From: an uncultured Brevifollis sp.
Lineage (GTDB): Bacteria; Verrucomicrobiota; Verrucomicrobiia; Verrucomicrobiales; Verrucomicrobiaceae
DNA length: 64,000 nt
Assembly: GCA_964642905.1 (NCBI GenBank)
Contig: CAZXPU010000002.1
Location: 34,154-98,153 of the forward strand
Direction of reading: 5' to 3'
Shown here: positions 1 to 64,000 of the stretch, piece by piece
Layout of the letters: each line of letters opens with the position of its first letter
Position numbering within the stretch: position 1 is the stretch's first letter
Made by a program: the position numbers and the translations under genes
The notes under the pieces: generated by a model
Databases searched by the model: none
What the model saw: only the letters and a program-made list of their open reading frames with translations
What the model was told of the DNA's origin: nothing

Positions 1-2
1 AC

Positions 3-905
3 CCGGCCTTTGAGAAGCTCATCCAGGGCAACTCCCCCATCCGCCGCCTGCACACCGGCATGCTCTGGGCAGAGGGCCCCGCCTGGAACGGCTCTGGCAA
101 CTACCTGGTCTGGAGCGACATCCCCAACAATGCCCAGATGCGCTACCTCCCCGAGGACGGCCACGTCTCCGTACTGCGCAACAACTCCGGCAACAGCAAC
201 GGCAACACCTTCGACTGGCAGGGCCGCCAGATCTCCTGCGAACACGCCAGCCGCCGGGTCGTCCGCTATGAACTGGACGGCAAGGTCACCGTGCTCGCCT
301 CGGAGTTTGAGGGCAAACCCCTCAACGCCCCCAACGACGCCGTGGTGCATCCCGATGGCGGCGTCTGGTTCACCGACCCCGGCTACGGCAGCATGATGGA
401 CTATGAGGGCAACAAGGGCGAGCTGCTCATCAAGGAGGCCGTCTATCGCATCGATCCCTCGGGCAAGATCGCCAAGGTCACCGACGACCTCGCCAAGCCT
501 AACGGCCTTTGCTTCAGCCCGGACTACCGCAGGCTCTACATCGTTGACACCGGCGCCCCGAAAAACATCCGTGTCTATGACGTCGAGGACGGCGTGAAGC
601 TTGGCAAGGGCCGCGAATTCACGCCCAACAAGGGCCTGCTCGCCGACAAGGCCGGCAAGGGCAACTCCGACGGCGTCCGCTGCGATGTCGAGGGCAACAT
701 CTGGGCCAGCGCCGGCTGGATCGGCGAAGGCTACGACGGCGTGCATGTCTTCAATCCCGAGGGCCGTCTGATCGGATTCATCCGCCTGCCGGAGACCGTC
801 AGCAACCTATGCTTCGGCGGACCGAAACGGAACCGCCTCTTCATGACCGCCAGCCAGAGCCTGTTCTCGCTCTACGTGAACACCCGCGGCGCCCACTTCT
901 GCTGA
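3..905 (+). CDS. SMP-30/gluconolactonase/LRE family protein (5' truncated by window edge)
   Basis: Frame open from nt 3 (PAFEKLIQGNSPIRRLHTGMLWAEGPAW); family motifs AEGP, APND, KPNGLCFSPD, NSDG, SNLCFGG. Confidence 0.9.
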   Translation, partial: PAFEKLIQGNSPIRRLHTGMLWAEGPAWNGSGNYLVWSDIPNNAQMRYLPEDGHVSVLRNNSGNSNGNTFDWQGRQISCEHASRRVVRYELDGKVTVLASEFEGKPLNAPNDAVVHPDGGVWFTDPGYGSMMDYEGNKGELLIKEAVYRIDPSGKIAKVTDDLAKPNGLCFSPDYRRLYIVDTGAPKNIRVYDVEDGVKLGKGREFTPNKGLLADKAGKGNSDGVRCDVEGNIWASAGWIGEGYDGVHVFNPEGRLIGFIRLPETVSNLCFGGPKRNRLFMTASQSLFSLYVNTRGAHFC

Positions 906-927
906 GCACCGCGCGGTCTCGCCTCGG

Positions 928-2091
928 TCAGCCCGCCGCCAGGGCACGCTCAATGTCGGCCCACAGGTCCTCGACGTGCTCGATGCCGACGGAGAACCGG
1001 ATCAGTCCGTCGGTGATGCCCGCCGCCTCGCGCACCTCCCTGGGAACGGAGGCGTGGGTCATCGTCGCAGGATGACAGACCAGGCTTTCGATGCCGCCCA
1101 GGCTCTCCGCCTGGGTGAACAGGTGCAGCCTGCGGATGAAGGCCAGCGCGCCCTCCTGGCTGTGGCCGAAGTCCGCCAGCATCATGCCGCTGCCGCCGGT
1201 CATCTGGCGCTTCGCCAGCTCATGCTGGGGATGGCTGGGCAGGAAGGGGTAGCGCACCGACTTCACCCGCGGATGGGCTTCCAGACGCGTCGCCAGCTCC
1301 AGGGCGTTGGCATTGTGACGCTCCATGCGCAGGGCTTCGGTCTTCACGCCACGCGAGGTCAGCCAGGTGTCAAACGGGCTCGGCTGCAGGCCCAGCGCCT
1401 TCTGGGCGAAGATCATCTTCTCCTGCCATTCATCCGTGTTGCTGCAAACCGCGCCGCCGAGGGCGTCGGAGTGGCCGTTGGTATACTTCGTCGTGCTCAG
1501 CAGCGACAGGTCGGCCCCCAGGTCGAGCGGCTTCTGCAGCAGGCTGGAGGCGAAGGTGTTGTCCACCACCACCGAGGCGCCCACGCTGTGCGCCACGTCG
1601 GAAAGCGCCCGGATGTCGAGCACCTTGAGCAGCGGGTTGGTGGGGGATTCCAGCCAGAGCAGCGCGGGCTTCAGGCGCTCCACTTCGCCATAATGAGCCG
1701 GGTCGGCGAGGTTTACATAATGGATGTTCACCCCGAACTTGCGCAGCACCCGCTCAAACAGCCGGTAGGTGCAGCCGTAGATGTTCTGCTCGGAGACGAT
1801 CGTGTCCCCGGCCTTCAGGCCGAAGGCGATGGCGGTGATGGCGGACACGCCGCTGGCAAACACCGTGCAGTGCCGGGCGTTCTCCAGGCTCGCCAGCGTG
1901 GTCTGCAGGTTCCTGAAGTTGGGGCTGCCGCTGCGGGTGTAGTCAAAGCTGCCCGGGTTGCCCGTCTCAAAGGTCGAGGTCATGTAGATCGGCGGGATCA
2001 CCGCGCCGGTCTCGCTCCGGTAATCCTGGCCGACGTGGATGGCGCGCGTTTCAAAACGGGCGTCGCGGGGCACGGTGGGGTCGTCTCTCAT
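928..2091 (-). CDS. PLP-dependent Cys/Met metabolism enzyme (cystathionine gamma-synthase/lyase family)
   Basis: FETRAIHVGQ, YTRSGSPN, ESPTNP, VVVDNTF, PLP-lysine motif STTKYTNGHSD, AESLGGIESL; start taken as ATG 2091 (frame open to 2130). Confidence 0.92.
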   Translation of the reverse strand: MRDDPTVPRDARFETRAIHVGQDYRSETGAVIPPIYMTSTFETGNPGSFDYTRSGSPNFRNLQTTLASLENARHCTVFASGVSAITAIAFGLKAGDTIVSEQNIYGCTYRLFERVLRKFGVNIHYVNLADPAHYGEVERLKPALLWLESPTNPLLKVLDIRALSDVAHSVGASVVVDNTFASSLLQKPLDLGADLSLLSTTKYTNGHSDALGGAVCSNTDEWQEKMIFAQKALGLQPSPFDTWLTSRGVKTEALRMERHNANALELATRLEAHPRVKSVRYPFLPSHPQHELAKRQMTGGSGMMLADFGHSQEGALAFIRRLHLFTQAESLGGIESLVCHPATMTHASVPREVREAAGITDGLIRFSVGIEHVEDLWADIERALAAG

Positions 2092-2214
2092 GATGGGCGT
2101 GCATTCAACCATGCCGCCGCAGACATGCAAGGCGGGCGAGCCTCGGCCCCCTGGTTAGGCCGCCGGACCGTCTGCCTCTTGCATTCCCGGGGGCATCGTC
2201 CATCCTCCGCGCCC

Positions 2215-2979
2215 ATGTCCGCCCCCCCTGACACGCGCGAGGTCATCCTGGAAGCCCGCGAGCTCACCCGTGAGTTCGACGGCGTGAAGGCCCTGGACCG
2301 CTTCTCCTTCAAGCTCCATCGCGGCGAGGTGCTGGGTCTGCTCGGGGCCAACGGCGCCGGCAAGACGACCGCCATGAACTGCCTGCTGGGACTCACCCTG
2401 CCCACCAGCGGAGATCTCTTCGCCTTCGGCCTGGCCCTGCATCAGCACCGGATCGAGATCCTCCAGCGCGCCAACTTCTCCTCCGCCTACACCGCCCTGC
2501 CCGGCAACCTGCTGGTCGGCCAGAACCTGCTCGTCTTCGCCAAGATCTACGGCGTGAAGGATCCGCGAAAGAAAATCGCCGAGCTCATGGATCTGCTGGA
2601 GATCTCCCACCTGGCGAAGCGTGTCACCGGCCAGCTCTCCGCCGGTGAGTCCACCCGCGTCAACCTGGTGAAGGCCTTCCTGAACGATCCCGAGCTGCTC
2701 ATGCTGGACGAACCCACCGCCAGCCTTGACCCCGACATCGCCGACAAGGTCCGCAAGGTGGTCCGCAGGGTGCAGCGCGAGCGCAGCATCGGCATCCTCT
2801 ACACCTCCCACAACATGCGTGACATCGAGGAGGTCTGCGACCGGGTCATCTTTCTTCACAAGGGCCGCATCGTCTGTGAAGGCACGCCCTCCGAGATCCT
2901 CTCCCGTTCCAGCAGCGCCTCCCTCGAGGACGTATTCATCAAGATCGCCCGCGACGGCGAGATCGTCGACGAACCATGA
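2215..2979 (+). CDS. ABC transporter ATP-binding subunit (ABC-2 exporter type)
   Basis: Walker A GANGAGKTT, signature LSAGE, Walker B LMLDEPT, H-loop SHNM; real start 2215 lies inside the long 976..2979 ORF. Confidence 0.9.
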   Translation: MSAPPDTREVILEARELTREFDGVKALDRFSFKLHRGEVLGLLGANGAGKTTAMNCLLGLTLPTSGDLFAFGLALHQHRIEILQRANFSSAYTALPGNLLVGQNLLVFAKIYGVKDPRKKIAELMDLLEISHLAKRVTGQLSAGESTRVNLVKAFLNDPELLMLDEPTASLDPDIADKVRKVVRRVQRERSIGILYTSHNMRDIEEVCDRVIFLHKGRIVCEGTPSEILSRSSSASLEDVFIKIARDGEIVDEP

Positions 2980-3773
2980 ACTTCAGCACCATCAGCGCCC
3001 TCGTCCTGCGCTACCTCTTCCTCTACACCCGCACCCCGATGCGCATGGTGGAGCTCGTCTTCTGGCCCGTGGTTGACCTGGTGGTCTGGGGCAACGTCAC
3101 CGTCTTCATCCAGAAGAACACCAACCCCGAGTTCGGCAGCTTCGTGCTCTTCTTCCTCGGCGGCATGATCCTTTGGGACATCATGTTCCGCGCCCAGCAG
3201 GGCGTCGCCATCTCCTTCCTGGAGGACGTCTGGACCCGCAACCTGCTGAACATCTTCGTCGCCCCGGTCCGCACCACGGAATACGTCAGCGCCACCTTCA
3301 TCGTCGGCCTGCTGCGCATCATCGTCACCGCCATCGTCCTCAGCCTCATCTCCTGGTTCGGCTACACCTTCAACGTCTTCTCCCTGAGCTGGTGGCTCAT
3401 CCCCTTCTTCGCCAACCTCATGCTCTTCGGCTGGTCCCTGGGCATGATCTCCACCGCCCTCATCCTGCGCTGGGGCCAGGCCGCCGAATCTCTCGCCTGG
3501 GCCATCCCGTTCTTCTTCCAGCCCGCCGTGGCCGTCTTCTACCGGGTCGAAGACATGCCTGCCTGGTCCCAGCCCATCGCCTGGTGCTTCCCGCCCACCT
3601 ACATCTTTGAAGGCATGCGCGATGTCATGAAGACCGGCTCCATGAACTGGAACTACCTCTGGATCTCCGCAGGCCTGAACCTGCTCTACCTGGCGCTCGC
3701 CGGCTGGCTCTTCCTCTGGATCCTGAACCTGACCCGCAAGCGCGGCCTGCTGACCAAGTTCGCCACCCAGTAA
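2976..3773 (+). CDS. ABC-2 type transporter permease
   Basis: About 6 hydrophobic segments, EDVWTRNLLNIFVAP and PPTYIFEGMR motifs; ATGA overlap with the ATPase. Confidence 0.85.
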   Translation: MNFSTISALVLRYLFLYTRTPMRMVELVFWPVVDLVVWGNVTVFIQKNTNPEFGSFVLFFLGGMILWDIMFRAQQGVAISFLEDVWTRNLLNIFVAPVRTTEYVSATFIVGLLRIIVTAIVLSLISWFGYTFNVFSLSWWLIPFFANLMLFGWSLGMISTALILRWGQAAESLAWAIPFFFQPAVAVFYRVEDMPAWSQPIAWCFPPTYIFEGMRDVMKTGSMNWNYLWISAGLNLLYLALAGWLFLWILNLTRKRGLLTKFATQ

Positions 3774-3882
3774 CGGAAGACTCACTGGCCCGAAGTCTGC
3801 TTCTTGACTCCGCCTTGCCGCGTGCCTTCTTCCCCAGCCCTTCCTTTCCGTGGGGCTGCACCGGCATCCAGCACCTGTTCTC

Positions 3883-4263
3883 ATGGCAAACTACGGCCAG
3901 TACAAGCAGGACAGCTCCGCATCAGGCGGCGGAGGAGGGCAGGCCGTCGTTGAACTCTGCGCACTGACCGGTGACGGAGTCATCTTCTGGTCCCGAAGAC
4001 GTTTTCAAATCGGCACCGAACTCATGCTGCGGCTGAAAAGAGACTCCCTCCCGCCCGGCCTGGCCGCCCCGGTTGCGCCGGAGGATCCCTGGGCCAACGT
4101 GCGGGGTTTTGTGGTGGAATGCACGCGTGAACGCCGCTCCGACGGCTCCCAGGCCTTCAAGGTCGTGCTGCTCCTGGAAAGCGCCCTGGATGTCCCGGCC
4201 GCCCCCGCCCTGCCCTGCATGAACATCGACCTGCCCGGCATCAAGCCACCCGGCCTCAACTGA
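3883..4263 (+). CDS. Hypothetical protein, possibly PilZ-like beta-barrel
   Basis: GC3-biased ORF; pattern LCALTGDGVIFWSRRRFQIGTELMLRL...VRGFVVEC resembles PilZ strands. Confidence 0.55.
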   Translation: MANYGQYKQDSSASGGGGGQAVVELCALTGDGVIFWSRRRFQIGTELMLRLKRDSLPPGLAAPVAPEDPWANVRGFVVECTRERRSDGSQAFKVVLLLESALDVPAAPALPCMNIDLPGIKPPGLN

Positions 4264-4283
4264 ACCCGCCGGACATGCCCTGA

Positions 4284-5159
4284 TCAGGGGGCGTCAATGC
4301 CCGGGGGCATTTCGGAAACCTTGCGGCCGCCTTTTTTCTTCATGTTCCCCTCAGGCTTGGAAGGGTCGAAATAAACGCCCCCGCTGATCATGATCTCCCC
4401 CTTCGGCGTCTGCGCCAGCATCGGCCTTCCGCCATCGTCCTTGTAATAGGACATCTTCTCCAGCGCGCCCTCCGGATTCACCACGGCATGCGCAAAGACA
4501 TGGGGCTGCGCCATGAACAAAACCTGGAGCCGGTTTTTGGCGTCCAGGGTGATCTGTGGATCATGCACCATGCTCAAGGGCCCCAGACGCACGGTGTTGA
4601 GCCGCTCGCCGCTCTTGTCGTCCAGCAGGCGAAAGTAAAGCGAGGTGCTGTCAAAGTCCCTGAAGATGTGCAGCGCATAGCGCCTGGGCTTGCCGGCGTC
4701 CTTCATGCCCTCCGGCACACCAAAGCTGCGCTGCCACATGGGCTTGCTGTCCACAATGCTGAACCTGGCCCGGTTGCTTTCAAAGTAATCCCCCGACTGG
4801 GAATCCAGAACGCGGGCCTTCAGGGCATAGTTGCCAATGTCTCCGGGCGCGTAACCACGCGTCACCGTGACCTTTTGCTGAATGGCAGCCCCGGGCTGCA
4901 TCTGCACAATGTCCGATCCGTCCACCTCCATCTGGGCCAGCGGAGTGCCGTCCGAGGTCGTGATTTCAAAAGAAAGCCAGTCGGCGCGTCCCGGCCCTCC
5001 GAGCACTGCGGTCGTGCCGGTGCGGTTGACGACGGTCACCGTGGCGGTGATGGCCTCCAGCGCCATGAAGTTGGCGCGTGGCAGCTTGATGGAGATGTCA
5101 AACTGCGCCCGGGTGGAGGTGGCGCAAAGACAGGCAAGGATCAGAAAAAGCAGTCGCAT
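4284..5159 (-). CDS. Secreted hypothetical protein (beta-rich)
   Basis: 291 aa ORF with signal peptide MRLLFLILACLCATSTRA-QF. Confidence 0.75.
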   Translation of the reverse strand: MRLLFLILACLCATSTRAQFDISIKLPRANFMALEAITATVTVVNRTGTTAVLGGPGRADWLSFEITTSDGTPLAQMEVDGSDIVQMQPGAAIQQKVTVTRGYAPGDIGNYALKARVLDSQSGDYFESNRARFSIVDSKPMWQRSFGVPEGMKDAGKPRRYALHIFRDFDSTSLYFRLLDDKSGERLNTVRLGPLSMVHDPQITLDAKNRLQVLFMAQPHVFAHAVVNPEGALEKMSYYKDDGGRPMLAQTPKGEIMISGGVYFDPSKPEGNMKKKGGRKVSEMPPGIDAP

Positions 5160-5222
5160 GGCGGGGGGAATGCATACAAACCAGAAAAATGCGGCCTTGG
5201 GAACAGCAAAATGATCCCGCCC

Positions 5223-5408
5223 TCAGTCTGCCAGACCGAATGCCGTGCCCACCACCTCCCCGTCCGACTCCTCAAACAGGATGCGCATCGGCCGGCAGCA
5301 GACTTCGCAGTCATAATCAACGTCGCAGGGAACCTCGGTGAAGTGAGGCGCCGGCACCTCGAACTCCTGAAAGCAGGCGGGACAGGTCACTGGGGTCGTC
5401 TCCATCAT
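5223..5408 (-). CDS. CPXCG-motif cysteine-rich small protein (zinc-ribbon like)
   Basis: CPAC...DYDCEVCCRP pattern; ATGA overlap with the kinase stop. Confidence 0.8.
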   Translation of the reverse strand: MMETTPVTCPACFQEFEVPAPHFTEVPCDVDYDCEVCCRPMRILFEESDGEVVGTAFGLAD

Positions 5409-6817
5409 GCGGACATCTTGGCCAGCCTCCTCTTCCTGCGCTCCAGCACCTGCTTGGCCACGCGCACCAGGTCCTCGCTGTCATAGGGTTTCGGCAGCAC
5501 GTCCGCAAACCCATGGGCGCTTGGCTGGAGCATGGCCGGATCCGAGCGGTTGCCGCTGGAGACAATCGCGTCCACTTCGGGATCCACCTGCCGAAGCAGC
5601 TCCATGGCACGCGCACCCCCCATGCCCAGGGGGATCGTCAGGTCGATCAGCACGAGGTCAAAAGGCTGCCGCGCCATCATCGCCTCGCTGTAGGCCTTCA
5701 CCGTGTCGCTTCCGTCCGCCGTCTCGAGGACCTCATATCCTTCCCTCTTCAGCGTCCGCACCATCAGGTTGCGCAGCAACACATCGTCCTCCAGCAACAG
5801 CACGCGCCCGGCATACGGCTTGGCGGAAGACGCGGGACCCGTGGGCGACTTCATGGCGGACGTCGTTCCCGGCGCCGTCCCGGCTCCGAAAACCGCCGCC
5901 GGAGCGGGCGCGGGAGCCTGCGGAGGGGATGCCAGCGCGTCCAGCAGCTCGCCCTTCAACTCATCGGCCGACCTCTGCCGCTGGTTCCTGTCCGGCTTCA
6001 GGGCACGGGTGATGATCGCGTCCAGCCGGGCGTCACAGGACACCAGGGAGGACGGCGGATGCCAGGCCCCCCGGGGGATCTGGCCGGTCAGCATCTGGTA
6101 AAACATCACCCCCAGCGCATAGATGTCCGCCCGGTGGTCGATCTCCGACTTGGCGTCGTACTGCTCGGGAGCCGCATAATCCGGCGTGCCCATCGCCATG
6201 TTCGTCTGGGTCAGCATCGTCGCCTGGGGATCCACCCGCTTCGCCAGCCCGAAGTCGGCCACCTTGATGCGGCCGTCCTTGGAAAGCAGGATGTTCGCCG
6301 GCTTGATGTCACGATGCACGATGTCCTTGGAATGCGCATAGGACAGGGCGTCACAAACCTTCACCAGGACCTCGGTGGCACGCATCGGCGACAACGGCCC
6401 CGCACTGAGCGACTGATGCAGGTCGATGCCCTCGATGTACTCCATCACATAATACAGGTAGTCCCCGACGATCCCAAAGTCGTACACGCTGACGATGTTC
6501 GGATGGTTCATCTGGGCAAGCGACTGCGCCTCGCGCCGGAAACGCTGCCCGTAGGCATAGTCGGTGCCGTGCTGCCGATGCAGGATCTTGATCGCCACGG
6601 CGCGCTCCAGGTTCAGCTGCCTGCCCCGGTAAACCGCCCCCATGCCGCCCTGCCCGATCATCAGGTCAAACTGGTAGATCCCGCCCGGCATCATCTGCGT
6701 CAGCTCCTGCGGAGTCGGATAGGGCGTCGGCGTCGTCCAGCCGGCAACCCCGTCGGACACCGGCGTCACATGCGCAGGCGGCGTGGTTTTTTTGCCGAAG
6801 GAGAAGAGTCGTCTCAT
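5405..6817 (-). CDS. Hanks-type Ser/Thr protein kinase with C-terminal response-regulator receiver domain
   Basis: GQGGMGAVY, VAIK, HRDIKPAN, DFG, GTPDYAAPE; then REC: LLLEDD, LIDLTIP, VSSG, PKPY. Confidence 0.92.
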   Translation of the reverse strand: MRRLFSFGKKTTPPAHVTPVSDGVAGWTTPTPYPTPQELTQMMPGGIYQFDLMIGQGGMGAVYRGRQLNLERAVAIKILHRQHGTDYAYGQRFRREAQSLAQMNHPNIVSVYDFGIVGDYLYYVMEYIEGIDLHQSLSAGPLSPMRATEVLVKVCDALSYAHSKDIVHRDIKPANILLSKDGRIKVADFGLAKRVDPQATMLTQTNMAMGTPDYAAPEQYDAKSEIDHRADIYALGVMFYQMLTGQIPRGAWHPPSSLVSCDARLDAIITRALKPDRNQRQRSADELKGELLDALASPPQAPAPAPAAVFGAGTAPGTTSAMKSPTGPASSAKPYAGRVLLLEDDVLLRNLMVRTLKREGYEVLETADGSDTVKAYSEAMMARQPFDLVLIDLTIPLGMGGARAMELLRQVDPEVDAIVSSGNRSDPAMLQPSAHGFADVLPKPYDSEDLVRVAKQVLERRKRRLAKMSA

Positions 6818-6895
6818 GGGTGGGTGCCGAAGGCCTTGAATGTCCCGGAGTCCCGCGATGACGCAAGCCTCAATCCTCCGGATCCGTCGCCGGCC

Positions 6896-8482
6896 TTACA
6901 TGGCCGCGTTCGCCGCGCCCGTCGTCGATGCCTGCTGCTCAAACAGCCCCGGCTTAGGCCTGCTCCTGCTGAACAAGGTCCGCAGTTCAGCCATGATCCA
7001 AAGCCGCACCCCCCAGCGCAGGAACATGAAGGCGCTGAAGTTGGGCGAGTAACTCTGGCCGAGCGTGAGGTCCATGCCCGTGTTCCAGGCCCCGTAGGTG
7101 CCTTTCGCCCAGCGCTTCTTCGCCATCGCCACCAGGCGTCGGTTGTAGAAGGTCATGAACTTCGCAAACAGATTGCCGGCCGGCCCGTCATAGGGCAGCC
7201 GAGTCCATTCATAATCCGGGCTGTCATAAACCAGCCGCACCGGCCCGACAAAGTAGGTGCCCAGGTCCATGATGAATGAAATGCGCACCAATTCCGCATC
7301 GCCCAGATAGTGATACTTGCCCTTGTAAAGGCTCTCAAACCAAAGCCGGTAGCTGCGCTTGTACGCACCTTTCAGGTAGGCCACCTCGCCCGACACGTCC
7401 TTGCCCATGACCGCCTTCTTGATCACGTCAGTCACGGCATAAACCGTGTGCCCGCAGTAGTCCAGACCCTGGCTGTAAAGCGGGTCGATGAACCCGGCCG
7501 CATCCCCCACCATCGCCCAGCGGTTGCCGGCCATCTGTTCGGAGTAATAGGGCAGCCCCTTGTAGTAAAAGGTGTCGCCCTCCACCGGCTCCGCCCCTTC
7601 AAACATCAGCCGCCCCACGGGATGCGTCATCAGATGAGCACGCAGCCTCTCGGTCAGGTTCGGCCCCTCGGGCAGGGTGAAGACGCTGCGATCCCAGACC
7701 ACCCCGACGCTGTAGTCGCCGTTGGCCAGCGGAATCAGCCAGACCCACCAGCCGCGCCCCATGAGGTGATTCGTGGCGCTGCTGCGGGAAGCCCGGACAT
7801 TCCGGCTCAGGCAGGGATGCATCTTGCGGCTCTTGTAGCTGTCGAGCGGATTGACGTTCCTGAAACGGCACCAGATGGAGGACGTCGGATGCTCCTCCCC
7901 AAGCGGGCGGTGAATCCCCAGCTTCTTCGCCAGAAACGCCGCCCTGCCCGTGGCGTCGATGACCCAGCGCGCCGTGAACGCCCGTGCCTCGCCTTCCTGC
8001 GTCGTCAGGCTCACCCGATGGTTTTCGTCACCGTCCGCCAGCACGACCTCGCGGATCGTCGCAGGCCGCAGCAGTTCCGCGCCCGCTTCCACCGCCAGGT
8101 CCAGCACATGCTGGTCCAGCAGCGCACGGTCGAGCTGGAAGGTCGGCAGCCGGCTTTGAAACTTCGGCCCCAGCTCCGTGCAGTCCTCCACCCGGTCCTC
8201 CGGACTGCCGCAGAACCACATCCGCAGCCCATGCTTCTGATAATGATGTGCGCTCAGGTACGGGTTCAGGTGCAGCACCCTCGTCAAAAAACAGCCGCCC
8301 ACCTCGGACGTGCTCTCGCCCACCTTCCGGTCAAACTCCCGCGACCTCTCCACCACCAGCACTTTCAGCTCCGGCAGGTCGCGCTTCAGCAAAAGCGCCG
8401 CCGCCGCCCCGCTGAACGCCCCGCCAAGAATGATCACATCGAAGTCGGCTTTGGAAGTGTTCTGGCTGGCGGTGGCGTGCAT
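6896..8482 (-). CDS. Flavin-dependent halogenase-like FAD oxidoreductase
   Basis: DVIILGGAFSG, KVGESTSE, QKHG (putative catalytic Lys), WVWLIP (WxWxIP), GDAAGFIDPLYSQG; start at ATG 8482 inside the 6896..9424 ORF. Confidence 0.8.
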   Translation of the reverse strand: MHATASQNTSKADFDVIILGGAFSGAAAALLLKRDLPELKVLVVERSREFDRKVGESTSEVGGCFLTRVLHLNPYLSAHHYQKHGLRMWFCGSPEDRVEDCTELGPKFQSRLPTFQLDRALLDQHVLDLAVEAGAELLRPATIREVVLADGDENHRVSLTTQEGEARAFTARWVIDATGRAAFLAKKLGIHRPLGEEHPTSSIWCRFRNVNPLDSYKSRKMHPCLSRNVRASRSSATNHLMGRGWWVWLIPLANGDYSVGVVWDRSVFTLPEGPNLTERLRAHLMTHPVGRLMFEGAEPVEGDTFYYKGLPYYSEQMAGNRWAMVGDAAGFIDPLYSQGLDYCGHTVYAVTDVIKKAVMGKDVSGEVAYLKGAYKRSYRLWFESLYKGKYHYLGDAELVRISFIMDLGTYFVGPVRLVYDSPDYEWTRLPYDGPAGNLFAKFMTFYNRRLVAMAKKRWAKGTYGAWNTGMDLTLGQSYSPNFSAFMFLRWGVRLWIMAELRTLFSRSRPKPGLFEQQASTTGAANAAM

Positions 8483-8533
8483 GTTTTGACTCGACTTGAA
8501 CTTGGACAGACAATACGGGCAGAAGGTCCGCCG

Positions 8534-9487
8534 ATGACGCCTGAAATAACCGCCAAAGACTCCATCCCGCAAGTTCCGCCACGGCGGAACACCGGCCTGC
8601 ATGGCGCCTTCTGGACCCGCTGCCTGCTGCGGTTCATGTGTTTTGTACCGACAAAATTGGCCCTCCTCCTCGTCCGGCCCGTCACCCTGGTCATCTACCT
8701 CCTCGCCCCCCCCCAGCGCCAGGCCATCCAGGCCAACCTCCGCGCTCTCCGCCCCGACTTCGGCCCGGTCGAACGCTGGTGGGCCGGCTACCGCGTCTTC
8801 CTCAACTTCGCCCTCACCTACCTCGACCGTCTCTGGTCCATGCACTTCGGCCGGGAAGTGACCTGGGATGTGCCCAACACCGAACGCTTCACCTGCCTGC
8901 GCGACCACCCCGGCGGCGTGCTGATCTTCACCATCCACAGCGGCAACTACGACATCGGCGCCAGCCTCTTCGCCCGCGAGTTCGGACGCCGCCTCCACAC
9001 CGTCCGCGCCCCCGAGCAAACCGAGGAGCTCCAGCGCCTCCGCGAAAAGGAACTGCGCCAGACCGAGCAGGAAAACCCCAGGCTGCGCGTGCACTACAAC
9101 TTCGGCGACAACCACCTCGGCCTCGAGCTCTGCCGCGTCCTCATGGAAGGCGATGCCGTCGCCGTCCAGGGCGACCGCGTGCTCTCCGCCGTCTCCCCCG
9201 TCGCCATGACCTGCGGCGGCCGTGTCTATCAGCTCCCACGCGGCCCGCTCGTGCTGGCGGAAATCTCCCGCGTGCCCTGCTACCCCATCTTCCTCGAACG
9301 CACCGGCTGCCTCCGCTACCGCATCCATGTCGGCGAATGCTTCCACGACGGCACCAACCGCCTGCGCAGCGATGACATCGGCAGGCTCTGGCTGCCTGTG
9401 ATGCATCAGCATCTCCAGGAGCACTGGGACCAGTGGTTCGTCTTCGAACCCCTGGTCAGCCTTCAGGAACCCGGCCCCTCAGCGTGA
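8534..9487 (+). CDS. LpxL/HtrB-like (lipid A lauroyl / lysophospholipid) acyltransferase
   Basis: HSGNYDIG (HxGNWE-like), AVQGDR, FGRGPL-like LPRGPLVLA, QWFVFEP C-terminal motif; start 8534 inside the 7310..9487 ORF. Confidence 0.8.
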   Translation: MTPEITAKDSIPQVPPRRNTGLHGAFWTRCLLRFMCFVPTKLALLLVRPVTLVIYLLAPPQRQAIQANLRALRPDFGPVERWWAGYRVFLNFALTYLDRLWSMHFGREVTWDVPNTERFTCLRDHPGGVLIFTIHSGNYDIGASLFAREFGRRLHTVRAPEQTEELQRLREKELRQTEQENPRLRVHYNFGDNHLGLELCRVLMEGDAVAVQGDRVLSAVSPVAMTCGGRVYQLPRGPLVLAEISRVPCYPIFLERTGCLRYRIHVGECFHDGTNRLRSDDIGRLWLPVMHQHLQEHWDQWFVFEPLVSLQEPGPSA

Positions 9488-10972
9488 CGCGGCCCCCGCC
9501 TTGCGCCTCGCCGCTTGTTTCGCCGAAGCCTCCTCCGCACCAAGCGCCAGCCCGTTGTCCAGCGGCATCGACTGATGCCAGGCCAGAAGCGCCCGCGTCA
9601 TCCGCTCGACGACCCCGGCATTCGCCGAAGCCATATTCTCCGCCTCACCGCGATCCTTGCTCAAATCATAGAGCTGCGGCTTCGTGCCGTCGTATTCACA
9701 GAGCAGCTTCCACGAACCCTCGCGCATCGCCAGGTCAGGCAGCCGCTCCGGCAGCGACGGAGAGGCCGTCTTCCGATCCGGCGGACGCCTCCAGAAAATC
9801 GGCGCCCTGCGCGAGGCCTCCGACTTGCCAAGCAGAACCGGCGCAAGATTTTCACCATCCAAAGCCGTCCCAGCCGCATCAACCCCAGCCACGGCCAGCA
9901 GCGAGGGCACCAGGTCAAACGCGGCAAAGACCGACTCCGTGTTGACGCCACCCGCCTTCGCCGGATCGATCAGGCCCGGCCCCCAGACGATCAACGGCGA
10001 CCGCGTGCCTCCTTCATAGAGCGTCGTCTTGGAGCCCCGGAACGGCCCCGCGCTGCCCGCCCCGGGCTCCGGGCCGTTGTCCGAGCAGATCAGCAGCAGC
10101 GTGTTGTCACGCAGCCCGGGCGTGGAGCGAAGGTGATCGAAAAGCCTTCCAAACTGGCGGTCCATCGCCTCCAGCACGGCCAGGTATTTGCCACGCTTGT
10201 CCTCCGCCCACTTCTCCACCGTCGGCCACCACGGACCATGCACGTCGTCCGGCCAGAGGTTGATGTAAAAAGGCCTGCCGGCCGCCGCCGCACGCTTCAT
10301 GAAAGGAATCGCCGCATTCACAAATCCCCCCGTGATCTCGCTGCGCTGCATCCACACCACCGGGCCGCCCAGGCGCTCCGCATCCTCCCAGATGCGACCG
10401 GGCTCCTTGTCGCCCGGCTTCCTCGTCATCGGCAGCAGCTTGGGCCCCATGCCCTCAAAGTTGGTCAGGCTCTCGTCGAAGCCGTAGGCGCTGATCGGCG
10501 GCGCGTCATCGACGTCACGCTGCCCGCCCAGGTGCCATTTGCCAAAGTGCCCCGTGGCATAACCGCCCTGCTTCAGCAGCCGTGCCAGCGTCGGCGCCTT
10601 CGGATCCAGCCACTGCGCCACGCCACGCCTCTCGTTCTGCGCCCGGTTGTCCAGATAGGAGCTGATCCGCCAGCGCTGCGGATACTGCCCCGTCGTCAAC
10701 GCGCAGCGTGAGGGCGAGCAGATGGGCGAGTTGACATGAAAGTCTTCAAACCGGATCCCCTCCGCCGCGATGCGGTCGATGTTCGGTGTCTTCGCGTCCT
10801 TGTTGCCAAAGCAGGAAAAATCCCCCCACCCCATGTCGTCGATGAAGACCATCACGATGTTGGGCTGCCCCTGCTTCGCCTGGGCCAGGCCAGCCGGCTC
10901 AACCACAGCAAACAGCAGCCCAAGCTCCAGCATGAGCGACAGCTTTTTCATCATGGGTTGGATCATGGTCAT
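9479..10972 (-). CDS. Cys-type sulfatase (arylsulfatase family), secreted
   Basis: PNIVMVFIDDMG, CSPSRCALTTG (CxPxR), GKWHLG, SDNG, LYEGGTRSP. Confidence 0.92.
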   Translation of the reverse strand: MTMIQPMMKKLSLMLELGLLFAVVEPAGLAQAKQGQPNIVMVFIDDMGWGDFSCFGNKDAKTPNIDRIAAEGIRFEDFHVNSPICSPSRCALTTGQYPQRWRISSYLDNRAQNERRGVAQWLDPKAPTLARLLKQGGYATGHFGKWHLGGQRDVDDAPPISAYGFDESLTNFEGMGPKLLPMTRKPGDKEPGRIWEDAERLGGPVVWMQRSEITGGFVNAAIPFMKRAAAAGRPFYINLWPDDVHGPWWPTVEKWAEDKRGKYLAVLEAMDRQFGRLFDHLRSTPGLRDNTLLLICSDNGPEPGAGSAGPFRGSKTTLYEGGTRSPLIVWGPGLIDPAKAGGVNTESVFAAFDLVPSLLAVAGVDAAGTALDGENLAPVLLGKSEASRRAPIFWRRPPDRKTASPSLPERLPDLAMREGSWKLLCEYDGTKPQLYDLSKDRGEAENMASANAGVVERMTRALLAWHQSMPLDNGLALGAEEASAKQAARRKAGAASR

Positions 10973-12351
10973 GGAGCAGCCTTTCCTTTCTTTTTGCCCA
11001 GAAGGCGGAATTCGTCCGTCAACAGCAGCGGCCTGCCCGACACAAGCTGCGCGTCATTCGTGCTTTTCATCCAGGTGTCCAATCCCTGCCGCAGTTCGGC
11101 AAGTGGGGCCGCATGAGCGGATTCGGCAGCCAGGTTGTTCAGTTCAAAGGGATCGGCATCCAGGTCGTACAGCTCCTCGGCCGGCCGCTCGCGGTAGCGC
11201 TTCACGAGAAACGCCGCGCGCGGGTCCGTCTGCGCGGCCTTCTCCCAGGAGGCGATGTAGGCGAGGCTGTCCTCATTCACGGCGCGGTCGATGTGCGAGG
11301 TGAAACGAAACTCGGGATGCAGGTTGCGAATGTACTTCCAGCGCTGCGTGCGCATCGAACGGCTCGGATACACGTTCATGTCATTGTCGCCGGTGTGCGT
11401 CGTGAAGATCGCCTCACGATGCCTGTCCGTCCTTCCCAGGAGCACCGGCAGGAAGGATCGGCCGTCCAGGTCCGCCGGAACATGGCCGCCGCCGGCCTCG
11501 ATGAGCGTGGGCAGGATGTCGATCCACTGCACCATGGCGCTTGATCGCACCCCCGCGGCCACCCTGCCCTGCCACTGCACGATCAACGGCACGCGCGTGC
11601 CTTCATCATAGAGGTTCCATTTGCCGAAAGGCAGCTGCGCCCCGTGGTCGCTGGTCTGCAGGAAGAAGGTGTTCCCCGTTCCCAGGCTCTGCCTCGCCGC
11701 CTCATAAACCGCCCCAATCTCCTCATCCATCTTCATCACTGCGTTGATGTAACGTGCGCGGTAATGCCGGAACTCGGGCGTGTCGATGTGCATCGGCTGA
11801 ACCCTCACCTTCGCCGGATCCACACCCTCCGGAGGCGGCAGCGGCACATGCGGCCAGTTCGTGCCAAAGAACAGTGCGAGCGGCTTGCCGCCCTTGCGCT
11901 GTTTCAAAAAGTCCACACAGGCCTGCACGCCGGCATGGTCGTGGTAGCCGTAGTTCTCCGCACGATCAAAGCCCTGCTCGGTGACATGCGCATAATGGCT
12001 CGTCTTGCCGAAGCTCACCGTCTCATAACCAAGCTCCTTCAAATAAGCCGGCAGTCGCTTCAGCCCGGCATGAGGCTTCGCATGGTTCGGCTCCGCCCCG
12101 TTCCTGGCCGGGTAAAGGCCGGTGAAAAGCGCCGCCCGGCTCGGCGCGCAGCTCGGCGAGTTCACAAACGCACGCTCAAACACCAGGCCCGCCGAGGCCA
12201 GGCGGTCGAGGTTCGGCGTCGGGATGTCCGCCGCGCCATAAACGCTCATGTCCGTGGCGCTGTGATCGTCCGCCAGCAGCACGACCAGATGGGGCGGCGC
12301 GGCGGCAAGCGGCGCGACCAGCAGGGTCAGGATCAACCAGGAATGCTTCAT
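10969..12351 (-). CDS. Cys-type sulfatase, secreted
   Basis: PHLVVLLADDH, SCAPSRAALFTG, SDHG, GKWNLYDEGTRVP; start 12351 gives an ATGA overlap with the upstream sulfatase. Confidence 0.92.
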   Translation of the reverse strand: MKHSWLILTLLVAPLAAAPPHLVVLLADDHSATDMSVYGAADIPTPNLDRLASAGLVFERAFVNSPSCAPSRAALFTGLYPARNGAEPNHAKPHAGLKRLPAYLKELGYETVSFGKTSHYAHVTEQGFDRAENYGYHDHAGVQACVDFLKQRKGGKPLALFFGTNWPHVPLPPPEGVDPAKVRVQPMHIDTPEFRHYRARYINAVMKMDEEIGAVYEAARQSLGTGNTFFLQTSDHGAQLPFGKWNLYDEGTRVPLIVQWQGRVAAGVRSSAMVQWIDILPTLIEAGGGHVPADLDGRSFLPVLLGRTDRHREAIFTTHTGDNDMNVYPSRSMRTQRWKYIRNLHPEFRFTSHIDRAVNEDSLAYIASWEKAAQTDPRAAFLVKRYRERPAEELYDLDADPFELNNLAAESAHAAPLAELRQGLDTWMKSTNDAQLVSGRPLLLTDEFRLLGKKKGKAAP

Positions 12352-13805
12352 GGATTCAGCCGATATTCCCGCATCCACCAGGCCAGCCGCTCCGCGTCGG
12401 ACGGCTCCGGCTTCCTCAGGCGTTTTTGCCAGACTTTTTGATAGGTCTTCCGCTTGTCCTCCTGGATCTCCGCCAGCGGCGGCTCGGTCGCGGGATCCCC
12501 GGCCGCCCCCCGGTCATGCGTGGCCTGGATCCATGCGCCCAGCCTGCCAAGCAGGGCTTCCACACGCGGCTTCTGCGCCGGGTCTGAAGCAAGGTTGCGC
12601 AGGCCCTGCGGGTCCAGCTTCAGGTCGAAAAACTCCACCTCCGGCCGTGTCGGCGCCAGCCAGGAGGCCTGGAAGCTGTCGAGTTCACCACGGACTTGCA
12701 GCACCCTCATCAGGGGCATTCCCGGATACTGCTCCTCCTTGTAGCTGGACCAGTTCAACCGTGACAGCTGCGGGTTGAAATGCCTCACCAGCCAGGCGTC
12801 CTCCGTGATGACGGCGCGGATGCGGTCCATCGCATCACCGCAGCGGTCACGCGCCGCGAACAAACAATCACGCACAGGAAACTCCCCCGTCAGAACGTCA
12901 CGGCCCTCCATCCAGCCCGGCACGGCCTGCCCCGCCACGGCCAGCATGGAAGGCGCGAGATCGATCAGGCTCACCAGCCTCCGCTCCACGCCGCCCCGGC
13001 CCACGCCCGGCCCGCGCATCAGCAGCGGCACCTGCAGGCCCTCGACGCTCAGCCACTGCTTCCCCCACGGCATGGCACGGCCGTGATCGGCGAAAAATAC
13101 AACCAGCGTCTCCTCCAGCACCCCCTCCGCCTCCAACTGCGCCAGGATCGCGCCCACGCGGCCGTCCACCACCTCGACGCTGCGCTGATACGCATGCCAG
13201 TCGCGCCGCATCAGCGGATGATCCGGATAGTTCGGCGGCAGTTCGATGGCCTTGAGCGCCTCTTCATCAAAGGACTCCGGCACCGGAAACGGCCGATGGG
13301 GCTCGCTGATCTGATACTGCGCAAAAAAAGGCTGGCCGGGCGCGCGCCGCCGCCAGTCGTCGCCGTCGAAAAGCGTCCTGGCATCGTGGGCAAAATTGTA
13401 ATGCGTCTTGCCCTTCGTGATCCTTTTACCGGAGCGAATGGTGTCCGGCGCCGGGGCGTTGGTGACGAAATAACCGGCCTGCCTCAACAGGGTCGGCAGC
13501 GGCACATAGGGCGCCGGCAGGGGTTGCGGGTTCTCCGTGTCATGCGGATGCAGGCCGGTGGTGGTCTGGTGGCAGCCGAGAATGAAGGCGGAACGTGACG
13601 AACTGCACACCGGCGCCGTGGCATAAGCCCGGGTGAAACGCCTGCCCTCGGCGGCCAGGCGGTCCAGGTTTGGCGTCCGCACCCCCTTTGCCCCCAGAGC
13701 CGCGACGTCCGGAGACATGTCATCCGCAATGATCCAGACCAAGTTAGGCCTTGCCGCCAGGAGAACCGGGCAGAGGAGAAAAAACAGGACGAGCAGACAC
13801 CGCAT
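12348..13805 (-). CDS. Cys-type sulfatase, secreted (CSSSR variant)
   Basis: RPNLVWIIADDM, VCSSSRSAFILG, ADHG, GKQWLSVEGLQVP; signal peptide from ATG 13805. Confidence 0.88.
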   Translation of the reverse strand: MRCLLVLFFLLCPVLLAARPNLVWIIADDMSPDVAALGAKGVRTPNLDRLAAEGRRFTRAYATAPVCSSSRSAFILGCHQTTTGLHPHDTENPQPLPAPYVPLPTLLRQAGYFVTNAPAPDTIRSGKRITKGKTHYNFAHDARTLFDGDDWRRRAPGQPFFAQYQISEPHRPFPVPESFDEEALKAIELPPNYPDHPLMRRDWHAYQRSVEVVDGRVGAILAQLEAEGVLEETLVVFFADHGRAMPWGKQWLSVEGLQVPLLMRGPGVGRGGVERRLVSLIDLAPSMLAVAGQAVPGWMEGRDVLTGEFPVRDCLFAARDRCGDAMDRIRAVITEDAWLVRHFNPQLSRLNWSSYKEEQYPGMPLMRVLQVRGELDSFQASWLAPTRPEVEFFDLKLDPQGLRNLASDPAQKPRVEALLGRLGAWIQATHDRGAAGDPATEPPLAEIQEDKRKTYQKVWQKRLRKPEPSDAERLAWWMREYRLNP

Positions 13806-13963
13806 CCCGGTCATAACGTGAGGGCCGTGCCTGCATTTCAAGCCGAAGGCACCTCAGCCTATCCTGGATGCACGATGCCGCCACCATCTCCACGACTCCG
13901 GGCTGGCCCGCTCTCTGCTGCAACAAAGGTGCCGGCTTTCCCGTTAACCAGCAGTTACCCCCC

Positions 13964-15235
13964 ATGAATCGTCGTCATTTCCTCCTCAGCTCCCTCGGCA
14001 CCACCCTGGCCCTGCCGGGCATGTCCTCACTCATGGCCAAGTCCGCAGGCGGCAGCTCCGCCGTCCGCGCCGCCAAGGGAGCAGGCATCGGAGCCCGCCG
14101 CTTCGTCGCCATCGGCAACCTGCTCGGCTATCAGACCAAGAGCCTTTTCCCGACCACCCAGGGCCGCAGCTACGAGAAGACCGCGCTGCTCGAGCCGGTG
14201 TGGGACGTACGTGACAAGATGACGGTGTTTCGCGGCCTCGACCACGGTGTGAAAGGCGGCCACTTTGCGGTTCATTCGTTCCTTTCCGGCGTGCTCCATT
14301 CCGAGGCCCAGAACCGCCCCGAGGGCAATGTCACCATCGACCAGTTCCTCGCCGACGAGGTGGGCTTCGAGACACGCTTCCCCTCCCTCACCGTCGGCTC
14401 CGAAGGCGGCATCCACGGCGGATGCCAGATCGCCTGGACGAAGTCCGGCGTGCGCGTGCCCCCCGTCACCAACCCGGCCGAGTTGTTTGAAAAATTGTTC
14501 GTCTCCGACTCCCCGGAACGCCGCCTTCGCCGCGTCCAGGACAACAAGGTCCAGGCCTCCATCCTCGACTCCGTCCTTGAGGAGGCCAACCGTCTCTCCA
14601 GGCAGGTCAACAAGGAGGACAAGGACAAGCTCGACGAATATCTGACCTCCGTCCGCGACGTCGAAAAACGCCTCGAACTCCGCCAGCGCTGGACCGACCA
14701 GCCCAAGCCCAAGGCCCCCTTCGACAAGCCCGCCAACCGCAACGCCGTCGAGGACCTGCCCCTGCTCTACGAACTGATCGCCCTCGCGCTCCAGACCGAC
14801 TCCACCCGCATCGCCACGCTTGAAATCGGCGGCGATTTCATGCCCCAGCACCTCGGCATCAAGAAGGACTGGCACGGCCTCTCCCACCACGGCAACGACC
14901 CCGAGGCCATCGCCAGCCTCATCACCCTGGAGAAGTACCAGGTCGAGCATTTCGGCAAGTTCGTCGCCCGCCTTTCCAGGATCAACGACGGCGAGCGCAG
15001 CCTGCTCGACTCCACCACCGTCCTGTTCGGCAGCGGCATGGGCGACGGCAACTCCCACAAGAACTCCGACCTGCCCATCCTGCTGGCCGGCGGCGGCTAC
15101 AAGCACGGCGAGTTCCGCGAGGTGCCGCGCGAAGGCATCAACAAGGTGCCGCTCTGCAACCTCTTCGTCGACATCGCCCAGAAGATGGGCGTGGAAACGG
15201 ATTCGTTCGGCAGCAGCACGGGACGCTTTGCGTAA
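13964..15235 (+). CDS. DUF1552 domain protein, Tat-exported
   Basis: MNRRHFLL twin-Arg signal; HGGHF-like GGHFAVHSFLSG, TIDQFLA, ALQTDSTRIATL, HGLSHH, SGMGDGNSH...DLPILLAGG. Confidence 0.88.
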   Translation: MNRRHFLLSSLGTTLALPGMSSLMAKSAGGSSAVRAAKGAGIGARRFVAIGNLLGYQTKSLFPTTQGRSYEKTALLEPVWDVRDKMTVFRGLDHGVKGGHFAVHSFLSGVLHSEAQNRPEGNVTIDQFLADEVGFETRFPSLTVGSEGGIHGGCQIAWTKSGVRVPPVTNPAELFEKLFVSDSPERRLRRVQDNKVQASILDSVLEEANRLSRQVNKEDKDKLDEYLTSVRDVEKRLELRQRWTDQPKPKAPFDKPANRNAVEDLPLLYELIALALQTDSTRIATLEIGGDFMPQHLGIKKDWHGLSHHGNDPEAIASLITLEKYQVEHFGKFVARLSRINDGERSLLDSTTVLFGSGMGDGNSHKNSDLPILLAGGGYKHGEFREVPREGINKVPLCNLFVDIAQKMGVETDSFGSSTGRFA

Positions 15236-15265
15236 AACTGCGCGACTTTGCGAGCCCATGGCAAC

Positions 15266-15294
15266 ACGGTCATCTTGCACCGCAGGATGATGCC
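15266..15294 (+). repeat. Degenerate REP copy (family A)
   Basis: ACGG TC ATCTTGC ACC GCAGGAT GATGCC resembles GTAA CC ATCTTGC CCC GCAAGAT GAGCCG at 55460. Confidence 0.45.
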
Positions 15295-15330
15295 AGCGTT
15301 CCCGCCAACCCTTCACGTTTCTCCAGTTCG

Positions 15331-17847
15331 ATGACGCATTCCCCTTTGCAGGCCCCTCGCTCTTTTCACCGCACGCGAGGACTGCTTGGCCTCGCCCTTG
15401 CCACCGCCTCCCTGGCCTCCGCCGCCGATGCCCCGCCCAAGGTCGTGCAGCAGTTCCTGGGCAAGTACTGCCTGGAATGCCATGACGCCGACGTCCAGAA
15501 GGGCGACCGCGCCTTCCATGAGTTCACCCTGCCGCTGAAGTCGGTGAACGAGCTCATCGAGGCCCGTGACATCATCGACCAGCTCACGCTCAAGGAGATG
15601 CCGCCGAAAAAGGCGGACCAGCCTTCCGATGACGAACGTCTCGCCATGATTCGTGCGCTGCGCGACGGCACCGTCGCGGCCTACGGCAAGTTCCAGAGCA
15701 CCGGCAGCCGCACTGTCATGCGCCGGCTCTCCAGCCGTGAGTATGAAAGCACCCTCGCCACCCTGTTTGGACGCCGGGTGGACACGCTCGGTCTCACGGC
15801 CGACTTTCCCAAGGAGAAAACCGCCGAGCACATCGACACCATCGGCAAGTCCCTGGTGACCTCCGGCTTCCTCGTCGACCAGTACTTCCAGGCCGCCAAC
15901 CGTCTCGTCGAAGCCCGCCTCGGCAAGCCCGCCATGGACCCCAAGGACTGGCGCTTCAACGGTCACTTCGTGCAGTACGAGGAGCTGCAGGGCTCGCACA
16001 AAAGCGCCTTCAACTACCGCTATCTCAACATCTACGAACAGCCGAACACCGACACCCGCCAGGGCGGCTACGGCCACATCGAGGACTTCAAGCAGGGCGT
16101 TCCCGTCTCCGGCCTCTACGACCTCGAGGTCGAGGCGACGGCCATGCATCGCGACACGCACTACGACCCCGCCATCTTCGGCATCGACTTCTCCGAACCC
16201 TTCATCCTCGGCATCGTGCCCGGCGACGTCACCAAGGGGCACATCCACTACCCCCAGGCCATCGAGCCCCTGCTCGCCAGCACCGTCGTCCCCGACAAGG
16301 AGCCGAAGTGGTTCAAGTTCCGCATCTGGCTCGAGGCAGGTCAGACACCCCGGTTCATCTTCCCCAACGGCCCCTATGAATCCCGCGCCTCGGTGCTCGC
16401 CATCAACAGACGCTACAAGGACGAGTTCAAGGCCGATGTCGGCTCCTCCGGCGTCGGCCGCGCCCACATCCTTCTGGAAGGCAAGCTGCCCCACATCCGC
16501 ATCAGCGAGATCAAGATCCACGGCCCCGTGCCGGAAAATCCCGGCAGTGCCGAGGAGGTGGCCGTGTTCGGCAAAGACGGCTTTCAGGAGGCGCGCGCCC
16601 TCGACCAGCTCTTCGCCTTCGCGGAAAAGGCCTACCGCCGTCCGCTCACCGACGCCGACCGCCAGCCCATCCGCGCCCTGCATGAAAAACGCCTCGCCGA
16701 AAAGGCCTCGCCCCGCCAGGCGGCCCTCGATGCCCTGAAACTCATTCTTTGCTCGCCCAGCTTCCTCTACCTCAGCGAAATCACCGACGAGCCGGAGAAG
16801 GCGCTCAAGCCCCACGACCTCGCCTCCCGCCTCTCCTACGCCCTCTGGACCGCTCCGCCCGATGACGAACTGCTCGCCGCCGCCAGGTCCGGCCGCCTCA
16901 CGCAGTCCGCCGAGCTGAAGAAACAGATCCTTCGCATGCTCGCCGACGACCGCATCAAGGGCTTCATCCACGGCTTCCTCGACAGCTGGCTGAACCTTCG
17001 CGATCTCGGCTCGCAGCCGCCGCCGCGCGAGGTGGTCCGCTTCTACTACGCCGAGGACCTGCCCGCCTCGATGAAGGATGAGGCGCGTCTTTTCTTCCGC
17101 GACCTGCTGAAGAACAACGGCTCCGTCGCCCAGTTCATCGATGCTCAACACACCTTCGTGGACAAGAAGCTCGCGAAACTCTACGAACTGCCCGAACAAA
17201 AAACACTGCGTCTGGCCGACGGTTTCCAGAAGGTCAGCCTCCAGGGCGGCAGCCACCGCGGCGGGCTGCTCGGCATGGCCGCCGTGCTCACCGTCAGCGC
17301 CAACGGCGTCGAAACCTCGCCCGTCACCCGCGGCGTCTGGGTCACGGAAAACATCCTCGGCATCCCGCCGCCCCCGCCGCCGGATGTCGTGCCCGCCATC
17401 GATCCCGACGTCAGCGGCGCCACCACCATCCGTGACCGACTCGCCAAGCATCGCGCCGACGCCGCCTGCGCCGAATGCCATCGCAAGATCGACCCCCTCG
17501 GCTTCAGCCTGGAGACCTTCGACCCCGTCGGACGCTGGCGCAGCAGCTATCCCAGGCCCAAGAACAGCAAGGCCCCGGCCCCGAAGATCGACACCACCGG
17601 CGAGTTCCCCTCCGGCGAGACCTACACCGACTTCGCCAGCTTCAAAAAGGTCATCCACGACACCCGGGAGGATCACTTCACACGCCACCTCATCCGCCAG
17701 GTCCTCAGCTACTCCACCGGCCGTCTCATGGAGCTCAACGATGACCTGGTCATCGACGACCTCCAGGTCAACGTGAAGAAGCAGGGCCTAGGCCTGCACA
17801 CGCTCATGGTCGAATGCCTGATGAGCGAGATCTTCCGGTCGCGGTGA
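15331..17847 (+). CDS. DUF1592-type protein (Planctomycete cytochrome c plus DUF1587/1595/1592/1588/1585 domains)
   Basis: Heme motifs CLECH (N-term) and CAECH; RRLSSREY, LILCSPSFLY, LASRLSYALW, RGGLLGMAAVL, TSPVTRGVWV, IDPLGFSLETFD. Confidence 0.88.
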   Translation: MTHSPLQAPRSFHRTRGLLGLALATASLASAADAPPKVVQQFLGKYCLECHDADVQKGDRAFHEFTLPLKSVNELIEARDIIDQLTLKEMPPKKADQPSDDERLAMIRALRDGTVAAYGKFQSTGSRTVMRRLSSREYESTLATLFGRRVDTLGLTADFPKEKTAEHIDTIGKSLVTSGFLVDQYFQAANRLVEARLGKPAMDPKDWRFNGHFVQYEELQGSHKSAFNYRYLNIYEQPNTDTRQGGYGHIEDFKQGVPVSGLYDLEVEATAMHRDTHYDPAIFGIDFSEPFILGIVPGDVTKGHIHYPQAIEPLLASTVVPDKEPKWFKFRIWLEAGQTPRFIFPNGPYESRASVLAINRRYKDEFKADVGSSGVGRAHILLEGKLPHIRISEIKIHGPVPENPGSAEEVAVFGKDGFQEARALDQLFAFAEKAYRRPLTDADRQPIRALHEKRLAEKASPRQAALDALKLILCSPSFLYLSEITDEPEKALKPHDLASRLSYALWTAPPDDELLAAARSGRLTQSAELKKQILRMLADDRIKGFIHGFLDSWLNLRDLGSQPPPREVVRFYYAEDLPASMKDEARLFFRDLLKNNGSVAQFIDAQHTFVDKKLAKLYELPEQKTLRLADGFQKVSLQGGSHRGGLLGMAAVLTVSANGVETSPVTRGVWVTENILGIPPPPPPDVVPAIDPDVSGATTIRDRLAKHRADAACAECHRKIDPLGFSLETFDPVGRWRSSYPRPKNSKAPAPKIDTTGEFPSGETYTDFASFKKVIHDTREDHFTRHLIRQVLSYSTGRLMELNDDLVIDDLQVNVKKQGLGLHTLMVECLMSEIFRSR

Positions 17848-18105
17848 CCTTCAGGTGAGGCTGCCGGGCCTTGCACAAACGCCGCCTTGCTGGCTCACGC
17901 ACCCTGGGATCAGGGTCAGAGGCCTGTGCGCCGTCTTGCCCCCACATAACGCAAGCGTTCAGTCCACCATGCCGGGACGAACGAAGAACCGGTCCGAAGA
18001 GTTGTCGTCTTGTGCGCTGTCTCATCATGGGTTTCATCGACGGTCCTCAAAACCACCCCGGGCTGGAAGCACCCAAGCGCTGCCAACCTGGCTCGACACC
18101 CGCCC

Positions 18106-19353
18106 ATGAAACATGCCTTGATCGTCTGCCTGGTCCTCGCGGCCTCCTGCCAGCTCCGGGCGCAGGACGCCGCCCGCAACATCGACAAGGCCTGGGACGT
18201 GGTCTGGAACCGCTTCTATCTCCCCAGCGTTCAGACCTTCGGCGACTACCTGAGCAGCTACGACAAAGGCAGGGAGCAGGCGCATCTGCCGACCGCCGCC
18301 GAGGTGAGGCGGCAGTATCCCAACCCCTGCGGCTACAGCACGGGCATGGAGGACGGCGCGATCCTTGGCGGGGCGATGCTCAGCGTGCTGTGCGACCGGT
18401 TTGCAGTGACCGGGGACGAATCACTGCGCCAGAGGGCCGCGGACGTTTTCGCCGGGCTGGAACGCTGCGCCACGGTGCATGGCGTGAAGGGTTTTGTGGC
18501 GCGCAATGTCTGCCCGGAGGATTCCAAAAGCACTTACATCAACTCCTCCCGCGACCAGGTCACCCATTTTGTTCACGGCCTCTGGCAGTATCACCACAGC
18601 CCGCTGCCGGACGAAGCCGCAAAGCAGCGGATCCGCGTGATCCTTGGCGAGGTGGCCGACCGCATGATCGCCTTTGTCACCCCCGAAAATGATTACGACT
18701 TCTGCCGCGCCGACGGCACACGCTGTCCTCTCGGCATCTGCCGCATGTGGAAAGTGCAGCCCCATGAGGCCGCGCGCCTGCCAATGATTTATGCGGCCGC
18801 CTGGGACGTCACCCGGGAGGAACGCCACCGCGTGCAGTGGCGGAAGTACGCCGCCGAAGCCGTCGCGCAGTCCGCGAACCCCGGGGAAAACAAACCCGCC
18901 TACGCCCTGCTCCAGATGCAGTGCTCGCTCGAGCTCCTTCATGAACTGGAGCCTGATGCGGATCTCCGAGATCAAATTGGGCGCCACAGGATTCATGTCC
19001 GCGACCTCGCCGCAAAACGCTTCACCAGCGTGCTCCGCCAGATGGCCGGGAAAAGCCCACAGGAGATGTGCATGACCGGCCCCGACTGGCGCACGGTTCC
19101 CGTCTGGAAAAACCAGAAGGGCTACCCCAACCCCCAGTGGGGCCCGTTTCGTGAAGTCTGGCACCTGACCCGTGAGGCTGGCGAGTCCGCGCTCATCCTG
19201 CTCATGGTCGAACCGCCCTCACTCACGCCCGACCAGCAGGGCGCCCTGCGTGAACTCATTGGCGGCTTTGACTACGACCACAACGCCAGCTGCGGCATCC
19301 TCTACCACCTCGCCGCCTTCTGGAAGGCCCGGCGTCATGGCCTGATCGAATGA
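18106..19353 (+). CDS. Secreted hypothetical protein, helix-rich (possible alpha/alpha barrel hydrolase)
   Basis: Signal peptide MKHALIVCLVLAASCQLRA; EDGAILGG and NSSRDQVTHF motifs; fold is a guess. Confidence 0.7.
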   Translation: MKHALIVCLVLAASCQLRAQDAARNIDKAWDVVWNRFYLPSVQTFGDYLSSYDKGREQAHLPTAAEVRRQYPNPCGYSTGMEDGAILGGAMLSVLCDRFAVTGDESLRQRAADVFAGLERCATVHGVKGFVARNVCPEDSKSTYINSSRDQVTHFVHGLWQYHHSPLPDEAAKQRIRVILGEVADRMIAFVTPENDYDFCRADGTRCPLGICRMWKVQPHEAARLPMIYAAAWDVTREERHRVQWRKYAAEAVAQSANPGENKPAYALLQMQCSLELLHELEPDADLRDQIGRHRIHVRDLAAKRFTSVLRQMAGKSPQEMCMTGPDWRTVPVWKNQKGYPNPQWGPFREVWHLTREAGESALILLMVEPPSLTPDQQGALRELIGGFDYDHNASCGILYHLAAFWKARRHGLIE

Positions 19354-19389
19354 CGGGAAGGATTCCGCCAAACCCACGTTTGCACCAGC

Positions 19390-20805
19390 ATGCGCACAAA
19401 GCTGTCATGCCTGGTTCTCTCGCTCTGCCTGCCCGTCTGGGCCGCCGAGGTCATCCCCCTCGGCTCCCGGCGTGAGCTGTTCGTCGATGACCACCTCACC
19501 GCATCCAGGAACGACGTCGAACTGAAGCTGCACAAGCCGCAGGCCCGGGACGTGGCGCTCGTCTGCGACGCCCCCTGGGAGGGGAACACCTCCGGCTATT
19601 TCACGCTCATCCAGGACGGCGGGCTGTTCCGCTGCTACTACCGCGGCACGCATTTCGACGAAAAACTGAAGAAGGGCGCGCACGAGGAGCTGACCTGCTA
19701 CGCGGAAAGTCGTGACGGCATCACCTGGACGAAGCCGAAGCTCGGCCTCGTCGAGTTTCAGGGCTCGAAGGACAACAACATCCTCTTCACTGGCGCGGGC
19801 TGCCACAACTTCACGCCCTTCCTCGACACGAATCCCGCATGCCCGCCGGAGTCGCGCTTCAAGGCGCTTGCGGGCACCGGTGACAACAAGACGCGCAAGC
19901 AGAAGCCGAGCCTGCAGGCCTGGCATTCGGCCGACGGCATCCGCTGGTCGCGCATGCGCGAGCAGCCGGTGATCGATGCGGGCGCCTTCGACTCGCAGAA
20001 CCTCGCGTTTTATGACTCGGAGCTCGGCGCCTACCGGGCCTACTGGCGCTACTTCACCGGTGGTTATACCGACGAGCGCGGCTGGAAGCCAAAGGGCGTG
20101 CGCGCCATCCGCACCGCCACCTCCGGCGACTTTTTCAACTGGCAGGGCCTGACCAACCTTGCCTACGGGCCGGAAGCCCCCGAGGTCCAGCTTTACACCA
20201 ACGCCGTGCGTCCCTACTTCCGCGCCCCGCACCTGTTGATCGGCTTCCCAACACGCTACGAGGCGAAGCATGAGCAGGTGGAGCCGGTCTTCATGACCAG
20301 CCGCGACGGTGTGAACTTCAGGCGCTGGGAGGAGCCGCTCATCCCCATCACCGCGCCGAAGGACCGTGACGGCAACCGCAGCAACTACATGACCAACGGC
20401 CTGCTGCAGCTTCCCGGCAGCGCCCGCGAGCTGTCCGTCTATGCCACCGAGGCCTACTACGCCGGCCCCGGCAGCCGCATCCGCCGCTTCACCTTCCGAA
20501 TGGACGGCTTTGTCTCGGCCTCGGCGACGGAGGGCGAGCTCATCACGAAGCCATTCACGTTCACCGGCACGAAGCTCTGCCTGAACCTCATGAGCAGGGG
20601 CGAAACCCGTGCGGAGCTTCAGGATGAAACCGGGACACCCCTCCCAGGCTTTACCCTCGCCGACTGCACGCCTCTGAAAGGTGACTTCATCGATCATGCC
20701 GTGGCCTGGAAGGGCGGCAGCCTCGCCCCCTTTGCAGGAAAGCCCGTGCGCCTGCGCTTCAAGCTCCTCACGGCCGACCTCTTCGCGCTGCAGTTCCAGG
20801 ACTGA
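19390..20805 (+). CDS. Secreted five-bladed beta-propeller glycosidase-like protein
   Basis: Signal peptide; RELFVDD, PWEG, CYAESRDGITWTKP, SADGIRW, FDSQN, SRDGVNF, FRMDGFVS (Asp-box-like repeats). Confidence 0.75.
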   Translation: MRTKLSCLVLSLCLPVWAAEVIPLGSRRELFVDDHLTASRNDVELKLHKPQARDVALVCDAPWEGNTSGYFTLIQDGGLFRCYYRGTHFDEKLKKGAHEELTCYAESRDGITWTKPKLGLVEFQGSKDNNILFTGAGCHNFTPFLDTNPACPPESRFKALAGTGDNKTRKQKPSLQAWHSADGIRWSRMREQPVIDAGAFDSQNLAFYDSELGAYRAYWRYFTGGYTDERGWKPKGVRAIRTATSGDFFNWQGLTNLAYGPEAPEVQLYTNAVRPYFRAPHLLIGFPTRYEAKHEQVEPVFMTSRDGVNFRRWEEPLIPITAPKDRDGNRSNYMTNGLLQLPGSARELSVYATEAYYAGPGSRIRRFTFRMDGFVSASATEGELITKPFTFTGTKLCLNLMSRGETRAELQDETGTPLPGFTLADCTPLKGDFIDHAVAWKGGSLAPFAGKPVRLRFKLLTADLFALQFQD

Positions 20806-20818
20806 ACACCTCACCGCC

Positions 20819-22441
20819 ATGAAGGCTTTTGCTCAAGTGATGCTGATCCTGGGTGCGGGCGCCGTCCTCGCCCAGACGGAAGACCCGCTCTCCCGCCTGC
20901 CTCAGCCCTGGAGGGAGCCGGTGCATCGCATCTCGTTCGCCGAATACGAGGCCACGCTGAGACATTGGGCGGCGAAGCATCCAGGCGTGTTTCATTTTGA
21001 GAAACGCGGCGAGTCGCATGACGGGCAGCCGGTGTATCTGATGAGGATCACCGACGTCGGCGTGCCGGATGACGACAAGCAGGTGGCCCTGGTCTCCGCG
21101 CTGCATGGCGGTCCGGAGCGCTCCGGAACCACGACGATCCTGCACCTCATCGAACGGCTGCTGGATGACTCCGAGTTCTCCCGCGAGACAAGGCGCAGGC
21201 AGGTCGTGCTGCTGGTGCCCATCGCCAATCCACATGCTTTTTTCACCACCGACCGCTTCACGAACAAGGAGAAGATCGACCTCTACGATCCGCAGATCAG
21301 CTACTGGGACCTGCCCCGACTGAAGCTGGCCGCACCGGAGCGCACGCCGGAGCTGGCGGCCTTTCTCAGCATCGTGGACGAATACCGGCCGGAGGTGCAC
21401 CTCGACCTTCACGGCACCGGTTTGCAGGCCTTTCCCGAGGACAGGCTCGGCGACCGCACGATGCGCCAGGGACAGACCATGTTTGAAATCTCCGCCTGCT
21501 CATATTCGAACTGCGGCGTGCGGCCGTGGGATCCCCGGGTGACGGAGGCGATGGTGCAGGCGGGCGCGGCGGCAGGCTTTGGCTCCGACCGAGCCGAGGC
21601 GGACGCACAGCGCTGCTTTTACAATCCCGATCATGACCTGTTCCGCAGCCGTCTCTGGAACGCGCCGCGGCCACAGCGCTTCCGCACGCTCTTCTACGGC
21701 TACATGAAGCATCACACGATGATCTCGACGACCGAGATCGGATGGGAGCAAAGCGGTGTGGCACGCGTGTGCGGTTTCCTGGCCCTGGGAAACCGGGCGT
21801 GGCTGGACGAGCGCTTCACCGGCTACCCCGTCACCCGCGTGCGGGCCCGGGCCGGCCGCTTTGTCACCGCGTACGGCCGCACGGCGACGGAACGACGCGA
21901 GAGCCGCTGCGAGCTGTGGAACCGCCAGCCAGGCTTTGCAGACGGCATGATGTATCCCGAGTATGAAGGCCGTGCCACCTACGTCTGCGCAGTGACCCCC
22001 GCGGGCATCGCCGCGCTCGACAATGATCCGGCGAAGTTTCTCGCAAACCTGCGCAAGCTTCCCGGCGTGAACGCGGACCGCATCGAGCGCTTTGTCAGGC
22101 TGGGCCCGGAATACAAGTTCACCTCCGACCCACGCGAGGTGAAGTCCGGCAAGCCGGTGCAGCATGGCATCGGCTTTCGCTTCCGCGTGCCCTACCCATC
22201 GCCGGATATCCTGGAGGTCGCCGTCAACGGCCACGCGCTGCCAGTCAACGCCACGGACGGCTACGAGGCGTGGTTTGCCGATGGCTACACGCAGGTGCAG
22301 GTCAACGTTCCGCCGGAAAAATCCCGCACGATGGATCTCTTCGTCGTCACCTGTGCCTACGACGGCAGGGAAAAGCGGCCCATTGGCTGGAAGCCTCCGG
22401 CGGAGGTCACCCGTGAACTGCAATCCGGCGGCAAACCATGA
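20819..22441 (+). CDS. M14-like zinc hydrolase (atypical motifs), secreted
   Basis: GESHDGQPVYLMRI, LHGGPERSG, VPIANPHA, LDLHG. Confidence 0.75.
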   Translation: MKAFAQVMLILGAGAVLAQTEDPLSRLPQPWREPVHRISFAEYEATLRHWAAKHPGVFHFEKRGESHDGQPVYLMRITDVGVPDDDKQVALVSALHGGPERSGTTTILHLIERLLDDSEFSRETRRRQVVLLVPIANPHAFFTTDRFTNKEKIDLYDPQISYWDLPRLKLAAPERTPELAAFLSIVDEYRPEVHLDLHGTGLQAFPEDRLGDRTMRQGQTMFEISACSYSNCGVRPWDPRVTEAMVQAGAAAGFGSDRAEADAQRCFYNPDHDLFRSRLWNAPRPQRFRTLFYGYMKHHTMISTTEIGWEQSGVARVCGFLALGNRAWLDERFTGYPVTRVRARAGRFVTAYGRTATERRESRCELWNRQPGFADGMMYPEYEGRATYVCAVTPAGIAALDNDPAKFLANLRKLPGVNADRIERFVRLGPEYKFTSDPREVKSGKPVQHGIGFRFRVPYPSPDILEVAVNGHALPVNATDGYEAWFADGYTQVQVNVPPEKSRTMDLFVVTCAYDGREKRPIGWKPPAEVTRELQSGGKP

Positions 22442-23952
22442 AACGACGCCTCCTTCTTCTCATCGCCTGGCCGCTGTGGATCGCCGCAGCGGATGCGCCT
22501 CACCTGCGCGTGGCCGCGCTCGACTTCGACGTGGTGCCGGACAAGGGCGGCGCCACGGCAAGCAAGGTCGGGGCCCTGGTGCGCGAGATGGCGGGGCCGC
22601 TGCGGACCACGGTCACGCTGCTCGACGACGGCGGCAGGCGCGTGTGCCTCATCACGCCTCACATGAACTCGCCCAAGGGAGCGAACATCAGCCCGCTGAT
22701 CCGTCGCACCGCCGCGGAGGCGCTCGACATGCCGGTGGAGAACGTGCTGCTGATGCTTTCGCACAACCACACGGACTTCAACCTGGTGAGCAATCACCTC
22801 GAGGCCTCCGTGACCTACCGCCTCGCCCCTGGCGAACTGCCGGAGCCTCAGCTCGTGCCCGCCGGGAGAAGCTTCCTTGAGAAGCTCACCCGCACGGCGA
22901 AGCAGCTGCCGGCGATGCTCCAGCCCGTGACCGTCTGGTGGGCTGTCGGCTCCGAGGGCCGCATCAGCTACAACCGCAAGGGCCGCCGCGCCGACGGCAG
23001 CACCTACCTGATGCGCGAGGAGGACCGCGACCTCCTGGGCGCGGACTTCAAGGGCGATGTCGACGAGCAGGCGCCGATCGTCGTGTTCAAGAACACGCAG
23101 GGCTCGGTCGTCACCGCCATCACCCACTTCACCGCGCATCCCGTGACCTGCTTTCATCCTGAAAAACCCGTGGTCTTTGGCGACTGGCCGCAGGTGGCCT
23201 GCGAGCACCTCGCGCATCACTTCTCGCCCGACAAGGCCGTCAGCGTGAGCTTTCTGCAAGGCTGCGCGGGTGACGTGAACAGCAAGGGCATGTTCCGCGG
23301 TGGCGTCGAACTCTCAAGGCAGTACGGACGCCTGCTTGCCGACAGCTTCATCGCCGCCCTGAAGGACCTGCAGCCGTCCAAGCGTGACGGGCTCGACTTT
23401 GCCATCGAAAAGGTGCGCATTCCCTTCGCCCCCCTGCCGTCGGAGGAGGCTTTGAAGGCGGAAATTGCCGAGATGGAGGGATTCATCCGCCGGGCGCAGG
23501 CCGGTGATGAAAACACGCGTGAATGCGTCGGCCAGAACTTCCCGCGCGAACTCACGCCCGCTTATCGTGCCGCGCTGGTGGAGATGATCCTGCCCTGGAG
23601 CCGCTGGGCCCTTGACCTGCATGCCTCCGGCAGGGAGGACTCGGTGCCGAAGTTCCTGGAGGTGGACATCCAGGTGCTGCGCATCGGCGATGTCGGCATC
23701 GTCGGCATGCCCTTTGAGCCCTTTCAAGGCATCGGCCGGCAGATCCGCGCCGCATCGCCCCTGCCGCTCGCCCTGCCCTGCGGCTACACCAACCTCTCCC
23801 ACGGCTACCTCACCGACGGGCCGAACACCGGCGACCGGGAGTACATGAGCGCCAACCATCGCTACAGCAAGTTCCGCCCGCCCTATGCCAGACCCGCTGG
23901 CGATGTCATCGCCATAAAGGCGCTGGAAACCCTCCGACGCTTCGCCCAATGA
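22438..23952 (+). CDS. Neutral/alkaline ceramidase-like zinc hydrolase, secreted
   Basis: SHNHT, ISYNRK, FTAHP, LQGCAGDVN, PFEPFQGIGRQIR; ATGA overlaps at both ends. Confidence 0.75.
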   Translation: MKRRLLLLIAWPLWIAAADAPHLRVAALDFDVVPDKGGATASKVGALVREMAGPLRTTVTLLDDGGRRVCLITPHMNSPKGANISPLIRRTAAEALDMPVENVLLMLSHNHTDFNLVSNHLEASVTYRLAPGELPEPQLVPAGRSFLEKLTRTAKQLPAMLQPVTVWWAVGSEGRISYNRKGRRADGSTYLMREEDRDLLGADFKGDVDEQAPIVVFKNTQGSVVTAITHFTAHPVTCFHPEKPVVFGDWPQVACEHLAHHFSPDKAVSVSFLQGCAGDVNSKGMFRGGVELSRQYGRLLADSFIAALKDLQPSKRDGLDFAIEKVRIPFAPLPSEEALKAEIAEMEGFIRRAQAGDENTRECVGQNFPRELTPAYRAALVEMILPWSRWALDLHASGREDSVPKFLEVDIQVLRIGDVGIVGMPFEPFQGIGRQIRAASPLPLALPCGYTNLSHGYLTDGPNTGDREYMSANHRYSKFRPPYARPAGDVIAIKALETLRRFAQ

Positions 23953-24665
23953 ACACCCCAAGTAACCGGGCCATTCCTGGCCCGTTTGTCAATGAATCGG
24001 CGCAGGAATGCCCCGATTACTTGGTCGGCGCCCATGCGCAGGTCGATCCCGATGTCATCCTTGGCTATCGCTACCCCGGCGACTCGCAGCCGACACGCAT
24101 CGGCGATCACGCCATCATCCGCAGCGGCAGCATCATCTACGCAAACACGACCATCGGACATCGCTTTCAATGCGGTCATCAGGTGCTCATCCGCGGCGAA
24201 GTCGTGATCGGTGACCGCTGCGTGGTCCACCACAAGTGCACGCTGGAAGGCCGGCTCAGGATTGGCAGCGGCGTCAAGATCATGGCGCACGTCTATGTGC
24301 CCAGCCGCACGACCATCGGCGATTTCGTCTTCATCGGGCCCGGGACGACGTTTCTCAACGCGAAGCTTCCCATGCGCGAGGGCACCGTGCAGGGCGCGAC
24401 CATCGAGGACCATGCCTGCATCGGCGGCGGAGTCACCATCTGCCCGGGCGTGCGCATCGGGCGCGGCAGCTTCATCGCCGCCGGATCCGTGGTGAGCAAG
24501 GACGTGCCGCCCGGCATGCTCGCCATGGGCGTTCCCGCCCGGCACCAGCCCCTGCCTCCAAACATTCCCCCTGAAAACCTCCTGGAACAACTCCTGCCGC
24601 AAACCGACCTGTTTGGCGCGCAGCAGGACGAAACCTGGAAAACCGAAAACTGGACCCCGTCATGA
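23949..24665 (+). CDS. Hexapeptide-repeat (left-handed beta-helix) acetyltransferase
   Basis: Repeats such as IGDHAIIRSG, IGDRCVV, IGSGVKI, IGDFVFIGPG, IGRGSFIAAGSVVSKDVP, GVPAR. Confidence 0.88.
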   Translation: MNTPSNRAIPGPFVNESAQECPDYLVGAHAQVDPDVILGYRYPGDSQPTRIGDHAIIRSGSIIYANTTIGHRFQCGHQVLIRGEVVIGDRCVVHHKCTLEGRLRIGSGVKIMAHVYVPSRTTIGDFVFIGPGTTFLNAKLPMREGTVQGATIEDHACIGGGVTICPGVRIGRGSFIAAGSVVSKDVPPGMLAMGVPARHQPLPPNIPPENLLEQLLPQTDLFGAQQDETWKTENWTPS

Positions 24666-25336
24666 ACACACAGCTCACGCTCCTCATCCTCGCCTCATCC
24701 CTCGCCTTCGCCGCAGATCCGACGCCTCCCGTCACGCAAACCTGCCAGCCGGACAAGCTCATCGCCGCGGAGGCTTTTGAGAAGCCGGAATCCTTCGCCA
24801 AAGAAAAGCAGCCGGGCACCGACGGCTGGCGCGGCGGCATCGGCACCTGGAGCATTCGCGACGGCGCGGCCTACGCAGTGCAGGAAGGCCCGAGTGAAAA
24901 GCGCCCGAACGGCCACGAGGCCGTCTGCGAGCACCTCGTGGACCTCGGCGACTATGTGCTGACCGGTGAGTTCAAGCTCGGCGCGTCGCCGCAGATCGGC
25001 TTTGTCTGCCGCGACACCCACCAGCCTAACCATCACCAGGGACGGATCGTGATCACTCCCACCGCCCTCTGGATTCAAAAGATGAGCGGCATCTCCAAGG
25101 AAACGCGCCGCGAGGAGCTGAAGAAGATCGAGGTCAAGATCGACCCCGGCACCTGGCACCGCATCACCGTTGAAATCTGCGGTGATCACTTCCTCGCGAA
25201 GATCGACGACCACGTGCTCGAAGCCAGCCACGAGCGCTTCAAGGACCGCAAGGGCCGCATCGGCTTTGTCGCCCGTGGCGAAGGCGCCCAGTTCCGCAAC
25301 ATCGCCCTGTGGAGCGCGAAGCCAAAAGGTTCCTAG
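24662..25336 (+). CDS. DUF1080 (3-keto-disaccharide hydrolase-like) lectin-fold protein, secreted
   Basis: Signal peptide; GTWSIRDG, DYVLTGEFK, WHRITVEICG, GRIGF, AQFRNI. Confidence 0.7.
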   Translation: MNTQLTLLILASSLAFAADPTPPVTQTCQPDKLIAAEAFEKPESFAKEKQPGTDGWRGGIGTWSIRDGAAYAVQEGPSEKRPNGHEAVCEHLVDLGDYVLTGEFKLGASPQIGFVCRDTHQPNHHQGRIVITPTALWIQKMSGISKETRREELKKIEVKIDPGTWHRITVEICGDHFLAKIDDHVLEASHERFKDRKGRIGFVARGEGAQFRNIALWSAKPKGS

Positions 25337-25418
25337 CCACAAGGGAACCCAGGGACCACAGAGGATCCGATGGTTTCTTTTTGAGTTCTTGGGTGACCTG
25401 CTCAAACCAATCAGGTTC

Positions 25419-25816
25419 ATGAAAACCATCTTTGAACTCTGTGACGTCATTCGTGCAACCTCCTATGCCATCCATGAATATCACGGCCAGGGTCACCTGG
25501 AGAAGGTGTATGAAAATGCATGGGCACATCGGCTGACGAAGGCGGGCTTGAAGGTTCATCAACAGCATCCAATCAAGGTTATGATGAGGATGGCACCGCC
25601 ATCGGAGACTACCTTGCCGACCTTTTGGTCGATACACGCCTCATCATTGAGCTGAAGGCTGTCAGGGCCATCGCTGACGAGCACGTGGCTCAAATCCTCG
25701 GATACCTGAAATCGTCACGCATCGAACACGGCCTGCTCATCCATTTTGACAGTTACCGTTTCCAAATCAAAAAATACATCCTGACACCCAAGGCAGCCTC
25801 CGACCGGCAACTCTAA
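25419..25816 (+). pseudogene. GxxExxY protein (PD-(D/E)xK nuclease-like), frameshifted
   Basis: GHLEKVYENA in frame 1, then YDEDG..GDYLADLLVD..IIELKAV..QILGYLK in another frame; one T missing at about 25580 (aaggtt[t]atgatgag). Confidence 0.85.
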
Positions 25817-25925
25817 ACCTCCTGCCGATTTTGTGTTCCATGCGTTCTTTCGCGGCCATCCCTCATTTCATCCTGGTACTTTTTCCACCGGACGCCTACG
25901 CTCACGATCTCCTCTTTCCTGAACC

Positions 25926-27362
25926 ATGGAAACTCCTCCGTCACCTCCCGCCTCTTCCCGCCGTCATTTCGTCCAACAAGCCGCCGCGGCGGGGTTGGGC
26001 TTCAACTTCCTTCCGGCCTACCTGACCAGCGCCCGCGCAGCCGACAATCCGAAGCTGCCGCCGAGCCGCCGCATCAACCTGGGCTGCATCGGGATCGGCG
26101 GACGTGCGGGCAGCGTCATTCCCGGCCTCACGGCGGGCGGCATCGCCACCCCGGTGGCTTTCACGGACGTGGACTTCGTCACCGCCAAGGGCGTGGAGAA
26201 GAACCTCAAGGCCTTTCCGGACGTGAGGCGCTTCCATGACTTCCGCGAGATGCTCGACAAGATGGGCAAGGACATCGACGCCGTCAGCGTGGTGACGCCG
26301 GATCACACGCACTTCACCGCCGCGATCAGCGCGATGGCCCTGGGCAAGCATGTCTATGTCGAGAAACCGCTGACGCACACTTTTGAGGAGGCCGAAATCC
26401 TCATGCGTGCCGAGAAGAAGTTCAAGGTGGTCACCCAGATGGGCAACCAGGGCCACACCTCCGCCGGCGCTGAACAGTTCAAGCAGATGCTCGCCGCAGG
26501 CATCGTCGATGACGTCGTGAAGATCGACGCGTGGAAGTCGCCCTCGCTCTGGTTCATGAACGCGGCCGAACGCATCCAGGGTTATCCACCGGGCGAGCCG
26601 ATGCCCGAGTCCCTCAAGAGCTGGGACCTCTGGTGCGGACCTCAGGAGGTGAAGCCCTTCAGCAAGATGTATCACGCCTTCAACTGGCGCGGCTTCCACC
26701 TTTATGGCGGCGGCATGTTTGGCGACTGGGGCGCGCACATCATTGACTTCGCCCATCATCACCTGAAGCTCGGCCTGCCCACGCGCATCACGCCCCTGGC
26801 GCTCGCCGATTACAACCAGGTGAGCTATCCGCTCAGCTCGGACATCCGCTTCGAATTTCCGGCCCGTGGCGAAAAATTGCCCGCCGTGGAGCTGCATTGG
26901 AAGGCGGGCGGCGACATCAAATTCGACATCGAGGAGAAGTATGGCGACCCGGGCCCCGACGGCAAGGTGGTGATCCCGAATCCCGGCAACGCCGGGTCGC
27001 TCCTGCACCGCAAACAAGGCGACTACCTCGTGCAGCGCGGCTCCCACGACCGCCACTCGCTCGTGTATCCACGAGCCAAGATGGTGGAGTTCAAGGACGC
27101 GATGGGGCTGCATCCCTTGAAGCGCAATCACTTCGACAGTTTCATCAATGCCTGCATGGGCGAAGGCATGACGGAATCGCCCTTCAGCATCGCCGGCGCG
27201 CTCACGCAGGTGCTCAATCTCGGCACCATCGCCGAGTATCTCAACGTCGACCTGAAGTTCGACCCGCAGACAAAACGCTTCATTGGCAATGATGAGGCCA
27301 ACGCCCGTCTCGCCGGCCCGGCTCCGCGTGCCGAATGGGCGGACTGCTACAAGCTGGCGTGA
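25926..27362 (+). CDS. Gfo/Idh/MocA family oxidoreductase, Tat-exported
   Basis: SSRRHFVQ signal, GCIGIGGR, TPDHTH, HVYVEKPLTH, WDLWCGP, GDWGAHIID. Confidence 0.92.
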   Translation: METPPSPPASSRRHFVQQAAAAGLGFNFLPAYLTSARAADNPKLPPSRRINLGCIGIGGRAGSVIPGLTAGGIATPVAFTDVDFVTAKGVEKNLKAFPDVRRFHDFREMLDKMGKDIDAVSVVTPDHTHFTAAISAMALGKHVYVEKPLTHTFEEAEILMRAEKKFKVVTQMGNQGHTSAGAEQFKQMLAAGIVDDVVKIDAWKSPSLWFMNAAERIQGYPPGEPMPESLKSWDLWCGPQEVKPFSKMYHAFNWRGFHLYGGGMFGDWGAHIIDFAHHHLKLGLPTRITPLALADYNQVSYPLSSDIRFEFPARGEKLPAVELHWKAGGDIKFDIEEKYGDPGPDGKVVIPNPGNAGSLLHRKQGDYLVQRGSHDRHSLVYPRAKMVEFKDAMGLHPLKRNHFDSFINACMGEGMTESPFSIAGALTQVLNLGTIAEYLNVDLKFDPQTKRFIGNDEANARLAGPAPRAEWADCYKLA

Positions 27363-27388
27363 ACATTCGCGCCGGCCGCGGCACCAAT

Positions 27389-27413
27389 GTAGTCATGCGC
27401 TTCAGCGCGTGAC
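27389..27413 (+). repeat. GTAG-initiated hairpin (REP-like, family B, TTCA loop)
   Basis: GTAGTCATGCGC-TTCA-GCGCGTGAC; stem with one G-T pair, between convergent genes. Confidence 0.45.
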
Positions 27414-27473
27414 CGTCCTCGCGTGCCCCAGTTCCTCCCTCGCCACCATCCCTTGCGGAGGCCAGGCATCCCT

Positions 27474-29537
27474 TCAGAACACCCTGGCAGTTGCAGATGA
27501 CTGCCCGGCCCGCGAGTGAACCATCACCGTGATGATCACACCGGCAAGCACAAGCCCGAGTGCCAGGACATAAGTCTGCCTCATGCCGTGAGCCACGGCT
27601 TCAGGAGCCGACGCCTGCGCCTCCGCTCCACCGGACACCATGGCAAACAGAGCGGTCATGACGGAACTGCCGGTGATCAATCCAAGGTTGCGTGACAGGT
27701 TCAGCAGCCCGGACATCAACCCGCGTTCGGAAGCCTCGGCCGACGCCATCATGAACGTGGTGTTTGCCGTCTGAAAAGTCGCATAACCCGCCGTCAGGAC
27801 GACCAGGGGAATGACCTGGCCGGGGATGCCTGATGACATGGGAAGCAGAGCCAGGGCCAGGGCTCCCGCCCCGATAAGCAGCAGCCCGGCGAGGCTCATG
27901 ACGTGCGTGCCATGCCGGTCCACCAGCCGCCCGGCAGGCACGCCCATGAACGCCACAACAAGAGGTCCCACAGACAAGACGAGCCCCACCTTTGCCGGAG
28001 GCAGATGCAGCGCCCGGGACAGGTAATACGGCCCGACCACCAGGGTGGTCATCAAAACAGTTGCGACAAGCAGGCTCAGCACGAGCCCGGCCTGACGCTC
28101 CCTGGAACGCAGGACCCTGGCTGGAATCCAGGGAGATGAAGAAACCCGGTCCCTTTTCACAAACGCAGCCGCCAGAACCGTTGAAGCCAGCAGCAGCAGT
28201 CCATTGACCAGGCCCGGCCGGCCCTTGCCCAGCGACATGGACAAGGCATAGAACACAATCGTCACGATCAGCAGCATCATCCCCGGATGATCCAGGGGCT
28301 TGGGGTTCTCCACCTTGCGGCCCAGGTCCTTCGGAATTCCCCAAAGGATCAGAAGCCAGGCGATCAGGCCCAGGGGCAGGTTGATGAAAAAGGTCATCCG
28401 CCAGCCAAAGGCGGAAACCAGGACGCCGCCAAGCAGCGGCCCTGCGGCCGTGCCAGCAGCAGACATGGCGCCCAGCAACCCCATGGCCCTGCCGCCTTTT
28501 CCCGCGCCAACGGCATCCCCCATCAGAGCCGCCGCCATCGCCATCATCAAGGCAGCACCGGCTCCCTGCAGGGCCCGGGTCAGAATCAACATCGGCAGCG
28601 ATGGCGCCAGGCCTGCCAGCAGGGAGGCTCCGACAAACATCAAGATACCCGCCAGCAGCAGACGCCGTCTCCCCGCCAGGTCGCCCAGCCGACCGGCTCC
28701 CGCAATCAAGGCCGTGATGGAAATCAGGTAGGCAGTCACAACCCACTGCACCTGCTGAAGTGACGCCGCAATCTCCTGGCTGAGGACGGGCAGGATCAGA
28801 TTGGCGGAGCTGGTGCCCAGCGACGGCAGCAACACGGCCAGGGACAGGCCCGCCATCCGAAACCGTCGGCGCTGCATATCCGGACGGTCCGCTTTCCGGC
28901 CTGCTGGCTGCAGCAGCCAGACTGCCTGCTGGGCCGGGCAGCTGTTTTTCAGCCCACCCGTCATTGTCTCCCGCTCCAGGAGGAGGATGTCATGCGATGC
29001 CTCGTAATGACGCCGGATCTCCGGCTCGCGCACGTCAAAGGGTGGCCCAGGCATCTGGTCCTGCTCATACTCATAGCTGATCAAAAGCTGGGGCGCTCCC
29101 CGCGTGATCTTCACCAGATGACTGGCATAAGAAGCCCGCATCTCCTCCGGCAGCGCCACCAGGGCCGCCCGGTCATACACGGCATCCACCGGCCCCAGCA
29201 CCTCCGGGTTCAGGTCAAAGATGTCCCCTGCAAAAATGTCGATTCCTTCAGCGCTGTAGTGCACCAGGCTGCCTTTTTCCTGCCGCACCGGCTCAACCCC
29301 GAGCCCGGCGAACAGCTGCTCCACGGCCTCCTGGCTGAGCTCGGCTCCGGCAACCCGCCTCCCCTTGCCAAGCAGCCAGGCGATGTCCAGGCTCTTGCCG
29401 CACAACGGAACGAACACCCGGCCGCCGGCAGACGGAGACAGGGCGTCGAAATGCCTGACCAGCATTGGGTTCGCCTGTGTTTCGTGGAAGCGGGTCTGCC
29501 CGCTTCTCCAACGTTGATGCCAGAATTCAGCCTTCAT
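27474..29537 (-). CDS. tpm: Thiopurine S-methyltransferase fused in frame to a 14-TMS DHA2 MFS efflux transporter
   Basis: TPMT part about 28878-29537: FWHQRW, VFVPLCGKSLD, GAELS, GDIFDL, YDRAALVALP. MFS part 27474-28877: GRLGDLAGRRR, RALQGAG, GTAAGPLLGG, FFINLPLG. No stop between them. Confidence 0.85.
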   Translation of the reverse strand: MKAEFWHQRWRSGQTRFHETQANPMLVRHFDALSPSAGGRVFVPLCGKSLDIAWLLGKGRRVAGAELSQEAVEQLFAGLGVEPVRQEKGSLVHYSAEGIDIFAGDIFDLNPEVLGPVDAVYDRAALVALPEEMRASYASHLVKITRGAPQLLISYEYEQDQMPGPPFDVREPEIRRHYEASHDILLLERETMTGGLKNSCPAQQAVWLLQPAGRKADRPDMQRRRFRMAGLSLAVLLPSLGTSSANLILPVLSQEIAASLQQVQWVVTAYLISITALIAGAGRLGDLAGRRRLLLAGILMFVGASLLAGLAPSLPMLILTRALQGAGAALMMAMAAALMGDAVGAGKGGRAMGLLGAMSAAGTAAGPLLGGVLVSAFGWRMTFFINLPLGLIAWLLILWGIPKDLGRKVENPKPLDHPGMMLLIVTIVFYALSMSLGKGRPGLVNGLLLLASTVLAAAFVKRDRVSSSPWIPARVLRSRERQAGLVLSLLVATVLMTTLVVGPYYLSRALHLPPAKVGLVLSVGPLVVAFMGVPAGRLVDRHGTHVMSLAGLLLIGAGALALALLPMSSGIPGQVIPLVVLTAGYATFQTANTTFMMASAEASERGLMSGLLNLSRNLGLITGSSVMTALFAMVSGGAEAQASAPEAVAHGMRQTYVLALGLVLAGVIITVMVHSRAGQSSATARVF

Positions 29538-29613
29538 GATGATGTGTGTTGCCAGCCGGCCGCCCGCACGTTGGGACACCGGTTGTGAGGCTGCGGTAGC
29601 CCCGGTCTTGAAA

Positions 29614-29657
29614 GGCGTAAAATGCATGGATTGCACTTGATTCATGCATTTGACGCC
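29614..29657. promoter_or_regulatory. Inverted repeat, probable LysR operator in the divergent promoter
   Basis: GGCGTAAAATGCATG-N14-CATGCATTTGACGCC, 14/15 complementary. Confidence 0.6.
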
Positions 29658-29683
29658 ATGCCTGAACCGGACAGGTTCACCGC

Positions 29684-30592
29684 ATGTCGAAACCCGACCT
29701 CAACCTGCTCTTCACCCTCCAGGCCCTGCTGGAGGAAGGCAGCGTGGCAAAGGCCGCACAACGCCTGCATCTCAGCGCCTCCGCCATGAGCCGCTCGCTG
29801 GCAAGGCTTCGGGCGACCACCGGCGACCCCCTGCTGGTTCGAGCGGGTCGCGGGCTCGTGCCCAGCCCGCGCGCCATTGAGCTCGCAGGACGGATCAAAC
29901 AGGTGGTCCAGGACGCCGAAGCCTTGCTGCAACCCGAGGCGAGGCTGGATCCAGGAAGGCTCGTGCGCCAGTTCACCCTGAGGACCAGCGAAGGTTTCGT
30001 CGAAAACTTCGGGCCCGCCCTCGTTTCCAGGATCAGCGGCCAGGCACCGGGCGTGAAGCTGTCGTTTGTGCCCAAGCCAGACAAGCAGGGCACCGCCTTG
30101 CGAAACGGCTCCGTTGACCTTGAAACAGGTGTTGTCAGCACGGAGACAGGCCCGGAGATCCTCACCCAGGCCCTTTTTCAAGACCGCCTCATCGGGGTCG
30201 TCAGGAATGATCACCCTTTGCGTTCACGCAAGATCACGGCGGCTCGCTACGCAGGCTCCCGCCATGTGGCCGTGTCTCGCGACGGCGACCCCTGGGGACC
30301 TGTGGACGACGCCCTGCAAAACCTGGGGATGCAAAGGCAGGTTGTGGTGATGGTCGGCGGTTTCGCCACGGCCATCTCCCTCGCCAGAACGTCCGACATG
30401 ATCGCCACCGTGCCGGAAAGACACACGGGCGTGCTTCGGGATGGCATGCACAGCTTCCGCCTGCCCTTCCCCACCGCCCCGTTCACCGTCTCCATGCTCT
30501 GGCACCCGCGCCTCGACGCCGATCCCGCGCACCAATGGCTGCGGGGCTGCGTGCGCGAAGTCTGCACCGCCAGAACTCATGATCATGCTTGA
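29684..30592 (+). CDS. LysR family transcriptional regulator
   Basis: DLNLLFTLQALLEEGSVAKAAQRLHLSASAMSRSLARLR, GDPLLVRAGRGLVPS; C-terminal substrate-binding domain. Confidence 0.95.
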   Translation: MSKPDLNLLFTLQALLEEGSVAKAAQRLHLSASAMSRSLARLRATTGDPLLVRAGRGLVPSPRAIELAGRIKQVVQDAEALLQPEARLDPGRLVRQFTLRTSEGFVENFGPALVSRISGQAPGVKLSFVPKPDKQGTALRNGSVDLETGVVSTETGPEILTQALFQDRLIGVVRNDHPLRSRKITAARYAGSRHVAVSRDGDPWGPVDDALQNLGMQRQVVVMVGGFATAISLARTSDMIATVPERHTGVLRDGMHSFRLPFPTAPFTVSMLWHPRLDADPAHQWLRGCVREVCTARTHDHA

Positions 30593-30618
30593 CGATGCCG
30601 CCGACGGCATGGTCATGA
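30577..30618. promoter_or_regulatory. Imperfect inverted repeat at the LysR 3' end
   Basis: TCATGATCATGC-N18-GCATGGTCATGA (11/12); role unknown. Confidence 0.25.
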
Positions 30619-30676
30619 CCGTTGAAATTGACGCCACCACCCAGCCCCGCCCATGCTGAAAAACCTGATCTTCCTC

Positions 30677-32857
30677 ATGAAACCCACCCTTTATTCCCTG
30701 CTGGCTCTGCCTTTGTTCCTTGGCAGTCAGCTCAACGCCGAGGACTGGGGCGCCTACCAGATCGTGCCCGTGAGCGCCCCGGATTTTGCCCTCGAGGTCG
30801 TGGGTGACACGGTCTCCATCCAGAAGCCCGAGGATCAACCTAACCAGAAATGGATCATCCAGTCGCACGGCGGCGGCTGGAACTCGATCATGCCCGCCTC
30901 GCAGCCAGGCCTCGTGCTCACGGTGGATGGCGCAGGAACAAAGAACGGCACGAAGCTCATCCTCGCCAAGGACAACAAGTCGGATGCGCAGCTCTGGTCA
31001 CTCGCGAGGCAGGAAAACGGCGCCTACGCGCTCGAACCGAAGCACGCGCCCGGCATGGGTCTCGATCACCTGGGCGGCAGAAAGGAGCCCGGCGCGAAGG
31101 TCGATCTCTGGCAGCACAAACCCGGCGACGGCCATCTGCAGTGGTTCATCCGTCCGCTCGCGGGCAGCAATGTCGTGCAGCCGTCCCCGGCTGCTCCGAG
31201 TTATACGCCGCCTGCGATGGATCCCAAAGACATCCAACAAGGGCGCATCGAGACCTTCCAGTTCACGCAGAGCAAGATCTTCCCCGGCACGGTGCGCGAG
31301 GTGACCGTCTTCATCCCGGCGCAATACGACGCGAGCAAACCCGCCTGCGTTTATGTGAAGACGGATGGCTACAACCCGCGTGAGAAGGCGAACCTCGAGC
31401 TCGCCATCGCCACCAAGGAGATGCCGGTGACCGTCGGCGTCTTCGTGCGCCCCGGCGAGCTGCCCGCGCCGATGAAAGGCACCGCACCGCGCCGCAACCG
31501 CGACTTTGAATACGACGGCGTCAGCGACAACAATGTGCGCTTCTTCGACGAGGAGGTGCTGCCCTTCGTCGCGAAGCAGTATCAGCTCAATCTCAGCACC
31601 AGCGGCAACGACCGCTGCATCGTCGGGGGCAGCAGCGGAGGCATCACGGCCTTCGCGGCGGCCTGGCACAAGCCGGAGGCCTTCAGCCGCGTGTACTGCG
31701 TCAGCGGCAGCTTTGTCGCGTTTCGCGGCGGGCATGAGTTTCCCACGATGGTGAGGAAGTTCGAGGCACGGCCCATCCGCGCCTACCTCACCACCGGCAC
31801 GCGCGACATGGAAAACGTCGCGGGAGATTGGTTCCTCGTCGATCAGGAGATGGACAAGGCACTGAAGTTTTCCGGTTACGACTACCAGTTCCGCATCATC
31901 GACGGCGGCCACGGCGCGGGGTATGGCGACGAATGGCAGGAGGCCATGGCCTACCTCTGGAAAAACTGGCCCGAGCCGGTGAAGGCGGGCCCCAGCGCCC
32001 CGCGAGCCCAGGAGATCCTCATTCCCGGCGAGGACTGGCAGCTCGCAGGCGAAGGCTTCAAAAGCACCCGCGGAGCCTCCACGGCAGCGAACGGTGAGAT
32101 CTTCTTCGCCGACACCTCCGCCGATCAAATCCATCGCATCGGTCTGGATGGAAAGATCAGCGTCTTCGCTGAAAAAACCGGCAACGCGCACTGCGTGACT
32201 GTCGCAGCCGATGGATCACTCTACACCATCTCGGAAAAATCCGGCCAGCTTCTGCGCTACGACAACACGGGCAGGTCCAGCGTCGTTTTGGAAGGCATCC
32301 TCGGCCACAGCATCCTCGCGCATCCGAACGGCAGTCTCTACGTCACCGACAACGACGCCAAAAAGCCCGTCAACGGCGGCAGCGTGTGGCTCATCAAGGA
32401 CGGGCGGAAGAAGCAGGTCGATGCCGGACTCAAATTCGCCACCGGCATGGCCTTCCGCCCCGACCAATGGCTGCTCAGCGTTGCTGAAGGCCACTCCAAA
32501 TGGGCCTGCAGCTACCAGGTCGCCGAGGACGGCACGCTCATCCACAAGGAGCGCTTCTTCCACCTGCACGTTCACGACTGGGACGACGATGCCGGCGCGG
32601 AATGCCTCTGCTACTCCCAGGAGGGCCGCCAGTTCATCGCCACCAAAAGCGGCATCCAGATCAGCGCCGACGACGGCCCCACGCAGGTCATCCTCACCGT
32701 CCCCGGCAAAGGGCGCGTCACCGCCGTCGCCATTGGCGGCAGGGACAAGGACACCCTGTATGCGTTCTGCATGAACAAGATCTGGAAGCGCAGGATCCAG
32801 CAGCACGCGCTGGGCGCCTGGAGCCCCTGGACGAAGGTGACGCCGAACAAACTCTGA
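30677..32857 (+). CDS. Secreted ricin-B lectin + esterase (Fes-like alpha/beta hydrolase) + SMP-30 propeller fusion
   Basis: NQKW/AQLW/LQW QxW-like repeats; GGSSGG nucleophile and GGHG; propeller with GEIFFAD, GSLY, GMAFRPD, VAIGG. Confidence 0.8.
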   Translation: MKPTLYSLLALPLFLGSQLNAEDWGAYQIVPVSAPDFALEVVGDTVSIQKPEDQPNQKWIIQSHGGGWNSIMPASQPGLVLTVDGAGTKNGTKLILAKDNKSDAQLWSLARQENGAYALEPKHAPGMGLDHLGGRKEPGAKVDLWQHKPGDGHLQWFIRPLAGSNVVQPSPAAPSYTPPAMDPKDIQQGRIETFQFTQSKIFPGTVREVTVFIPAQYDASKPACVYVKTDGYNPREKANLELAIATKEMPVTVGVFVRPGELPAPMKGTAPRRNRDFEYDGVSDNNVRFFDEEVLPFVAKQYQLNLSTSGNDRCIVGGSSGGITAFAAAWHKPEAFSRVYCVSGSFVAFRGGHEFPTMVRKFEARPIRAYLTTGTRDMENVAGDWFLVDQEMDKALKFSGYDYQFRIIDGGHGAGYGDEWQEAMAYLWKNWPEPVKAGPSAPRAQEILIPGEDWQLAGEGFKSTRGASTAANGEIFFADTSADQIHRIGLDGKISVFAEKTGNAHCVTVAADGSLYTISEKSGQLLRYDNTGRSSVVLEGILGHSILAHPNGSLYVTDNDAKKPVNGGSVWLIKDGRKKQVDAGLKFATGMAFRPDQWLLSVAEGHSKWACSYQVAEDGTLIHKERFFHLHVHDWDDDAGAECLCYSQEGRQFIATKSGIQISADDGPTQVILTVPGKGRVTAVAIGGRDKDTLYAFCMNKIWKRRIQQHALGAWSPWTKVTPNKL

Positions 32858-32876
32858 AATCGCGAGCGCCTGCGGC

Positions 32877-33446
32877 TCAGGGCTCGTTCCCGGGCTTCCA
32901 CTTGATGTTGCAGCCGGTGCTCGGCCGCTGGTTTTCCAGCGCCGCCTCACCGGCAAGCATGCGCCGCATCGCCTCGCGCAGATCGGCGCCGGTGACAGGC
33001 TCGCTGTTCCTCGGACGCGATGCGTCAAACTGCCCGCAATAGACCAGCTTCAGCTCGCCGTCGAAAAGGTAGAAGTCCGGCGTGCAGGCGGCCACAAAGG
33101 ATTTCGCCACCGACTGGTCCGCATCCCAAAGATAGGGGAAGGTCCAGCCGTGCTGCGTGGCAAACGCGGGCATCTTGTCGGGCGCATCGGCGGGATATTT
33201 GTCCACGTCGTTGGCATTGATCGCCACCACGCCGACCCCGAGCGCCTCAGCCTCGCGCGCGAAAGCCGCCAGGGCGTCCGCCAGATGCACGACAAAGGGG
33301 CAGTGGTTGCAGACGAACATCACCATCAGGCCCCGGGCGCCGCGCACGTCATCCAGGGTGAAGGGGCGGCCCTGCGCATCCGGCAGTTCGAACTCAGGAG
33401 CACGGGAGCCCAGGGGGAGAAGGCGGGTGGAGGGAGTTTCAGCCAT
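32877..33446 (-). CDS. Thioredoxin-like (AhpC/TSA redoxin) protein
   Basis: MFVCNHCPFV, INAND..YPAD, FPYLWD, AACTPDF, PSTGCNIKWK. Confidence 0.92.
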   Translation of the reverse strand: MAETPSTRLLPLGSRAPEFELPDAQGRPFTLDDVRGARGLMVMFVCNHCPFVVHLADALAAFAREAEALGVGVVAINANDVDKYPADAPDKMPAFATQHGWTFPYLWDADQSVAKSFVAACTPDFYLFDGELKLVYCGQFDASRPRNSEPVTGADLREAMRRMLAGEAALENQRPSTGCNIKWKPGNEP

Positions 33447-33509
33447 GGTGAAGGATCACCCTCGTTAGGCAGGGACCGCCAGGGCGACAAGCCTGGATTT
33501 CACCCTGGC

Positions 33510-34193
33510 TCAACCCCTGGCCTTCGCCAGCTTCAGGTAATGCTCCGCCGCCGTCTGGTTGTGCGAGGCCAGCAGGCCTGTCAGCCGCGCGGCATCCTTC
33601 TGCCGGATGGCTCGCACAATGGCGCGGTGGTCCTTGTTCGCCGCCGCCATGTCCGGCGGCTGGGCCTTGTGGAAGGCGCTGCGGTGCAGCCGCTCCCACT
33701 CCGTCAGCACGCCGCGCAGGCTTTCCTCCGTCCGCCGGAATCCCGCCACCCGGCAGGGCAGCAGATGGAACTCGCGGTTCGCCGCCTCAAACGCAGGCCG
33801 GTCACCTTTCTGCGCCGCCGCCTCAAGCCTGGCCAGCAGGCTGTCCAGCTCGCCCAGAGAATCCTCGTCAAACCGTTCCAGCGCATGCACGGCGGACACG
33901 CCTTCCAGCGCCCCCAGCATGGCGAAGATCTCGCCCAGCGACGAGACATCCACCTCGGTGACCCGGACCCCCGTGTGCGGACGGATCTCCACCAGGCGCT
34001 CGGACTGAAGCTGCCGCAAGGCCTCGCGCACCGGGATGATGCTGACCTCAAAGCGCTTCGCGAGCGCATCAATGACGATCGTGGCGCCGGGTTTCAGCAC
34101 GCCGCCGAGAATCTCGCCGCGCAGCGCCTCATAAACCGCCATCTGCTTGGTGGGGATGACGGCTGGCCTTGAAGCGGGGGATCGGGCGGGCAT
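33510..34193 (-). CDS. GntR family regulator (FCD domain)
   Basis: VYEALRGEIL, LAKRFEVSIIPVREALRQL, ANREFH, DHRAIVRAI. Confidence 0.9.
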   Translation of the reverse strand: MPARSPASRPAVIPTKQMAVYEALRGEILGGVLKPGATIVIDALAKRFEVSIIPVREALRQLQSERLVEIRPHTGVRVTEVDVSSLGEIFAMLGALEGVSAVHALERFDEDSLGELDSLLARLEAAAQKGDRPAFEAANREFHLLPCRVAGFRRTEESLRGVLTEWERLHRSAFHKAQPPDMAAANKDHRAIVRAIRQKDAARLTGLLASHNQTAAEHYLKLAKARG

Positions 34194-34215
34194 GAAGGGT
34201 GTGGCTCCGTCAAAA

Positions 34216-34251
34216 AAGCCGGAATCCGGCTTGCGGTCAATCATATATGAT
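34216..34251. promoter_or_regulatory. Two palindromes between gntR and the divergent oxidoreductase; the second is a probable GntR operator
   Basis: AAGCCGGA-A-TCCGGCTT (34216-34232) and perfect 12-mer ATCATATATGAT (34240-34251). Confidence 0.6.
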
Positions 34252-34295
34252 GTATGACGGCACAACCTTTCCGCAACCCTTCACCCCCAGATCAC

Positions 34296-35462
34296 ATGGC
34301 CATCCAGCGCATCGGCATCATCCTCAACGGCGTCACCGGACGCATGGGCACCAACCAGCACCTCGTCCGCTCCATCCTCGCCATCATCCGGCAGGGCGGC
34401 ATCAAGGTCTCCGACGACCTGACGCTGATGCCCGACCCCATCCTGACGGGCCGCAGCGCGAGCAAGCTGCAGGCGCTGGCCGCGAAGCATGGCTGCGAGA
34501 AAACCGGGCCGTTGAAGACCAGCACCGACCTGGCCGCCGTGCTGGCCGACCCGGCCTACCCGATCTTCTTCGACGCCTCCGGCACGCTGCACCGCGCCCG
34601 GTTTGTCGAGATGGCGGCCGCCGCCGGAAAAGCCATCTATTGCGAAAAGCCGACCGCCGTGGAGACCGCCGAGGCCCTGCGTCTCGCCGAGCTGTGTGAG
34701 AAGGCGGGCGTCAAGAACGGCGTCGTCCAGGACAAGCTCTGGCTGCCCGGCATCCGCAAGCTGGCGCTGCTGCAGTCCCAGGGCTTCTTCGGACGCATCC
34801 TCAGCGTGCGCGGCGAGTTCGGCTACTGGGTCTTCACCGGCGAGCACGAGGGCCAGCCGGCCCAGCGTCCGTCGTGGAACTACCGCAAGGCGGACGGCGG
34901 CGGCATCATCGTCGACATGCTCTGCCACTGGCGCTATGTGATCGATAATTTGTTCGGCGAGGTCACCGGCGTAAGCTGCCTCGGCGCCACCCACATCCCG
35001 CAGCGTGTCGACGAGCAGGGCCGCGCCTACGCCTGTGACACCGACGACTCCTGCTACGCCACCTTTGAGACCAGCCAGGGCGTCGTCTGCCAGTTCAACA
35101 GCTCCTGGTGCGTGCGCGTGCGCCGCGACGACCTCTTCACCATGCAGGTTGACGGCACCCACGGCTCCGCCCTCGTCGGCCTGCGCAAGTGCTGGTTCCA
35201 GTCCATGGCCGGCACGCCCAAGCCGGTGTGGAATCCCGACATCGACTCGCCGATCAACCATTACGCACACTGGCAGGAGGTGCCCGACACGGCCGAGCAC
35301 GACAACGCCTTCAAGGTGCAGTGGGAGATGTTCATCCGCCATGTCGCCCTCGACACCCCGTTCCGCTGGACCCTGCGTGAAGGCGCCAAGGGCGTGCAAC
35401 TCGCCGAGCTTGGGCTGAAGAGCTGGGCGGAGCGCCGCTGGCTGGACGTGCCCGCCTTGTGA
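34296..35462 (+). CDS. Gfo/Idh/MocA family oxidoreductase (cytoplasmic)
   Basis: ILNGVTGRMG, IYCEKP, GVVQDKL, PSWNYRK, DMLCHW. Confidence 0.9.
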   Translation: MAIQRIGIILNGVTGRMGTNQHLVRSILAIIRQGGIKVSDDLTLMPDPILTGRSASKLQALAAKHGCEKTGPLKTSTDLAAVLADPAYPIFFDASGTLHRARFVEMAAAAGKAIYCEKPTAVETAEALRLAELCEKAGVKNGVVQDKLWLPGIRKLALLQSQGFFGRILSVRGEFGYWVFTGEHEGQPAQRPSWNYRKADGGGIIVDMLCHWRYVIDNLFGEVTGVSCLGATHIPQRVDEQGRAYACDTDDSCYATFETSQGVVCQFNSSWCVRVRRDDLFTMQVDGTHGSALVGLRKCWFQSMAGTPKPVWNPDIDSPINHYAHWQEVPDTAEHDNAFKVQWEMFIRHVALDTPFRWTLREGAKGVQLAELGLKSWAERRWLDVPAL

Positions 35463-35547
35463 TTCGAAATCCGCTTGCCGGACGCCGCTGAGGACGGATG
35501 GAATGGGGCCGCACCCCGTCAGGTGCCGAACCCCGTCCCCGTCCTTC

Positions 35548-37395
35548 ATGCACGAAACGAACTTCTTTCTCTCGGCGTTCCTCTACCTCGCCACGGCCGT
35601 GCTGATGGTGCCCGTGGCGCACCGCCTGGGCCTGGGCTCCGTGCTCGGCTATCTCATCGGCGGAGCGGTGATCGGCCCCTTCGCCCTCGGATGGGTCGGC
35701 GGCGACCAGGGCCAGGAGGCGATGCATTTTGCCGAGTTCGGCGTGGTCATCATGCTCTTCATGATCGGCCTTGAGCTGGAGCCGTCCCGGCTGTGGCGCA
35801 TGCGCGGCCCCATCTTTGGTCTGGGCGGCCTGCAGGTCGTGCTGACCACCCTGGCGGGCATGGCTCTGTCGGCGGGATTCGGCGTGCCCCTGAAAGCCGC
35901 CCTCGCCATCGGCATGATCCTGTCACTCTCCTCGACGGCCATCGTCATCCAGACGCTGCATGAAAAGGCGCTGCTGCGGACCAACGCGGGCTCGGACGCC
36001 TTCTCCGTGCTGCTGTTCCAGGACATCGCCGTCATCCCGATGCTCGCCATCTTTCCCCTGCTCGCCTCGGGCGACCCTGCGGCGGACGGCCACCGCACCC
36101 TTCTGCAATCGGTGCCGTTCTGGACGCGTCCCATCATCACCTTGAGCACCGTGGCGGCGATCGTGCTGGCCGGCCAGCACCTCGTGCCCCGGGGCTTTGC
36201 CGTGCTGGCCAGGACGGGTCTGCGTGAGCTGCTCACCGCCGCCGCCCTGCTGCTGATCGTCGGCGTGGCCCTGCTGATGACCCTCGTGGGCCACTCCCAG
36301 GCCCTGGGCGCCTTTGTCGCCGGAGTGGTGCTCGCCGGCAGCCACTACCGCCACGAGCTGGAGAGCAATCTCGAGCCTTTCAAGGGACTGCTGCTCGGCC
36401 TGTTTTTCCTCGCCGTCGGCGCCTCGCTCGACTTTGGCGTCATCCAGGCCCGGCCCGGCCTCATCGCCGGACTCGTGCTCGGACTGATCGTGCTGAAGGC
36501 CTGCGTGATGCTGGCCGTCGCCACCCTGATGAAGATCCGCGGCAGCCACCGCTGGCTGCTCGGCCTCAGCATCGCCCAGGGCGGCGAGTTCGCCTTCGCG
36601 CTGCTGTCCATGGCGGTGCAGCAGCAGATCCTGGACGACGCCACGTCCAAGGTGCTGGTCGCGGTCGTGGCCCTCTCCATGGCCTTCACGCCGCTGCTGT
36701 TCCTGCTTTATGAAAAGGTGATCGCTCCACGCTACACCGCCGTGTCGGAAGTGGCGCGCACGCCCGACGCCGTCGACGAACAGGCGCCGGTCATCATGGC
36801 CGGCTTCGGCCGCTTCGGCAATTTCGTCGGCCGTTTCCTGATGTCCCAGGGCGTCAAGGTGACCGTGCTTGAGAACGACCCCGACCATGTCGACATGCTG
36901 CGCAGCTTCGGCTTCAAGGTGTTCTATGGCGACGCCACGCGGGTCGACCTGCTGCAGGCCGCCGGCATCAGCGGCGCACGCCTGCTCATCATCACCCTCG
37001 CCGACAGGGCCAAGGTCGCCCAGCTTGTCTCGGAGGTGCGTGAAAAATTCCCCAACCTGCGCATCCTGGCGCGCGCCTACGACTACGACCAGCGCTACGA
37101 GCTGAAGGGCCTCGGGCTGAACATCGAGGACATCGTGCACGAGCAGATGCACAGCGGCCTGGAGCTGGGCGTGAAGGCGCTGGGCGCGCTGGGGAGAACC
37201 CGCGGCGACCTGGAGGAGGCCTTGCGCAAATGGAAGGCGCATGACGAGGAGACCTTTGATCTGCTGATGCCGCTGCAGGATGACGCCGAGGCCTTCGCCA
37301 GCATCGCCCGCGAACGCCGCATTCAGCTCACCCAGCTCTTTGAGCGTGACCAGTCCGAGCCCGGCGTCAGGCCTGGGGCTGGCACTGCGCCTTGA
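35548..37395 (+). CDS. KefB/KefC-like CPA2 potassium efflux antiporter with TrkA-N domain
   Basis: LGSVLGYL, AEFGVV, GLELEPSRLW, LLFQD, ALGAFVAG, HELESNLEPFKGLL, QGGEF, GFGRFG, YGDATR. Confidence 0.92.
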   Translation: MHETNFFLSAFLYLATAVLMVPVAHRLGLGSVLGYLIGGAVIGPFALGWVGGDQGQEAMHFAEFGVVIMLFMIGLELEPSRLWRMRGPIFGLGGLQVVLTTLAGMALSAGFGVPLKAALAIGMILSLSSTAIVIQTLHEKALLRTNAGSDAFSVLLFQDIAVIPMLAIFPLLASGDPAADGHRTLLQSVPFWTRPIITLSTVAAIVLAGQHLVPRGFAVLARTGLRELLTAAALLLIVGVALLMTLVGHSQALGAFVAGVVLAGSHYRHELESNLEPFKGLLLGLFFLAVGASLDFGVIQARPGLIAGLVLGLIVLKACVMLAVATLMKIRGSHRWLLGLSIAQGGEFAFALLSMAVQQQILDDATSKVLVAVVALSMAFTPLLFLLYEKVIAPRYTAVSEVARTPDAVDEQAPVIMAGFGRFGNFVGRFLMSQGVKVTVLENDPDHVDMLRSFGFKVFYGDATRVDLLQAAGISGARLLIITLADRAKVAQLVSEVREKFPNLRILARAYDYDQRYELKGLGLNIEDIVHEQMHSGLELGVKALGALGRTRGDLEEALRKWKAHDEETFDLLMPLQDDAEAFASIARERRIQLTQLFERDQSEPGVRPGAGTAP

Positions 37396-39268
37396 TCTCC
37401 TCCAGCTCGGCCCAGCGGGTGAAGCCTGCCTCGAGCTCCGCCTTGCGGGACTCCAGCCCGGCCAGGTGATCCTGCGTGGAGGCGCCCGCCCGGGTGTAAA
37501 ACTCCGGATCATTCAGCTCCGCCTCCATCGCGGTGATCTCCGTCTCCAGCACCGCAATGCGCTCCTCCAGAGCGGCCAGCTCCCGCGTCTCGCGATTGCT
37601 CATCTTGCGCGGCTTGCTGTCGGGCGCCGGCTTCTCCTTCTTCGGCGGCGCGTTCACATAGGCCACCTCGGCGGCCGCCTGCTTCGCGCGCTTCTCCTGG
37701 TAGTAGCTGTAGTTCCCGGCGCATTGATGGATGCGCCCATGCCCTTCAAAGGCGATGATCCGGTCGCACACGCGGTCCAGGAAGTAGCGGTCATGGCTGA
37801 CGACCAGCACGCAGCCCTGGAAGGCCAGGACCGCCTCCTCCAGCACGCGCATCGTCGCCAGGTCCAGGTCGTTGGTCGGCTCGTCAAGGATGAGGAAGTT
37901 GCCTCCGCGCCTCAGGATCTTCGCCAGCAGCACCCGGCTCTGCTCGCCGCCGCTGAGCTCCTTGACGCGCATCGTCACCCGTTCGTCGGTGAACAAAAAG
38001 CGTCTCAAGTAGGTGCGCACGTGCAGCTTCTCGCCGCCAAACTGGACAAAGTCGCTGTTAGGCCCCGCCACCTCGGCCATGACGGTGTTCTCAGGGTCAA
38101 GCAGCAGGCGCTGCTGGTCCACGTAGTTGAAGACGGTCTTTTTCCCGATGCTGACGACGCCCTCGGCCGGCTTCTGCTCGCCCATCAGCACCCGCAGCAG
38201 GGTGGTCTTGCCGAGGCCGTTGCGGCCGACGATGCCCGTGCAGGTGCCGGCTTCAAAGCTGAGGTCGAGATGGCTGAACAGCCAGCGCTCGCCGGCCAGC
38301 GCGCCGATGTCGCTGGCATCCACCACGACATTGGCCAGAGGCGGCGGGGGCGGGATGATCAGGTCCATCACCAGGTCCTCCTCGGGCGCGTCGAGCGCGG
38401 ACACGCGGTCAAACTCATCCAGCCTCGTGCGCGCCTTGCTCCGCTGCGCCTTCACGCCCGCCCGGACAAACTCCAGCTCGTGCCGCAGGTAGGCCTGGCG
38501 CCGCCTTTCCGTGCCGGCCTCGAAGGCCTCGCGCTGCGCCTTGTTCTCCAGGTAGTCGCTGTAGTTCCCCGGATGGCTGTAGATGCGCGCGTCGTCGATC
38601 TCGATGATGCGCGTGGCGATGCGGTCGAGAAAGTAGCGGTCATGCGTGACGAAGAGCACCGCCCCTGCAAAATCGCGCAGGAACTTCTCCAGCCACTCGA
38701 TGGATTCGGCGTCGAGATGGTTCGTCGGCTCGTCGAGCAGGAGCAGGTCCGGCTGGGCCACCAGGGTGCGGGCCAGGGCCACGCGGCGCTTTTCACCGCC
38801 GGACAGGCCCTTCACCGGACGATCCCCGGCCGGCACGCCGAGCTCGTTCATCGCCGTGGCGATGCGTGTCTCGACACCCCAGCCGTCGTGAAGCTGGATC
38901 TGGTGCAGCAGATCCCCCTCCTGCTCCGGCTTGTAGTCGCCGGATTCATAACGTGCCACCAGGTCCAGCAGCACCTTCGCGCCCGAGCGGACGTTTTCCA
39001 GGACCGTGGCCTCCTCGTCCAGCGTGAACTCCTGCGCAAGGTAGCCGATGACCATGCCGTTGCGGCGGGAAACCGTGCCGCTGTCCGGATTCTCCACGCC
39101 GGCGATGATGCGCATCAGGCTGGTCTTGCCGCTGCCGTTGCGGCCGACCAGACCGAGCTTCTCGCCCTCATGCACGCTCATCGTCGCGTCGTTGAAGACC
39201 TGCTGCAGGCCAAACTGCAGGCGCAGGTCCTTGGCGGAGATGACGGCTTGGGTGGTGGGGGACGACAT
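37367..39268 (-). CDS. uup: ABC-F family ATPase, Uup-like
   Basis: Two NBDs (GRNGSGKT/GRNGLGKT, LSGGE twice, DEPTNHLD/DEPTNDLD), no TM segments, C-terminal coil KMSNRETREL. Confidence 0.85.
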   Translation of the reverse strand: MSSPTTQAVISAKDLRLQFGLQQVFNDATMSVHEGEKLGLVGRNGSGKTSLMRIIAGVENPDSGTVSRRNGMVIGYLAQEFTLDEEATVLENVRSGAKVLLDLVARYESGDYKPEQEGDLLHQIQLHDGWGVETRIATAMNELGVPAGDRPVKGLSGGEKRRVALARTLVAQPDLLLLDEPTNHLDAESIEWLEKFLRDFAGAVLFVTHDRYFLDRIATRIIEIDDARIYSHPGNYSDYLENKAQREAFEAGTERRRQAYLRHELEFVRAGVKAQRSKARTRLDEFDRVSALDAPEEDLVMDLIIPPPPPLANVVVDASDIGALAGERWLFSHLDLSFEAGTCTGIVGRNGLGKTTLLRVLMGEQKPAEGVVSIGKKTVFNYVDQQRLLLDPENTVMAEVAGPNSDFVQFGGEKLHVRTYLRRFLFTDERVTMRVKELSGGEQSRVLLAKILRRGGNFLILDEPTNDLDLATMRVLEEAVLAFQGCVLVVSHDRYFLDRVCDRIIAFEGHGRIHQCAGNYSYYQEKRAKQAAAEVAYVNAPPKKEKPAPDSKPRKMSNRETRELAALEERIAVLETEITAMEAELNDPEFYTRAGASTQDHLAGLESRKAELEAGFTRWAELEEIKAQCQPQA

Positions 39269-39354
39269 GGGCGGTGAATGGGCGGCCGCTTCCTTTGGCG
39301 ACGAATCCACGGCGCTCCACTGGAATCCTCCGGCCCCTCGCACAAAGGCCCGGC

Positions 39355-40155
39355 TCAGCGCAGGGCCTCACGCACCATGACCGGGTCGTCCGTGGTGATG
39401 CCGTCCACGCCCAGTTTGGCGAAACGCTTCACGTCCTCCGGCTTGTTCACGGTCCAGACATAGAGGCCGAAACCGGCGTCGCGCACCTGCTTCACCATCG
39501 CCTCATCCCAGGGAAAGTCCGCCATGCCGAGGTCCAGGCCGTCGAGCTTGTCCGCCTGCGTGTCGGCGATGAGCGCGGCCAGATCCGTCGGCTTCTTGTC
39601 CTTGGTCTTGCCGGAGGCCAGGCGGTACACCTTGATCCAGGGCATGGCCTTTTTCGACTCCGCCGCCGCGTCGCGCTTGAAGGCGATGATGGCGAGCTGC
39701 GCCGCACGGTCCTTCATCGGCTCCAGGATGCGCTTCAGCTCCGGCACGATCTCCGCGCCGCATTTCACCTCGATGAAGAATCGTTGGTTGCCGACCGGCA
39801 GGGTGGCCAGCGCCTGCTCAAGAGTCGGAATCTTTTCACCCGCCCATTCCGCGCCCTTCCAGGCCCCGGCGCCGAGGGCGGTGAGGTCGGCCTGCTTCGA
39901 CTTTGCAACGTCCAGCTTCACGCCGGTCGTGCGCCGCGTGTCCTTGTCATGAATGACCGCCGTTTTGCCGTCGGCGGTGAGGTAGACGTCCAGCTCGCAG
40001 GCATCCGTGCCGCTCTTCCAGGCCAGGTTGAAGGCGCCAAGCGTGTTCTCCGGCGCACGTTCGGAATAACCCCGGTGGGCGACGATCTCGATGGCGTGGG
40101 CGGACATGGCGGCAAGGAGGAGGCTGCAGGCGGTGAGCGATTTCAGTTTCATCAT
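39355..40155 (-). CDS. Glycerophosphodiester phosphodiesterase, secreted
   Basis: Signal peptide; VAHRG, ENTLGAF, ELDV, IHD, IEVK, VWTVN, GVDGITTD. Confidence 0.92.
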   Translation of the reverse strand: MMKLKSLTACSLLLAAMSAHAIEIVAHRGYSERAPENTLGAFNLAWKSGTDACELDVYLTADGKTAVIHDKDTRRTTGVKLDVAKSKQADLTALGAGAWKGAEWAGEKIPTLEQALATLPVGNQRFFIEVKCGAEIVPELKRILEPMKDRAAQLAIIAFKRDAAAESKKAMPWIKVYRLASGKTKDKKPTDLAALIADTQADKLDGLDLGMADFPWDEAMVKQVRDAGFGLYVWTVNKPEDVKRFAKLGVDGITTDDPVMVREALR

Positions 40156-40284
40156 CGGGAGTTCAACGAAGCAAGCAGGCCGGACCCTTCGCGACAATGC
40201 AAATCCTCCCGGGTCCGTGCGGCCCGCAGCCTCATTTTTTGTGCAACGACAGGGGTGCCAGGCCCCGTTTAGACGGGCTCCGCC

Positions 40285-40926
40285 ATGAAACTCCCCGCCT
40301 GCCTCCTCGTCCTTCTCTCCACCGCCTGCCTTGCCGCCGAACACCCTGACACCTCCGGATGGAAGGATCTCTTCGCGGCTGACCTCTCCAACACGGTGGC
40401 CCCGGGCGGCTGGGCCTTCAGCAACGGCGAGCTCGTCGCCCACGACCATGACACCCTCTGGACGAAGGAATCCTACGGTGACTTCATCCTCGATCTTGAG
40501 TTCAAGGTCGCCAAGGAGTCCAACAGCGGTGTCTTCCTCCGCTCCGGCAACATCAAGGATGTCCTCTCCGCCCTCGAAATCCAGGTCCACGACAGCGCCG
40601 ACGGCAGCAGGTACGGCATGGTCGCCGCCATCTACGACGCGATGCCTCCCTCCAAAAGCATGGCCAGGCCCGTGGGCGAATGGAACCGCTACACCATCAC
40701 CTGCAAGGGCCCGAAGGTGACCGTCGTGTTCAACGGCGAAACCGTGATCGACGCCAGCCTGGACAACTGGCCCGAGATCGGCAGGAACCCGGACGGCACG
40801 CCTAACAAGTTCAAGAAGGCCCTCAAGGACTTCGCACGCAGCGGCCCCATCGGCCTCCAGGGCCTGCACGGCAAGGCTCAGGCGCCGGTCTGGTACCGCA
40901 GCCTGAAGATCAAGCCGCTCGAATAG
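40285..40926 (+). CDS. DUF1080 (3-keto-disaccharide hydrolase-like) protein, secreted
   Basis: GWKDLF, YGDFILDLEFK, NSGVFLR, EIQV, GEWNRYTI, GPIGLQG..H, VWYRSLKIK. Confidence 0.9.
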   Translation: MKLPACLLVLLSTACLAAEHPDTSGWKDLFAADLSNTVAPGGWAFSNGELVAHDHDTLWTKESYGDFILDLEFKVAKESNSGVFLRSGNIKDVLSALEIQVHDSADGSRYGMVAAIYDAMPPSKSMARPVGEWNRYTITCKGPKVTVVFNGETVIDASLDNWPEIGRNPDGTPNKFKKALKDFARSGPIGLQGLHGKAQAPVWYRSLKIKPLE

Positions 40927-40937
40927 GCCCGCCCGCC

Positions 40938-42365
40938 TCAGCGCAGCCGGCCTAACAACTCGAGGATCTTCGCCGTGATCTTCACCGAGGCCTCGCGCTC
41001 GACCCGGTTGGTGCCCAGCCACGTCTCGTAGCCGCCCAGCTCATGCTGCGCCGGCGTCGGCAGATAGCCGTTGCTGCCGTTGGCCAGCTCGATGGTGAAG
41101 GTGTCCTTGAAGGGGCTGCGCGCCTTGATCTCAAGGCCGATCTCCGTGAACACCTCGAAGGGGATCGCGGCGACGCCCAGTTCGCCGATGCGGAAGCCCT
41201 GCATGACACAGCTCACCTGGTCCGGCCTCGCATCGCGGGCCGTCAGGGTGCGCTCCGCATAGGGCTGCTCAAGCCGGTGGACAGGCTCGCCGCCCTTGGG
41301 CTTGGCCAGCACGCCCTCCGCCCACTGGATCATCTCCGGCGTTGGCCGGCGCACCTGCAGCTGCAGGTCCTCCACGACCGCCTTCAGCGGCACCCAGTCC
41401 TGATGCTTCACACTCTCACGGACCCGCAGCACTTCGGCCGCCAGGTCACCGGCCACGATCCGGATCTTCTCATAAGGCTCGCGTTTCACCGCGGGCGTTT
41501 TGCCGCTGTAATCATTGTTGTTCACGTCACCGCAGGGACCGTTGGCAAGCAGGCCGACACAGGGCGGGTCCAATCCGCCCGTGCTGAGCTTCGCCTCGAT
41601 GGCCCGGCAGAATTCCCCAAAGTAATCCGCCGACAGATGCTCTCTTGGCACTCCACCGACATAATGCAGCCAGTAGTTGGTCAGCATGGCAATCTGACGA
41701 CCGTCCGCCGCCTGCACGGACAGGCAGTAAACCTCGGGATTGGTCGGTCCGGCGGGCCCGGCAAGGCGTGACCTCAGCAGGCTTCCCGGGTTCATCACCG
41801 CACGATCCTGGCCGCCGAAGGGGTTCGGATTCGTCATGCCGTCCTTGAGCAGCCAGCGACGGTTGAAGACATGCTGCGGCAGCCGGCCCGCGCCCCAGCC
41901 GATGCGGGCGGGCTCCAGGTTGTTCACGGCGCGGCGCACCCCGTCCACCACCCGCGAAATGATGAGTCGGCGGTAGTCCATCGAGGGATCCTTGCTGGGC
42001 AATGCCGAGACGCTGGAGTGCGTGTGCGTGCCGGAAAACATCAGGTTCGAGGCCGGGATGCCCGTGGCGGCCTCGACCTTCTGCTTCGCCTCGTCCCAGA
42101 CCTCGCGTCCGAGCGACAGCGTGTCTGCCACGACAAAGGCCAGCTTGGTCGTGCCATCGTCGAGAACGAGGCAGCGGGCGTGCAGTTCATCGTGCACATG
42201 CTCAGCGACGGGCCTCGGCGCAAAGTTGCCGACAATCTCCATGCCCAGCGGCGGCGTGATGCTGCTGGTCGCCGCCCCCGCCTTGAAAACCTTGTCCTGA
42301 GCTCCGGCCAGGCAGGTGGAAAGCAGCAGGACCAGCAGGGTGGCAGAGCGAACGAGTGGTTTCAT
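40938..42365 (-). CDS. Neutral/alkaline ceramidase-like zinc hydrolase, secreted
   Basis: HDELHARCLV, GTHTHS, VFNRRW, LHY, GPCGDVN, PFEVFTEIG, GYLPT, GGYE. Confidence 0.82.
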   Translation of the reverse strand: MKPLVRSATLLVLLLSTCLAGAQDKVFKAGAATSSITPPLGMEIVGNFAPRPVAEHVHDELHARCLVLDDGTTKLAFVVADTLSLGREVWDEAKQKVEAATGIPASNLMFSGTHTHSSVSALPSKDPSMDYRRLIISRVVDGVRRAVNNLEPARIGWGAGRLPQHVFNRRWLLKDGMTNPNPFGGQDRAVMNPGSLLRSRLAGPAGPTNPEVYCLSVQAADGRQIAMLTNYWLHYVGGVPREHLSADYFGEFCRAIEAKLSTGGLDPPCVGLLANGPCGDVNNNDYSGKTPAVKREPYEKIRIVAGDLAAEVLRVRESVKHQDWVPLKAVVEDLQLQVRRPTPEMIQWAEGVLAKPKGGEPVHRLEQPYAERTLTARDARPDQVSCVMQGFRIGELGVAAIPFEVFTEIGLEIKARSPFKDTFTIELANGSNGYLPTPAQHELGGYETWLGTNRVEREASVKITAKILELLGRLR

Positions 42366-42536
42366 GGAGGCGGAGTCATACGTCGGCGGCGGCAGATTTT
42401 CGCAAGGCACGGCAGCCCATGAAGCACGCGTCTGCGCCATGCCGTGATTGATCGCCTCAGACCGGCAGAATTTGCGGGCGGGGCTGCGGCCTGCTGTGTT
42501 AGGCTTTCGTAGTAGTTGGTTACGCAAGCCCCCCGC

Positions 42537-45500
42537 ATGAAAACGCCGTCCCTTCCTGTCATCCTGACTGTTCTTCTCACCGCCGTCTGCGCGCATGCGC
42601 TCACTCCGCAGGAGATGCAGCAGCGCAGGCAGGAGATTGTGACCGCGATGCCGGCGCTGAAAAACCAGCCGGAATCCTTTTCCGGCCTGGTGAAGCATCC
42701 CGGGCTCAGCGCCAGCACCTGGGTGCGCTTTCCTTTCGTGCAGAACCCGGGCAGCCTGGGCATCGACCGCAAGGGACGCGTCTTCGTGGCCGAAGTGAAC
42801 CGCTTCTGGCAGGGCGTCGCGGATCTGCGCGGCGTCAACGAGTTCATCCGCGGTGACTTTCAGTCCAGAACCCTGGAGGATCGCGTGAAGCTGCAGAACT
42901 CCATCCCGGGGCGTGTGCCGGAGGGCTTCTGGACCAGCACCGCCGACCGCCTCATCCGCCTGGAGGATGCCGACGGCAACGGCGCGGCGGACGGCCGCAG
43001 CGTCTTCGCGGACAGCTTCTACGAGCAGCTCGACGGCCTCGGTTTCTCCGTGCTGCCGGAGGATGACGCGGTGTATTTCACCTGCATCCCCAGCCTGCGA
43101 AAACTGACGGACGCGAACGACGATGGCGTCGCCGACACGAATGACCCGCTGGTCACCGGCTTTGGCGTGCGCGTGTCCTTCATCGGCCACGACCTGCACG
43201 GCCTCGTGCGCGGACCGGACGGGCGTCTCTACTTCAGCATTGGCGACCGCGGCTATCATGTGACCACCAAGGAGGGCAAGGTGCTCGCGGAGAGCGGCAG
43301 GGGCGCGATCTTCCGCTGTGAGTCCGACGGCACGGGCTTCGAGGTCTTCTGCCACGGCCTGCGCAACCCCACCGAGCTGGCCTTCGACGAACACGGCAAC
43401 CTGTTCACCTTCGACAACACCGGTGACATCGGTGACAAGGCGCGCATGATCTATGCGCTCGAGGGCACGGACTCCGGCTGGGACATGAGCCACCAGTGCG
43501 CGCATCAGTATGTGGACCACATGGACTGGGAGAACTTCCATCCCAAGGTCAGCGTGTGGGTGGCGGAGAAGATGTTTGCCACTCAGGGGGAGAACCGCCC
43601 GCAGTGGGCCTATCCGCCCGCGGCCAATGCAAGCCGGGGCCCCTCCGGACTTGCCTGGATCACAGGACAGGCCGCGCCTGAGGACCTGCGCGGCAAGCTG
43701 CTTCTCGCCGACTATGGCGGCGCTCCGCAGAGCTGCAAGGTCACCGCCTATGGCCTGAAAAGCAGCGGCGCGGGCTTCACGGTCGGCAGTGAAGAAGTCG
43801 TGGTGGAAGGCGTGGGCGCGAGCGATGTCGAGCAGGGCTTTGATGGCGGCATTTACATCTGCGATTTCGGCGGCGGCTGGTCCGTGAACTCGAACGGGGC
43901 CATCCACAAGCTCACGCCCAAGGAGGCTGCGTTGCAAAAAGCGGCCGTCGAACTCGCCACGGCATTCAAGCGCGGCCTTGCGAAGGACACGACAGATCAG
44001 CTTGCCGTGGCACTGACCTCGCCTGACCGACGCCTGCGTCAGATGGCGCAGCTTGAACTTGTGAAACGCGGCGAGGCCGGGCGGGCCGTGCTGCTCGCCA
44101 CCGCCAAAAACACTTCTTTCACGGTGACCAGCCGTTTGAACGGCGTCTGGGGCCTGGGACAGTTTGCCCGGCAAAACCAAACGCCCGCGACCGCCGCGCT
44201 CATCGAGCTCTCCAAGGATGCCGAGGCCGAAATCCGCGCCAATGCCGCCCGCATGCTTGGCGATGCAGGTGGCGAAGGCGTGCAGGGCCGCCTGCTCGAA
44301 ATGACAACCGACGATTCGCCACGCGTTCGCTCTCTCGCCCTCATCGCCCTGAGCCGGGTCGCCAAGCCTGGAGATGCAGCCGCCCTCACGCCCGTTCATG
44401 CGGCGGCGAAGGCCAATGCGGGGGCCGACCTCGTCCTGCGTCATGCCTGCGGCACCGCCATGAAACGTCTGGGCACCGCCGAAAGCGCGCTCGCGCTGAC
44501 CAACAATGCCAGCACGGAACTGCGCCTGCTCGCCGTGCTTCAGCTTCGTCATCAGGAAAGCCCTGAACTGGTCCGCTTTCTCAGTGATCGCGACGCCGTG
44601 ATCCGCAACGAGGCCATCCGCGCCATCTACGACACCGCCGCGCTCGACACTGCGGCTGGCGAGGCCTTGGTGAAACTGACTGCCAACTCGGAGATGCCTC
44701 TTCTCGTGCAGCGCCGCATCGTCTGCGCCAGCTATCGCAAAGGCGGCACCGAGAATGCTCGCCTGCTCCTCCAGCACGCCGCGAACAGCGCGCTCGATCT
44801 CAGCGTGCGCGAGGCCGCACTGCATGGACTGCGCCTATGGGAAAAGCGCATCACGGCGGATCCCGTGCTGGGTGGCTACCGTCCGATTCCCGGCGCGGCG
44901 CGCAGCCTCAGGGATCTCGGCGGCGTCATCGGTGACGCCCTGAAACAGTTCCTCTCCAGCCAGCCGCCCCCGAAGCTCGCCGCACTCGCCCTGAAACTTG
45001 CCGACGACACCGGCACCCAGCTTGAAACCGCCACACTCGCCGACCTGGTCGGGGATGTGAAACAGCAGGCCGCCGTCCGCACCGCAGCGCTCGACAGCCT
45101 GATGAAGTCCTCGCCCGAGGAAGCCCGCAGACTTGTCGCCGCCCATCTGACGGACAGAAATGCCGAGGTCGCCGCCGCAGCCCTGCGTCATGGGCTTGCT
45201 TTGAAGATCGACGGCCTCGCCGACGCCGCCCGCAAAGCCGTCGACAACGGCCCGCTGCCCTCTGCACGCGCCGGCCTGGAGATTCTCGCCGCCCAGCACC
45301 CCGCAGAAGCTCTGGAGCGCTGGACGAAGCGCGAATCCAACGGGCTTCGTCGCGAGCTGTGGCTCGACCTCTTTCTTGCTCTGCAAACCTCCAAGGACGC
45401 CGCCGCGCAGCAGGCCGCCACCGCCTTTGCCGCCAGCGCGATGGAAGCCGTGCCGATGCTCAGCGTCATCGGCGGCGATCCCAAGGCTGGCGAGGTCGTC

Positions 45501-45944
45501 TTTCGCAACCAGGGCGCCTGCCTGCAATGTCACAAGATCGGCAACGACGGCGGCATCCAGGGCCCGGCGCTTGACCTGGTGGCCGAGCGCCTGAAGCCCG
45601 AGAAAATCGTCGAGTCACTTCTCAATCCGAATGCCGAGATCGCCGCCGGCTACGGCATGTCCTCGGTGACGCTCGCGGATGGCGCCCAGGTGGCCGGACG
45701 CATCACCGAGGACACGAAGGAAAAGTTCACCCTCATCGGCCTGGACGGCAAGGCGAGCACCTACCCGCGTGACCAGATCAAGACCGTCACCCCGCCCATG
45801 TCCGCCATGCCGCCGATGGCCATGGCCCTGCCACCGCCGATGCTGCGTGACCTCGTCGCCTATCTCCGCACCCGCGACCACAGCACTGCACCCAAGGGCG
45901 GTGCGGGTGCTCATGGCGACGAGAAGGAGAAGGTGGCGAAGTGA
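42537..45944 (+). CDS. PVC-type heme-binding protein (propeller dehydrogenase-like + HEAT repeats + cytochrome c)
   Basis: LEDADGNG and LTDANDDG, HDLHGLVRGPDGRLY, GLRNP, HEAT-like repeats (EIRANAARMLG), heme motif CLQCH, GPALD. Confidence 0.88.
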   Translation: MKTPSLPVILTVLLTAVCAHALTPQEMQQRRQEIVTAMPALKNQPESFSGLVKHPGLSASTWVRFPFVQNPGSLGIDRKGRVFVAEVNRFWQGVADLRGVNEFIRGDFQSRTLEDRVKLQNSIPGRVPEGFWTSTADRLIRLEDADGNGAADGRSVFADSFYEQLDGLGFSVLPEDDAVYFTCIPSLRKLTDANDDGVADTNDPLVTGFGVRVSFIGHDLHGLVRGPDGRLYFSIGDRGYHVTTKEGKVLAESGRGAIFRCESDGTGFEVFCHGLRNPTELAFDEHGNLFTFDNTGDIGDKARMIYALEGTDSGWDMSHQCAHQYVDHMDWENFHPKVSVWVAEKMFATQGENRPQWAYPPAANASRGPSGLAWITGQAAPEDLRGKLLLADYGGAPQSCKVTAYGLKSSGAGFTVGSEEVVVEGVGASDVEQGFDGGIYICDFGGGWSVNSNGAIHKLTPKEAALQKAAVELATAFKRGLAKDTTDQLAVALTSPDRRLRQMAQLELVKRGEAGRAVLLATAKNTSFTVTSRLNGVWGLGQFARQNQTPATAALIELSKDAEAEIRANAARMLGDAGGEGVQGRLLEMTTDDSPRVRSLALIALSRVAKPGDAAALTPVHAAAKANAGADLVLRHACGTAMKRLGTAESALALTNNASTELRLLAVLQLRHQESPELVRFLSDRDAVIRNEAIRAIYDTAALDTAAGEALVKLTANSEMPLLVQRRIVCASYRKGGTENARLLLQHAANSALDLSVREAALHGLRLWEKRITADPVLGGYRPIPGAARSLRDLGGVIGDALKQFLSSQPPPKLAALALKLADDTGTQLETATLADLVGDVKQQAAVRTAALDSLMKSSPEEARRLVAAHLTDRNAEVAAAALRHGLALKIDGLADAARKAVDNGPLPSARAGLEILAAQHPAEALERWTKRESNGLRRELWLDLFLALQTSKDAAAQQAATAFAASAMEAVPMLSVIGGDPKAGEVVFRNQGACLQCHKIGNDGGIQGPALDLVAERLKPEKIVESLLNPNAEIAAGYGMSSVTLADGAQVAGRITEDTKEKFTLIGLDGKASTYPRDQIKTVTPPMSAMPPMAMALPPPMLRDLVAYLRTRDHSTAPKGGAGAHGDEKEKVAK

Positions 45945-46038
45945 CGACTGGCATGTGCCTTTCAGGCAGGTGCCTGTGTCATGTGGAAAGCTGGAGGCGG
46001 GTCTCGACCGACGTTGAACCGGCTGATTCCGCACTGTC

Positions 46039-47799
46039 ATGCACCCTTCGCTCCAGCTCTTGATCCCGCTCTCCTGCATCCTCGCATCGATGCAGGCTTC
46101 TGAGCCACGCGACACGATGCCGGACACCTGGGCCGCCACGGATGCGCTCGGGCGCACCTTGCCGATGAGCACGGAGGTTGGCGCACCGCAGCCGGATCGC
46201 ACGGTGGGTCTCTTTTACTTCAACTGGCATGCCGCATTTGGAAACAAGCAGGTCCACGACATCGCGAAGATCCTCAAAGCCAGCCCCGCCTCGCCCGCCT
46301 GGGGGCAGGTGCAGGCTCCGCATTACTGGAGCGAGCCGCGCTTTGGCTACTACCGCCCCGAGGATCCCTGGGTGATCCGCAAGCACGTCCAGATGCTCAC
46401 CGACGCTGGCGTGGACGTGCTCATCCTCGACGCCACCAACGGCTTCACCTACGACGCCGAACGCGAGGCGCTCTGCCAGGTGCTGGCGCAAATGAAGTCC
46501 GAAGGGCATCGTGTTCCTGGCATCACCCTGTTTGCCTATGCGAATCACCTGCCGGTCGTGCAGCATCTGTGGCAGACGTTTTACAAACCGGGCAGGCACC
46601 GCGACCTGTGGTTCCAGTGGAAGGGCAGGCCGCTCCTGCTGACGCCAACCGACGGTTTGAGCGAGGAGGTGAAAGCCTTCTTCACCCTGCGCACCTCCTG
46701 GGCCTGGACCCGAGGCCACGCCTGGTTCGGCGACGGTCGTGACAAGTGGCCGTGGCTGGACTTCGCCCCGCAGGTCCCCGGCTGGCATGAGACGCCTGAC
46801 AAGGCTGAATGCGTGCCCGTTGGAGTCAGCCAGCACATCACCAACAACATCGGCCGCAGCTTTCACGACAGACGCCAGCCCGCACCGGCGGAGTGCCGGT
46901 CAGGAGAAGGCCTTTACTTTGACGAGCAGTGGCGCCACGCGTTGCCACAGCGGCCCGAGTTCATCTTCATCACCGGCTGGAATGAGTGGGTGGCGCAGCG
47001 CTTCCTTTCCGATGGTTCCATGAACTTTCAAGGCCGCAGGCTGCCTGCGGGAGAGACCTTTTTTGTCGACCTCTATGACCCGGAGTTCAGCCGCGACATC
47101 GAGCCGATGCGTGGCGGCTTTGGCGACAACTACTACTGGCAAATGGTCGCCAACATCCGCCGCTACAAGGGCGCGCGCCCGGCTCAGGCCTTGTCCGCCG
47201 CCAAGACCATCGCCATCCCCGGCGACTTCGCTCAATGGACCGATGTGAAGCCTGTCTATCTCGACGACCTGCACGACACGATGCATCGCGATCACGACGG
47301 CGTGCCCGGCGCAGGCCGCTACACGAACCAGAGCGGGCGCAATGACCTCGACACCGCACGCGTCGCCCACGATGCCACGCATCTCTATTTTCACATCACC
47401 ACCCGTGAACCCCTCACACCCGCCACGGACGCGGACTGGATGGTCCTGCTGCTCGACACCGATCAAATCGCCAGCACCGGGCGCAACGGCCACGACACCC
47501 GCATCAACCAAGCCCGCAGCGCTCCTGACAGGGCCGTCGTGGAGCGTTGGAACGGCCGGGCCTGGGAGTCCATCGCCGCCGCCGCGCTTCAGATTGGCTC
47601 CAACCAACTCCATCTCGCCGTCGAACGCACCTCCCTCGGTCTGGCCACCGACAAACCCCTGCGCTTCGACTTCAAATGGACCGACAACATCCCGGCCGAC
47701 GCGGATGCCTTTGATTTCCTCGATCAAGGCGACACCGCGCCAAACGCCCGGTTTCACTATCGCCACGCTCAACCCGAGGTCTCTGAGCCAGGAAAGTAA
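46039..47799 (+). CDS. GH99/GH71-like secreted glycoside hydrolase
   Basis: DTWAATDALGR, VGLFYF, HYWSEPRFGYY, AGVDVLILD, TGWNEW, FSRDIEPM. Confidence 0.7.
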   Translation: MHPSLQLLIPLSCILASMQASEPRDTMPDTWAATDALGRTLPMSTEVGAPQPDRTVGLFYFNWHAAFGNKQVHDIAKILKASPASPAWGQVQAPHYWSEPRFGYYRPEDPWVIRKHVQMLTDAGVDVLILDATNGFTYDAEREALCQVLAQMKSEGHRVPGITLFAYANHLPVVQHLWQTFYKPGRHRDLWFQWKGRPLLLTPTDGLSEEVKAFFTLRTSWAWTRGHAWFGDGRDKWPWLDFAPQVPGWHETPDKAECVPVGVSQHITNNIGRSFHDRRQPAPAECRSGEGLYFDEQWRHALPQRPEFIFITGWNEWVAQRFLSDGSMNFQGRRLPAGETFFVDLYDPEFSRDIEPMRGGFGDNYYWQMVANIRRYKGARPAQALSAAKTIAIPGDFAQWTDVKPVYLDDLHDTMHRDHDGVPGAGRYTNQSGRNDLDTARVAHDATHLYFHITTREPLTPATDADWMVLLLDTDQIASTGRNGHDTRINQARSAPDRAVVERWNGRAWESIAAAALQIGSNQLHLAVERTSLGLATDKPLRFDFKWTDNIPADADAFDFLDQGDTAPNARFHYRHAQPEVSEPGK

Positions 47800-47838
47800 A
47801 ACGCTACCCTTTGCGGCACCCTGGGTTCAAACCTGCGC

Positions 47839-48308
47839 ATGAAGAAAGCCCTGTTTGTCGCCTTTTTTTTGACATCCGCCGCCTTAGCCCAGCAACAGCA
47901 CGTCTGGGTGCTGCCGGAGGCGAATGCACCGGGACTGCGGCGCGTGCTTTTTGAGAGCAAGGCAGCCGGCCAGCCGGTGAGCTGTTATGTCTTCACCCCC
48001 AAAGCCTACGACGCGGAGAAGGAACGCCGGTTTCCCGTACTCTACTGGCTGCATGGCAGCGGTGGCAGGTTGTCGAACAAAATGCCGGCAGGCTGCGCGC
48101 CGGCCTACTGATCCGCCAGGTCATCGGCGACCGTGACGAGACGCTGCGCTTCAACCGCGACTTCCACCAGCATCTCGAAGCCTTGAAGATTCCGAACGCC
48201 TACCGCCAGCTTCCCGGCACCCCGCATGACCCCAGCCTCGTGCTCGACAGCCTCGGCGAGGAAAACTGGGGCTTTTACCGGCAGGCGCTGGGAGCAGGGA
48301 CAAACTAA
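47839..48308 (+). pseudogene. Secreted esterase with internal deletion and frameshift
   Basis: N-part ...PVLYWLHGSGG joins directly, in another frame, to the C-part VEQNAGRLRAGLLIRQVIGDRDET...PHDP...ENWGFYRQAL-stop; GxSxG region absent. Confidence 0.78.
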
Positions 48309-48410
48309 CGGGACGCCATCAAGATGGAGATGTTGTCGAACGTATGGTTCGGCCTGAAAAATCATGCAGCCGACCCTTCCATGTCTCATGCCATTCGACC
48401 ACCACGCGAA

Positions 48411-48947
48411 ATGAGGATGCTGACGACCCTCCTTCTCCTGGGCGGCCTCGCCCTGCACGCCGAGGACAAGCCCGCGCCGGCCAGGGCCGTGTTTGTCGTC
48501 TCCGGCCTCGAGTGCGGGAGCTGCGTCTACATGGTGCAGAACCAGCTTTCCCACACCTCCGGCATCGCCGAAGTCGAGGTGCTGCAGGGCGTCGAGGGCT
48601 ATGCGCGCGTGAACTATGATCCGAAGCTCATCAGCGAGCATCAGATCGCCCAGGCCGTGCGCGAGGCGCCGGGCCTGCACGGGACGCCCTACATCGCTTC
48701 GATGAAACTGCGCGTGCCGGGCTTCGCCAAAAAAGCGTCCCAGGTAAAGGCGCTTTTTGCGAAGTGGAAGCCGGCAATCGAAATGGAGGTCTGGGACGAG
48801 AAGCAGGGCGACCTGATTGTTTACTTTGAGGAGCTGAAGAAGGATCCCAAGGGAGCATTCCCCCGAGGCTGGAGCCTGACGGAGCTTTCCAAGAACATGA
48901 AGACTCTCGGCATGGCCTTTGAAATCCGCGCGCCTGAAGGCTTCTAA
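48411..48947 (+). CDS. Exported heavy-metal-associated (HMA) domain protein
   Basis: Signal peptide MLTTLLLLGGLALHA; VSGLECGSC, ARVNYDP. Confidence 0.75.
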   Translation: MRMLTTLLLLGGLALHAEDKPAPARAVFVVSGLECGSCVYMVQNQLSHTSGIAEVEVLQGVEGYARVNYDPKLISEHQIAQAVREAPGLHGTPYIASMKLRVPGFAKKASQVKALFAKWKPAIEMEVWDEKQGDLIVYFEELKKDPKGAFPRGWSLTELSKNMKTLGMAFEIRAPEGF

Positions 48948-48965
48948 CCCCCCTTCGACCCTTTC

Positions 48966-49799
48966 ATGCGACGCCTGCTTTTCCTCCTGCTGACCCCGCT
49001 GTGCCAAGCCACCGAATCCGTGCGCACGGAGCATGATGTCGACTACCTCGGCGGCGGACGACAGGAGAGGGCGGATCTTTATCTGCCCGCGACTCCGCAG
49101 CCGGGACAAAAATTTCCCGCCGTGGTCATCATTCATGGCGGCGGCTGGTCAGGCGGTGAAAAACGCGCGACTCGCGAGATCAACATCGGCACGACGCTCG
49201 CGTTGAATGGCTACGTCGGCATGAGCATCGACTATGTCCTCGCCAACAGTGAGCAGCCTGGCCCGACATGGCCGCAGAACCTTCACGACTGCAAAACGGC
49301 CGTGCGCTGGCTGCGGGCAAATGCGGAGCGCCTGCACGTTGACCCCGCGCACATCGGGGTCATCGGCGGCAGCGCGGGCGGTCATCTCGCCGCGATGCTC
49401 GGTCTGTGCGGTGGTGAGCTGGACCCTCCTGGTGAAGGTGACAGCCGGGTTCAATGCGCCGTCGACCTTTACGGACCCGTGCTCTGGTTTGAGCAGCGCA
49501 ATCTCGCCATGTTCCGCAAGGCTCGTGCCGAGGCGCCGGAGCTCTACAAGCAGGCCGACCCACGTTCCCACATCGACAAAAATGACCCGCCGCTGCTCAT
49601 CCTGCACGGCACGGCGGACAAAACCGTGGCCGTGGCCGACTCCGAGGCGCTCGCCGCCGCCATGAAGTCCGCAGGCGCGGCTTTTCAGCTCGAAATCATC
49701 CCCGACGCACCGCACAGCTTCCACCTGCAGCCACGGCAACGCGACCTGCGACCGCTCGTGCTCGGTTTCTTTGACAAGCACCTGAAGCCAGCTCCATGA
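48966..49799 (+). CDS. Secreted alpha/beta hydrolase (acetyl-esterase/BD-FAE type)
   Basis: IHGGGWSGG, GGSAGGHL, LHGTADKTV, APHSF. Confidence 0.9.
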   Translation: MRRLLFLLLTPLCQATESVRTEHDVDYLGGGRQERADLYLPATPQPGQKFPAVVIIHGGGWSGGEKRATREINIGTTLALNGYVGMSIDYVLANSEQPGPTWPQNLHDCKTAVRWLRANAERLHVDPAHIGVIGGSAGGHLAAMLGLCGGELDPPGEGDSRVQCAVDLYGPVLWFEQRNLAMFRKARAEAPELYKQADPRSHIDKNDPPLLILHGTADKTVAVADSEALAAAMKSAGAAFQLEIIPDAPHSFHLQPRQRDLRPLVLGFFDKHLKPAP

Positions 49800-51016
49800 A
49801 ACATCTTCTTCTTTGTCCGCTCATCGTTCTTTCGATCTGCGCCCATGCCGCCGAGCCGGCGCCGGCGGCGCCACCGGCTCCGCTGGACTTCATCGACACC
49901 AGCTTCGAAAACGCCTCGCCGCTGTGGTATGAGTTTGCGCCGGACGGCACGGTGATCGTGAACCTGAACTATGACCAGGAGCGCCTCTCGCCCAACCGCG
50001 CGGCGGGGCATTTCCACTTTCGCCTGCAGGCCGCCAAGGGGCGCAAGATCACGCTGGAGCTCAGGAACCTCGCCAATGTCTGGAACAGCAAGGCCGGCTC
50101 GGTCGCCAAGGAGATCAAGCAGGTCGTCATCTCGGAAGATGGCAGGAACTGGACGCCCGTGCCCACGGTGTTTCCGGAGCCGGACCGCGTGCTCGTCACG
50201 CTGGAAATGCCCGGCCCCTCCCTCTACGTCGCCCGTGCGGAGCCGTATCGCGTCTCGGACCTCAACCGCTTTCTGGAGGAGATCCGGGCGAACCCGCGCG
50301 TGAAGATCACCCCGATCGGCAAAACGGTGCAGGGCCGTGAAATCGAGATCATCCGCGTGGGCAATGATGACGCGCCTAACCATGTTTTCATCCGTGCCCG
50401 CGCCCACCCATGGGAGCCGGTGGGCAACTGGGTGACCGAGGGCCTGGTGCGGCGTCTCCTGAAAGGCGACGCGGACGCCGAGAGGTTCCTCGAGCGATAC
50501 AATGTGTGCATCCTGCCGATGGCGAACAAGGACGGCGTCGAACGCGGCGGCACCCGTTTCAACCTTGGCGGCTGGGATTTGAACCGCAAATGGGACAAAC
50601 CCGCCGACCCGAAGCTCGCCCCTGAAAACGCCGCGCTTGAGCGCTGGCTCGAAGACGAGATCAAGGCGGGCAGGCGTCCAACCTTTGCGATGGACCTGCA
50701 CAACGACGGCAACGGCATGCTGCACATCAGCCGTCCGGACACTCCCGACATCGACGCTTATCTCGCACGCATGGCCCGCTTCGAGCAGTGCCTGCGCGAC
50801 CACACGTGGTTCACCGTCGGCTCGACAAAACCGGGCTTTCACAACCCCGGCACGCTGGGAGAAGGCTGGTTCTCACGCTTCGGCGTCGACGCCGTCATCC
50901 TCGAGTTCAACTGCAACTACATCGAGGGGCTCAAGCAGCCCGCCATGGGCAGGCACTGGCTGACCTTTGGCGAAGGGCTCACAAAGACGTTTGAGGCTTA
51001 CTTCGCGGCCAAGTAG
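49796..51016 (+). CDS. M14 zinc carboxypeptidase-like protein, secreted
   Basis: IGKTVQGR, RAHPWE (HxxE), PMANKDG, DLNR, MDLH. Confidence 0.85.
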   Translation: MKHLLLCPLIVLSICAHAAEPAPAAPPAPLDFIDTSFENASPLWYEFAPDGTVIVNLNYDQERLSPNRAAGHFHFRLQAAKGRKITLELRNLANVWNSKAGSVAKEIKQVVISEDGRNWTPVPTVFPEPDRVLVTLEMPGPSLYVARAEPYRVSDLNRFLEEIRANPRVKITPIGKTVQGREIEIIRVGNDDAPNHVFIRARAHPWEPVGNWVTEGLVRRLLKGDADAERFLERYNVCILPMANKDGVERGGTRFNLGGWDLNRKWDKPADPKLAPENAALERWLEDEIKAGRRPTFAMDLHNDGNGMLHISRPDTPDIDAYLARMARFEQCLRDHTWFTVGSTKPGFHNPGTLGEGWFSRFGVDAVILEFNCNYIEGLKQPAMGRHWLTFGEGLTKTFEAYFAAK

Positions 51017-51131
51017 TGCTCTCGCACTGCGAGAGAGACATTGGGAATGGATGGCGCGGAAGATGTGTCTTTAGCGCAGACTTTCTTTGCAGCGAAGTCG
51101 GCCAGCTCATCTCGCAAGGCAAGATGGCTGC
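51013..51131. repeat. REP doublet (REPIN-like), family A
   Basis: GTAG TG CTCTCGC ACT GCGAGAG (51013-51039, +) and GCAG CC ATCTTGC CTT GCGAGAT GAGCTG (51103-51131, -). Confidence 0.75.
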
Positions 51132-51177
51132 TTTGCTTCGCGCAATCGGCTGCTTTGTGGCCGTATGAAATCATCCC

Positions 51178-52524
51178 ATGATCTCGCGCCTCTTTTTGCT
51201 CACGCTGACAGCCTTCACTTTCTCGATGCACGCCCGGCCAGTCGGCGACGGCAAGGCGGACGACACGGCGGCGGTGCAGGCAATGGTCGATGAAGGCGGC
51301 GCCCTGCGTTTCGGGCGCGGCAGCCATCGGCTGACGAAAACGATCGTCGTCGACCTCGACAAAACGGGCTTCATTTCGCTCAGCGGCGACGGGGTGGCGC
51401 GGTTTGTGATGGAGGGCGCGGGACCAGCCTTTCATTTCAAAGGCACGCACGGCGGCACGGCGGATCCGGAGAGCCTGAAGCCGGAGATCTTCGCCCGGCA
51501 GCGCACGCCAATGATCGAGGGTCTGGAGATCACCGGCGCCCATGCCGAGGCGGATGGCATCGAGGCCACTGGCACGATGCAGCTCACGATCAGCCGTGTG
51601 TCCGTGCACGAGGCACGGCATGGAGTGCGCCTCAGCGTCCGAAACCGCAACGTCATCATCAGCGACTGCCATCTGTATCACAACAGCGGCGCGGGTGTGC
51701 TTTACGACCAGGTCGATCTGCACCAGTCGAACATCATCGGCAGCCACATCAGCTACAATGCCGGAGGAGGCGTGGTGACACGTGGCGGCGCGGTGAGAAA
51801 CCTGCACATCGGCACCTGCGACATCGAGAGCAACATGGCCCCGGAGGCCCCGCCGACCGCGAACGTGCTGATCGACTGCACGGACGGCTCCACGGCCGAG
51901 GTGAGCATCACCGGCTGCACCCTTCAGCACAACAGCAGGTCACCTGGCTCGGCGAATGTGCGCTTCATCGGCAAGGGCAGGCCGTATGGCAACGATGAAA
52001 GCGCGCGCTGGGGTCATCTCAGCATCTGCGACAACGTGCTGAGCGACGTCGACGTGAACATCGACCTTCAGGAGGTGCGCGGCGCGGTCATCAACGGCAA
52101 CACCTTCGGCGTCGGCTTCCAGCACGATCTGCTCGCAGTGGGTTGCAGCCACATCGCCGTCGGCCCGAACACCTTCGACCGCAACCCGCCCTACTACCGC
52201 GGCAAGGCCGCCGAGGCAAAGGGCGGCCTCGTCTTCCGCAACTGCCGTGACACGACGCTGACCGGCCTGCAGATTGACGGCGTGCGTTCACATCCGGCGG
52301 CCCTGCAGGTTCTCAACGGCGACACCTTCAACATCTCCGGCTGCACGATCCTCGACAGCGACGGTGCGGGCCTGCTGCTGCAAAACACACGCAACAGCCT
52401 CGTGACCGGCTGCCTGATCGCCGATCGCCGCCAAGACCGCCCGCCCGCTCCTTCCCTTCGAGTCGAAGGCGGCGGGGACAACACCTTTGCCAACAACAAG
52501 CTCGCGCACGGCGAAGCCAAGTAG
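51178..52524 (+). CDS. Right-handed parallel beta-helix (pectin lyase-like) protein, secreted
   Basis: GDGKADDTAAVQ start motif, then repeats NVIISDCHL, NLHIGTCDI, VSITGCTL, FNISGCTI. Confidence 0.85.
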   Translation: MISRLFLLTLTAFTFSMHARPVGDGKADDTAAVQAMVDEGGALRFGRGSHRLTKTIVVDLDKTGFISLSGDGVARFVMEGAGPAFHFKGTHGGTADPESLKPEIFARQRTPMIEGLEITGAHAEADGIEATGTMQLTISRVSVHEARHGVRLSVRNRNVIISDCHLYHNSGAGVLYDQVDLHQSNIIGSHISYNAGGGVVTRGGAVRNLHIGTCDIESNMAPEAPPTANVLIDCTDGSTAEVSITGCTLQHNSRSPGSANVRFIGKGRPYGNDESARWGHLSICDNVLSDVDVNIDLQEVRGAVINGNTFGVGFQHDLLAVGCSHIAVGPNTFDRNPPYYRGKAAEAKGGLVFRNCRDTTLTGLQIDGVRSHPAALQVLNGDTFNISGCTILDSDGAGLLLQNTRNSLVTGCLIADRRQDRPPAPSLRVEGGGDNTFANNKLAHGEAK

Positions 52525-52640
52525 CCCTCTTGCTCCGCGAGATGAGCTGTGCGCATGGCAAACACAAGGCGCGTCGAGCTTTCGTCCCGCATTTCTGGCA
52601 GGGAAGGCCTTGAGATTGCATTGCCCAGCAAGATGGCTGC
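52521..52640. repeat. REP doublet (REPIN-like), family A
   Basis: GTAG CC CTCTTGC TCC GCGAGAT GAGCTG (52521-52549, +) and partial GCAG CC ATCTTGC TGG GCAA (52621-52640, -). Confidence 0.7.
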
Positions 52641-52671
52641 CTTGCCGTCGCGTATTCGAAGCCTGCTTTCC

Positions 52672-53457
52672 ATGCGTTTGCTTCTCATCCTCACCTGCCT
52701 CGTGCTTCAACCGCTGCACGCGGCGGATTTTCATGCCGCCACCTGCGAAGGCGTCTATCCACGCCACCTCCAGGGATTCTGCACCAATGACAAGGACGCC
52801 ATCTACTGGTGCTGGACGGATGTTCTCGTCAAAACCGACACGGAGGGCCGGGTGCTGAAAAAGGTGCCGGTGGCCAACCACCATGGCGACCTCTGTTTTC
52901 ACGACGGTCGCGTGTATGTCGCCACCAACCTGGGCAAGTTCAACCGGCCGGCGGGCGAGGCGGACTCGTGGGTCTATGTCTATGATGCGGACAGCCTTGC
53001 CGAACTGACCAGGCATCGCCTGCCTGAGCTTGTGCATGGAGCGGGCGGCATGACCTGGCGTGACGGACGCTTCTTCATCGTCGGCGGCCTGCCTCCCGGG
53101 GTGGAGGAAAACTACGTGTATGAGTATGACAGCGCCTTCCGCTTCCAGAAGCGTCACGTGCTCGCCAGCGGCTACACGCTCATGGGCATTCAGACGGTGG
53201 CGCAGGCGGACGGCACCTGGTGGTTCGGCTGTTACGGCAAGCCGGCCGTGCTGCTGCGTGCGGATGAAAACCTGCGCTTCAACGGCAAATGGGAGTTCAA
53301 CGCCTCCGTCGGCCTCGCCCCGATCAGCGGCGGGCGTTTCCTCGTCGCGCAAAACACGTCCATGAAAGGCGAGGACGGCAAGACCAAGGTCAACAAGGCC
53401 CGGGTGCTGGTGGCGCGGCCCGATGAGAAAGCCGGGTTGGTGATTGAAACGCCATGA
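52672..53457 (+). CDS. Secreted hypothetical beta-propeller protein
   Basis: Signal peptide; YPRHLQG, NHHGDLC, HGAGGM repeats. Confidence 0.7.
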   Translation: MRLLLILTCLVLQPLHAADFHAATCEGVYPRHLQGFCTNDKDAIYWCWTDVLVKTDTEGRVLKKVPVANHHGDLCFHDGRVYVATNLGKFNRPAGEADSWVYVYDADSLAELTRHRLPELVHGAGGMTWRDGRFFIVGGLPPGVEENYVYEYDSAFRFQKRHVLASGYTLMGIQTVAQADGTWWFGCYGKPAVLLRADENLRFNGKWEFNASVGLAPISGGRFLVAQNTSMKGEDGKTKVNKARVLVARPDEKAGLVIETP

Positions 53458-55463
53458 CCCCGCTCTGCCGAAGCCTCCTTGTCAGTCTTGTCTGCACCTG
53501 GGCGCATGCCGAGGTCACACGGGTCGAAATCACGCACCGCGCCCCCTTTGCGGAAGGCCGGTCCTTCGGGGCCGCAGGCGCCTACGAATGCATCCGGGGC
53601 AGGCTGCACCTGGAAACGGATCCGCAAAACCCGGCCAACGAACGCATCAGCGACCTCCGGCGCGCCCCGCGCAATGCCAGGGGGCTGGTGCACAGCTGGT
53701 CCGACTTCTTCCTTCTGAAGCCGGTCGATGCGGCAAAAGGCAACGGCGTTCTGCTTTATGACGTCCACAACCGCGGCAACATGCTCGCTCTGTGGACCTT
53801 CAATGATGGCGAGCGCACCAACGATCCGAAGACAGAGGCGCATGCGGGCCACGGCTTCCTGATGAAGCACGGCTTTTCCGTGCTTTGGTGCGGCTGGAAC
53901 GGCGAGGTTCAGGCCGATGACACGCATCGTTTGTTATGCGGCCTGCCCATCGCGACGGAAAACGGGCGGACAATCACCGGCAGGGCGCATCTGGAGATCA
54001 GCAGCACCGAGAAGGTCTTCAGCCGTGCTTTTTCCTGGAGCCCCTGGGGCATCGGCGCGGCTTTTCCGGCCGTAAGCCTCGACAATGCCGACGCCACGCT
54101 CACCATGCGTCCACATCGCACTGCGGAAGGCATCGAAGTGCCGCGGGCGGAGTGGGCATTCGGCCGCTGGGAGAATGAGAAGCTCATCCCCGACGCCACG
54201 AATCTTCACGTGAAGGCGGGTTTTCGTCCGGGCTGGCTCTACGACCTCGTTTACACGGCGAAGGAACCACGAGTGACCGGGCTCGGCCTCACCGCCCTGA
54301 GGGACTGCGTGACATATTTCAGACACGGGGAGGCGAAGGAAAATCCGCTGTCGGGTGCGATTCAGAAAGCCTGCGTCTTCGGCATCTCGCAGTCCGGCCG
54401 CGTCATCCATCACTTTCTTTATGAAGGCCTGAACAGCGATGAGCAGGGACGCAGGGTCTTTGACGGCGCCCTGATCCATGTCGCGGGCTCCGGCAAGGGC
54501 ATGTTCAACCACCGCTTCCGCATGAGCACGGAGTACGGCACGCAGCACGAGGGCCATCTGTCGGGCAGCGAGTTCTTCCCGCTCGCGCCGCTGCCGCAAA
54601 CCGATGCCGTCACCGGCGAATCCGGCGACTCGCTCGCACGTTCGCGGAAGTCCGGCCACACGCCGCGCATTCTCTTCACGCAAAGCTCCACCGAATACTG
54701 GAGCCGCGCCGCCTCGCTGCTGCACACGGATGTGGAGGGAAAAACCGACCTCAGCCTGCCGGAGGATATGCGCGTTTATCTCGTGGCCGGAGCACAGCAT
54801 CTCGGCAGGAGCGACGGCACGCCAGGCATCTGCCAGCAGCCGCGCAACACGCTCGATGATCGCGGTCCCGTGCTGCGGGCGATGCTGATGCATCTGGTGG
54901 ATTGGGTGAAGCATGACAAAGCTCCGCCGCCAAGCCGTCATCCACGGCTGAAAGATCACACGCTGGTGAGCTTCGAAGAATGGAAGGCGCAGCATCCGAA
55001 GATTCCAGGCCATCATCTCCCCACCCATGCCTATCAGCCGCTGCGCCTTGATTTTGGACCGCGTTTTCACAGCGAAGGCATCGCCGACATCGTTCCACCG
55101 AAGGCCGGAAAACCCTTCCGCACGCTCGTGCCTGCCGTGAATGCCGATGGCAATGAAACCAGCGGCATCGTGCTGCCGGAGGTCACCGTGCCGCTCGGCA
55201 CCTACACCGGCTGGAACCTCCGCTCGCCCCAGGTCGGTGCCGCAACAATGCTCTCGCCGCTCGACGGCATGTTCATCCCCTTTGCGAAGACCAAGGCCGA
55301 ACGCGACAAGACCGGCGACCCTCGCCTCTCTCTCGAAGAACGCTACCCGACACGGGCGGAGTATCTGTCACGCTTCAGGGCCGCAGCCCAAAAGCTCCAC
55401 GAAGACGGGTTTCTGCTGGAGGAGGATGTGACACGGCTCATCGAGCGTGAGTCAGCAAAGTAA
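53454..55463 (+). CDS. Secreted alpha/beta hydrolase domain protein (Abhydrolase_10-like)
   Basis: FGAAGAYE, LLYDVHNRG, FGISQSGR (GxSxxG), FDGALIH, EYW, AGAQH, PLGTYTGWN, SLEERY. Confidence 0.82.
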   Translation: MTPLCRSLLVSLVCTWAHAEVTRVEITHRAPFAEGRSFGAAGAYECIRGRLHLETDPQNPANERISDLRRAPRNARGLVHSWSDFFLLKPVDAAKGNGVLLYDVHNRGNMLALWTFNDGERTNDPKTEAHAGHGFLMKHGFSVLWCGWNGEVQADDTHRLLCGLPIATENGRTITGRAHLEISSTEKVFSRAFSWSPWGIGAAFPAVSLDNADATLTMRPHRTAEGIEVPRAEWAFGRWENEKLIPDATNLHVKAGFRPGWLYDLVYTAKEPRVTGLGLTALRDCVTYFRHGEAKENPLSGAIQKACVFGISQSGRVIHHFLYEGLNSDEQGRRVFDGALIHVAGSGKGMFNHRFRMSTEYGTQHEGHLSGSEFFPLAPLPQTDAVTGESGDSLARSRKSGHTPRILFTQSSTEYWSRAASLLHTDVEGKTDLSLPEDMRVYLVAGAQHLGRSDGTPGICQQPRNTLDDRGPVLRAMLMHLVDWVKHDKAPPPSRHPRLKDHTLVSFEEWKAQHPKIPGHHLPTHAYQPLRLDFGPRFHSEGIADIVPPKAGKPFRTLVPAVNADGNETSGIVLPEVTVPLGTYTGWNLRSPQVGAATMLSPLDGMFIPFAKTKAERDKTGDPRLSLEERYPTRAEYLSRFRAAAQKLHEDGFLLEEDVTRLIERESAK

Positions 55464-55488
55464 CCATCTTGCCCCGCAAGATGAGCCG
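55460..55488 (+). repeat. REP copy, family A (left arm)
   Basis: GTAA CC ATCTTGC CCC GCAAGAT GAGCCG; perfect 7-bp stem; TAA is the stop of the upstream gene. Confidence 0.75.
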
Positions 55489-55550
55489 GGGCGTTCGGAC
55501 AAAAACGTCCCGCAAAGGTCCGTTGCGCCGGGTTGCATGCGCCTTATCGG

Positions 55551-56090
55551 ATGAACATGGGTGACATCGTGATTGAGACCGGGCGGCTGCATCTGCGGCC
55601 TATGACATCGGATGATGTTCCAGACTTGCTGGAGGTTTTTGGCGATGCGGAGGCCATGCGCTTTTATCCAGCCCCGTTTGATGAAGCCCGGATGCGAGCG
55701 TGGGTCGATTGGAACCGACGGAGCTATGAGACGCAAGGTCATGGGCTTTGGGCTCTAGTCCAGCGCTCCACGGGCGAGGTGATTGGCGATTGCGGTCTCG
55801 TCAGCCAGGAGGTCGATGGCTCACCCGAGATCGAGGTGGGGTACCATGTGCGGCGTGATCTGTGGGGCAAGGGACTGGCCACGGAGGCGGCGCTGGCTTG
55901 CCTGGAGCATGGATTCACCCGCTTCGGCTTCAGGCGGTTCGTTTCGCTTATCCATCCTCAAAATGCGCCCTCGCGACGGGTGGCGGCAAAGATCGGAATG
56001 ACGCTACGGCGGGAGACCGAATGGAAGGGCAAAGCCACCTGCATTTATGGGATTGAGAGAGGCCGAATCCTCGCCCATGCATCGCCATGA
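55551..56090 (+). CDS. GNAT N-acetyltransferase (RimJ/RimL type)
   Basis: IETGRLHLRP, VIGDCGL, EIEVGY, LWGKGLATEAA, NAPSRRVAAKIGM. Confidence 0.9.
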   Translation: MNMGDIVIETGRLHLRPMTSDDVPDLLEVFGDAEAMRFYPAPFDEARMRAWVDWNRRSYETQGHGLWALVQRSTGEVIGDCGLVSQEVDGSPEIEVGYHVRRDLWGKGLATEAALACLEHGFTRFGFRRFVSLIHPQNAPSRRVAAKIGMTLRRETEWKGKATCIYGIERGRILAHASP

Positions 56091-56539
56091 AGATGGAAGG
56101 AATCCAAGGCTGTTTTGAGAAAACCCGCGGCATGTTCTATTTCGCGAGGATGTGCTCCAAGATTCGTCTGCATGACCAGGGCCGATTGCCAGACGAATAT
56201 CACGACATGCTCGGCCAGGGCTTTGATGGGCGGACGTGTCGTTACTTGCATGTCGCCTACGAGGAGGTGAGATCGCAGGTGCTGGCCGGCAGGTCGGATG
56301 GGGAGGTGCTCGACTGGTGCTTCGCCAATGGTCGCCCGCTCACTGAGGAAGAAGTGCTCATCTACAACAGCTTCATGAGCAAGCGCGGCTGGCACGATGA
56401 CGAGACCGACGAGTTCATCCCCGAAATGATCCGGCAGTATGGCCTGCCAGACAACGGCACCGTTTTAACCGACTTTGACCTCATCGAGATGGATGAGGGC
56501 CGCTGGTATCCCGACATGTGGCGGGATGCCTGGAAATGA
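56087..56539 (+). CDS. DUF5069 domain protein
   Basis: GMFYFARMCSKIRLH..G.LP.EY, GFDGRTC, SDGEVLDW, FDLIEMDEGR. Confidence 0.78.
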   Translation: MKMEGIQGCFEKTRGMFYFARMCSKIRLHDQGRLPDEYHDMLGQGFDGRTCRYLHVAYEEVRSQVLAGRSDGEVLDWCFANGRPLTEEEVLIYNSFMSKRGWHDDETDEFIPEMIRQYGLPDNGTVLTDFDLIEMDEGRWYPDMWRDAWK

Positions 56540-56554
56540 ACCCAACTCCCGATC

Positions 56555-56938
56555 ATGCCTGATTTTCCGTCCCCCGAGTCCGTCGTCCAGCGGCAGCTTG
56601 ATGCCTACAACGCACGCGACGTGGATGCGCTGCTGGCAACGTATGCCGAGGACGTGCAGCAGTTTGAATTTCCAGGCACCTTGCTGTGCAACGGCGCGTC
56701 GCAGTTGCGGGAGCGAATGACGGCACGCTTGAGCGATCCGCTGCTCCATGCGCGGCTGATCAACCGCGTCGTGATGGGTAATACGGTTATCGACCACGAG
56801 GAGGTGACGCGCTCCTTCCCGGAAGGCCCTGGCAAAATCGAATTGGTGGCGATTTACGAGGTGCGCGATGGGAAAATCACCGCCGCGCGGTTCATCTCCG
56901 GGAAGATCACTCTCGACTCCACGACTCACACCCAATGA
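56555..56938 (+). CDS. SnoaL/NTF2-like protein
   Basis: VVQRQLDAYNARDVDA, GNTVIDHEEV, VAIYEVRDGKI. Confidence 0.88.
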   Translation: MPDFPSPESVVQRQLDAYNARDVDALLATYAEDVQQFEFPGTLLCNGASQLRERMTARLSDPLLHARLINRVVMGNTVIDHEEVTRSFPEGPGKIELVAIYEVRDGKITAARFISGKITLDSTTHTQ

Positions 56939-57381
56939 CCCCAACGATCTGCCCCTTCAACGACAGCACCCATCGCGATCAAGTCATCGCCTTGTGGGAG
57001 GCTGTGTTCGGCTATGAAACAGCCCACAACCGCCCTGGGCTTGCCATCGACAAGAAGTTGGCCGTCGAGGACGGGCTGTTCTTCGTCGCCATGCGGGGTG
57101 CCGAGGTCATCGGCACCCTCATGGCCGGATACGACGGGCACCGCGGCTGGATCTACTCCGTCGCGGTGCATCCTGAACATCGAAAGCAGGGCGTCGGCTC
57201 CAAGCTTGTCGTTCATGCGGAGCGTGCACTGGCCGGGCGTGGCTGCATGAAGATCAATCTTCAGATCGTGGCAGGCAACGCGTCCGTGGCAGCCTTCTAC
57301 GAGTCACTCGGCTATGCTGTTGAGCCGCGCGTAAGCATGGGCAAACAGATTCAGGCCAACATTGCATCGAATGATCTCTGA
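56935..57381 (+). CDS. GNAT acetyltransferase (YpeA-like)
   Basis: MAGYDGHRGWIYSVAVHP, GCMKINLQI, FYESLGY. Confidence 0.9.
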   Translation: MTPTICPFNDSTHRDQVIALWEAVFGYETAHNRPGLAIDKKLAVEDGLFFVAMRGAEVIGTLMAGYDGHRGWIYSVAVHPEHRKQGVGSKLVVHAERALAGRGCMKINLQIVAGNASVAAFYESLGYAVEPRVSMGKQIQANIASNDL

Positions 57382-57545
57382 GCATGGGATCAGCAGCGGC
57401 CCGCTGGCCGCGCCGCGCAAGGCCCGGATTCACCACGGGGAGAAGGCCAGGGCTTTTCTGCCTGCATCTTCCAAGTCAACATGGAGAACCAGATGCATCA
57501 GGTTGATTTTGGCCTCAGCCATTGGCTTCAAAAAAGCTGACTCAC

Positions 57546-58253
57546 ATGCATGACCACACATCCACCGACACCCGTCGCGGCCCGCGAACCACGATCATCT
57601 TCGATGCGGACGGCACGCTGATTGGTGGCGAGCCAACTGACTGGGTGAGCTTTGAGGCGGCGTTTCTTGAGGTCGCTGGCTTCGCTTTGACCGGCGACTT
57701 CTTCGACTCCATCGAAGAAGTCACGGCCAGGGCGCTCGTGCATCAGGCGCTGGCTGATCTCGATCACACGGAGCGTCAGCTCAAAGAACAGGCTGTTGCC
57801 GACGGGTTCCTGCGCCGGCTGCAAGCCGCGCACCAGAAAGATCGTGAATGCTTTCCAGCCACCCATGGAGCGGTGGCGCTGCTGCACGAGCTGAAAGCAG
57901 CCGGATTGCGCATCGCCATCGCCACCGGTGACTGGCGAGAATCGATCACCTTCAAGCTCGGCGCCGCCGGCATCCCGATTGACGACATTCCCATCGTGAC
58001 CTCCTCGGAGCACTACGCCCGCGCCGACATCATCCGTGCTGCGGTGTCCCAGGCAGGCGGACGGCTCGATGAAGCCGTCTATGTGGGCGACGGCCTGTGG
58101 GATCTGCGAGCCTGCGAACGCCTGGGCATTTCCTTCATTGGCGTCGGACACCGGAAGGAGCGGCTGCGAAATGCAGGCGCGCTGCACGTCGTCGATGATC
58201 TGCATCCGCCGCTGTTCTGGCGCGTTCACGGCGCCATCCATACGACCCGCTAA
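57546..58253 (+). CDS. HAD superfamily hydrolase
   Basis: IIFDADGTL, IATG, YVGDGLWD. Confidence 0.88.
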   Translation: MHDHTSTDTRRGPRTTIIFDADGTLIGGEPTDWVSFEAAFLEVAGFALTGDFFDSIEEVTARALVHQALADLDHTERQLKEQAVADGFLRRLQAAHQKDRECFPATHGAVALLHELKAAGLRIAIATGDWRESITFKLGAAGIPIDDIPIVTSSEHYARADIIRAAVSQAGGRLDEAVYVGDGLWDLRACERLGISFIGVGHRKERLRNAGALHVVDDLHPPLFWRVHGAIHTTR

Positions 58254-58268
58254 CCTGCCCTTCACGAC

Positions 58269-58667
58269 ATGCTCCATCACCTCTCCTTCGCCGTCACTGA
58301 TCTCAATCAGTCTGCCGCATTCTACGATGCGGCGCTTGCCACGCTCGGGTATCGCCGCGTGTGGCACGATGCGACATTCATCGGATACGGCGTGAAGGAT
58401 GGAGAGGACATCTTCGCGCTCAAGTTTCGTCCGCGAAACACGGGCGTGCCCGGAGATGGATTTCATGTGGCTTTCACAGCGCCATCACGGGACGCTGTTC
58501 TGCGTTTTCATGAGGCCGCGCTCGTTCACGGCGGCGCTGACAACGGCGGAGCCGGGCTGCATCCTGAATACGGCCCGGACTACTTCGCCGCGTTTGTCAT
58601 TGATCCTGACGGCTACCGGATCGAAGCCGTGTTCATCGACAATCCGTCAGCATCTATGTCCGCATGA
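58269..58667 (+). CDS. VOC family (glyoxalase) protein
   Basis: MLHHLSFAV, AFYDAAL, HVAFTA, DNGGAGL, YFAAFVIDPDGYRIEAV. Confidence 0.92.
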   Translation: MLHHLSFAVTDLNQSAAFYDAALATLGYRRVWHDATFIGYGVKDGEDIFALKFRPRNTGVPGDGFHVAFTAPSRDAVLRFHEAALVHGGADNGGAGLHPEYGPDYFAAFVIDPDGYRIEAVFIDNPSASMSA

Positions 58668-58693
58668 TTCAGCCGCGCTTCGTGTGAATGTCC

Positions 58694-59080
58694 CTATGAT
58701 GTGACATCGAAGAATGCCAGAACATGCCCGTCAGGGTCGCTGACGTAAAACTCGCGACCGCAGGGCATCACACGCAGAGGTTGGACGATCTCCAGCGCCT
58801 GCGAGCACACCTGCTCATACAGACCGTCGAGGTCCTTCACTCCAAAGATCAGATCGACATCCTGATTCTCCCGCCTGCGCTGCCACTCGCTGCTGGATGG
58901 AGTGCCTGCCTTGAGGTGGATCGAGTGGGGCCCGATGCCGAGGCCCGCGTAGAAGCCCCCATGCTCGAAGTTGAGTTCGAACCCCAATCGCCCGGTGTAA
59001 AACCGGTTCGACCGTTTCAAGTCGGACAGCACGAGCAGAGGACTCATGCAGTGGAGAATCGCGGGAAGCATGGTTTTCAT
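58694..59080 (-). CDS. VOC family (bleomycin-resistance-like) protein
   Basis: FYTGRLGF, VKDLDGLYE, GREFYVSDPDGHVLAF. Confidence 0.8.
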   Translation of the reverse strand: MKTMLPAILHCMSPLLVLSDLKRSNRFYTGRLGFELNFEHGGFYAGLGIGPHSIHLKAGTPSSSEWQRRRENQDVDLIFGVKDLDGLYEQVCSQALEIVQPLRVMPCGREFYVSDPDGHVLAFFDVTS

Positions 59081-59129
59081 AAGGAACCACTCCTGCCATG
59101 CTCATGCGATCAGGCCAACTGGGTCGTAT

Positions 59130-59189
59130 GCAACGAAGTCTGCCGTCTCTCGGCTCCTCTCGGCTCCTCTCGCGGAGCGAGAGGGCTGC
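59130..59189 (-). repeat. REP copy, family A (right arm), with internal 10-bp tandem duplication
   Basis: Minus strand GCAG CC CTCTCGC TCC GCGAGAG GAGCCG (59161-59189); CGGCTCCTCT repeated at 59151 and 59161; GCAACGAAGTCTGCC (59130) matches GCAGCGAAGTCGGCC (51089). Confidence 0.75.
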
Positions 59190-59206
59190 TTTGCTCTCGG
59201 AACAAG

Positions 59207-60781
59207 TCACACCCGCCGCAGCGGCTGCGAGAAGATCATGTCCACGATGGGAATTGGCGTACGCAAAGCCGGTTCAGTGCTCGCGAAGGCGGGGCCGCGC
59301 AGGGCTTTTTGATCATGGATCTGCGAGATGTCATGCACGTTCATGCCGCGCAGCATTTCAGCGGACAGCGGCCGGCCTTGTTGATGCGTGTTCGGATACG
59401 CAAAAGCCTCCACGCGCACGAAGGCGGCCTCGAGACGGCCGCCGGCATCGCGTTTGAGCGGAAACTCGCCCTGGGCAGCATCGACGATGCTGGCGACGCC
59501 TTGATCGGTGATGAAGCGAATCTGCACGTTGGCACGGTTGGCGTCGTTGCCAGCCACGGCAACGTGCAGCGTGTCGTTTTGCACGGTGATGCGGCTGAAA
59601 CGGAAACTGCTGCGGTCATAGGGCGCGACGACCTCGCCCGTCTCGCTGGATGCCAGCGAGGCCACCGAGCCAAAGAAGGCCCCCTGGCGGTAGGCGCGCA
59701 AGGCCGCAGCCTCGCGCTCACCCGCTGACAGGGCGTCCAGCTTCGGCACAAGCAGCACGTTGCGTCCGCGGCCGTAGGTGTTGTGATCCTTGACGAAGAA
59801 ACCCCAGCAACGACGTCCCGTGCGCAGGATGTCATCCCAGAGCTGGTAGAAATGCAGGTTAGGCTTTCCGCTGTGGTCGTAGAAGCCGCGGCTGGAGCCA
59901 AAGCCGGAGGTGAGCTGGTTCCACACCTCGATGCCGAGCACGCGCGGATCAAAGTCGAGCATCGGCAGGTAGTCTGTGATCTTTCCGGTCGGATGATTGA
60001 GCGTCATGCCGCCTCCATCCGGGTGTTGCAGCGCGCCAAAGGCTTCACGGAAGACATCGCGCCATGGGCGGTTCGTGCCCTGCATGAGTCGATATTGCGT
60101 CAGGGACATCGCTTGGGCGTCAAACTCAAGATCGGTGTCGATGCTGGCCGTCGTGGCACGCAGATAGATCGTGTGATTTCCGGGCGCGAGCTCGCGCACC
60201 TGCACAGGCCCCTTGTCCGCAAAACCCTTGCGGAAATCGCACTCGTTCGCGCCTTTGATGCTGAGCCTGGCGACCGGTTTGCCAGCCTTGGCATCGAGCC
60301 GAACATCCAGCCGATAAACACCGAGCCAGGGCTTTTGTGCATCGAACACCTTCAGGTTTTCAAAGCGATGCACCACAGGCGACACGGCACATTCCCTGGC
60401 ACTCACCGAGCTGCCGTAACCGGTGGCGAGCAGGCTGCCAAGCGCATTGGCATGCAGGCCTGTGTCCGTGAACGAATGATGCTCCGCATTCGGAGAGGCG
60501 ACCAGGCGCGGATGCTTCGCCGCATACTCTGCAGGCAAGGGGTAGGTCGGCGCCGAAGGATAGTAGTTGCTGAAGGCAAAGTGCCCGTAGCCCATCTCCA
60601 GGAAGCCGTCACGGGAGGCATCCGTCTGCCCCTGATGCTGATGCGACATGGAATGCAGGTGCTCACAGGCGTCCCAGTCCACCTCCGCATACGGGTTTTC
60701 AATCCTGCCGCCACCGGCCGCGCCCCAGCTTGCCTGAACGGGCAGGGCGGCCAAGGAGGCGATCAGCTTTCGGCGATTCAT
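59207..60781 (-). CDS. Tat-exported PHP-like metallohydrolase with inserted domain
   Basis: MNRRKLIA signal; HSMSHQH, NAEHH, LNHP, IEVWN, VKDH metal-ligand pattern. Confidence 0.65.
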   Translation of the reverse strand: MNRRKLIASLAALPVQASWGAAGGGRIENPYAEVDWDACEHLHSMSHQHQGQTDASRDGFLEMGYGHFAFSNYYPSAPTYPLPAEYAAKHPRLVASPNAEHHSFTDTGLHANALGSLLATGYGSSVSARECAVSPVVHRFENLKVFDAQKPWLGVYRLDVRLDAKAGKPVARLSIKGANECDFRKGFADKGPVQVRELAPGNHTIYLRATTASIDTDLEFDAQAMSLTQYRLMQGTNRPWRDVFREAFGALQHPDGGGMTLNHPTGKITDYLPMLDFDPRVLGIEVWNQLTSGFGSSRGFYDHSGKPNLHFYQLWDDILRTGRRCWGFFVKDHNTYGRGRNVLLVPKLDALSAGEREAAALRAYRQGAFFGSVASLASSETGEVVAPYDRSSFRFSRITVQNDTLHVAVAGNDANRANVQIRFITDQGVASIVDAAQGEFPLKRDAGGRLEAAFVRVEAFAYPNTHQQGRPLSAEMLRGMNVHDISQIHDQKALRGPAFASTEPALRTPIPIVDMIFSQPLRRV

Positions 60782-60884
60782 CCAACGCAGTCGCTCCGCC
60801 GCAGACCATCCTTTCAGCGAAGAAGCCGGAGAGTTCCCTGCCCGGCGAAAACTCGCTCCGCCTGGCGCGTATCGTCTCTCCTTC

Positions 60885-62285
60885 ATGAAGCCCGCCACGT
60901 CCTCCCGCCGCCACTTCCTCAAAACAGCCGCCGCCACGGCCGCCACCTTCAACATCGTCCCGCGTCATGTCCTGGGAGGCCCGCGCTTTGTGCCGCCGAG
61001 CGAGAAGGTGAACGTGGCCATCATCGGCACCGGCGGACAGGGCCGCACCAATGTCCGCAACCTTCTGCCGCTCGACGACTGCCAGATCATCGCCGTGGCC
61101 GATCCGGCCGAGTCGTTCAGCCTCGAAAACTTCTACTTCAAGGGCATGGGAGGCCGCCTGCCCGTGAAGGCGGAGATCGAGAAGCACTACGCGGAGAAGA
61201 CGCCGAACTTCCGCTGCGCCGACTACGTCGACTTCCGCGAGATGCTGGAGAAGGAAAAGTCCATCGATGCCGTGCTCGTCGCCACGCCGGACCACCTGCA
61301 CGCCTACTGCTCCGTGGTCGCCATGCGGGCCGGCAAGCATGTCTACTGCGAAAAGCCGCTCACTCACAACATCTGGGAGGCGCGTCATGTCGCCAAGGTG
61401 GCTGCTGAAACCGGCGTCGCCACGCAGCTCGGCAGCCAGGGGCATTCTTCGTTAGGCACGCGCGAAACCATCGAGTACATCCAGGATGGCGCCATCGGCG
61501 CGGTGAAGGAGATTCATGTCTGGGTGGGTGCAAAACGGTGGAACCCCACGCTCACCGGCAGGCCTTCCGAAACGCCGCCCGTGCCCGCAGGCCTGAACTG
61601 GGACCTCTGGCTCGGCCCTCGTCAGGAGCGCCCCTTCAACCCGGCCTACTTCCCCGTGGCCTGGCGTGACTTCTGGGACTTCGGCTGCACGGGCATCGGC
61701 GACTTCGCCTGCCACGACATGAACACCGCCGTGCGCGCCTTTGACCTGCCCGTGCCCTCCCGGATCGAAGCCCATGCCGCCGGCCTGACCAACACTGAGA
61801 TCGCCCCCTACGGATCCCTCATCTACTACACCTTCCCCGCCGCCGGCGCGCGTCCGGAAATCCGCATGACCTGGTACGACGGCGGCCTGATGCCCCAGAA
61901 ACCCGAGGCGCTCGGCAGCTTCCCGCTTCCAGGCCGCGGCTGCCTGTTCATCGGGGAAAAGGGCGTGATCCAGTGCGATGGCGGCGGCGGCGCGCCTCGT
62001 CTTTTCCCCGACAGGCTGCGCGCCGAATACCAGAAACCTGCGCCGAGGCTCAAGCGCTCCAACGGCCATCACCGCGACTGGATCGACGCCTGCAAGGGCG
62101 GCGAACCCGCCACCAGCCCCTTCGCCTACGCCGCCCATCTCACCGAGATCGCGCTGCTCGGCGTGCTGTCTCTGCGCACCCAGAAGGCCGTCGACTGGGA
62201 CGCCGCCGCCCTGAAGGCGCGCGGCCTGCCCGCCGCCGACGCCTTCATCAAGGAAGAATACCGCAAGGGCTGGGAGGTGGTCTAA
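60885..62285 (+). CDS. Gfo/Idh/MocA family oxidoreductase, Tat-exported
   Basis: SSRRHFLK, IIGTGGQG, TPDHLH, YCEKPLTH, WDLWLGP, GDFACH. Confidence 0.93.
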   Translation: MKPATSSRRHFLKTAAATAATFNIVPRHVLGGPRFVPPSEKVNVAIIGTGGQGRTNVRNLLPLDDCQIIAVADPAESFSLENFYFKGMGGRLPVKAEIEKHYAEKTPNFRCADYVDFREMLEKEKSIDAVLVATPDHLHAYCSVVAMRAGKHVYCEKPLTHNIWEARHVAKVAAETGVATQLGSQGHSSLGTRETIEYIQDGAIGAVKEIHVWVGAKRWNPTLTGRPSETPPVPAGLNWDLWLGPRQERPFNPAYFPVAWRDFWDFGCTGIGDFACHDMNTAVRAFDLPVPSRIEAHAAGLTNTEIAPYGSLIYYTFPAAGARPEIRMTWYDGGLMPQKPEALGSFPLPGRGCLFIGEKGVIQCDGGGGAPRLFPDRLRAEYQKPAPRLKRSNGHHRDWIDACKGGEPATSPFAYAAHLTEIALLGVLSLRTQKAVDWDAAALKARGLPAADAFIKEEYRKGWEVV

Positions 62286-62287
62286 CC

Positions 62288-63223
62288 ATGAGCGAAATCA
62301 TTGCCTTCACCCCCCTCTCTGCCGACGACCGCAGGCCAGTCGCGGAGCTGCTGCACCGCTCGCTGGTCCAGTGGTATGAGTCCCGCCTGGGCCAGGGCGC
62401 GCGCTTTGGCAACAGCCATGATCCCTTCCTTCTCTTCCCCGAGGTCTATGAGGCGCTCGATCCCGGCGAGTGCGTCACGGCACGGGACGCGGACGGCAGG
62501 ATCCTCGGCGTCTGCTTCTCCCACGAACGTGAAACGCATGTGGCCATCGGCATCGTCTCCACGGCCCCCGAGGCGGGCGGCCGCGGCATTGCGAAAAAGA
62601 TGATGTCCCTGGTGCTCGACAAGGCGCGCAGGCTCGGCAAGCCGGCGCGGCTGGTGTCCAGCCTGCTGAACCTGGACTCCTTCTCGCTCTACACCCGGCT
62701 GGGGTTCGTGCCTGGAGCCACCTTCCAGGACCTGCTCATCACCGTGCCTGAAACCGGCATGATGTCCCCGCCTCCCCTGGGTGTGGACCAGGTGCGCGAC
62801 GCCAGAACGGATGAAGCCGCACGCATCGCCGACTTTGAATTCTCCCAGCAGGGCATCCGTCGCGAAAAGGACTTCCACTTCTTTCTGCGGAACGATGTCG
62901 GCTCCTGGCGCGTGCTGGTTTCCGAGGATGGCGAAGGCCGCATGAACGGATTCCTCGGCATGAGCACCCATGCATCCTGCACCATGATCGGCCCAGGCGT
63001 CGCAGCCGATGAGCAGGCCTCCATCGCCCTGTTGTGGAAAGCGCTCGACGGCCTGCGCGGGCGCAGCCTGGTTTTCCTGGCGCCCTGTTCCGCCACCGGC
63101 CTCGTGCGCACCGCCTACGACTGGGGCGCCCGCAACGTTGAGCTGCATGTCGCCCAGTCCACGGCGCCTAACCATTCCGCCAAAGGCATTGTCTTCCCCA
63201 CCTTCATGCCCGAGACGGCCTGA
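62288..63223 (+). CDS. GNAT family acetyltransferase (tandem GNAT-like)
   Basis: VSTAPEAGGRGIAKKMM, SLYTRLGF, second domain with IGPGVA. Confidence 0.8.
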   Translation: MSEIIAFTPLSADDRRPVAELLHRSLVQWYESRLGQGARFGNSHDPFLLFPEVYEALDPGECVTARDADGRILGVCFSHERETHVAIGIVSTAPEAGGRGIAKKMMSLVLDKARRLGKPARLVSSLLNLDSFSLYTRLGFVPGATFQDLLITVPETGMMSPPPLGVDQVRDARTDEAARIADFEFSQQGIRREKDFHFFLRNDVGSWRVLVSEDGEGRMNGFLGMSTHASCTMIGPGVAADEQASIALLWKALDGLRGRSLVFLAPCSATGLVRTAYDWGARNVELHVAQSTAPNHSAKGIVFPTFMPETA

Positions 63224-63266
63224 AGCCAGGATTGACGCAGACAACCTTGTTTCCGACACTGATCTC

Positions 63267-64000
63267 ATGACCTCGTGGAATCGACGCCAGTTTCTCGGCA
63301 CCGCCGCCATCACCTTGGCAGCAGCCGCCTCCCGCGCCGCCACGGCCGCGCCCGCGGCCTGCGGCCTCGGAATCAGCACCTACGGCCTGCAGTCCATGGA
63401 CCTGGAGTCCGCCGTCAGCCTGATTGCTGAAACAGGTTATGACTGCCTGGAAATCGCCGCCATGGAGAAGCTCACGGGCGAGCCTGGACGGGTCTCCACG
63501 GAGCAACGCCGCAGCCTCCGGCAGCGGATTGGCGACAAGAGGCTTCGCCTCTGCGCCCTGATGGCGGACCTGCATCCAAACACGGATGATGCAGTTCACC
63601 AAAAACAGACGGAGTCCCTGAAAAGGCTGGCCGAACTCGGGCATGACCTGTCGCCGGATCATCCGCCGCTGATTCAGACGGTGTTCGCCGGCAAGGACTG
63701 GGAGACGTCGAAAACCCTGTTTCTGAAACGCCTGACTGACTGGGTGAAGGTGGCCGACGAGATGAAGTTCACGTTTTGCATCAAGCCGCATCGGATGCAG
63801 GCCATGAGCCGCCCGGAGGACGCCATCTGGCTGTTTCAGCAGCTCGGCGAGCCGACGCGGCTGCGCATGGTCTATGACTACAGCCACTTTCACCGCCGCG
63901 AGCCGGAGATGACGATCGCGGACACGGTGGCAAAGTCCCTTCCATGGACGGCCTACGTGGCCTCCAAGGATGCGGTCATGAAGGATGGCAAGCCGGCCTT
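63267..64000 (+). CDS. Sugar phosphate isomerase/epimerase (xylose isomerase-like TIM barrel), Tat-exported, 3' truncated
   Basis: Not in the ORF track because there is no stop before the edge; translated by hand: MTSWNRRQFLG, GISTYG, GYDCLEI, IKPH, YDYSHF, ASKD. Confidence 0.85.
   Translation, partial: MTSWNRRQFLGTAAITLAAAASRAATAAPAACGLGISTYGLQSMDLESAVSLIAETGYDCLEIAAMEKLTGEPGRVSTEQRRSLRQRIGDKRLRLCALMADLHPNTDDAVHQKQTESLKRLAELGHDLSPDHPPLIQTVFAGKDWETSKTLFLKRLTDWVKVADEMKFTFCIKPHRMQAMSRPEDAIWLFQQLGEPTRLRMVYDYSHFHRREPEMTIADTVAKSLPWTAYVASKDAVMKDGKPA

Follow-up and report, generated by a model that had tools for sequence, protein, structure and literature searches.

A divergent halogenase-like and acyltransferase gene pair as the probable residual core of a scattered aryl-polyene-type lipid pathway in a Prosthecobacter-like member of Verrucomicrobiaceae

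Why would a flavin-dependent-halogenase-like gene (hal) stand head-to-head with a gene for a membrane-anchored acyltransferase (AT), and with which pathway would the two proteins work? The window (the whole 64-kb stretch of DNA that was analysed) contains no KS, ACP or MMPL homolog by homolog search, as the sequence-only reading of the locus had reported; that reading described an orphan pair related to aryl-polyene and xanthomonadin clusters, with precursors encoded elsewhere. Aryl-polyene (APE) clusters are considered the bacterial biosynthetic cluster family with the broadest distribution. To our knowledge, their halogenases are uncharacterised and their lipid-anchoring steps only partly so. 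The evidence from protein families, predicted folds and gene neighbourhoods points to a probable answer: hal and AT would form the core for tailoring and anchoring in an APE/xanthomonadin-type lipid pathway, which is scattered over the chromosome in this Prosthecobacter-like lineage.

The divergent gene pair and its neighbours

The hal and AT genes are separated by 51 bp, and the gene limits (Table 1) bear out the head-to-head arrangement that had been proposed. GC contents at codon positions 1/2/3 are 0.61/0.45/0.84 in hal and 0.69/0.44/0.87 in AT. An 842-aa minus-strand open reading frame, which reaches upstream of hal to position 9424, was rejected because the codon-position GC in this extension (0.84/0.45/0.69) and the starts of the homologs disagree with it. 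Both genes have intact reading frames and are under purifying selection, with dN/dS values against three relatives of 0.08–0.09 for hal and 0.14–0.17 for AT.

Three sulfatases flank the pair on one side; on the other stand the kinase-receiver gene and two more genes, one unknown and one for an ABC-2 transporter. No dedicated flavin reductase was seen adjoining hal. The suggestion that hal is linked to the downstream kinase gains no support from conservation, because the loci in which the kinase comes directly downstream of hal number only 10 among 80 and all belong to close relatives; an eleventh locus (L026) carries it approximately 4.4 kb further on. The hal-kinase link is lineage-specific. 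The sequence is present in DNA metagenome runs from bioreactor, wastewater and freshwater, and in no RNA run.

Table 1. Coordinates of the gene pair, its motifs and the related genes of the same genome. Unprefixed positions refer to the window; C numbers denote other contigs of the assembly.
Feature	Position	Strand	Remarks
hal, flavin-dependent-halogenase-like, 528 aa	6896..8482	-	Rossmann/FAD domain and C-terminal helical extension
FAD-binding GxGxxG motif GGAFSG, residues 20–25	8408..8425	-	G20 and G21 invariant
KVGESTSE in hal	8303-8326	-	read from sequence
Lys83, candidate chloramine-forming lysine	8234..8236	-	context KHGLRMWF; invariant in 61 homologs
WxWxIP motif WVWLIP, residues 246–251	7730..7747	-	W246, W248, I250 and P251 invariant in 61 homologs
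Second FAD motif GDAAGFIDPLYSQG (GDAAxFxDPxxSxG), residues 326–339	7466..7507	-	
Divergent intergenic region hal/AT, 51 bp	8483..8533		
Sigma-70-like site TTGACT-17-GACAAT	8486-8514		putative, consensus match only; oriented towards AT
AT, membrane-anchored LpxL/PatA-type (LPLAT) acyltransferase, 317 aa	8534..9487	+	
N-terminal hydrophobic membrane-anchor-like segment, residues 35–60	8636..8713	+	Kyte-Doolittle windows >=1.6; helical in model
HX4D catalytic motif HSGNYD, H135-D140	8936..8953	+	
Kinase-receiver gene	5405-6817	-	78 bp from hal
ApeH-like adenylating enzyme (AMP-ligase)	C25:10271-11554		
KS-CLF	C25:11549-13870		fused as one 773-aa protein
ACP, dedicated	C35:38595-38849		
Ketoreductase (KR)	C35:38880-39620		
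FabZ-like dehydratase (DH)	C12:58213-58653		
PlsC-type acyltransferase	C12:57341-58141		
Methyltransferase (MT)	C6:66751-67422		
Second halogenase-like protein	C6:65404-66678		
GT2	C6:67419-68192		
CE4 deacetylase	C6:51012-51905		
MMPL transporter	C15:1212-3677		

Families, motifs and predicted folds

The hal protein passes the Pfam threshold of PF04820 (Trp_halogenase; 48.8 bits, cut-off 21) and carries every halogenase signature that had been listed for the minus-strand gene: GxGxxG, KVGESTSE, K83, WxWxIP and GDAAxFxDPxxSxG. The core residues of GxGxxG and GDAAxFxDPxxSxG are invariant across 61 homologs. The WxWxIP motif shields the substrate from the flavin and tells halogenases from monooxygenases of the same fold. 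Lys83 occurs in a KxG context that resembles PltA and CtcP and is aligned to their lysines in profile alignments. In the alignment with CmlS, K83 falls one residue before the second lysine of a KK pair, and H84 stands opposite that lysine; we take the reference catalytic lysine to be K79 in PrnA/RebH and K71 in CmlS. In a PDB profile search with hal, halogenases alone were retrieved down to an E of 1e-16 (CtcP 6e-32, CmlS 2e-29, PltA 5e-26), and geranylgeranyl reductases appeared at E ~1e-5, compared with 1e-32 for halogenases. A Foldseek search with the AF2 model of hal (pLDDT 91.3) returned flavin-dependent halogenases at all ranks from 1 to 45 (PltM: TMq 0.70, TMt 0.74) and geranylgeranyl reductase and KMO from rank 46 on. 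By both searches, hal groups with the halogenases and not with the geranylgeranyl reductases, an alternative that the sequence-only reading had kept in view.

Together with the phenol/pyrrole-type halogenases PltM, CtcP, CmlS, PltA, Bmp2 and CndH, hal shares the fold (TM 0.57–0.71), GxGxxG, WxWxIP, a conserved lysine and GDAAxFxDP. Compared with the solved enzymes of this type, hal exhibits clear differences: its identity to them is 18–23%, it scores below all curated equivalog cut-offs, and its C-terminal domain, a helical extension of ~150 aa at residues ~380–505, is specific to the family. Moreover, the partner of hal is a membrane acyltransferase, whereas theirs is an NRPS/PKS carrier-protein system. 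Database relatives of hal number 2,461 at E <= 1e-3, and the best 120 homologs of the homolog search are all verrucomicrobial. The verrucomicrobial subfamily to which hal belongs is distinct and well conserved.

The assignment of AT to the LpxL family, which had also been made from the sequence, holds through its homologs and its fold. AT itself has no Pfam match, is missed by PF03279 (Lip_A_acyltrans) when the genome is searched in all six frames and finds only weak NCBIfam matches (PIM acyltransferase, 3e-5). Its orthologs do pass PF03279 (L066: 37.2 bits, cut-off 22.3), and most of 120 AT homologs have a precomputed PF03279 assignment; AT is therefore a divergent PF03279 member by homology and not by direct score. 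H135 and D140 of the HX4D motif do not vary among 57 homologs, and in a set of 74 their conservation is at least 97%. The PDB sequence search with the 57-sequence AT profile gave no match even at E <=1. A Foldseek search with the AF2 model (pLDDT 88.4) gave only LpxM (TM 0.66) and PatA (TMt 0.74–0.78) at E <1e-3. AT shares the fold (TM 0.61–0.78), HX4D and an N-terminal membrane anchor with LpxM of A. baumannii and with PatA, the PIM acyltransferase of M. smegmatis, and it is likened to them as enzymes that acylate a glycolipid; it differs from both in its low identity (14–17%).

Elsewhere, the genome encodes two canonical LpxL proteins, which score 151 and 138 bits with PF03279. In hhalign comparisons, the AT family aligns to the LpxL-like family of APE clusters with a Prob of 97.5% and an E of 6e-12 over 275 columns, and to the genome's own canonical LpxL with an E of 3e-7 over 133 columns; of the two, the APE-cluster family is the closer. 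None of the 121 family genomes has an LpxL-like protein of the APE-cluster type, and the control genomes do yield matches. AT-type proteins thus seem to fill the LpxL-like slot of the cluster, and AT is the predicted counterpart of the ApeD-like enzyme.

Cluster context in relatives and scattered parts in this genome

The pair is syntenic in relatives, as the sequence-only reading would lead one to expect: AT is divergently adjacent to hal in all 77 Verrucomicrobiaceae loci with enough flanking sequence. In ~35–40 relatives, the pair runs on into CLF, KS, AMP-ligase, methyltransferase and CE4 deacetylase genes. Across 99 hal loci, AT is found in 81, CE4 in 60, MT in 42, AMP-ligase in 37 and KS-CLF in 35. 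The fullest loci (L097, L098, L099 and L072) additionally hold ACPs, KR, DH, a PlsC-type acyltransferase, GT2 and an MMPL transporter, and a contiguous cluster (locus L066, with CLF, KS, AMP-ligase, MT, CE4, AT and hal) is present in the cultured relative Prosthecobacter fluviatilis KACC 12649. A DUF4412 neighbour occurs at some Verrucomicrobiaceae loci. In the tree, from which the mistranslated row own_C13 is to be disregarded, clade A, which contains the window hal, is sister to clade B, whose halogenases come from other Verrucomicrobiae families and head ACP-KS-ACP-CLF-LpxL-like-PlsC-GT2-LolA-MMPL clusters. This relationship substantiates the proposed connection to aryl-polyene/xanthomonadin-type clusters. 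LolA_3 and MMPL are both present in the clusters of those other families, and no LolA homolog was found in Verrucomicrobiaceae by tblastn. For the clade-B halogenases that stand alone (L085, L087, L090 and L095), the idea of a hidden acyltransferase next to the gene was rejected, with hhalign probabilities <1%.

A hal-family homolog is carried by 92 of 121 Verrucomicrobiaceae genomes, ~79 of them with a member of the window hal's own clade. Only one of the 121 genomes (G306) has hal without KS. Conversely, KS is kept in ~14 family genomes that lack hal, and hal is therefore accessory and not essential. GT2 is absent from many genomes that retain hal, AT and KS.

In this genome, homologs of nearly every cluster part, the LolA-like chaperone excepted, were found as open frames, although no single cluster exists: the parts are spread over six contigs, which are C2 (hal-AT), C25, C6, C35, C12 and C15 (Table 1). 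The APE-type core set, which consists of KS and CLF, ACP, KR, DH and the adenylating loader, is complete at C25, C35 and C12. KS, AMP-ligase, MT, CE4, KR, ACP and DH show 54–68% identity and the expected Pfam domains; the CLF part, PlsC and MMPL also have the expected domains, with identities of 29–49% (MMPL, 29%). The pair can be called an orphan by its position in the window. It is not a free-standing two-gene system, as the contiguous clusters of relatives make plain, and the precursor genes do lie elsewhere, as had been supposed. On these comparisons, hal-AT appears to be a residual core, the last remaining adjacency of a cluster whose genes are contiguous in relatives.

The proposed pathway and its alternatives

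The most likely role of the pair is halogenating and membrane-anchoring an aryl-polyene-like acyl chain; we infer the substrates, the order of the steps and the halogenation itself. The ApeH-like adenylating enzyme would load a starter acid, probably hydroxybenzoate, onto the dedicated ACP. The fused KS-CLF would elongate the chain, and the ketoreductase and the FabZ-like dehydratase would finish each round. The methyltransferase and hal, and possibly the second halogenase-like protein, would decorate the head group; for this, hal would use FADH2, O2 and either chloride or bromide and act through Lys83 and a tunnel lined by WxWxIP. AT would then take the completed acyl chain from ACP and transfer it to an anchor in the membrane, either a glycolipid or a lysophospholipid; GT2, the CE4 deacetylase and the PlsC-type acyltransferase may make this anchor ready. 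The MMPL transporter may export the product.

A more specific variant, to which we attach a rather low probability, places hal late in the pathway and at the membrane. In this case, hal would be an obligate partner of AT that acts on a lipid-linked or AT-bound aryl chain and not on a free or ACP-bound starter. It would then be a flavin-dependent halogenase directed at lipids, and its C-terminal helical domain would serve as a docking module. Such a role is hinted at because the hal-AT adjacency outlasts every stage of cluster break-up, while the clade B halogenase adjoins ACP and KS.

The halogenating activity itself invites an alternative, in which hal, though of the same superfamily, would hydroxylate, oxidise or reduce an aryl head, a quinone, an isoprenoid or a lipid chain, with AT still an anchor enzyme of the APE type. 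The best NCBIfam scores of hal are divided among the QhpG monooxygenase (96 bits, cut-off 240), CmlS (90 bits, cut-off 900) and the superfamily of geranylgeranyl reductases (75 bits), none of these scores coming close to its cut-off, and the one-residue shift of K83 against CmlS and the lack of an adjoining dedicated flavin reductase are in line with such an enzyme. A distant hal homolog (L082) is translationally coupled to ubiE-menF-menD by a 4-bp overlap, which also fits. The invariant WxWxIP, the invariant K83 in its PltA/CtcP-like context, the unbroken run of halogenases at the head of the structural matches and the wide gap in PDB profile E values between halogenases and geranylgeranyl reductases argue the other way, and we regard a non-halogenating hal as unlikely.

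Less plausible still, and in our estimate very unlikely, is a role for the pair in modifying lipid A or some other envelope glycolipid of the housekeeping kind, independently of any polyketide-like chain. AT would then catalyse a late acylation of lipid A, and an acyl chain or a sugar would be the target of the flavoenzyme. The fold of AT matches LpxM, a lipid A secondary acyltransferase; the wide distribution of the hal family in Verrucomicrobiaceae is reminiscent of a core envelope function; and GT2, an ArnT-like GT39 and the CE4 deacetylase elsewhere in the genome resemble the sets for amino-sugar modification of lipid A. However, the genome already has its two canonical LpxL genes, AT by its profile resembles the enzyme of APE clusters more closely, the pair shares one block with KS, CLF and AMP-ligase in 35–40 relatives, and hal almost never occurs without the cluster KS. 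That the pair is a decaying, functionless remnant of a broken-up cluster is hardly credible. The cluster is indeed fragmented in this sublineage, and AT has drifted under the PF03279 threshold, but the intact frames, the low dN/dS, the invariant catalytic motifs and the survival of nearly all other pathway parts with their expected domains speak against decay. The reading of hal and AT as the core for tailoring and anchoring in an APE-type pathway is preferred.

The APE clusters known from E. coli CFT073 and from Xenorhabdus doucetiae (ApeA-R; especially ApeD, ApeH, ApeO/ApeC, ApeE/F, ApeJ and ApeM) have in common with the verrucomicrobial system an adenylating enzyme, KS and CLF, dedicated ACPs, KR, a FabZ/FabA-like DH, a methyltransferase, an LpxL-like acyltransferase and a second one, a transferase of GT2 type and, as a candidate in this genome, an exporter of the MMPL/RND kind. 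ApeD, a lysophospholipid acyltransferase, is the LpxL-like enzyme of APE lipids, and GalNAc and the polyene are attached by ApeJ (bioRxiv 10.1101/2020.12.19.423268; PMC8253772). AT holds the position of the LpxL-like enzyme of verrucomicrobial APE-type clusters. Compared with the APE clusters, the parts in this genome are split over at least six loci, KS and CLF are fused, and the LolA/LolB-like pair is not found in Verrucomicrobiaceae. The verrucomicrobial system also has a CE4 deacetylase and either one halogenase or two, none of which the E. coli cluster carries. In xanthomonadin clusters, a halogenase and a dolichyl-phosphate-mannose-synthase-like GT2 lie beside an unusual KS-CLF pair (PMC3691225). 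The clusters for xanthomonadin (a brominated aryl polyene of Xanthomonas) and flexirubin (Bacteroidota) resemble the present system by gene content, with a halogenase and GT2 beside KS-CLF, and they lead to halogenated aryl polyenes that are attached to membrane lipid. In contrast to these systems, the verrucomicrobial hal has its long C-terminal helical extension and forms its own clade. As far as we know, the Xanthomonas halogenase is biochemically uncharacterised.

The literature held nothing usable on Prosthecobacter pigments or on flexirubin reactions, and on aryl polyene halogenases in Verrucomicrobia it offered generic genome-mining papers only. The verrucomicrobial hal subfamily provides a biochemically testable target. 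If halogenated envelope lipids are confirmed in freshwater and wastewater Prosthecobacter, they would represent an added organohalogen source in those habitats. Cluster-based genome-mining tools would miss the pathway in genomes of this kind, since the assembly has its parts on six different contigs. The natural series of ever more fragmented clusters distinguishes the indispensable link, which is that between the halogenase and the acyltransferase, from the dispensable ones.

The divergent gene pair and its surroundings

The window corresponds to C2:34154-98153 of an assembly that comprises 5.6 Mb in 252 contigs, and the closest relatives of the window proteins are found in Prosthecobacter and other Verrucomicrobiaceae. 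The flavin-dependent-halogenase-like gene (hal) and the LpxL/PatA-type acyltransferase gene (AT) diverge from a 51-bp intergenic gap. A longer mechanical minus-strand ORF, reaching up to 9424, was rejected as an antisense artefact of the GC-rich AT gene because the codon-position GC differs upstream of hal (0.84/0.45/0.69) and within it (0.61/0.45/0.84). In a sample of 80 genome loci with hal relatives at 55–95% identity, AT divergently adjoins hal in all 77 loci with upstream DNA; the pair is therefore syntenic in relatives. A sigma-70-like site facing AT is predicted at 8486–8514. The hal-AT link is strictly retained while the other genes disperse, which suggests that the two genes are co-regulated from their common 51-bp region; physical or kinetic coupling is also possible. 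The proposed co-transcription of hal with the downstream kinase stands only in part: no terminator-like site was found in the 78-bp gap, so read-through is possible in the window, but the kinase directly follows hal in only 10 of the 80 loci, all from close relatives (in an eleventh, L026, it lies ~4.4 kb further on).

The other neighbouring genes are unrelated to the pair: three sulfatases and DUF1552/DUF1592-type genes occupy one flank, and on the other an ABC-2 transporter and an unknown gene join the kinase-receiver gene. The sulfatase genes are in tandem (9479–13841, minus strand) and are followed by a DUF1552 (HXXSHH) and DUF1592/1588/1595-type pair (13868–17847, plus strand), a combination typical of Planctomycetes-Verrucomicrobia genomes. 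As the sequence-only reading had held, a homolog search of the 64-kb window found no ketosynthase (KS), ACP or MMPL gene.

Genes of the pair and candidate pathway parts in the same genome (C-numbers, contigs outside the window)
Feature	Coordinates	Strand	Length	Likeness or position
hal	window 8482 to 6896	-	528 aa	
AT	window 8534-9487	+	317 aa	
Ser/Thr-kinase-receiver gene	window 5405-6817			downstream of hal, 78-bp gap
AMP-ligase	C25:10271-11554			55% identity to cluster gene
KS-CLF, fused	C25:11549-13870		773 aa	68% / 49% identity to cluster gene
Methyltransferase	C6:66751-67422			62% identity to cluster gene
CE4 deacetylase	C6:51012-51905			54% identity to cluster gene
GT2	C6:67419-68192			53% identity to GT2 of distant clusters
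Second halogenase-like gene	C6:65404-66678			CmlS model score 219 bits
Ketoreductase	C35:38880-39620			62% identity to cluster gene
ACP	C35:38595-38849			58% identity to cluster gene
Dehydratase	C12:58213-58653			54% identity to cluster gene
PlsC-type acyltransferase	C12:57341-58141			37% identity to cluster gene
MMPL	C15:1212-3677			29% identity to cluster gene

Families and folds of the two proteins

Hal matches Pfam Trp_halogenase (48.8 bits, cut-off 21) and reaches none of the curated NCBIfam equivalogs (QhpG 96/240, CmlS 90/900); it scores 75 against the geranylgeranyl-reductase superfamily (cut-off 159). As a single sequence it retrieves exclusively halogenases from the PDB down to E 1e-8. 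A 10-sequence profile retrieves CtcP (6e-32), CmlS (2e-29) and PltA (5e-26), with reductases only near 1e-5. The best 45 structural matches of an AlphaFold model built from a 61-sequence alignment (mean pLDDT 91.3) are flavin-dependent halogenases without exception, ahead of geranylgeranyl reductase and kynurenine monooxygenase. The top match, PltM (TM 0.70–0.74), spans ~525 columns and therefore also covers the C-terminal helical domain. The predicted grouping with halogenases is thus upheld. Every motif listed earlier was also located where it had been placed, and GGAFSG, WxWxIP, GDAAGFxDP and Lys83 are invariant across 61 homologs (identity down to 48%). In the alignments with CtcP and PltA, Lys83 matches their lysine (KxG context); in that with CmlS, the second Lys of KK lies opposite His84, one residue after Lys83.

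The window AT is below the Pfam thresholds; PF03279 is present in most of its best 120 homologs, and the P. fluviatilis ortholog scores 37 bits (cut-off 22). The HX4D catalytic motif (His135, Asp140) is invariant, and residues 35–60 form a hydrophobic helix. The model (pLDDT 88.4) significantly matches only two glycolipid-acylating enzymes, LpxM and PatA. In profile-profile comparison, the AT family is nearer to the LpxL-like family of aryl-polyene (APE) clusters (Prob 97.5%, E 6e-12, 275 columns); its match to the two canonical LpxL proteins of the genome is poorer (E 3e-7, 133 columns). The cluster-type protein is absent from all 121 genomes of the family and was found in control genomes; the window-type AT therefore replaces it in Verrucomicrobiaceae.

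Clusters in relatives and dispersed parts

The pair, supposed to be an orphan, is one by position only. When the N-terminal half of the C25 KS was searched against the 121 family genomes, that KS was placed 4–6 kb from hal in dozens of them. The KS and its partner CLF, an AMP-ligase, a methyltransferase and a CE4 deacetylase are contiguous with AT-hal (<-CLF <-KS / AMP-ligase-> methyltransferase-> / <-CE4 <-AT / hal->) in ~35–40 loci, one of which comes from the isolate P. fluviatilis KACC 12649. In the fullest loci (L097, L098, L099, L072) there are also two ACPs, a ketoreductase and a FabZ-like dehydratase, along with a PlsC-type acyltransferase, a GT2, an MMPL protein and an LPG-synthase-TM-like membrane protein. 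Among 99 loci with hal, AT occurs in 81, CE4 in 60, the methyltransferase in 42, the AMP-ligase in 37, KS-CLF in 35, and PlsC and GT2 in 15 each. The series reads as a stepwise break-up from the full cluster through KS block plus pair and CE4-AT/hal to AT/hal alone, the last stage, in the window's own sublineage. In L097 (G409:C6; 11770–13465), tblastn recovers AT as two separate segments and, of CE4, just the C-terminal part, which suggests frameshifts or assembly errors in this MAG.

The precursor genes expected elsewhere were located: the genome encodes homologs of nearly every part, with the expected domains, outside the window, the LolA-like chaperone excepted. KS-CLF (L104:2549-4870) is a single frame here and in the closest relatives (open frames 775–990 aa), and KS and CLF are separate, overlapping genes in the 58–64% clade; a short stretch of N occurs within the C25 frame. 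The ACP and ketoreductase genes have as direct neighbours (C35:36720-38592; L100:720-2592) those for a patatin-like phospholipase and for an LPG-synthase-TM-like (flippase-like) membrane protein, the latter also present within the full L097 cluster. On C6 (63623-68192; L103:13623-18192), an ArnT-like GT39 membrane glycosyltransferase faces a block made up of the methyltransferase, the GT2 and the second halogenase-like gene; the CE4 deacetylase is 12 kb off, and together these genes recall polyprenyl-phosphate-amino-sugar modification sets. Two more PF04820-positive genes in unrelated contexts (C13:33298-34344, minus; C9:57769-58716, plus) bring the halogenase-like genes to four.

Across a sample of the phylum, strong hal homologs (38–48% identity) were found in several further families of the class, often adjoining a second, shorter halogenase-like gene (hal2). 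In 10 of 16 such regions, the homolog heads a cluster ordered [hal2] - hal - ACP - KS - ACP - CLF - Ketoacyl-synt_2-like - LpxL-like (HVGHSD) - PlsC-type acyltransferase - GT2 - LolA-like - MMPL. This parts list is that of APE clusters, in which the LpxL-like enzyme is the lysophospholipid acyltransferase ApeD, and ApeJ is responsible for attaching GalNAc and polyene (bioRxiv 10.1101/2020.12.19.423268; PMC8253772); xanthomonadin clusters carry a halogenase and GT2 beside KS-CLF (PMC3691225). The suggested recurrence of LpxL-like enzymes in such clusters is evident in these ten. In a maximum-likelihood tree, the long halogenases form one group (support 99/100) apart from hal2 and other paralogs. 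Within this group, clade A (97/92), which comprises the window enzyme, those of Verrucomicrobiaceae and L081, is sister to clade B (97/97), to which the cluster-embedded enzymes belong. A clade-B halogenase (38–43% identity), either as an addition or as the only type, occurs in about 22 of the 121 family genomes (e.g. G123, L085:6696-8297; G309, G346, G365); these stand-alone genes have no KS cluster and no detectable acyltransferase neighbour. In L082 (G005:C7:46300-66200), a 46%-identical homolog overlaps by 4 bp a ubiE/menG-type methyltransferase gene, followed by MenF-like isochorismate synthase and MenD-like genes (9205–14553), which is a menaquinone context, neither an acyltransferase nor a KS context.

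Proposed pathway and alternatives

The earlier observation is confirmed and its interpretation largely right but incomplete: the pair is most likely a member of a dispersed APE-type lipid pathway, whose product is predicted from the gene content. The adenylating enzyme would load a starter acid onto a dedicated ACP, and KS-CLF, ketoreductase and dehydratase would build an unsaturated chain. The methyltransferase and halogenase(s) may decorate a probably phenolic head; the acyltransferase would then pass the chain on to an anchor, either glycolipid or lysophospholipid, prepared by GT2, CE4 deacetylase and PlsC-type enzyme, before product export. What the data show is the adjacency of the pair, the families and folds of its proteins and the list of parts, whereas substrates and the order of steps are inferred.

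That hal is instead a non-halogenating monooxygenase or reductase is improbable, although weak equivalog scores, a catalytic-lysine register ambiguous by one residue and the translational coupling of a distant homolog to ubiE-menF-menD keep some weight on it. The KS context and the presence of two canonical LpxL genes make a role confined to lipid A unlikely. The intact motifs and the dN/dS values against three relatives (hal 0.08–0.09, AT 0.14–0.17) contradict a decaying remnant; both genes are under purifying selection. Within the APE-type pathway, hal fits an accessory tailoring enzyme, as hal without KS occurs in one of 121 family genomes (G306) and KS without hal in ~14 (counts not corrected for phylogeny). 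In the contiguous clusters, the CLF gene has a conserved neighbour that encodes a secreted DUF4412 protein (L066:1324-1974, L037:1368-2012), a possible substitute for the missing LolA-like chaperone.

Follow-up and report, generated by a model that had tools for sequence, protein, structure and literature searches.

The physiological activities demonstrated for bacterial Tpm concern Se and Te species only, and their final products, DMSe and DMTe, are volatile (PMC10128142). Bacterial TPMTs raise tolerance to tellurite and selenite and yield methylated Se and Te, this methylation having mostly been demonstrated through heterologous expression or over-expression, and L55 and R123 are key residues of one such Te/Se-methylating enzyme (PMC10128142). 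Known Tpm proteins, such as those of P. syringae (PDB 1pjz) and Aromatoleum (AzCIB_0135), are soluble, stand-alone proteins of about 215 aa. The Tpm domain described here resembles these two in fold, family score and invariant motifs, including L55 and R123, but it is tethered covalently to a transporter and has a dedicated candidate LysR operator.

TehA, which we take to be a membrane protein, and TehB, presumably a SAM-dependent methyltransferase, are analogues only; we take TehB to lie outside the TPMT family and TehA outside the MFS, so that neither shares a family with the domains considered here. To our knowledge, the teh genes are separate and under no LysR control. What tehAB shares with our locus is that a single transcription unit, in its case an operon (PMC10128142), encodes both a SAM-dependent methyltransferase and a membrane transport protein. 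The clearest methylate-and-export precedent is ArsM with ArsP, where methylation by ArsM creates species that the ArsP permease expels (methylarsenite efflux; PMC7229686). ArsM and ArsP differ from the fusion in their protein families, in the element handled and in being controlled by ArsR, and the accessible portions of the literature on them describe no fusion of the Tpm-MFS kind.

With respect to regulatory layout, SxtP and SxtR of Acinetobacter baumannii and Klebsiella pneumoniae are described as an MFS pump and a divergent LysR-type activator, with a spacer of approximately 130 bp between them and a LysR box for which EMSA gave the evidence (PMC13436341). The likeness lies in this layout, in which activator and efflux gene diverge; the reported SxtR box, TTAGGGTATGAAA, 54 bp from sxtR, is unlike the operator found here, and SxtP/SxtR has no enzyme partner in that report. 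SxtPR was rejected as a characterised member of the present LysR-MFS family because its reported box differs.

The locus lies in a stretch of 64,000 nucleotides that was analysed as a whole (the window), and its features are collected in Table 1. An earlier note, made from the sequence alone, had read it as a TPMT domain running without a stop into a transporter, within one polypeptide of about 687 aa. This is borne out by an uninterrupted ORF (27474..29645, minus strand; 723 aa counted from the first ATG) and by the Pfam and NCBIfam domain matches, with TPMT at aa 37-227 (PF05724, E 1.9e-58) and MFS_1 at aa 267-659 of the 723-aa reading. The true start is almost certainly M37 (29537), yielding the 687 aa of the note, because most homologues begin there and the first ATG (29645) falls within the operator; the 723-aa reading was ruled out on the latter ground. 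The alternative internal start that the note had offered at 28877 (M221) must be given up, since M221 is missing even in P0001, which is 94% identical, and in the alignment of 16 fusion proteins M228 is not conserved and there is no conserved internal start. The protein thus reads as a Tpm/TPMT domain, a basic linker of about 18 aa and a 14-helix DHA2-type MFS transporter, and its AF2 model has a pLDDT of 87 and a pTM of 0.73.

Table 1. Features of the tpm-mfs locus, with positions given in the window.
Feature	Positions	Strand	Remarks
tpm-mfs fusion gene	27474..29537	-	687 aa + stop; start taken as M37 of the longest ORF
DHA2-like MFS transporter domain, 14 helices (residues 229-687 + stop codon)	27474..28853	-	MFS_1, E 1.6e-54
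Basic linker PAGRKADRPDMQRRRFRM (residues 211-228)	28854..28907	-	Counterpart of the N-terminal, cytoplasmic tail in the unfused MFS
Cytoplasmic Tpm/TPMT domain, SAM-dependent S/Se/Te-methyltransferase family (residues 1-210)	28908..29537	-	TIGR03840, fold, motifs
Conserved 45-bp candidate LysR operator	29614..29658	.	Holds the 14/15 inverted repeat; conserved across loci
LysR-type transcriptional regulator, 302 aa, divergent from the fusion	29684..30592	+	HTH_1 + LysR_substrate

The Tpm domain scores 246.9 bits with NCBIfam TIGR03840 'TMPT_Se_Te' (cutoff 223.2), and model positions 1-213 of 213 are covered. Among solved sequences, P. syringae Tpm is the nearest (1pjz, E 4e-35), and the AF2 model shows the class I methyltransferase fold of TPMT, with Foldseek matches to human and mouse TPMT (TMt 0.78-0.81) as well as P. 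syringae Tpm (0.72). The motifs FWHxRW, VPLCGK, DRAALVALP (with R123) and GPPF, together with L55, are invariant across the 16 aligned fusion proteins; VPLCGK, L55, R123 and GPPF stand for the sites that bind SAM and the substrate. By score, predicted fold and motifs, the domain is assigned as a full-length member of the bacterial Tpm family.

The MFS domain shows 14 hydrophobic segments in its sequence and 14 long helices in its AF2 model, and its top structural matches in Foldseek are EmrB, the Rv1410 homologue MHAS2168, EfpA, QacA and NorC (TMt 0.80-0.88). Residues were labelled according to what we take to be the definitions of motif A and antiporter motif C (GxxxGPxxGG), which read GRLGDxxGRR and GTAxGPxxGG, respectively, in this protein. 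G282, G285 and D286 of motif A and G362, T363, G366, P367, G370 and G371 of motif C (TM5) are invariant in the 16- and 62-sequence alignments, and R283 and R290 are at least 90% conserved. We use the term DHA2-like, and do not certify the domain as a DHA2 member, because its score with TIGR00711 (DHA2 EmrB/QacA) is 170.4 bits, under the cutoff of 230.2. The likeness to the antiporters named above thus consists of 14 helices, motif A, motif C and the closest folds; set against it are an identity of about 20%, the TIGR00711 score, the added N-terminal enzyme, and a Gly in place of the TM1 Asp. This residue, Gly241, is nearly invariant in the subfamily and replaces the Asp of aligned EfpA sequences (lDxTvxnvAlP), so that the domain may be unusual in its coupling or in the charge of its substrate. 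The same MFS subfamily is also found fused to AlgE-like outer-membrane porins.

The short linker that had been noted between the domains is present. Its sequence and length differ between aligned homologues, with Arg/Lys richness retained, and in the AF2 model low confidence is limited to residues 215-219, the TM1 helix beginning already at 219. Since the MFS N-terminus is cytoplasmic and an Arg/Lys-rich linker precedes TM1, the topology is N-in and the enzyme faces the SAM pool. The junction was also verified in four independent assemblies (X1, X3, X5, and X6), being identical on a 23.8-kb contig of depth 36 and free of indels in three others, one of them an isolate assembly with 87 substitutions.

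The divergent LysR gene is confirmed, and the 14/15 inverted repeat is exactly as given in the note, in the form GGCGTCAAATGCATG-N14-CATGCATTTTACGCC (29614-29657). Between the operator that contains it and the ATG of lysR there are 25 nt, against 76 nt on the side of the fusion ATG, and 24 of the 45 operator positions are invariant among 12 loci of four different architectures. The 45-bp pattern has one occurrence in the window, where chance would give 0, and an exact-pattern scan of metagenomes recovered the operator in 120 loci, where a homologous LysR (47-84% identity) adjoins it wherever the left flank is long enough. As judged by sequence conservation, the inverted repeat is part of a LysR operator conserved across phyla, and this lends weight to the note's proposal of LysR control. 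Scans of the locus for sigma-70 promoters and for terminators gave no promoter-like site, though the consensus may not suit Verrucomicrobial promoters, and no convincing terminator.

The LysR neighbours of all fused, split, tpm-only and MFS-only modules that were compared are 63-77% identical to this LysR. Its nearest solved relatives, DntR, PA0477, PcpR and MexT, sense organic aromatic compounds. The best NCBIfam match is BsrA (NF050187), at 164.5 bits against an equivalog cutoff of 480, and with 35 bits against a cutoff of 250 the protein is not a member of the selenium-associated LysR family NF040786.

A horizontally acquired islet, for which the note had argued from a dip in GC content, finds no support in base composition. 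The region 27474-30592 has 64.0% GC and the window a mean of 64.2% (44th percentile of 2-kb windows), a value of 58% is confined to the 146-bp intergenic spacer, and GC3 is 0.76 for the fusion and 0.78 for LysR, both within 1 SD of the value for the window genes (0.81 +/- 0.07). A search of plasmids returned stand-alone tpm only, with no match to the fusion or the MFS at E<=1e-30. Transcript matches are limited to a pair of 151-nt contigs belonging to a related strain and a single metatranscriptome contig; they hint weakly that transcription crosses the junction (X26) and are too thin to prove a full-length transcript.

The TPMT-MFS architecture occurs in 15 protein clusters (46-94% identity) and is not limited to a single genome, and a divergent LysR is present at all the fusion clusters checked. 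The description of this architecture as undescribed should be qualified: literature searches on tpm with MFS or LysR and on tellurite with efflux found no paper describing the coupling, and one on holomycin/gliotoxin S-methylation by Tpm gave nothing on Tpm-MFS coupling, but public databases already hold such sequences (e.g., the Verrucomicrobiaceae MAG protein 'thiopurine S-methyltransferase, partial'). The fusion is conserved but rare. Of the tpm loci in species genomes, the 80 best include only 3 that carry this MFS.

Separate tpm and mfs genes with a LysR gene are found in two Nitrospira MAGs, in Massilia rubra and at three metagenome loci; they overlap at the stop/start (GTGA) or abut (TAA-ATG), and these codons map to the linker region of the fusion. 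In fusion P0015 the MFS domain shares 79% identity with an unfused MFS but 57% with the main fusion clade; for the TPMT domain the values are 69% with unfused tpm and 56% with that clade, and P0012 and P0013 show a similar pattern. Judging from these pairwise identities, which are preferred here to neighbour-joining trees without support values or bootstrap, the fusion arose at least twice, and probably three or four times. The main clade keeps it down to approximately 50% identity. The evidence supports a real fusion in which both domains are complete and on which purifying selection acts.

The sets of target genes were counted over 98 classifiable operator loci. MFS alone is the target in 77, tpm with MFS in three, and an unannotated protein of about 181 aa with a thiol-dioxygenase fold, with or without MFS, in 10; a tpm-only module with the LysR/operator cassette also exists (L049), as do MFS-only modules. 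The suggestion that tpm entered an MFS-LysR pair fits these counts, the operator-bearing LysR and MFS pair without tpm being the commonest arrangement, and tpm occupying the position between operator and MFS, split or fused, in a minority of loci. The proposed coupling of methylation to transport likewise gains support from the adjacent or overlapping split genes in other phyla and from the recurrence of the fusion.

For the ~181-aa protein, which represents an unannotated family of about 3,100 members, the top 50 Foldseek matches are all CDO, ADO, PCO, 3-mercaptopropionate or mercaptosuccinate dioxygenases (E 2e-11 to 1e-8, TM of about 0.7), and its HxH...H aligns with the 3-His site of mercaptosuccinate dioxygenase, thiol dioxygenases being cupin-fold enzymes with a 3-His metal site. 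There was no Pfam or NCBIfam match, and a PDB profile search gave almost nothing. The assignment as a thiol dioxygenase is therefore one of predicted fold and a weak sequence match (E 0.0026), not of a family model. Two unrelated thiol-modifying enzymes in one slot would indicate a thiol substrate.

On balance, we favour an inducible unit in which a toxicant, a thiol or selenol of low molecular weight, is first methylated and then exported. LysR would bind the 45-bp operator in the divergent promoter region and, on sensing the toxicant, would probably switch on the fusion gene. The 687-aa product would sit in the inner membrane with its 14 helices, and the basic tether would keep the N-terminal Tpm at the cytoplasmic mouth of the transporter. 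Using S-adenosylmethionine, Tpm would methylate the -SH (or -SeH) of the small toxic compound and so block its reactivity, and the DHA2-type domain would export the methylated product, and perhaps the parent compound too, in exchange for protons. We infer LysR activation, the direction of transport, the identity of the substrate and the view that the two domains act in turn on a single compound. The most likely substrate class is a low-molecular-weight organic thiol, with selenium or tellurium species as the second choice. Counting against the coupled reading are the MFS-only and tpm-only modules, so that each part can work alone, the volatility of the known Tpm end products, which need no pump (PMC10128142), and the TIGR00711 score together with the TM1 Gly.

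A less likely reading, which still deserves attention, is that of chalcogen detoxification, in which Tpm methylates Se/Te and the MFS expels either oxyanions or anionic intermediates that are reactive and partly methylated, such as methylselenol or methylseleninate, by a logic like that of ArsM and ArsP or of tehAB. It draws on the TIGR03840 'Se/Te' equivalog score, on the tolerance and methylated products conferred by bacterial TPMTs (PMC10128142) and on the metalloid precedent of ArsM/ArsP (PMC7229686), and an anionic substrate would suit both the missing TM1 Asp and the AlgE-like porin fusions. The volatile end products speak against it, as do the organic aromatics sensed by the LysR relatives, the low NF040786 score, the scarcity of this MFS at tpm loci in species genomes and the thiol-dioxygenase fold of the alternative slot enzyme. 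We know of no Se/Te role for thiol dioxygenases. The emphasis of the earlier note on tellurium and selenium is therefore questionable: the TIGR03840 score agrees with it, but the dioxygenase-fold protein in the same slot and the aromatic-sensing LysR relatives make an organic thiol at least as likely.

It is improbable, although less so than the readings that follow, that two independent resistances merely share one regulator, with the pump expelling unmodified toxicant, Tpm separately methylating the remainder inside, and a selectively neutral fusion having formed when abutting genes lost the stop codon that separated them. The MFS-only and tpm-only modules do share LysR and operator, a single mutation could join the overlapping or abutting split genes, and the linker sequence is unconserved; the repeated origins and the retention of the fusion in the main clade argue otherwise, as do a linker that is always short and basic and a model that sets the enzyme directly on TM1. 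Very improbable is an MFS that imports the substrate (or exchanges SAM/SAH) for the methyltransferase, e.g., for a volatile or signalling methylated product: transport direction cannot be read from sequence and the score lies under the curated DHA2 cutoff, but antiporter motif C is invariant, the close structural and sequence relatives are all exporters (EmrB, QacA, EfpA, NorC, and the Rv1410 homologue), and the commonest module, regulator and pump only, is typical of efflux. An assembly or sequencing artefact, or a recent frameshift pseudo-fusion, has a negligible probability, no point in its support having been found, and is refuted by the four independent assemblies and the 15 diverged clusters that share the fusion.

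Beyond the methylate-and-export unit that we favour, it is possible, and we put this forward tentatively, that the locus belongs to a widespread undescribed regulon in which LysR and the 45-bp operator govern a DHA2 exporter and a variable enzyme slot, filled by Tpm or by a new family of thiol-dioxygenase-fold proteins, the fusion being its extreme form. The natural role of Tpm is unsettled, and the recurrent exporter fusion, the conserved operator and the replacement of the slot enzyme make the question testable with defined parts. The operator and regulator pair could serve as a biosensor for the inducer, and the fusion offers structural study a compact example of enzyme-transporter coupling. 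The many 'MFS transporter / LysR regulator' pairs that bear the operator, and the unannotated dioxygenase-fold family, gain a functional lead as well. If true, bacteria would possess in this regulon an equivalent of phase II/III metabolism aimed at natural thiol toxins, and bacterial Tpm would gain the physiological role that has long been missing.

The two domains lie in one uninterrupted ORF, as the earlier note had claimed, and both are complete in Pfam searches, TPMT spanning aa 37-227 (E 1.9e-58) and MFS_1 aa 267-659 (E 1.6e-54) in the numbering of the longest reading. In NCBIfam, the first domain scores 246.9 bits against TIGR03840, the bacterial Tpm equivalog, exceeding the curated cutoff of 223.2; DHA2/EmrB is the nearest subfamily for the second, yet its 170 bits fall below the cutoff of 230. 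The start is almost certainly M37 of the long ORF (29537), giving 687 aa, because most homologues begin at the equivalent MKAEFWHQRW and the upstream ATG at 29645 falls within the conserved operator; that upstream start was rejected for its position. The internal start at 28877 (M221) that had been suggested is missing even in a 94%-identical homologue.

An AlphaFold2 model made from a 62-sequence alignment (pLDDT 87, pTM 0.73) has an alpha/beta methyltransferase fold at residues 1-211, low confidence limited to residues 215-219, a helix beginning at 219, and 14 long membrane helices, with which hydropathy is concordant. By Foldseek, the soluble part resembles human and mouse TPMT and Pseudomonas syringae Tpm, in agreement with a PDB sequence search; the membrane part resembles exporters with 14 helices, namely EmrB, MHAS2168 (Rv1410 homologue), EfpA, QacA, and NorC (TMt 0.80-0.88).

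Features of the fusion locus and related loci (window positions unless another locus is named)
Feature	Position	Strand	Remarks
Longest fusion ORF	27474..29645	-	uninterrupted ORF
Tpm C-terminal end	VWLLQ210		fusion numbering
Linker	residues 211-228		PAGRKADRPDMQRRRFRM; first hydrophobic helix comes next
14/15 inverted repeat	29614-29657		exact
lysR	29684-30592	+	HTH_1 and LysR_substrate domains
Ricin-esterase gene	30653-32857	+	directly downstream of lysR; 734-aa secreted-looking protein with Ricin-type lectin repeats, esterase, and SMP-30/gluconolactonase beta-propeller
PDDEXK_3 (PF13366) gene	25437-25816	+	broken across two reading frames
PDDEXK_3 profile positions 3-53	ORF 25170..25655		
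PDDEXK_3 profile positions 53-113	ORF 25520..25816		
COMT-type O-methyltransferase gene (L009, Nitrospira MAG)	8516-9646	+	Methyltransf_2 and dimerisation domain; downstream of split tpm-mfs pair
Small cupin gene (L006/L007, Pseudomonas tpm-less LysR-MFS locus)	6428-6895	-	Cupin_2/Cupin_7; convergent to MFS

An assembly artefact as the source of the fusion is refuted by 15 full-length homologous clusters, their alignment, and the junction itself, which the earlier note had singled out for verification and which is indel-free in all four independent public assemblies covering the region. One of them, a 23.8-kb contig at depth 36, matches the window exactly; the others are a 1.3-kb contig of a different sample, an isolate genome that differs by 87 substitutions, and a plastisphere metagenome. 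In the isolate ("organism A"), indels are limited to one inserted and one deleted nucleotide, 5 nt from each other (27605/27610) and close to the MFS domain's 3' end; they compensate and alter 1 or 2 codons, nothing more. Of 5.8 billion protein clusters, these 15 have both Pfam domains along their whole length, at identities from 94% down to 46%; one (P0011) is a Verrucomicrobiaceae MAG protein named merely "thiopurine S-methyltransferase, partial". Their alignment keeps the junction in register, with a linker of 15-60 aa that varies in sequence and length and stays basic. The Tpm motifs FWHxRW, VPLCGK, L55, DRAALVALP (containing R123), and GPPF are invariant, as are MFS motifs A and C; PMC10128142 gives L55 and R123 as key residues in a bacterial TPMT acting on tellurite and selenite. 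The fusion is real and conserved, and it is genuinely uncommon, since exhaustive HMMER searching of 1.84 billion 50%-identity representatives yielded just 2 proteins spanning both domains.

The inverted repeat reported earlier was found exactly as described, and is predicted to be the conserved operator of a larger regulon. Across 12 intergenic regions (5 fused, 3 split, 1 tpm-only, and 3 MFS-only), 24 positions in about 45 bp are invariant, giving the pattern TGGCGT-N6-CA-N3-AT-N4-TGCAA-N4-TGC-N3-TT-N-CG-N-C, which occurs once in the window (chance expectation 0 matches). Used as an exact probe of metagenome contigs, it matched at least 120 stretches; wherever the left flank was long enough, a LysR 47-84% identical to that of the window adjoined it, at 20-45 nt in most loci. 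In the related loci examined, the conservation of LysR (63-77% identity) exceeds that of the fusion protein (50-57%).

Unfused versions exist. Scanning one genome per species gave three loci in which tpm (211-214 aa) lies next to a divergent LysR and is directly followed by MFS (480-490 aa); two are in Nitrospira MAGs and one is in Massilia rubra CCM 8692. In M. rubra the tpm stop and mfs start overlap as GTGA; in one Nitrospira MAG they abut (TAA-ATG), and in the other 2 nt separate them. Metagenomes yielded 3 further split loci. The fusion is thus a "Rosetta stone" for a conserved tpm-mfs operon, and its linker corresponds to the unfused pump's N-terminal tail, which is cytoplasmic. The COMT-type gene in the table is a second small-molecule methyltransferase in a split-locus neighbourhood.

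Thirteen fusions group as one clade in the TPMT tree, and so do 12 of them in the MFS tree, P0014 being truncated; P0012, P0013, and P0015 fall outside it. The P0015 MFS domain is 79% identical to its nearest unfused relative and 57% to the main fusion clade, and its TPMT domain 69% and 56%; the MFS domains of P0012 (73% and 58%) and P0013 (67% and 54%) behave likewise. The nearest unfused MFS to P0015 (P0057) sits in a tpm-less LysR-MFS pair; even so, P0015 lies next to the same operator and divergent LysR. The simplest reading is that independent fusion occurred at least twice, and probably three or four times. The tpm-MFS association is labile: this MFS lies beside tpm in just 3 of the best 80 tpm loci. 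Two Nitrospira loci, L010 (split) and L049, share the order LysR, tpm, type I restriction hsdR, with MFS between tpm and hsdR in L010 only, so that pump gain or loss has been recent within one genus.

The lower GC that the earlier note gave for this region, as a sign of an acquired islet, is wrong. The region has 64.0% GC versus 64.2% for the window, 58% GC is confined to a 146-bp spacer, and GC3 of its genes lies within 1 SD of neighbouring genes; neither composition nor a plasmid search gave evidence of recent transfer. Relatives at 94% aa identity keep the order Ricin-esterase, LysR, fusion, GFO oxidoreductase; in fusions further removed, the LysR-fusion pair is all that is kept. A contig syntenic with the window carries PSD/PSCyt genes, which are typical of Planctomycetes and Verrucomicrobia; together with the name given to P0011, they make a host within the Verrucomicrobiaceae probable. 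The split PDDEXK_3 gene, within a low-GC patch (25000-26000, 54-57% GC), is also in two pieces (89 and 38 aa) in the syntenic contig of the 94% relative, and is either a frameshifted pseudogene or an error.

Other members of the MFS subfamily are fused differently. P0123, P0139, P0173, and P0026 (47-52% identity) carry a C-terminal AlgE-like outer-membrane porin domain (Pfam Alginate_exp) behind a signal-peptide-like hydrophobic segment, and DUF2490 or DUF2306 occurs in yet others. A single ORF that encodes both a pump of the inner membrane and a barrel of the outer membrane makes an odd topology; cleavage may occur at the internal signal peptide, and the cargo may be hydrophilic or anionic.

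Among solved structures, the regulator is closest to DntR, PA0477, PcpR, and MexT, a LysR subgroup responsive to aromatic or electrophilic organic compounds. The pump has antiporter motif C, its relatives are exporters, and it is without the TM1 Asp found in aligned EfpA sequences. Anatomy and topology are seen directly in the protein and its model, and the genetic coupling in the related loci; from these features we infer activation, transport direction, sequential action, and substrate: LysR would sense a toxicant and switch on the divergent promoter, the substrate would undergo SAM-dependent S-methylation (or Se-methylation) at the inner membrane face, and the product would be exported in exchange for protons.

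A selenium/tellurium role is a rival to which TIGR03840 membership and the published activity of bacterial TPMTs lend support (PMC10128142). Tpm and MFS might instead function independently in parallel, the fusion being neutral, or the MFS domain might import, a rival set against its exporter relatives. Methylate-and-export has precedents in ArsM with the methylarsenite pump ArsP (PMC7229686) and the tehAB operon (PMC10128142), which are analogues in logic, nothing closer. The binding box differs in SxtPR, the closest LysR-MFS pair to have been characterised. The two domains, the arrangement with LysR, and the principle of "modify and export" are each of a known kind; in the searchable literature we found no description of the covalent Tpm-DHA2 architecture and its recurrence, the cross-phylum-conserved operator, or the alternative partner with a predicted thiol-dioxygenase fold.

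That partner, a protein of about 181 aa, occurs among the genes across the operator from lysR. Among the matches listed, 98 loci have at least 700 nt of flank beyond the operator: 77 have the fusion's MFS type (MFS-A) alone, 3 tpm with MFS-A, 6 a second DHA2 type (MFS-B) alone, 8 the ~181-aa protein with MFS-B, 1 that protein with MFS-A, 1 that protein alone, and 2 neither target. It sits exactly where tpm sits, between operator and DHA2 pump, as the first ORF right of the operator in L097, L111, L121, L141, L156, L166, L173, L181, L184, and L209. It has no Pfam or NCBIfam match, and its roughly 3,100 homologues are all named "hypothetical". A thiol-dioxygenase fold is predicted: in a model with pLDDT 90, every one of the top 50 Foldseek matches is a thiol dioxygenase (plant cysteine oxidase, 3-mercaptopropionate dioxygenase, P. 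aeruginosa thiol dioxygenase, mercaptosuccinate dioxygenase, ADO, and CDO; E 2e-11 to 1e-8, TM about 0.7), and the HDH...H motif, invariant in the family (alignments A4 and A5), lines up with the histidines that bind metal in mercaptosuccinate dioxygenase. An -SH-type substrate is proposed for the fusion: two unrelated enzymes, both taken as -SH-modifying, appear interchangeable in one slot, and their exchange between the operator of one sensor and an exporter would be the strongest clue to the substrate class.

Follow-up and report, generated by a model that had tools for sequence, protein, structure and literature searches.

Seven small enzyme genes in the 64-kb window (the whole stretch of DNA analysed here) lie between two inverted REP sequences, raising the question of whether these repeats captured or carried the genes or were simply there when the genes arrived. 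An earlier note on this DNA read the arrangement as a split REPIN acting as a gene-capture site or as a non-autonomous cargo-carrying element. Our comparison with relatives makes it probable that the block is an old accessory-gene islet inside a resident REPIN, which entered by ordinary insertion, was reduced by later deletions and was probably exchanged by homologous recombination.

A search of the window for the hairpin core CATCTYGC-N3-GCRAGATG, tolerating up to 2 mismatches, returned 5 matches versus 0.23 expected, and 0 of 100 shuffles reached 5. An inverted-repeat search paired 51102-51137 with 55454-55489 (83%), 52515-52547 with 59163-59195 (88%) and 51103-51141 with 52511-52549 (85%). 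As the earlier note proposed, a forward and an inverted REP surround the block with their tetranucleotides (GTAA and GCAG) pointing outward, as in the two other doublets of the window (Table 1). The type-A arm has the tail GTCAGCAAAGTAA and the inner flank AGCCGGGGCGTTCGGAC, and the forward-arm tail sequence AGCAAAGTAA includes the stop codon of the upstream gene, g4; the type-B arm has the inner box GCAACGAAGTCTGCC and the tail GCTGCTTTGCTCTCGG. The inner flank that the right arm was said to share with the doublet at 51013 is indeed common to both (GCAACGAAGTCTGCC versus GCAGCGAAGTCGGCC, 13 of 15 positions). Its counterpart in several other doublets is a box, GCNGCGAARKC, that precedes the inverted hairpin, and in the window copy this flank falls outside the reach of the arm HMM match.

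Table 1 Features of the g4/g12 locus and reference doublets in the window
Feature	Position	Strand	Evidence or remark
Intact canonical REPIN doublet, reference copy	51003-51142	.	Between g1 and g2
Canonical REPIN doublet	52511-52652	.	Between g2 and g3; inverted arm partly degenerate
g4, left flanking core gene (Abhydrolase_10, 669 aa)	53454-55463	+	Pfam PF20091, 131 bits
Forward REP arm, type A	55448-55505	+	nhmmer arm-model match 55453-55491, E=1.5e-8
Type-A arm hairpin	55465-55483	+	CATCTTGC-CCC-GCAAGATG
c1, GNAT acetyltransferase (Acetyltransf_3)	55557-56090	+	Pfam 129.8 bits; gene call in identical Logan contig L001
c2, DUF5069 protein	56087-56539	+	Pfam 102 bits; 4-nt overlap with c1
c3, SnoaL_2-like protein	56555-56938	+	Pfam 53 bits
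c4, GNAT acetyltransferase (Acetyltransf_1)	56935-57381	+	Pfam 69.7 bits; 4-nt overlap with c3
c5, HAD-family hydrolase	57546-58253	+	Pfam HAD_2 61 bits
c6, VOC/glyoxalase-family protein	58269-58667	+	Pfam 30 bits
c7, VOC/glyoxalase-family protein	58694-59080	-	Pfam 39 bits; co-directional with g12
Inverted REP arm, type B	59131-59199	-	nhmmer match 59159-59199, E=1.3e-9
10-bp tandem duplication	59147-59166	.	Adjoins 5' base of inverted hairpin; strain-specific
Type-B arm hairpin	59166-59184	-	CCTCTCGC-GGA-GCGAGAGG
g12, right flanking core gene (524 aa)	59207-60781	-	No Pfam family; convergent with g4; stop codon 7-11 nt past the REP tail

The window repeat belongs to a genuine REPIN family of Prosthecobacter-like Verrucomicrobia, with a unit of ~140 bp composed of a type-A arm, a loop and an inverted type-B arm. 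Across 103 loci we found 94 canonical doublets with ~90 nt between hairpins; among 80 non-redundant doublets, 53 were A+B and none was A+A or B+B. REP singlets are a minority (~30 of 229 arms), and roughly one arm in four provides an open reading frame with its stop codon. The arms are nearly invariant and the neighbouring coding DNA is divergent. A Y1 (RAYT-like) transposase gene lies between two doublets, and genomes carrying the same REP family encode a RAYT-like protein in which the HUH and YIxxNP motifs are conserved. The separated pair in the window is likewise A forward and B inverted, tails outward. At the same junction, six relatives (L003, L005, L024, L027, L044 and L148) carry the empty REPIN that the earlier note had suggested looking for, a ~140-bp doublet with canonical hairpin spacing (86-90 nt) that folds as a single long hairpin (-33.1 kcal/mol, z = -3.5). 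Read by eye, the inverted arm is type B in five of these empty alleles (L005, L024, L027, L044 and L148; the L003 copy is degenerate) and in the cargo alleles of the window, L147 and L007, which argues for orthology of the arms. The empty doublet in relatives, together with the A+B hairpin make-up of classifiable canonical doublets, supports the reading of the separated arms as halves of one split REPIN.

Pfam recovered all seven gene families listed in the earlier note, in the order GNAT, DUF5069, SnoaL, GNAT, HAD, VOC, VOC, within a block of 3.7 kb. It also agreed that the block lacks an integrase: the scan found no integrase or transposase domain and no IS remnant there, and no recombinase in the scanned cargo open reading frames (the window block, L035, and single frames of L006, L008, L009 and L010). 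No target duplication was found at the block. Cargo genes overlap by 4 nt or sit 15-26 nt apart, leaving no room for attC sites, and the only sizeable non-coding gap of the block lies before c5 (57382-57545). The GC content of 48-57% given earlier was wrong; the computed value is 60.1%, versus 64.4% for the rest of the window, and values for single 60-nt lines lie between 47% and 75% (mean 60%). The block is the lowest-GC 3.7-kb stretch of the window, with GC3 of 64-76% in cargo genes versus 75-87% in their neighbours. Verrucomicrobia and other groups widely carry homologues of c2 at 75-86% identity.

Comparison with relative L004 bears on the age of the cargo. Protein identity between the window and L004 is 81-94% for cargo and 86-89% for core genes g1-g4 and g13, and the stretch from g4 to c4 aligns without a break at 86.4% nucleotide identity. 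The same block recurred in four more metagenome runs from other studies, and 0 contigs skipped it, a count of contigs rather than reads that rare excision products would escape. Cargo was found at a second location in none of the genomes or runs examined (8 species, at least 5 runs). Divergence of the cargo equals that of the core genes on either side, and the cargo is probably old and resident.

The g4 terminus places the REPIN in time. The REP tail encodes the end of g4, both its last codons (..SAK*) and its stop codon, and across 60 orthologues the REP clade ends in ..ERASAK*, versus ..ERAEKVARD* or ..ERSAKVEFK* in distant orthologues. All lineages carrying genes of the cargo set have a REP-tail-encoded terminus (ERASAK*, ERASAQ* or ERASVQ*), and none of the distant orthologues with the longer ancestral terminus among these 60 is accompanied by this cargo, suggesting that the REPIN arrived before the cargo. 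In empty alleles the REPIN reaches from the stop codon of g4 almost to that of g12, with 7-11 nt left over. It is essentially all of the non-coding space at this convergent junction, and an insertion tolerated there would necessarily split it. The nearby g3/g4 junction, which has no REPIN, spans 0 to 3.6 kb in relatives, and lineages that never had the REPIN have 0.07-2 kb after g4; in these comparisons, the REPIN-free junction is just as variable as the REPIN-occupied one.

The earlier note had also envisaged different cargo between the same arms. Smaller cargoes exist, in the closest relative, L147 (which keeps c7 as its sole cargo gene), and in L007 (c3-c5, with the B hairpin fused to a truncated c6 start), and they are subsets of the window gene set, best read as its deletion derivatives. 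In L004, c5, the inverted arm and g12 are all missing. A second cargo set, a DUF1501/PSD1/two-component module, occupies the locus in L035 and L020, and the L013 cargo looks like this module, judged from its start alone. At the right end of the 7.4-kb L035 cargo, a duplicated g4 3' fragment is joined to a bare g4/g12 junction, probably a signature of recombination. Empty spacers of L005, L148, L044 and L024 are mutually homologous despite genomes in different clades, as placed by single-gene neighbour-joining trees without support values; this pattern is only suggestive of recombination exchange between species. Toxin-antitoxin pairs also occur among the cargo of relatives.

Several rearrangements end at hairpin bases or loops, including the L007 deletion, a 21-nt deletion in L147, the L004 deletion and the window's 10-bp duplication, and the L013/L035/L020 junction falls 3 nt after the hairpin. 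These independent endpoints hint that the hairpins are not mere bystanders. The tandem duplication noted earlier at the right arm is real (CTCTCGGCTC occurs twice). It is absent from same-species contigs of runs X5, X6, X8 and X10, and L147 has CTCTCGGCTC in single copy, so it is a recent slippage and a strain polymorphism; we rejected it as a target-site duplication on the same grounds.

The history that we favour would comprise three steps. The first is shown by the comparison of relatives: a RAYT-type REPIN inserted at the g4 3' end in an ancestor of this Prosthecobacter clade, shortening g4 by ~4 codons, giving it the REPIN stop codon and filling the space between g4 and g12. A set of small enzyme genes would then have inserted between the two hairpins, presumably by ordinary illegitimate recombination, with c1-c6 extending the g4 transcription unit and c7 the convergent g12 unit; the REPIN would have been split simply because the junction offered no other non-coding DNA. 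The islet would have been inherited with the locus, eroded by deletions often ending at REP hairpins, and probably swapped with the 'empty REPIN' allele between species by homologous recombination in the core flanks. Similarity to the original loop sequence in the window is not significant (p = 0.1-0.5).

This history leaves the REPIN no active role, and a rather unlikely alternative gives it one: the REPIN would be a causal capture hot spot, with genes preferentially joined in at its loop and hairpin bases, owing to a fragile, slippage-prone long hairpin or cruciform or to REP-seeking insertion sequences since lost. IS elements are known to insert into REPs (Tobes and Pareja 2006, PMC1525189). 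Such a role would fit the endpoints described above, at least 5 as a raw count, the at least 2 unrelated cargo sets that begin ~3-25 nt from the A hairpin (the c-genes and the L035/L020 module), and an unrelated REPIN, L090 (identical to L095), with a 360-nt non-coding insert bearing its own inverted repeats between its arms. However, genes lie between arms at just 1 of ~80 non-redundant REPIN loci, REPIN-free junctions of the same neighbourhood vary equally and the block has no IS remnant. A dedicated capture site, as the earlier note had it, also fits poorly with a REPIN that fills its junction and with smaller cargoes that are subsets. We regard as extremely unlikely the note's other proposal, that arms and cargo form a non-autonomous transposon mobilised by RAYT, with the REPIN carrying genes. 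Both arms around the block, A and B, are complete and have their GTAG-type ends outward, relatives have empty sites, RAYT-like genes accompany the family and the arms are nearly invariant next to diverging coding neighbours. Yet every occurrence is at the same locus, cargo and core divergence are equal, neither recombinase nor target duplication is evident, and the 'empty' sites keep the REPIN, the opposite of the product of excising arms plus cargo; arm pairing would also need 3.7 kb of single-stranded DNA. We conclude that the REPIN arms do not move the cargo.

The two remaining explanations concern the origin of the arms. That two REP singlets inserted independently at convergent gene 3' ends, around a pre-existing islet (the case that the earlier note named as speaking against its reading), is very unlikely, although both arms are oriented alike relative to their own upstream gene, arms often provide stop codons and cargo is present in the seemingly REP-less relatives L004, L008 and L026. 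These 'REP-less' relatives in fact retain decayed arm remnants, the pair is A+B like all classifiable doublets, singlets are scarce, empty alleles have the same A/B arrangement and the arms stay together in L027 and L007, where g12 is absent. It is hardly credible that the islet once lay between two complete REPINs whose inner arms decayed, with empty alleles arising by recombination between direct copies. This origin would account for clean, repeated cargo loss leaving one canonical REPIN, and both window flanks have weak, gapped similarity to the empty loop; but that similarity is the non-significant one given above, the arm model finds no inner-arm remnant in 55506-59130 and the mutually homologous empty spacers point to one allele rather than repeated events.

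REPIN-RAYT systems, reportedly described by Nunvar in 2010 and including the TnpA-REP structure 4ER8, are among the closest known systems. In these, REP doublets form hairpins and have a cognate REP-associated tyrosine transposase (Bertels and Rainey 2011, PMC3116915), Pseudomonas REP pairs have a uniform 60-70 bp spacing (Loper et al. 2012, PMC3390384), and abundant REPs occur mainly with RAYT groups 2 and 3 in a survey whose main text does not mention Verrucomicrobiota (PMC5581495). The family described here shares the short palindrome with a 5' GTAG, evenly spaced inverted doublets folding as one long hairpin, many extragenic copies with hairpins better conserved than nearby genes, and a Y1 transposase gene with HUH and Tyr motifs and doublets on either side. 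It differs in its Verrucomicrobiota (Prosthecobacter-like) host, its intrinsically asymmetric A+B doublet, its tail that often provides a gene's stop codon and, in the window copy, the 3.7 kb of genes between the arms.

Other systems resemble the locus in part. IS1397 inserts in E. coli BIMEs. As in IS insertion into REPs (PMC1525189), foreign DNA lies within or between REP palindromes, with REP halves at both sides. Unlike such insertions, the insert here has no transposase, terminal inverted repeats or target duplication; it is a set of ordinary small enzyme genes, which have diverged in step with the host. Minimal mobile elements of Neisseria, reportedly described by Saunders and Snyder in 2002, are islets exchanged by homologous recombination between conserved flanks. 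The g4/g12 locus similarly has conserved flanks, alternative contents (empty, one gene, several genes or unrelated modules), no mobility genes and an allele distribution incongruent with gene trees, but it also holds a REPIN, and exchange by transformation and recombination is here a proposed step. The IS200/IS605 family has non-autonomous derivatives with passenger genes, with both end hairpins on the same strand and many sites; it shares with the REPIN a transposase superfamily, subterminal hairpins marking the ends and a short conserved motif adjoining the hairpin, whereas the present unit has inverted arms and occupies a single site. Integron cassette arrays and CALINs likewise hold GNAT, VOC/glyoxalase and small proteins of unknown function, mostly in one orientation; unlike them, the block has no integrase and one of its genes is inverted.

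The hairpin core CATCTYGC-N3-GCRAGATG occurs five times in the window against 0.23 expected, and the copies at 51102, 52511, 55454 and 59163 pair as 33–39-nt inverted repeats of 83–88% identity in a repeat search. A hairpin at 15271 was set aside as a chance match: it has no tail, lies within coding sequence and is not matched by the arm model. The repeat unit (arm, ~55 nt) was defined by alignment of 16 doublets, and an nhmmer model was built for it. Relatives came from a scan of species-representative genomes for g4, the core gene to the left of the block (61 loci, the majority from Prosthecobacter and other Verrucomicrobiaceae MAGs), and from a forward-arm scan of metagenomes (83 further loci). 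Across 103 loci drawn from numerous Prosthecobacter-like genomes and metagenomes, arms were detected 229 times; the window has six. Each consists of a tail CGCG..AGCAAAGTAG, the dinucleotide CC, an 8-bp stem with a 3-nt loop and an inner flank AGCYRRGGGCTTTCGC, with the consensus CGCG..AGCAAAGTAG-CC-CATCTYGC-N3-GCRAGATG, a short imperfect palindrome preceded by a conserved 5' tetranucleotide (GTAG). At the tetranucleotide position, TAG is found in 126 of 134 non-redundant arms, CAG in 7 and TAA in 1. The many copies are mainly extragenic and form 94 inverted doublets (inner gap ≤150 nt), with hairpin starts ~90 nt apart, alongside ~30 single arms.

The REPIN, as such a doublet is called, is intrinsically asymmetric, with one CATCTTGC-type arm and one CCTCTCGC-type arm. 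Type A hairpins have the form CATCTTGC..GCAAGATG and type B hairpins CCTCTCGC..GCGAGAGG; 53 of 80 non-redundant doublets are A+B, none is A+A or B+B, and the other 27 include at least one arm without a clean type assignment. A and B arms still pair with each other through G–T wobbles and a few mismatches, and the empty doublet of one relative (L005) folds into a single long hairpin (-33.1 kcal/mol, z = -3.5). REP tails encode the final codons (..AK*) and stop of the core genes g1, g2 and g4 (window 51007-51016, 52515-52524 and 55454-55463), and across all loci the REP TAG closes an open frame of 100 codons or more in 32 of 127 arms, compared with 30 of 254 control frames. At the g4 locus, mean identity between species is 92% for the stop-plus-hairpin segment versus 79% for the last 120 nt of g4, a contrast in keeping with either selection acting on REP sequences or their homogenisation. 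In the inside-to-outside direction an arm presents first a hairpin and then a T-rich tail, so the doublet could stop transcripts running antisense into the opposite gene, a predicted role that is speculative. RNA runs, which hold only 5–6% of the sequence words, are not informative on expression or read-through; no sigma-70-like promoters were found in the block, and no Rfam family matched anywhere in the window.

In five contigs (L121, L089, L094, L134 and L102), an open reading frame of 214 amino acids resembling a REP-associated tyrosine transposase (RAYT) lies between two full doublets. It matches Pfam Y1_Tnp at 24.9 bits (cut-off 23), and the one PDB entry it matches is TnpA-REP, the REP-associated transposase of E. 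coli (4ER8, E = 0.01), with which the HUH motif (PNHVH/PEHMH) and the tyrosine motif (DYIAQNP/DYIYINP) align. The stop codon of the gene itself falls within a REP tail (..HWSKA*). Broken copies are present in L108 and L135, and no RAYT-like gene was located in the 64 kb of the window genome examined. The defining features of REPIN–RAYT systems (Bertels and Rainey, PMC3116915), also described in Pseudomonas (Loper et al., PMC3390384), are all matched here: palindromes with GTAG, uniform inverted doublets, copy number and a flanked Y1 gene. Judged from sequence, the repeat is a REPIN family with its own putative RAYT. This puts on record, for Verrucomicrobiota, a clear REPIN–RAYT system with an intrinsically two-type (A+B) doublet; the main text of one RAYT survey (PMC5581495) makes no mention of the phylum.

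Features of the split REPIN, its cargo and flanking core genes, and the RAYT-like gene (window coordinates unless a contig is named)
Feature	Position	Strand	Description
g4	53454-55463	+	Abhydrolase_10 (Pfam); convergent with g12
Forward REP arm, type A	55448-55505	+	Complete, tail outward
c1, c2, c3, c4, c5, c6	Between g4 and g12	+	GNAT, DUF5069, SnoaL_2, GNAT, HAD, VOC (ORF scan against Pfam)
c7	Between g4 and g12	-	VOC (ORF scan against Pfam)
Inverted REP arm, type B	59131-59199	-	Complete, tail outward
g12	59207-60781	-	No Pfam family; convergent with g4
RAYT-like gene	L121:1099-1743	+	Y1_Tnp, HUH and YIxxNP motifs, flanked by complete doublets

ORF calling, Pfam and a repeat search confirmed the two arms and the seven cargo genes (c1–c7) described in the earlier note. 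Its view of the arms as the halves of one REPIN also held: they are one A and one B, both complete, with tails outward as in the canonical doublet, and a distance of 3,701 nt in place of ~90 nt makes this a split REPIN instead of an intact one. The inner box is identical at 13 of 15 positions to the copy at 51090 and matches a box found in several other doublets. A 10-bp tandem unit is present on one side of the block only. Because contigs of all four further metagenome runs are missing one copy, this duplication is attributed to strain-level slippage and, being polymorphic within the species, was ruled out as a target-site duplication. Contig depth over the B arm (window 59148-59381) was 3–7x that of the surroundings in two metagenome runs of the same species (X6 and X10), with several contig ends at 59163 and 59195, which reflects the many arm copies elsewhere in those metagenomes.

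The cargo is compact, with 4-nt overlaps of c1/c2 and c3/c4, intergenic distances of -4, 15, -4, 164, 15 and 26 nt and a sole sizeable non-coding gap at 57382-57545. A Pfam scan of ORFs in the block found no integrase or transposase domains, and no recombinase was found in the cargo ORFs scanned. An integron cassette array or CALIN, for which an attC after each cassette and a nearby intI are expected, was rejected: the spacing leaves no room for attC, and Pfam found no integrase in the block or its neighbours. The GC content of 48–57% put forward in the earlier note overstated the difference; the block measures 60.1% versus 64.4% in the rest of the window, and no other 3.7-kb stretch of the window is as low. 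GC3 is 64–76% in the cargo and 75–87% in neighbouring genes, the cargo range overlapping the g4 and g12 values. A foreign origin was not upheld by base composition, given a deficit of only 4 GC points, the overlap in GC3 with g4 and g12 and the co-divergence of cargo and core genes.

Synteny was traced by tblastn of window proteins on all loci, and junctions were then read by eye, revealing at least ten configurations between g4 and the core genes g12 or g13 in ~40 genomes. As the earlier note had predicted, relatives have an empty REPIN at the same locus (L005, for example) and different cargo between the same arms (L147 and L007). The result is a natural series at one junction (bare, empty REPIN, and REPIN with 1, 3 or 7 genes inside), useful for asking whether REPINs tolerate or promote rearrangement.

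Configurations of the g4–g12 junction in the window and in loci of relatives
Configuration	Locus	Contents
Empty canonical doublet (~140 bp)	L003, L005, L024, L044, L148	g4 to g12
Empty canonical doublet	L027	g4 to g13, g12 absent
Both arms, same gene set	Window	c1-c7
Both arms, same gene set	L147	c7 only; closest relative, 92% g4 protein identity
Both arms, same gene set	L007	c3-c5; also the initial 22 nt of c6, joined to the B hairpin
Forward arm only, then cargo	L006, L034	c6; in L006 additionally a ParD-PemK pair
Forward arm only, then cargo	L035, L020	7.4 kb; L035 genes are DUF1501, PSD1/PSCyt and a two-component system (Pfam)
Forward arm only, then cargo	L013, L014	Other cargo
Decayed arm remnants, same gene set	L004, L008, L026	
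REP tail or 30-nt remnant	L012, L021, L054; L016, L017, L023, L040	No cargo
Remnant	L055	322 non-coding nt follow
Longer ancestral g4 C-terminus, no REP trace	L009, L010, L019, L022, L028-L031, L033	67 nt to 2 kb to next core gene

Several junctions have features of their own. In L147, a 21-nt in-frame deletion (11995-12010) takes out the REP GTAG together with the hairpin's left half; g4 runs on into the right half and ends ..ERASAR*. A ParD-antitoxin/PemK-toxin pair adjoins the g12 stop codon in L006 (12537-13090) and L009 (13421-13974); Pfam supports the toxin-like ORFs of both and the antitoxin-like ORF of L006. An 11-bp direct repeat, GAAGAGTTGAG, is found at each end of the cargo in L026 (11960-11975, inside the decayed REP arm, and 12950-12965, in the g13 leader) and may be chance or signal.

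The C-terminus of g4 bears on the order of events. It reads ..ERASAK* in the REP clade, the codons being those of the REP tail, and ..ERAEKVARD* or ..ERSAKVEFK* in distant orthologues; REPIN insertion therefore truncated g4 and provided the codon at which it now stops. All lineages carrying c-gene cargo share this derived terminus. With their canonical spacing, A+B make-up and mutually homologous loops, the empty alleles appear to be one allele and not repeated deletions. The most economical order begins with a bare junction, at which a REPIN inserted at the 3' end of g4, cargo then joining between the hairpins of the resident REPIN.

The cargo is not recent: between the window and L004, protein identity is 81–94% for cargo and 86–89% for core genes, and one nucleotide alignment of 86.4% spans g4 through c4. 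The window groups with the empty-REPIN loci L005 and L003 in each of the three single-gene trees (no support values) in which these loci appear, with L004 further off; L147, found later and absent from those trees, is closer still to the window. This placement implies either that the empty lineages lost the cargo or that alleles were exchanged. We consider it more likely that two alleles were swapped across species via recombination in the flanks, because the empty allele is common to those genomes; by the same unsupported trees it occurs in genomes of different clades. At the right end of the 7.4-kb cargo of L035 (19415-19455), a duplicated g4 3' fragment is joined to a bare g4/g12 junction, the footprint expected from a DNA segment integrated by crossover within g4, which would fit recombination. 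Sliding identity along g4 is mosaic, with L005 closest over most of the gene and no clear breakpoint, on which grounds a recent import of g4 and cargo from an L004-like donor was rejected.

The earlier note had read the REPIN as a gene-capture site or cargo-carrying element, which these loci do not support: the cargo occupies a single locus and no contig skips it. All occurrences of the c-gene block lie downstream of g4, none at a second genomic location, and no c genes were found in any of the 83 metagenome loci recovered with the arm. The block is also carried by contigs of four additional metagenome runs, all belonging to other studies, with no block-skipping contig among them, and a search of assembler contigs for within-species excision or empty-site variants found no such joints. 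DUF5069 is widespread and slowly evolving, and elsewhere sits in other small-gene arrays (L149 and L150) unlinked to g4. Neither a target-site duplication nor another insertion signature was seen at the block ends, and no empty target site without element ends was found; ‘empty’ sites hold both arms as an intact REPIN, and sites without hairpins (L012, L021 and L054) still keep the REP tail. With cargo at the same locus only, a REPIN in the ‘empty’ sites and no target duplication, we judge a RAYT-mobilised cargo element highly improbable. Att-like or duplicated-loop repeats at the cargo ends gave suggestive gapped alignments that did not rise above shuffles (p = 0.1–0.5). This non-significant similarity of the flanks to the loop makes it equally hard to believe that the arms descend from a former pair of REPINs flanking an islet. 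That two REP singlets inserted independently is scarcely more credible, as the window pair is A+B like every cleanly typed doublet. In its conserved flanking genes, the unrelated alternatives found between them and the lack of a recombinase in the cargo ORFs scanned, the locus resembles a flexible islet of the minimal-mobile-element type. This does not amount to a new kind of mobile element, and no new gene-moving route is shown; what is new is the REPIN–RAYT family in Verrucomicrobiota and the allelic series at one junction.

How cargo came to lie inside a REPIN may be a matter of space. In empty alleles, the REPIN runs from the g4 stop codon to 7–11 nt short of the g12 stop codon, and about half of it lies between the hairpins; because it fills the space between the two genes, an insertion sparing both must hit it. 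Gene content is variable in general around g3 and g4. The REPIN-free g3/g4 junction holds 0–3.6 kb in relatives: the genes overlap in the window (53454-53457) and are 1.4–3.6 kb apart in several of L004, L005, L006, L009, L012 and L024, and scans of relatives other than L009 detected no REP arms at this junction. Since that junction is equally variable, a split REPIN requires no REPIN-specific process, and our preferred reading, which we hold to be reasonably probable, is that cargo split the REPIN without one. Alternatively, capture could depend on structure, with REPIN loops breaking or slipping in replication and DNA being joined in at hairpin bases. Independent endpoints fall at hairpin bases or loops in the L007 deletion, the 21-nt L147 deletion and the L004 deletion, and further ones are the junction 3 nt past the hairpin in L013, L035 and L020 and the 10-bp duplication of the window; insertion sequences are also known to target REPs (PMC1525189). 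Because of this clustering and the insertion-sequence record, structure-promoted capture keeps some weight, although we think it unlikely. Were it correct, REPINs might first give rise to accessory-gene hot spots in these Verrucomicrobia and afterwards mark their limits, the near-invariant arms persisting as insulators or terminators, a scenario we likewise doubt. If REPIN loops are preferred capture sites, common bacterial repeats would be tied to the growth of accessory-gene islets.

Besides the window locus, the only other split doublet was at an unrelated locus, L090:3052-3508 (identical to L095:11640-12096), where 360 nt of non-coding DNA are inserted between the two arms of a REPIN. Within this insert lie two further inverted-repeat elements, ACCACGGAATACAC..GTGTATTCCGTGGT and GCCGCCGAGGGGCGGAGGAGCAGAG..CTCTGCCTCTTTGCTCCTCGGCGGC, which look like nested miniature elements.
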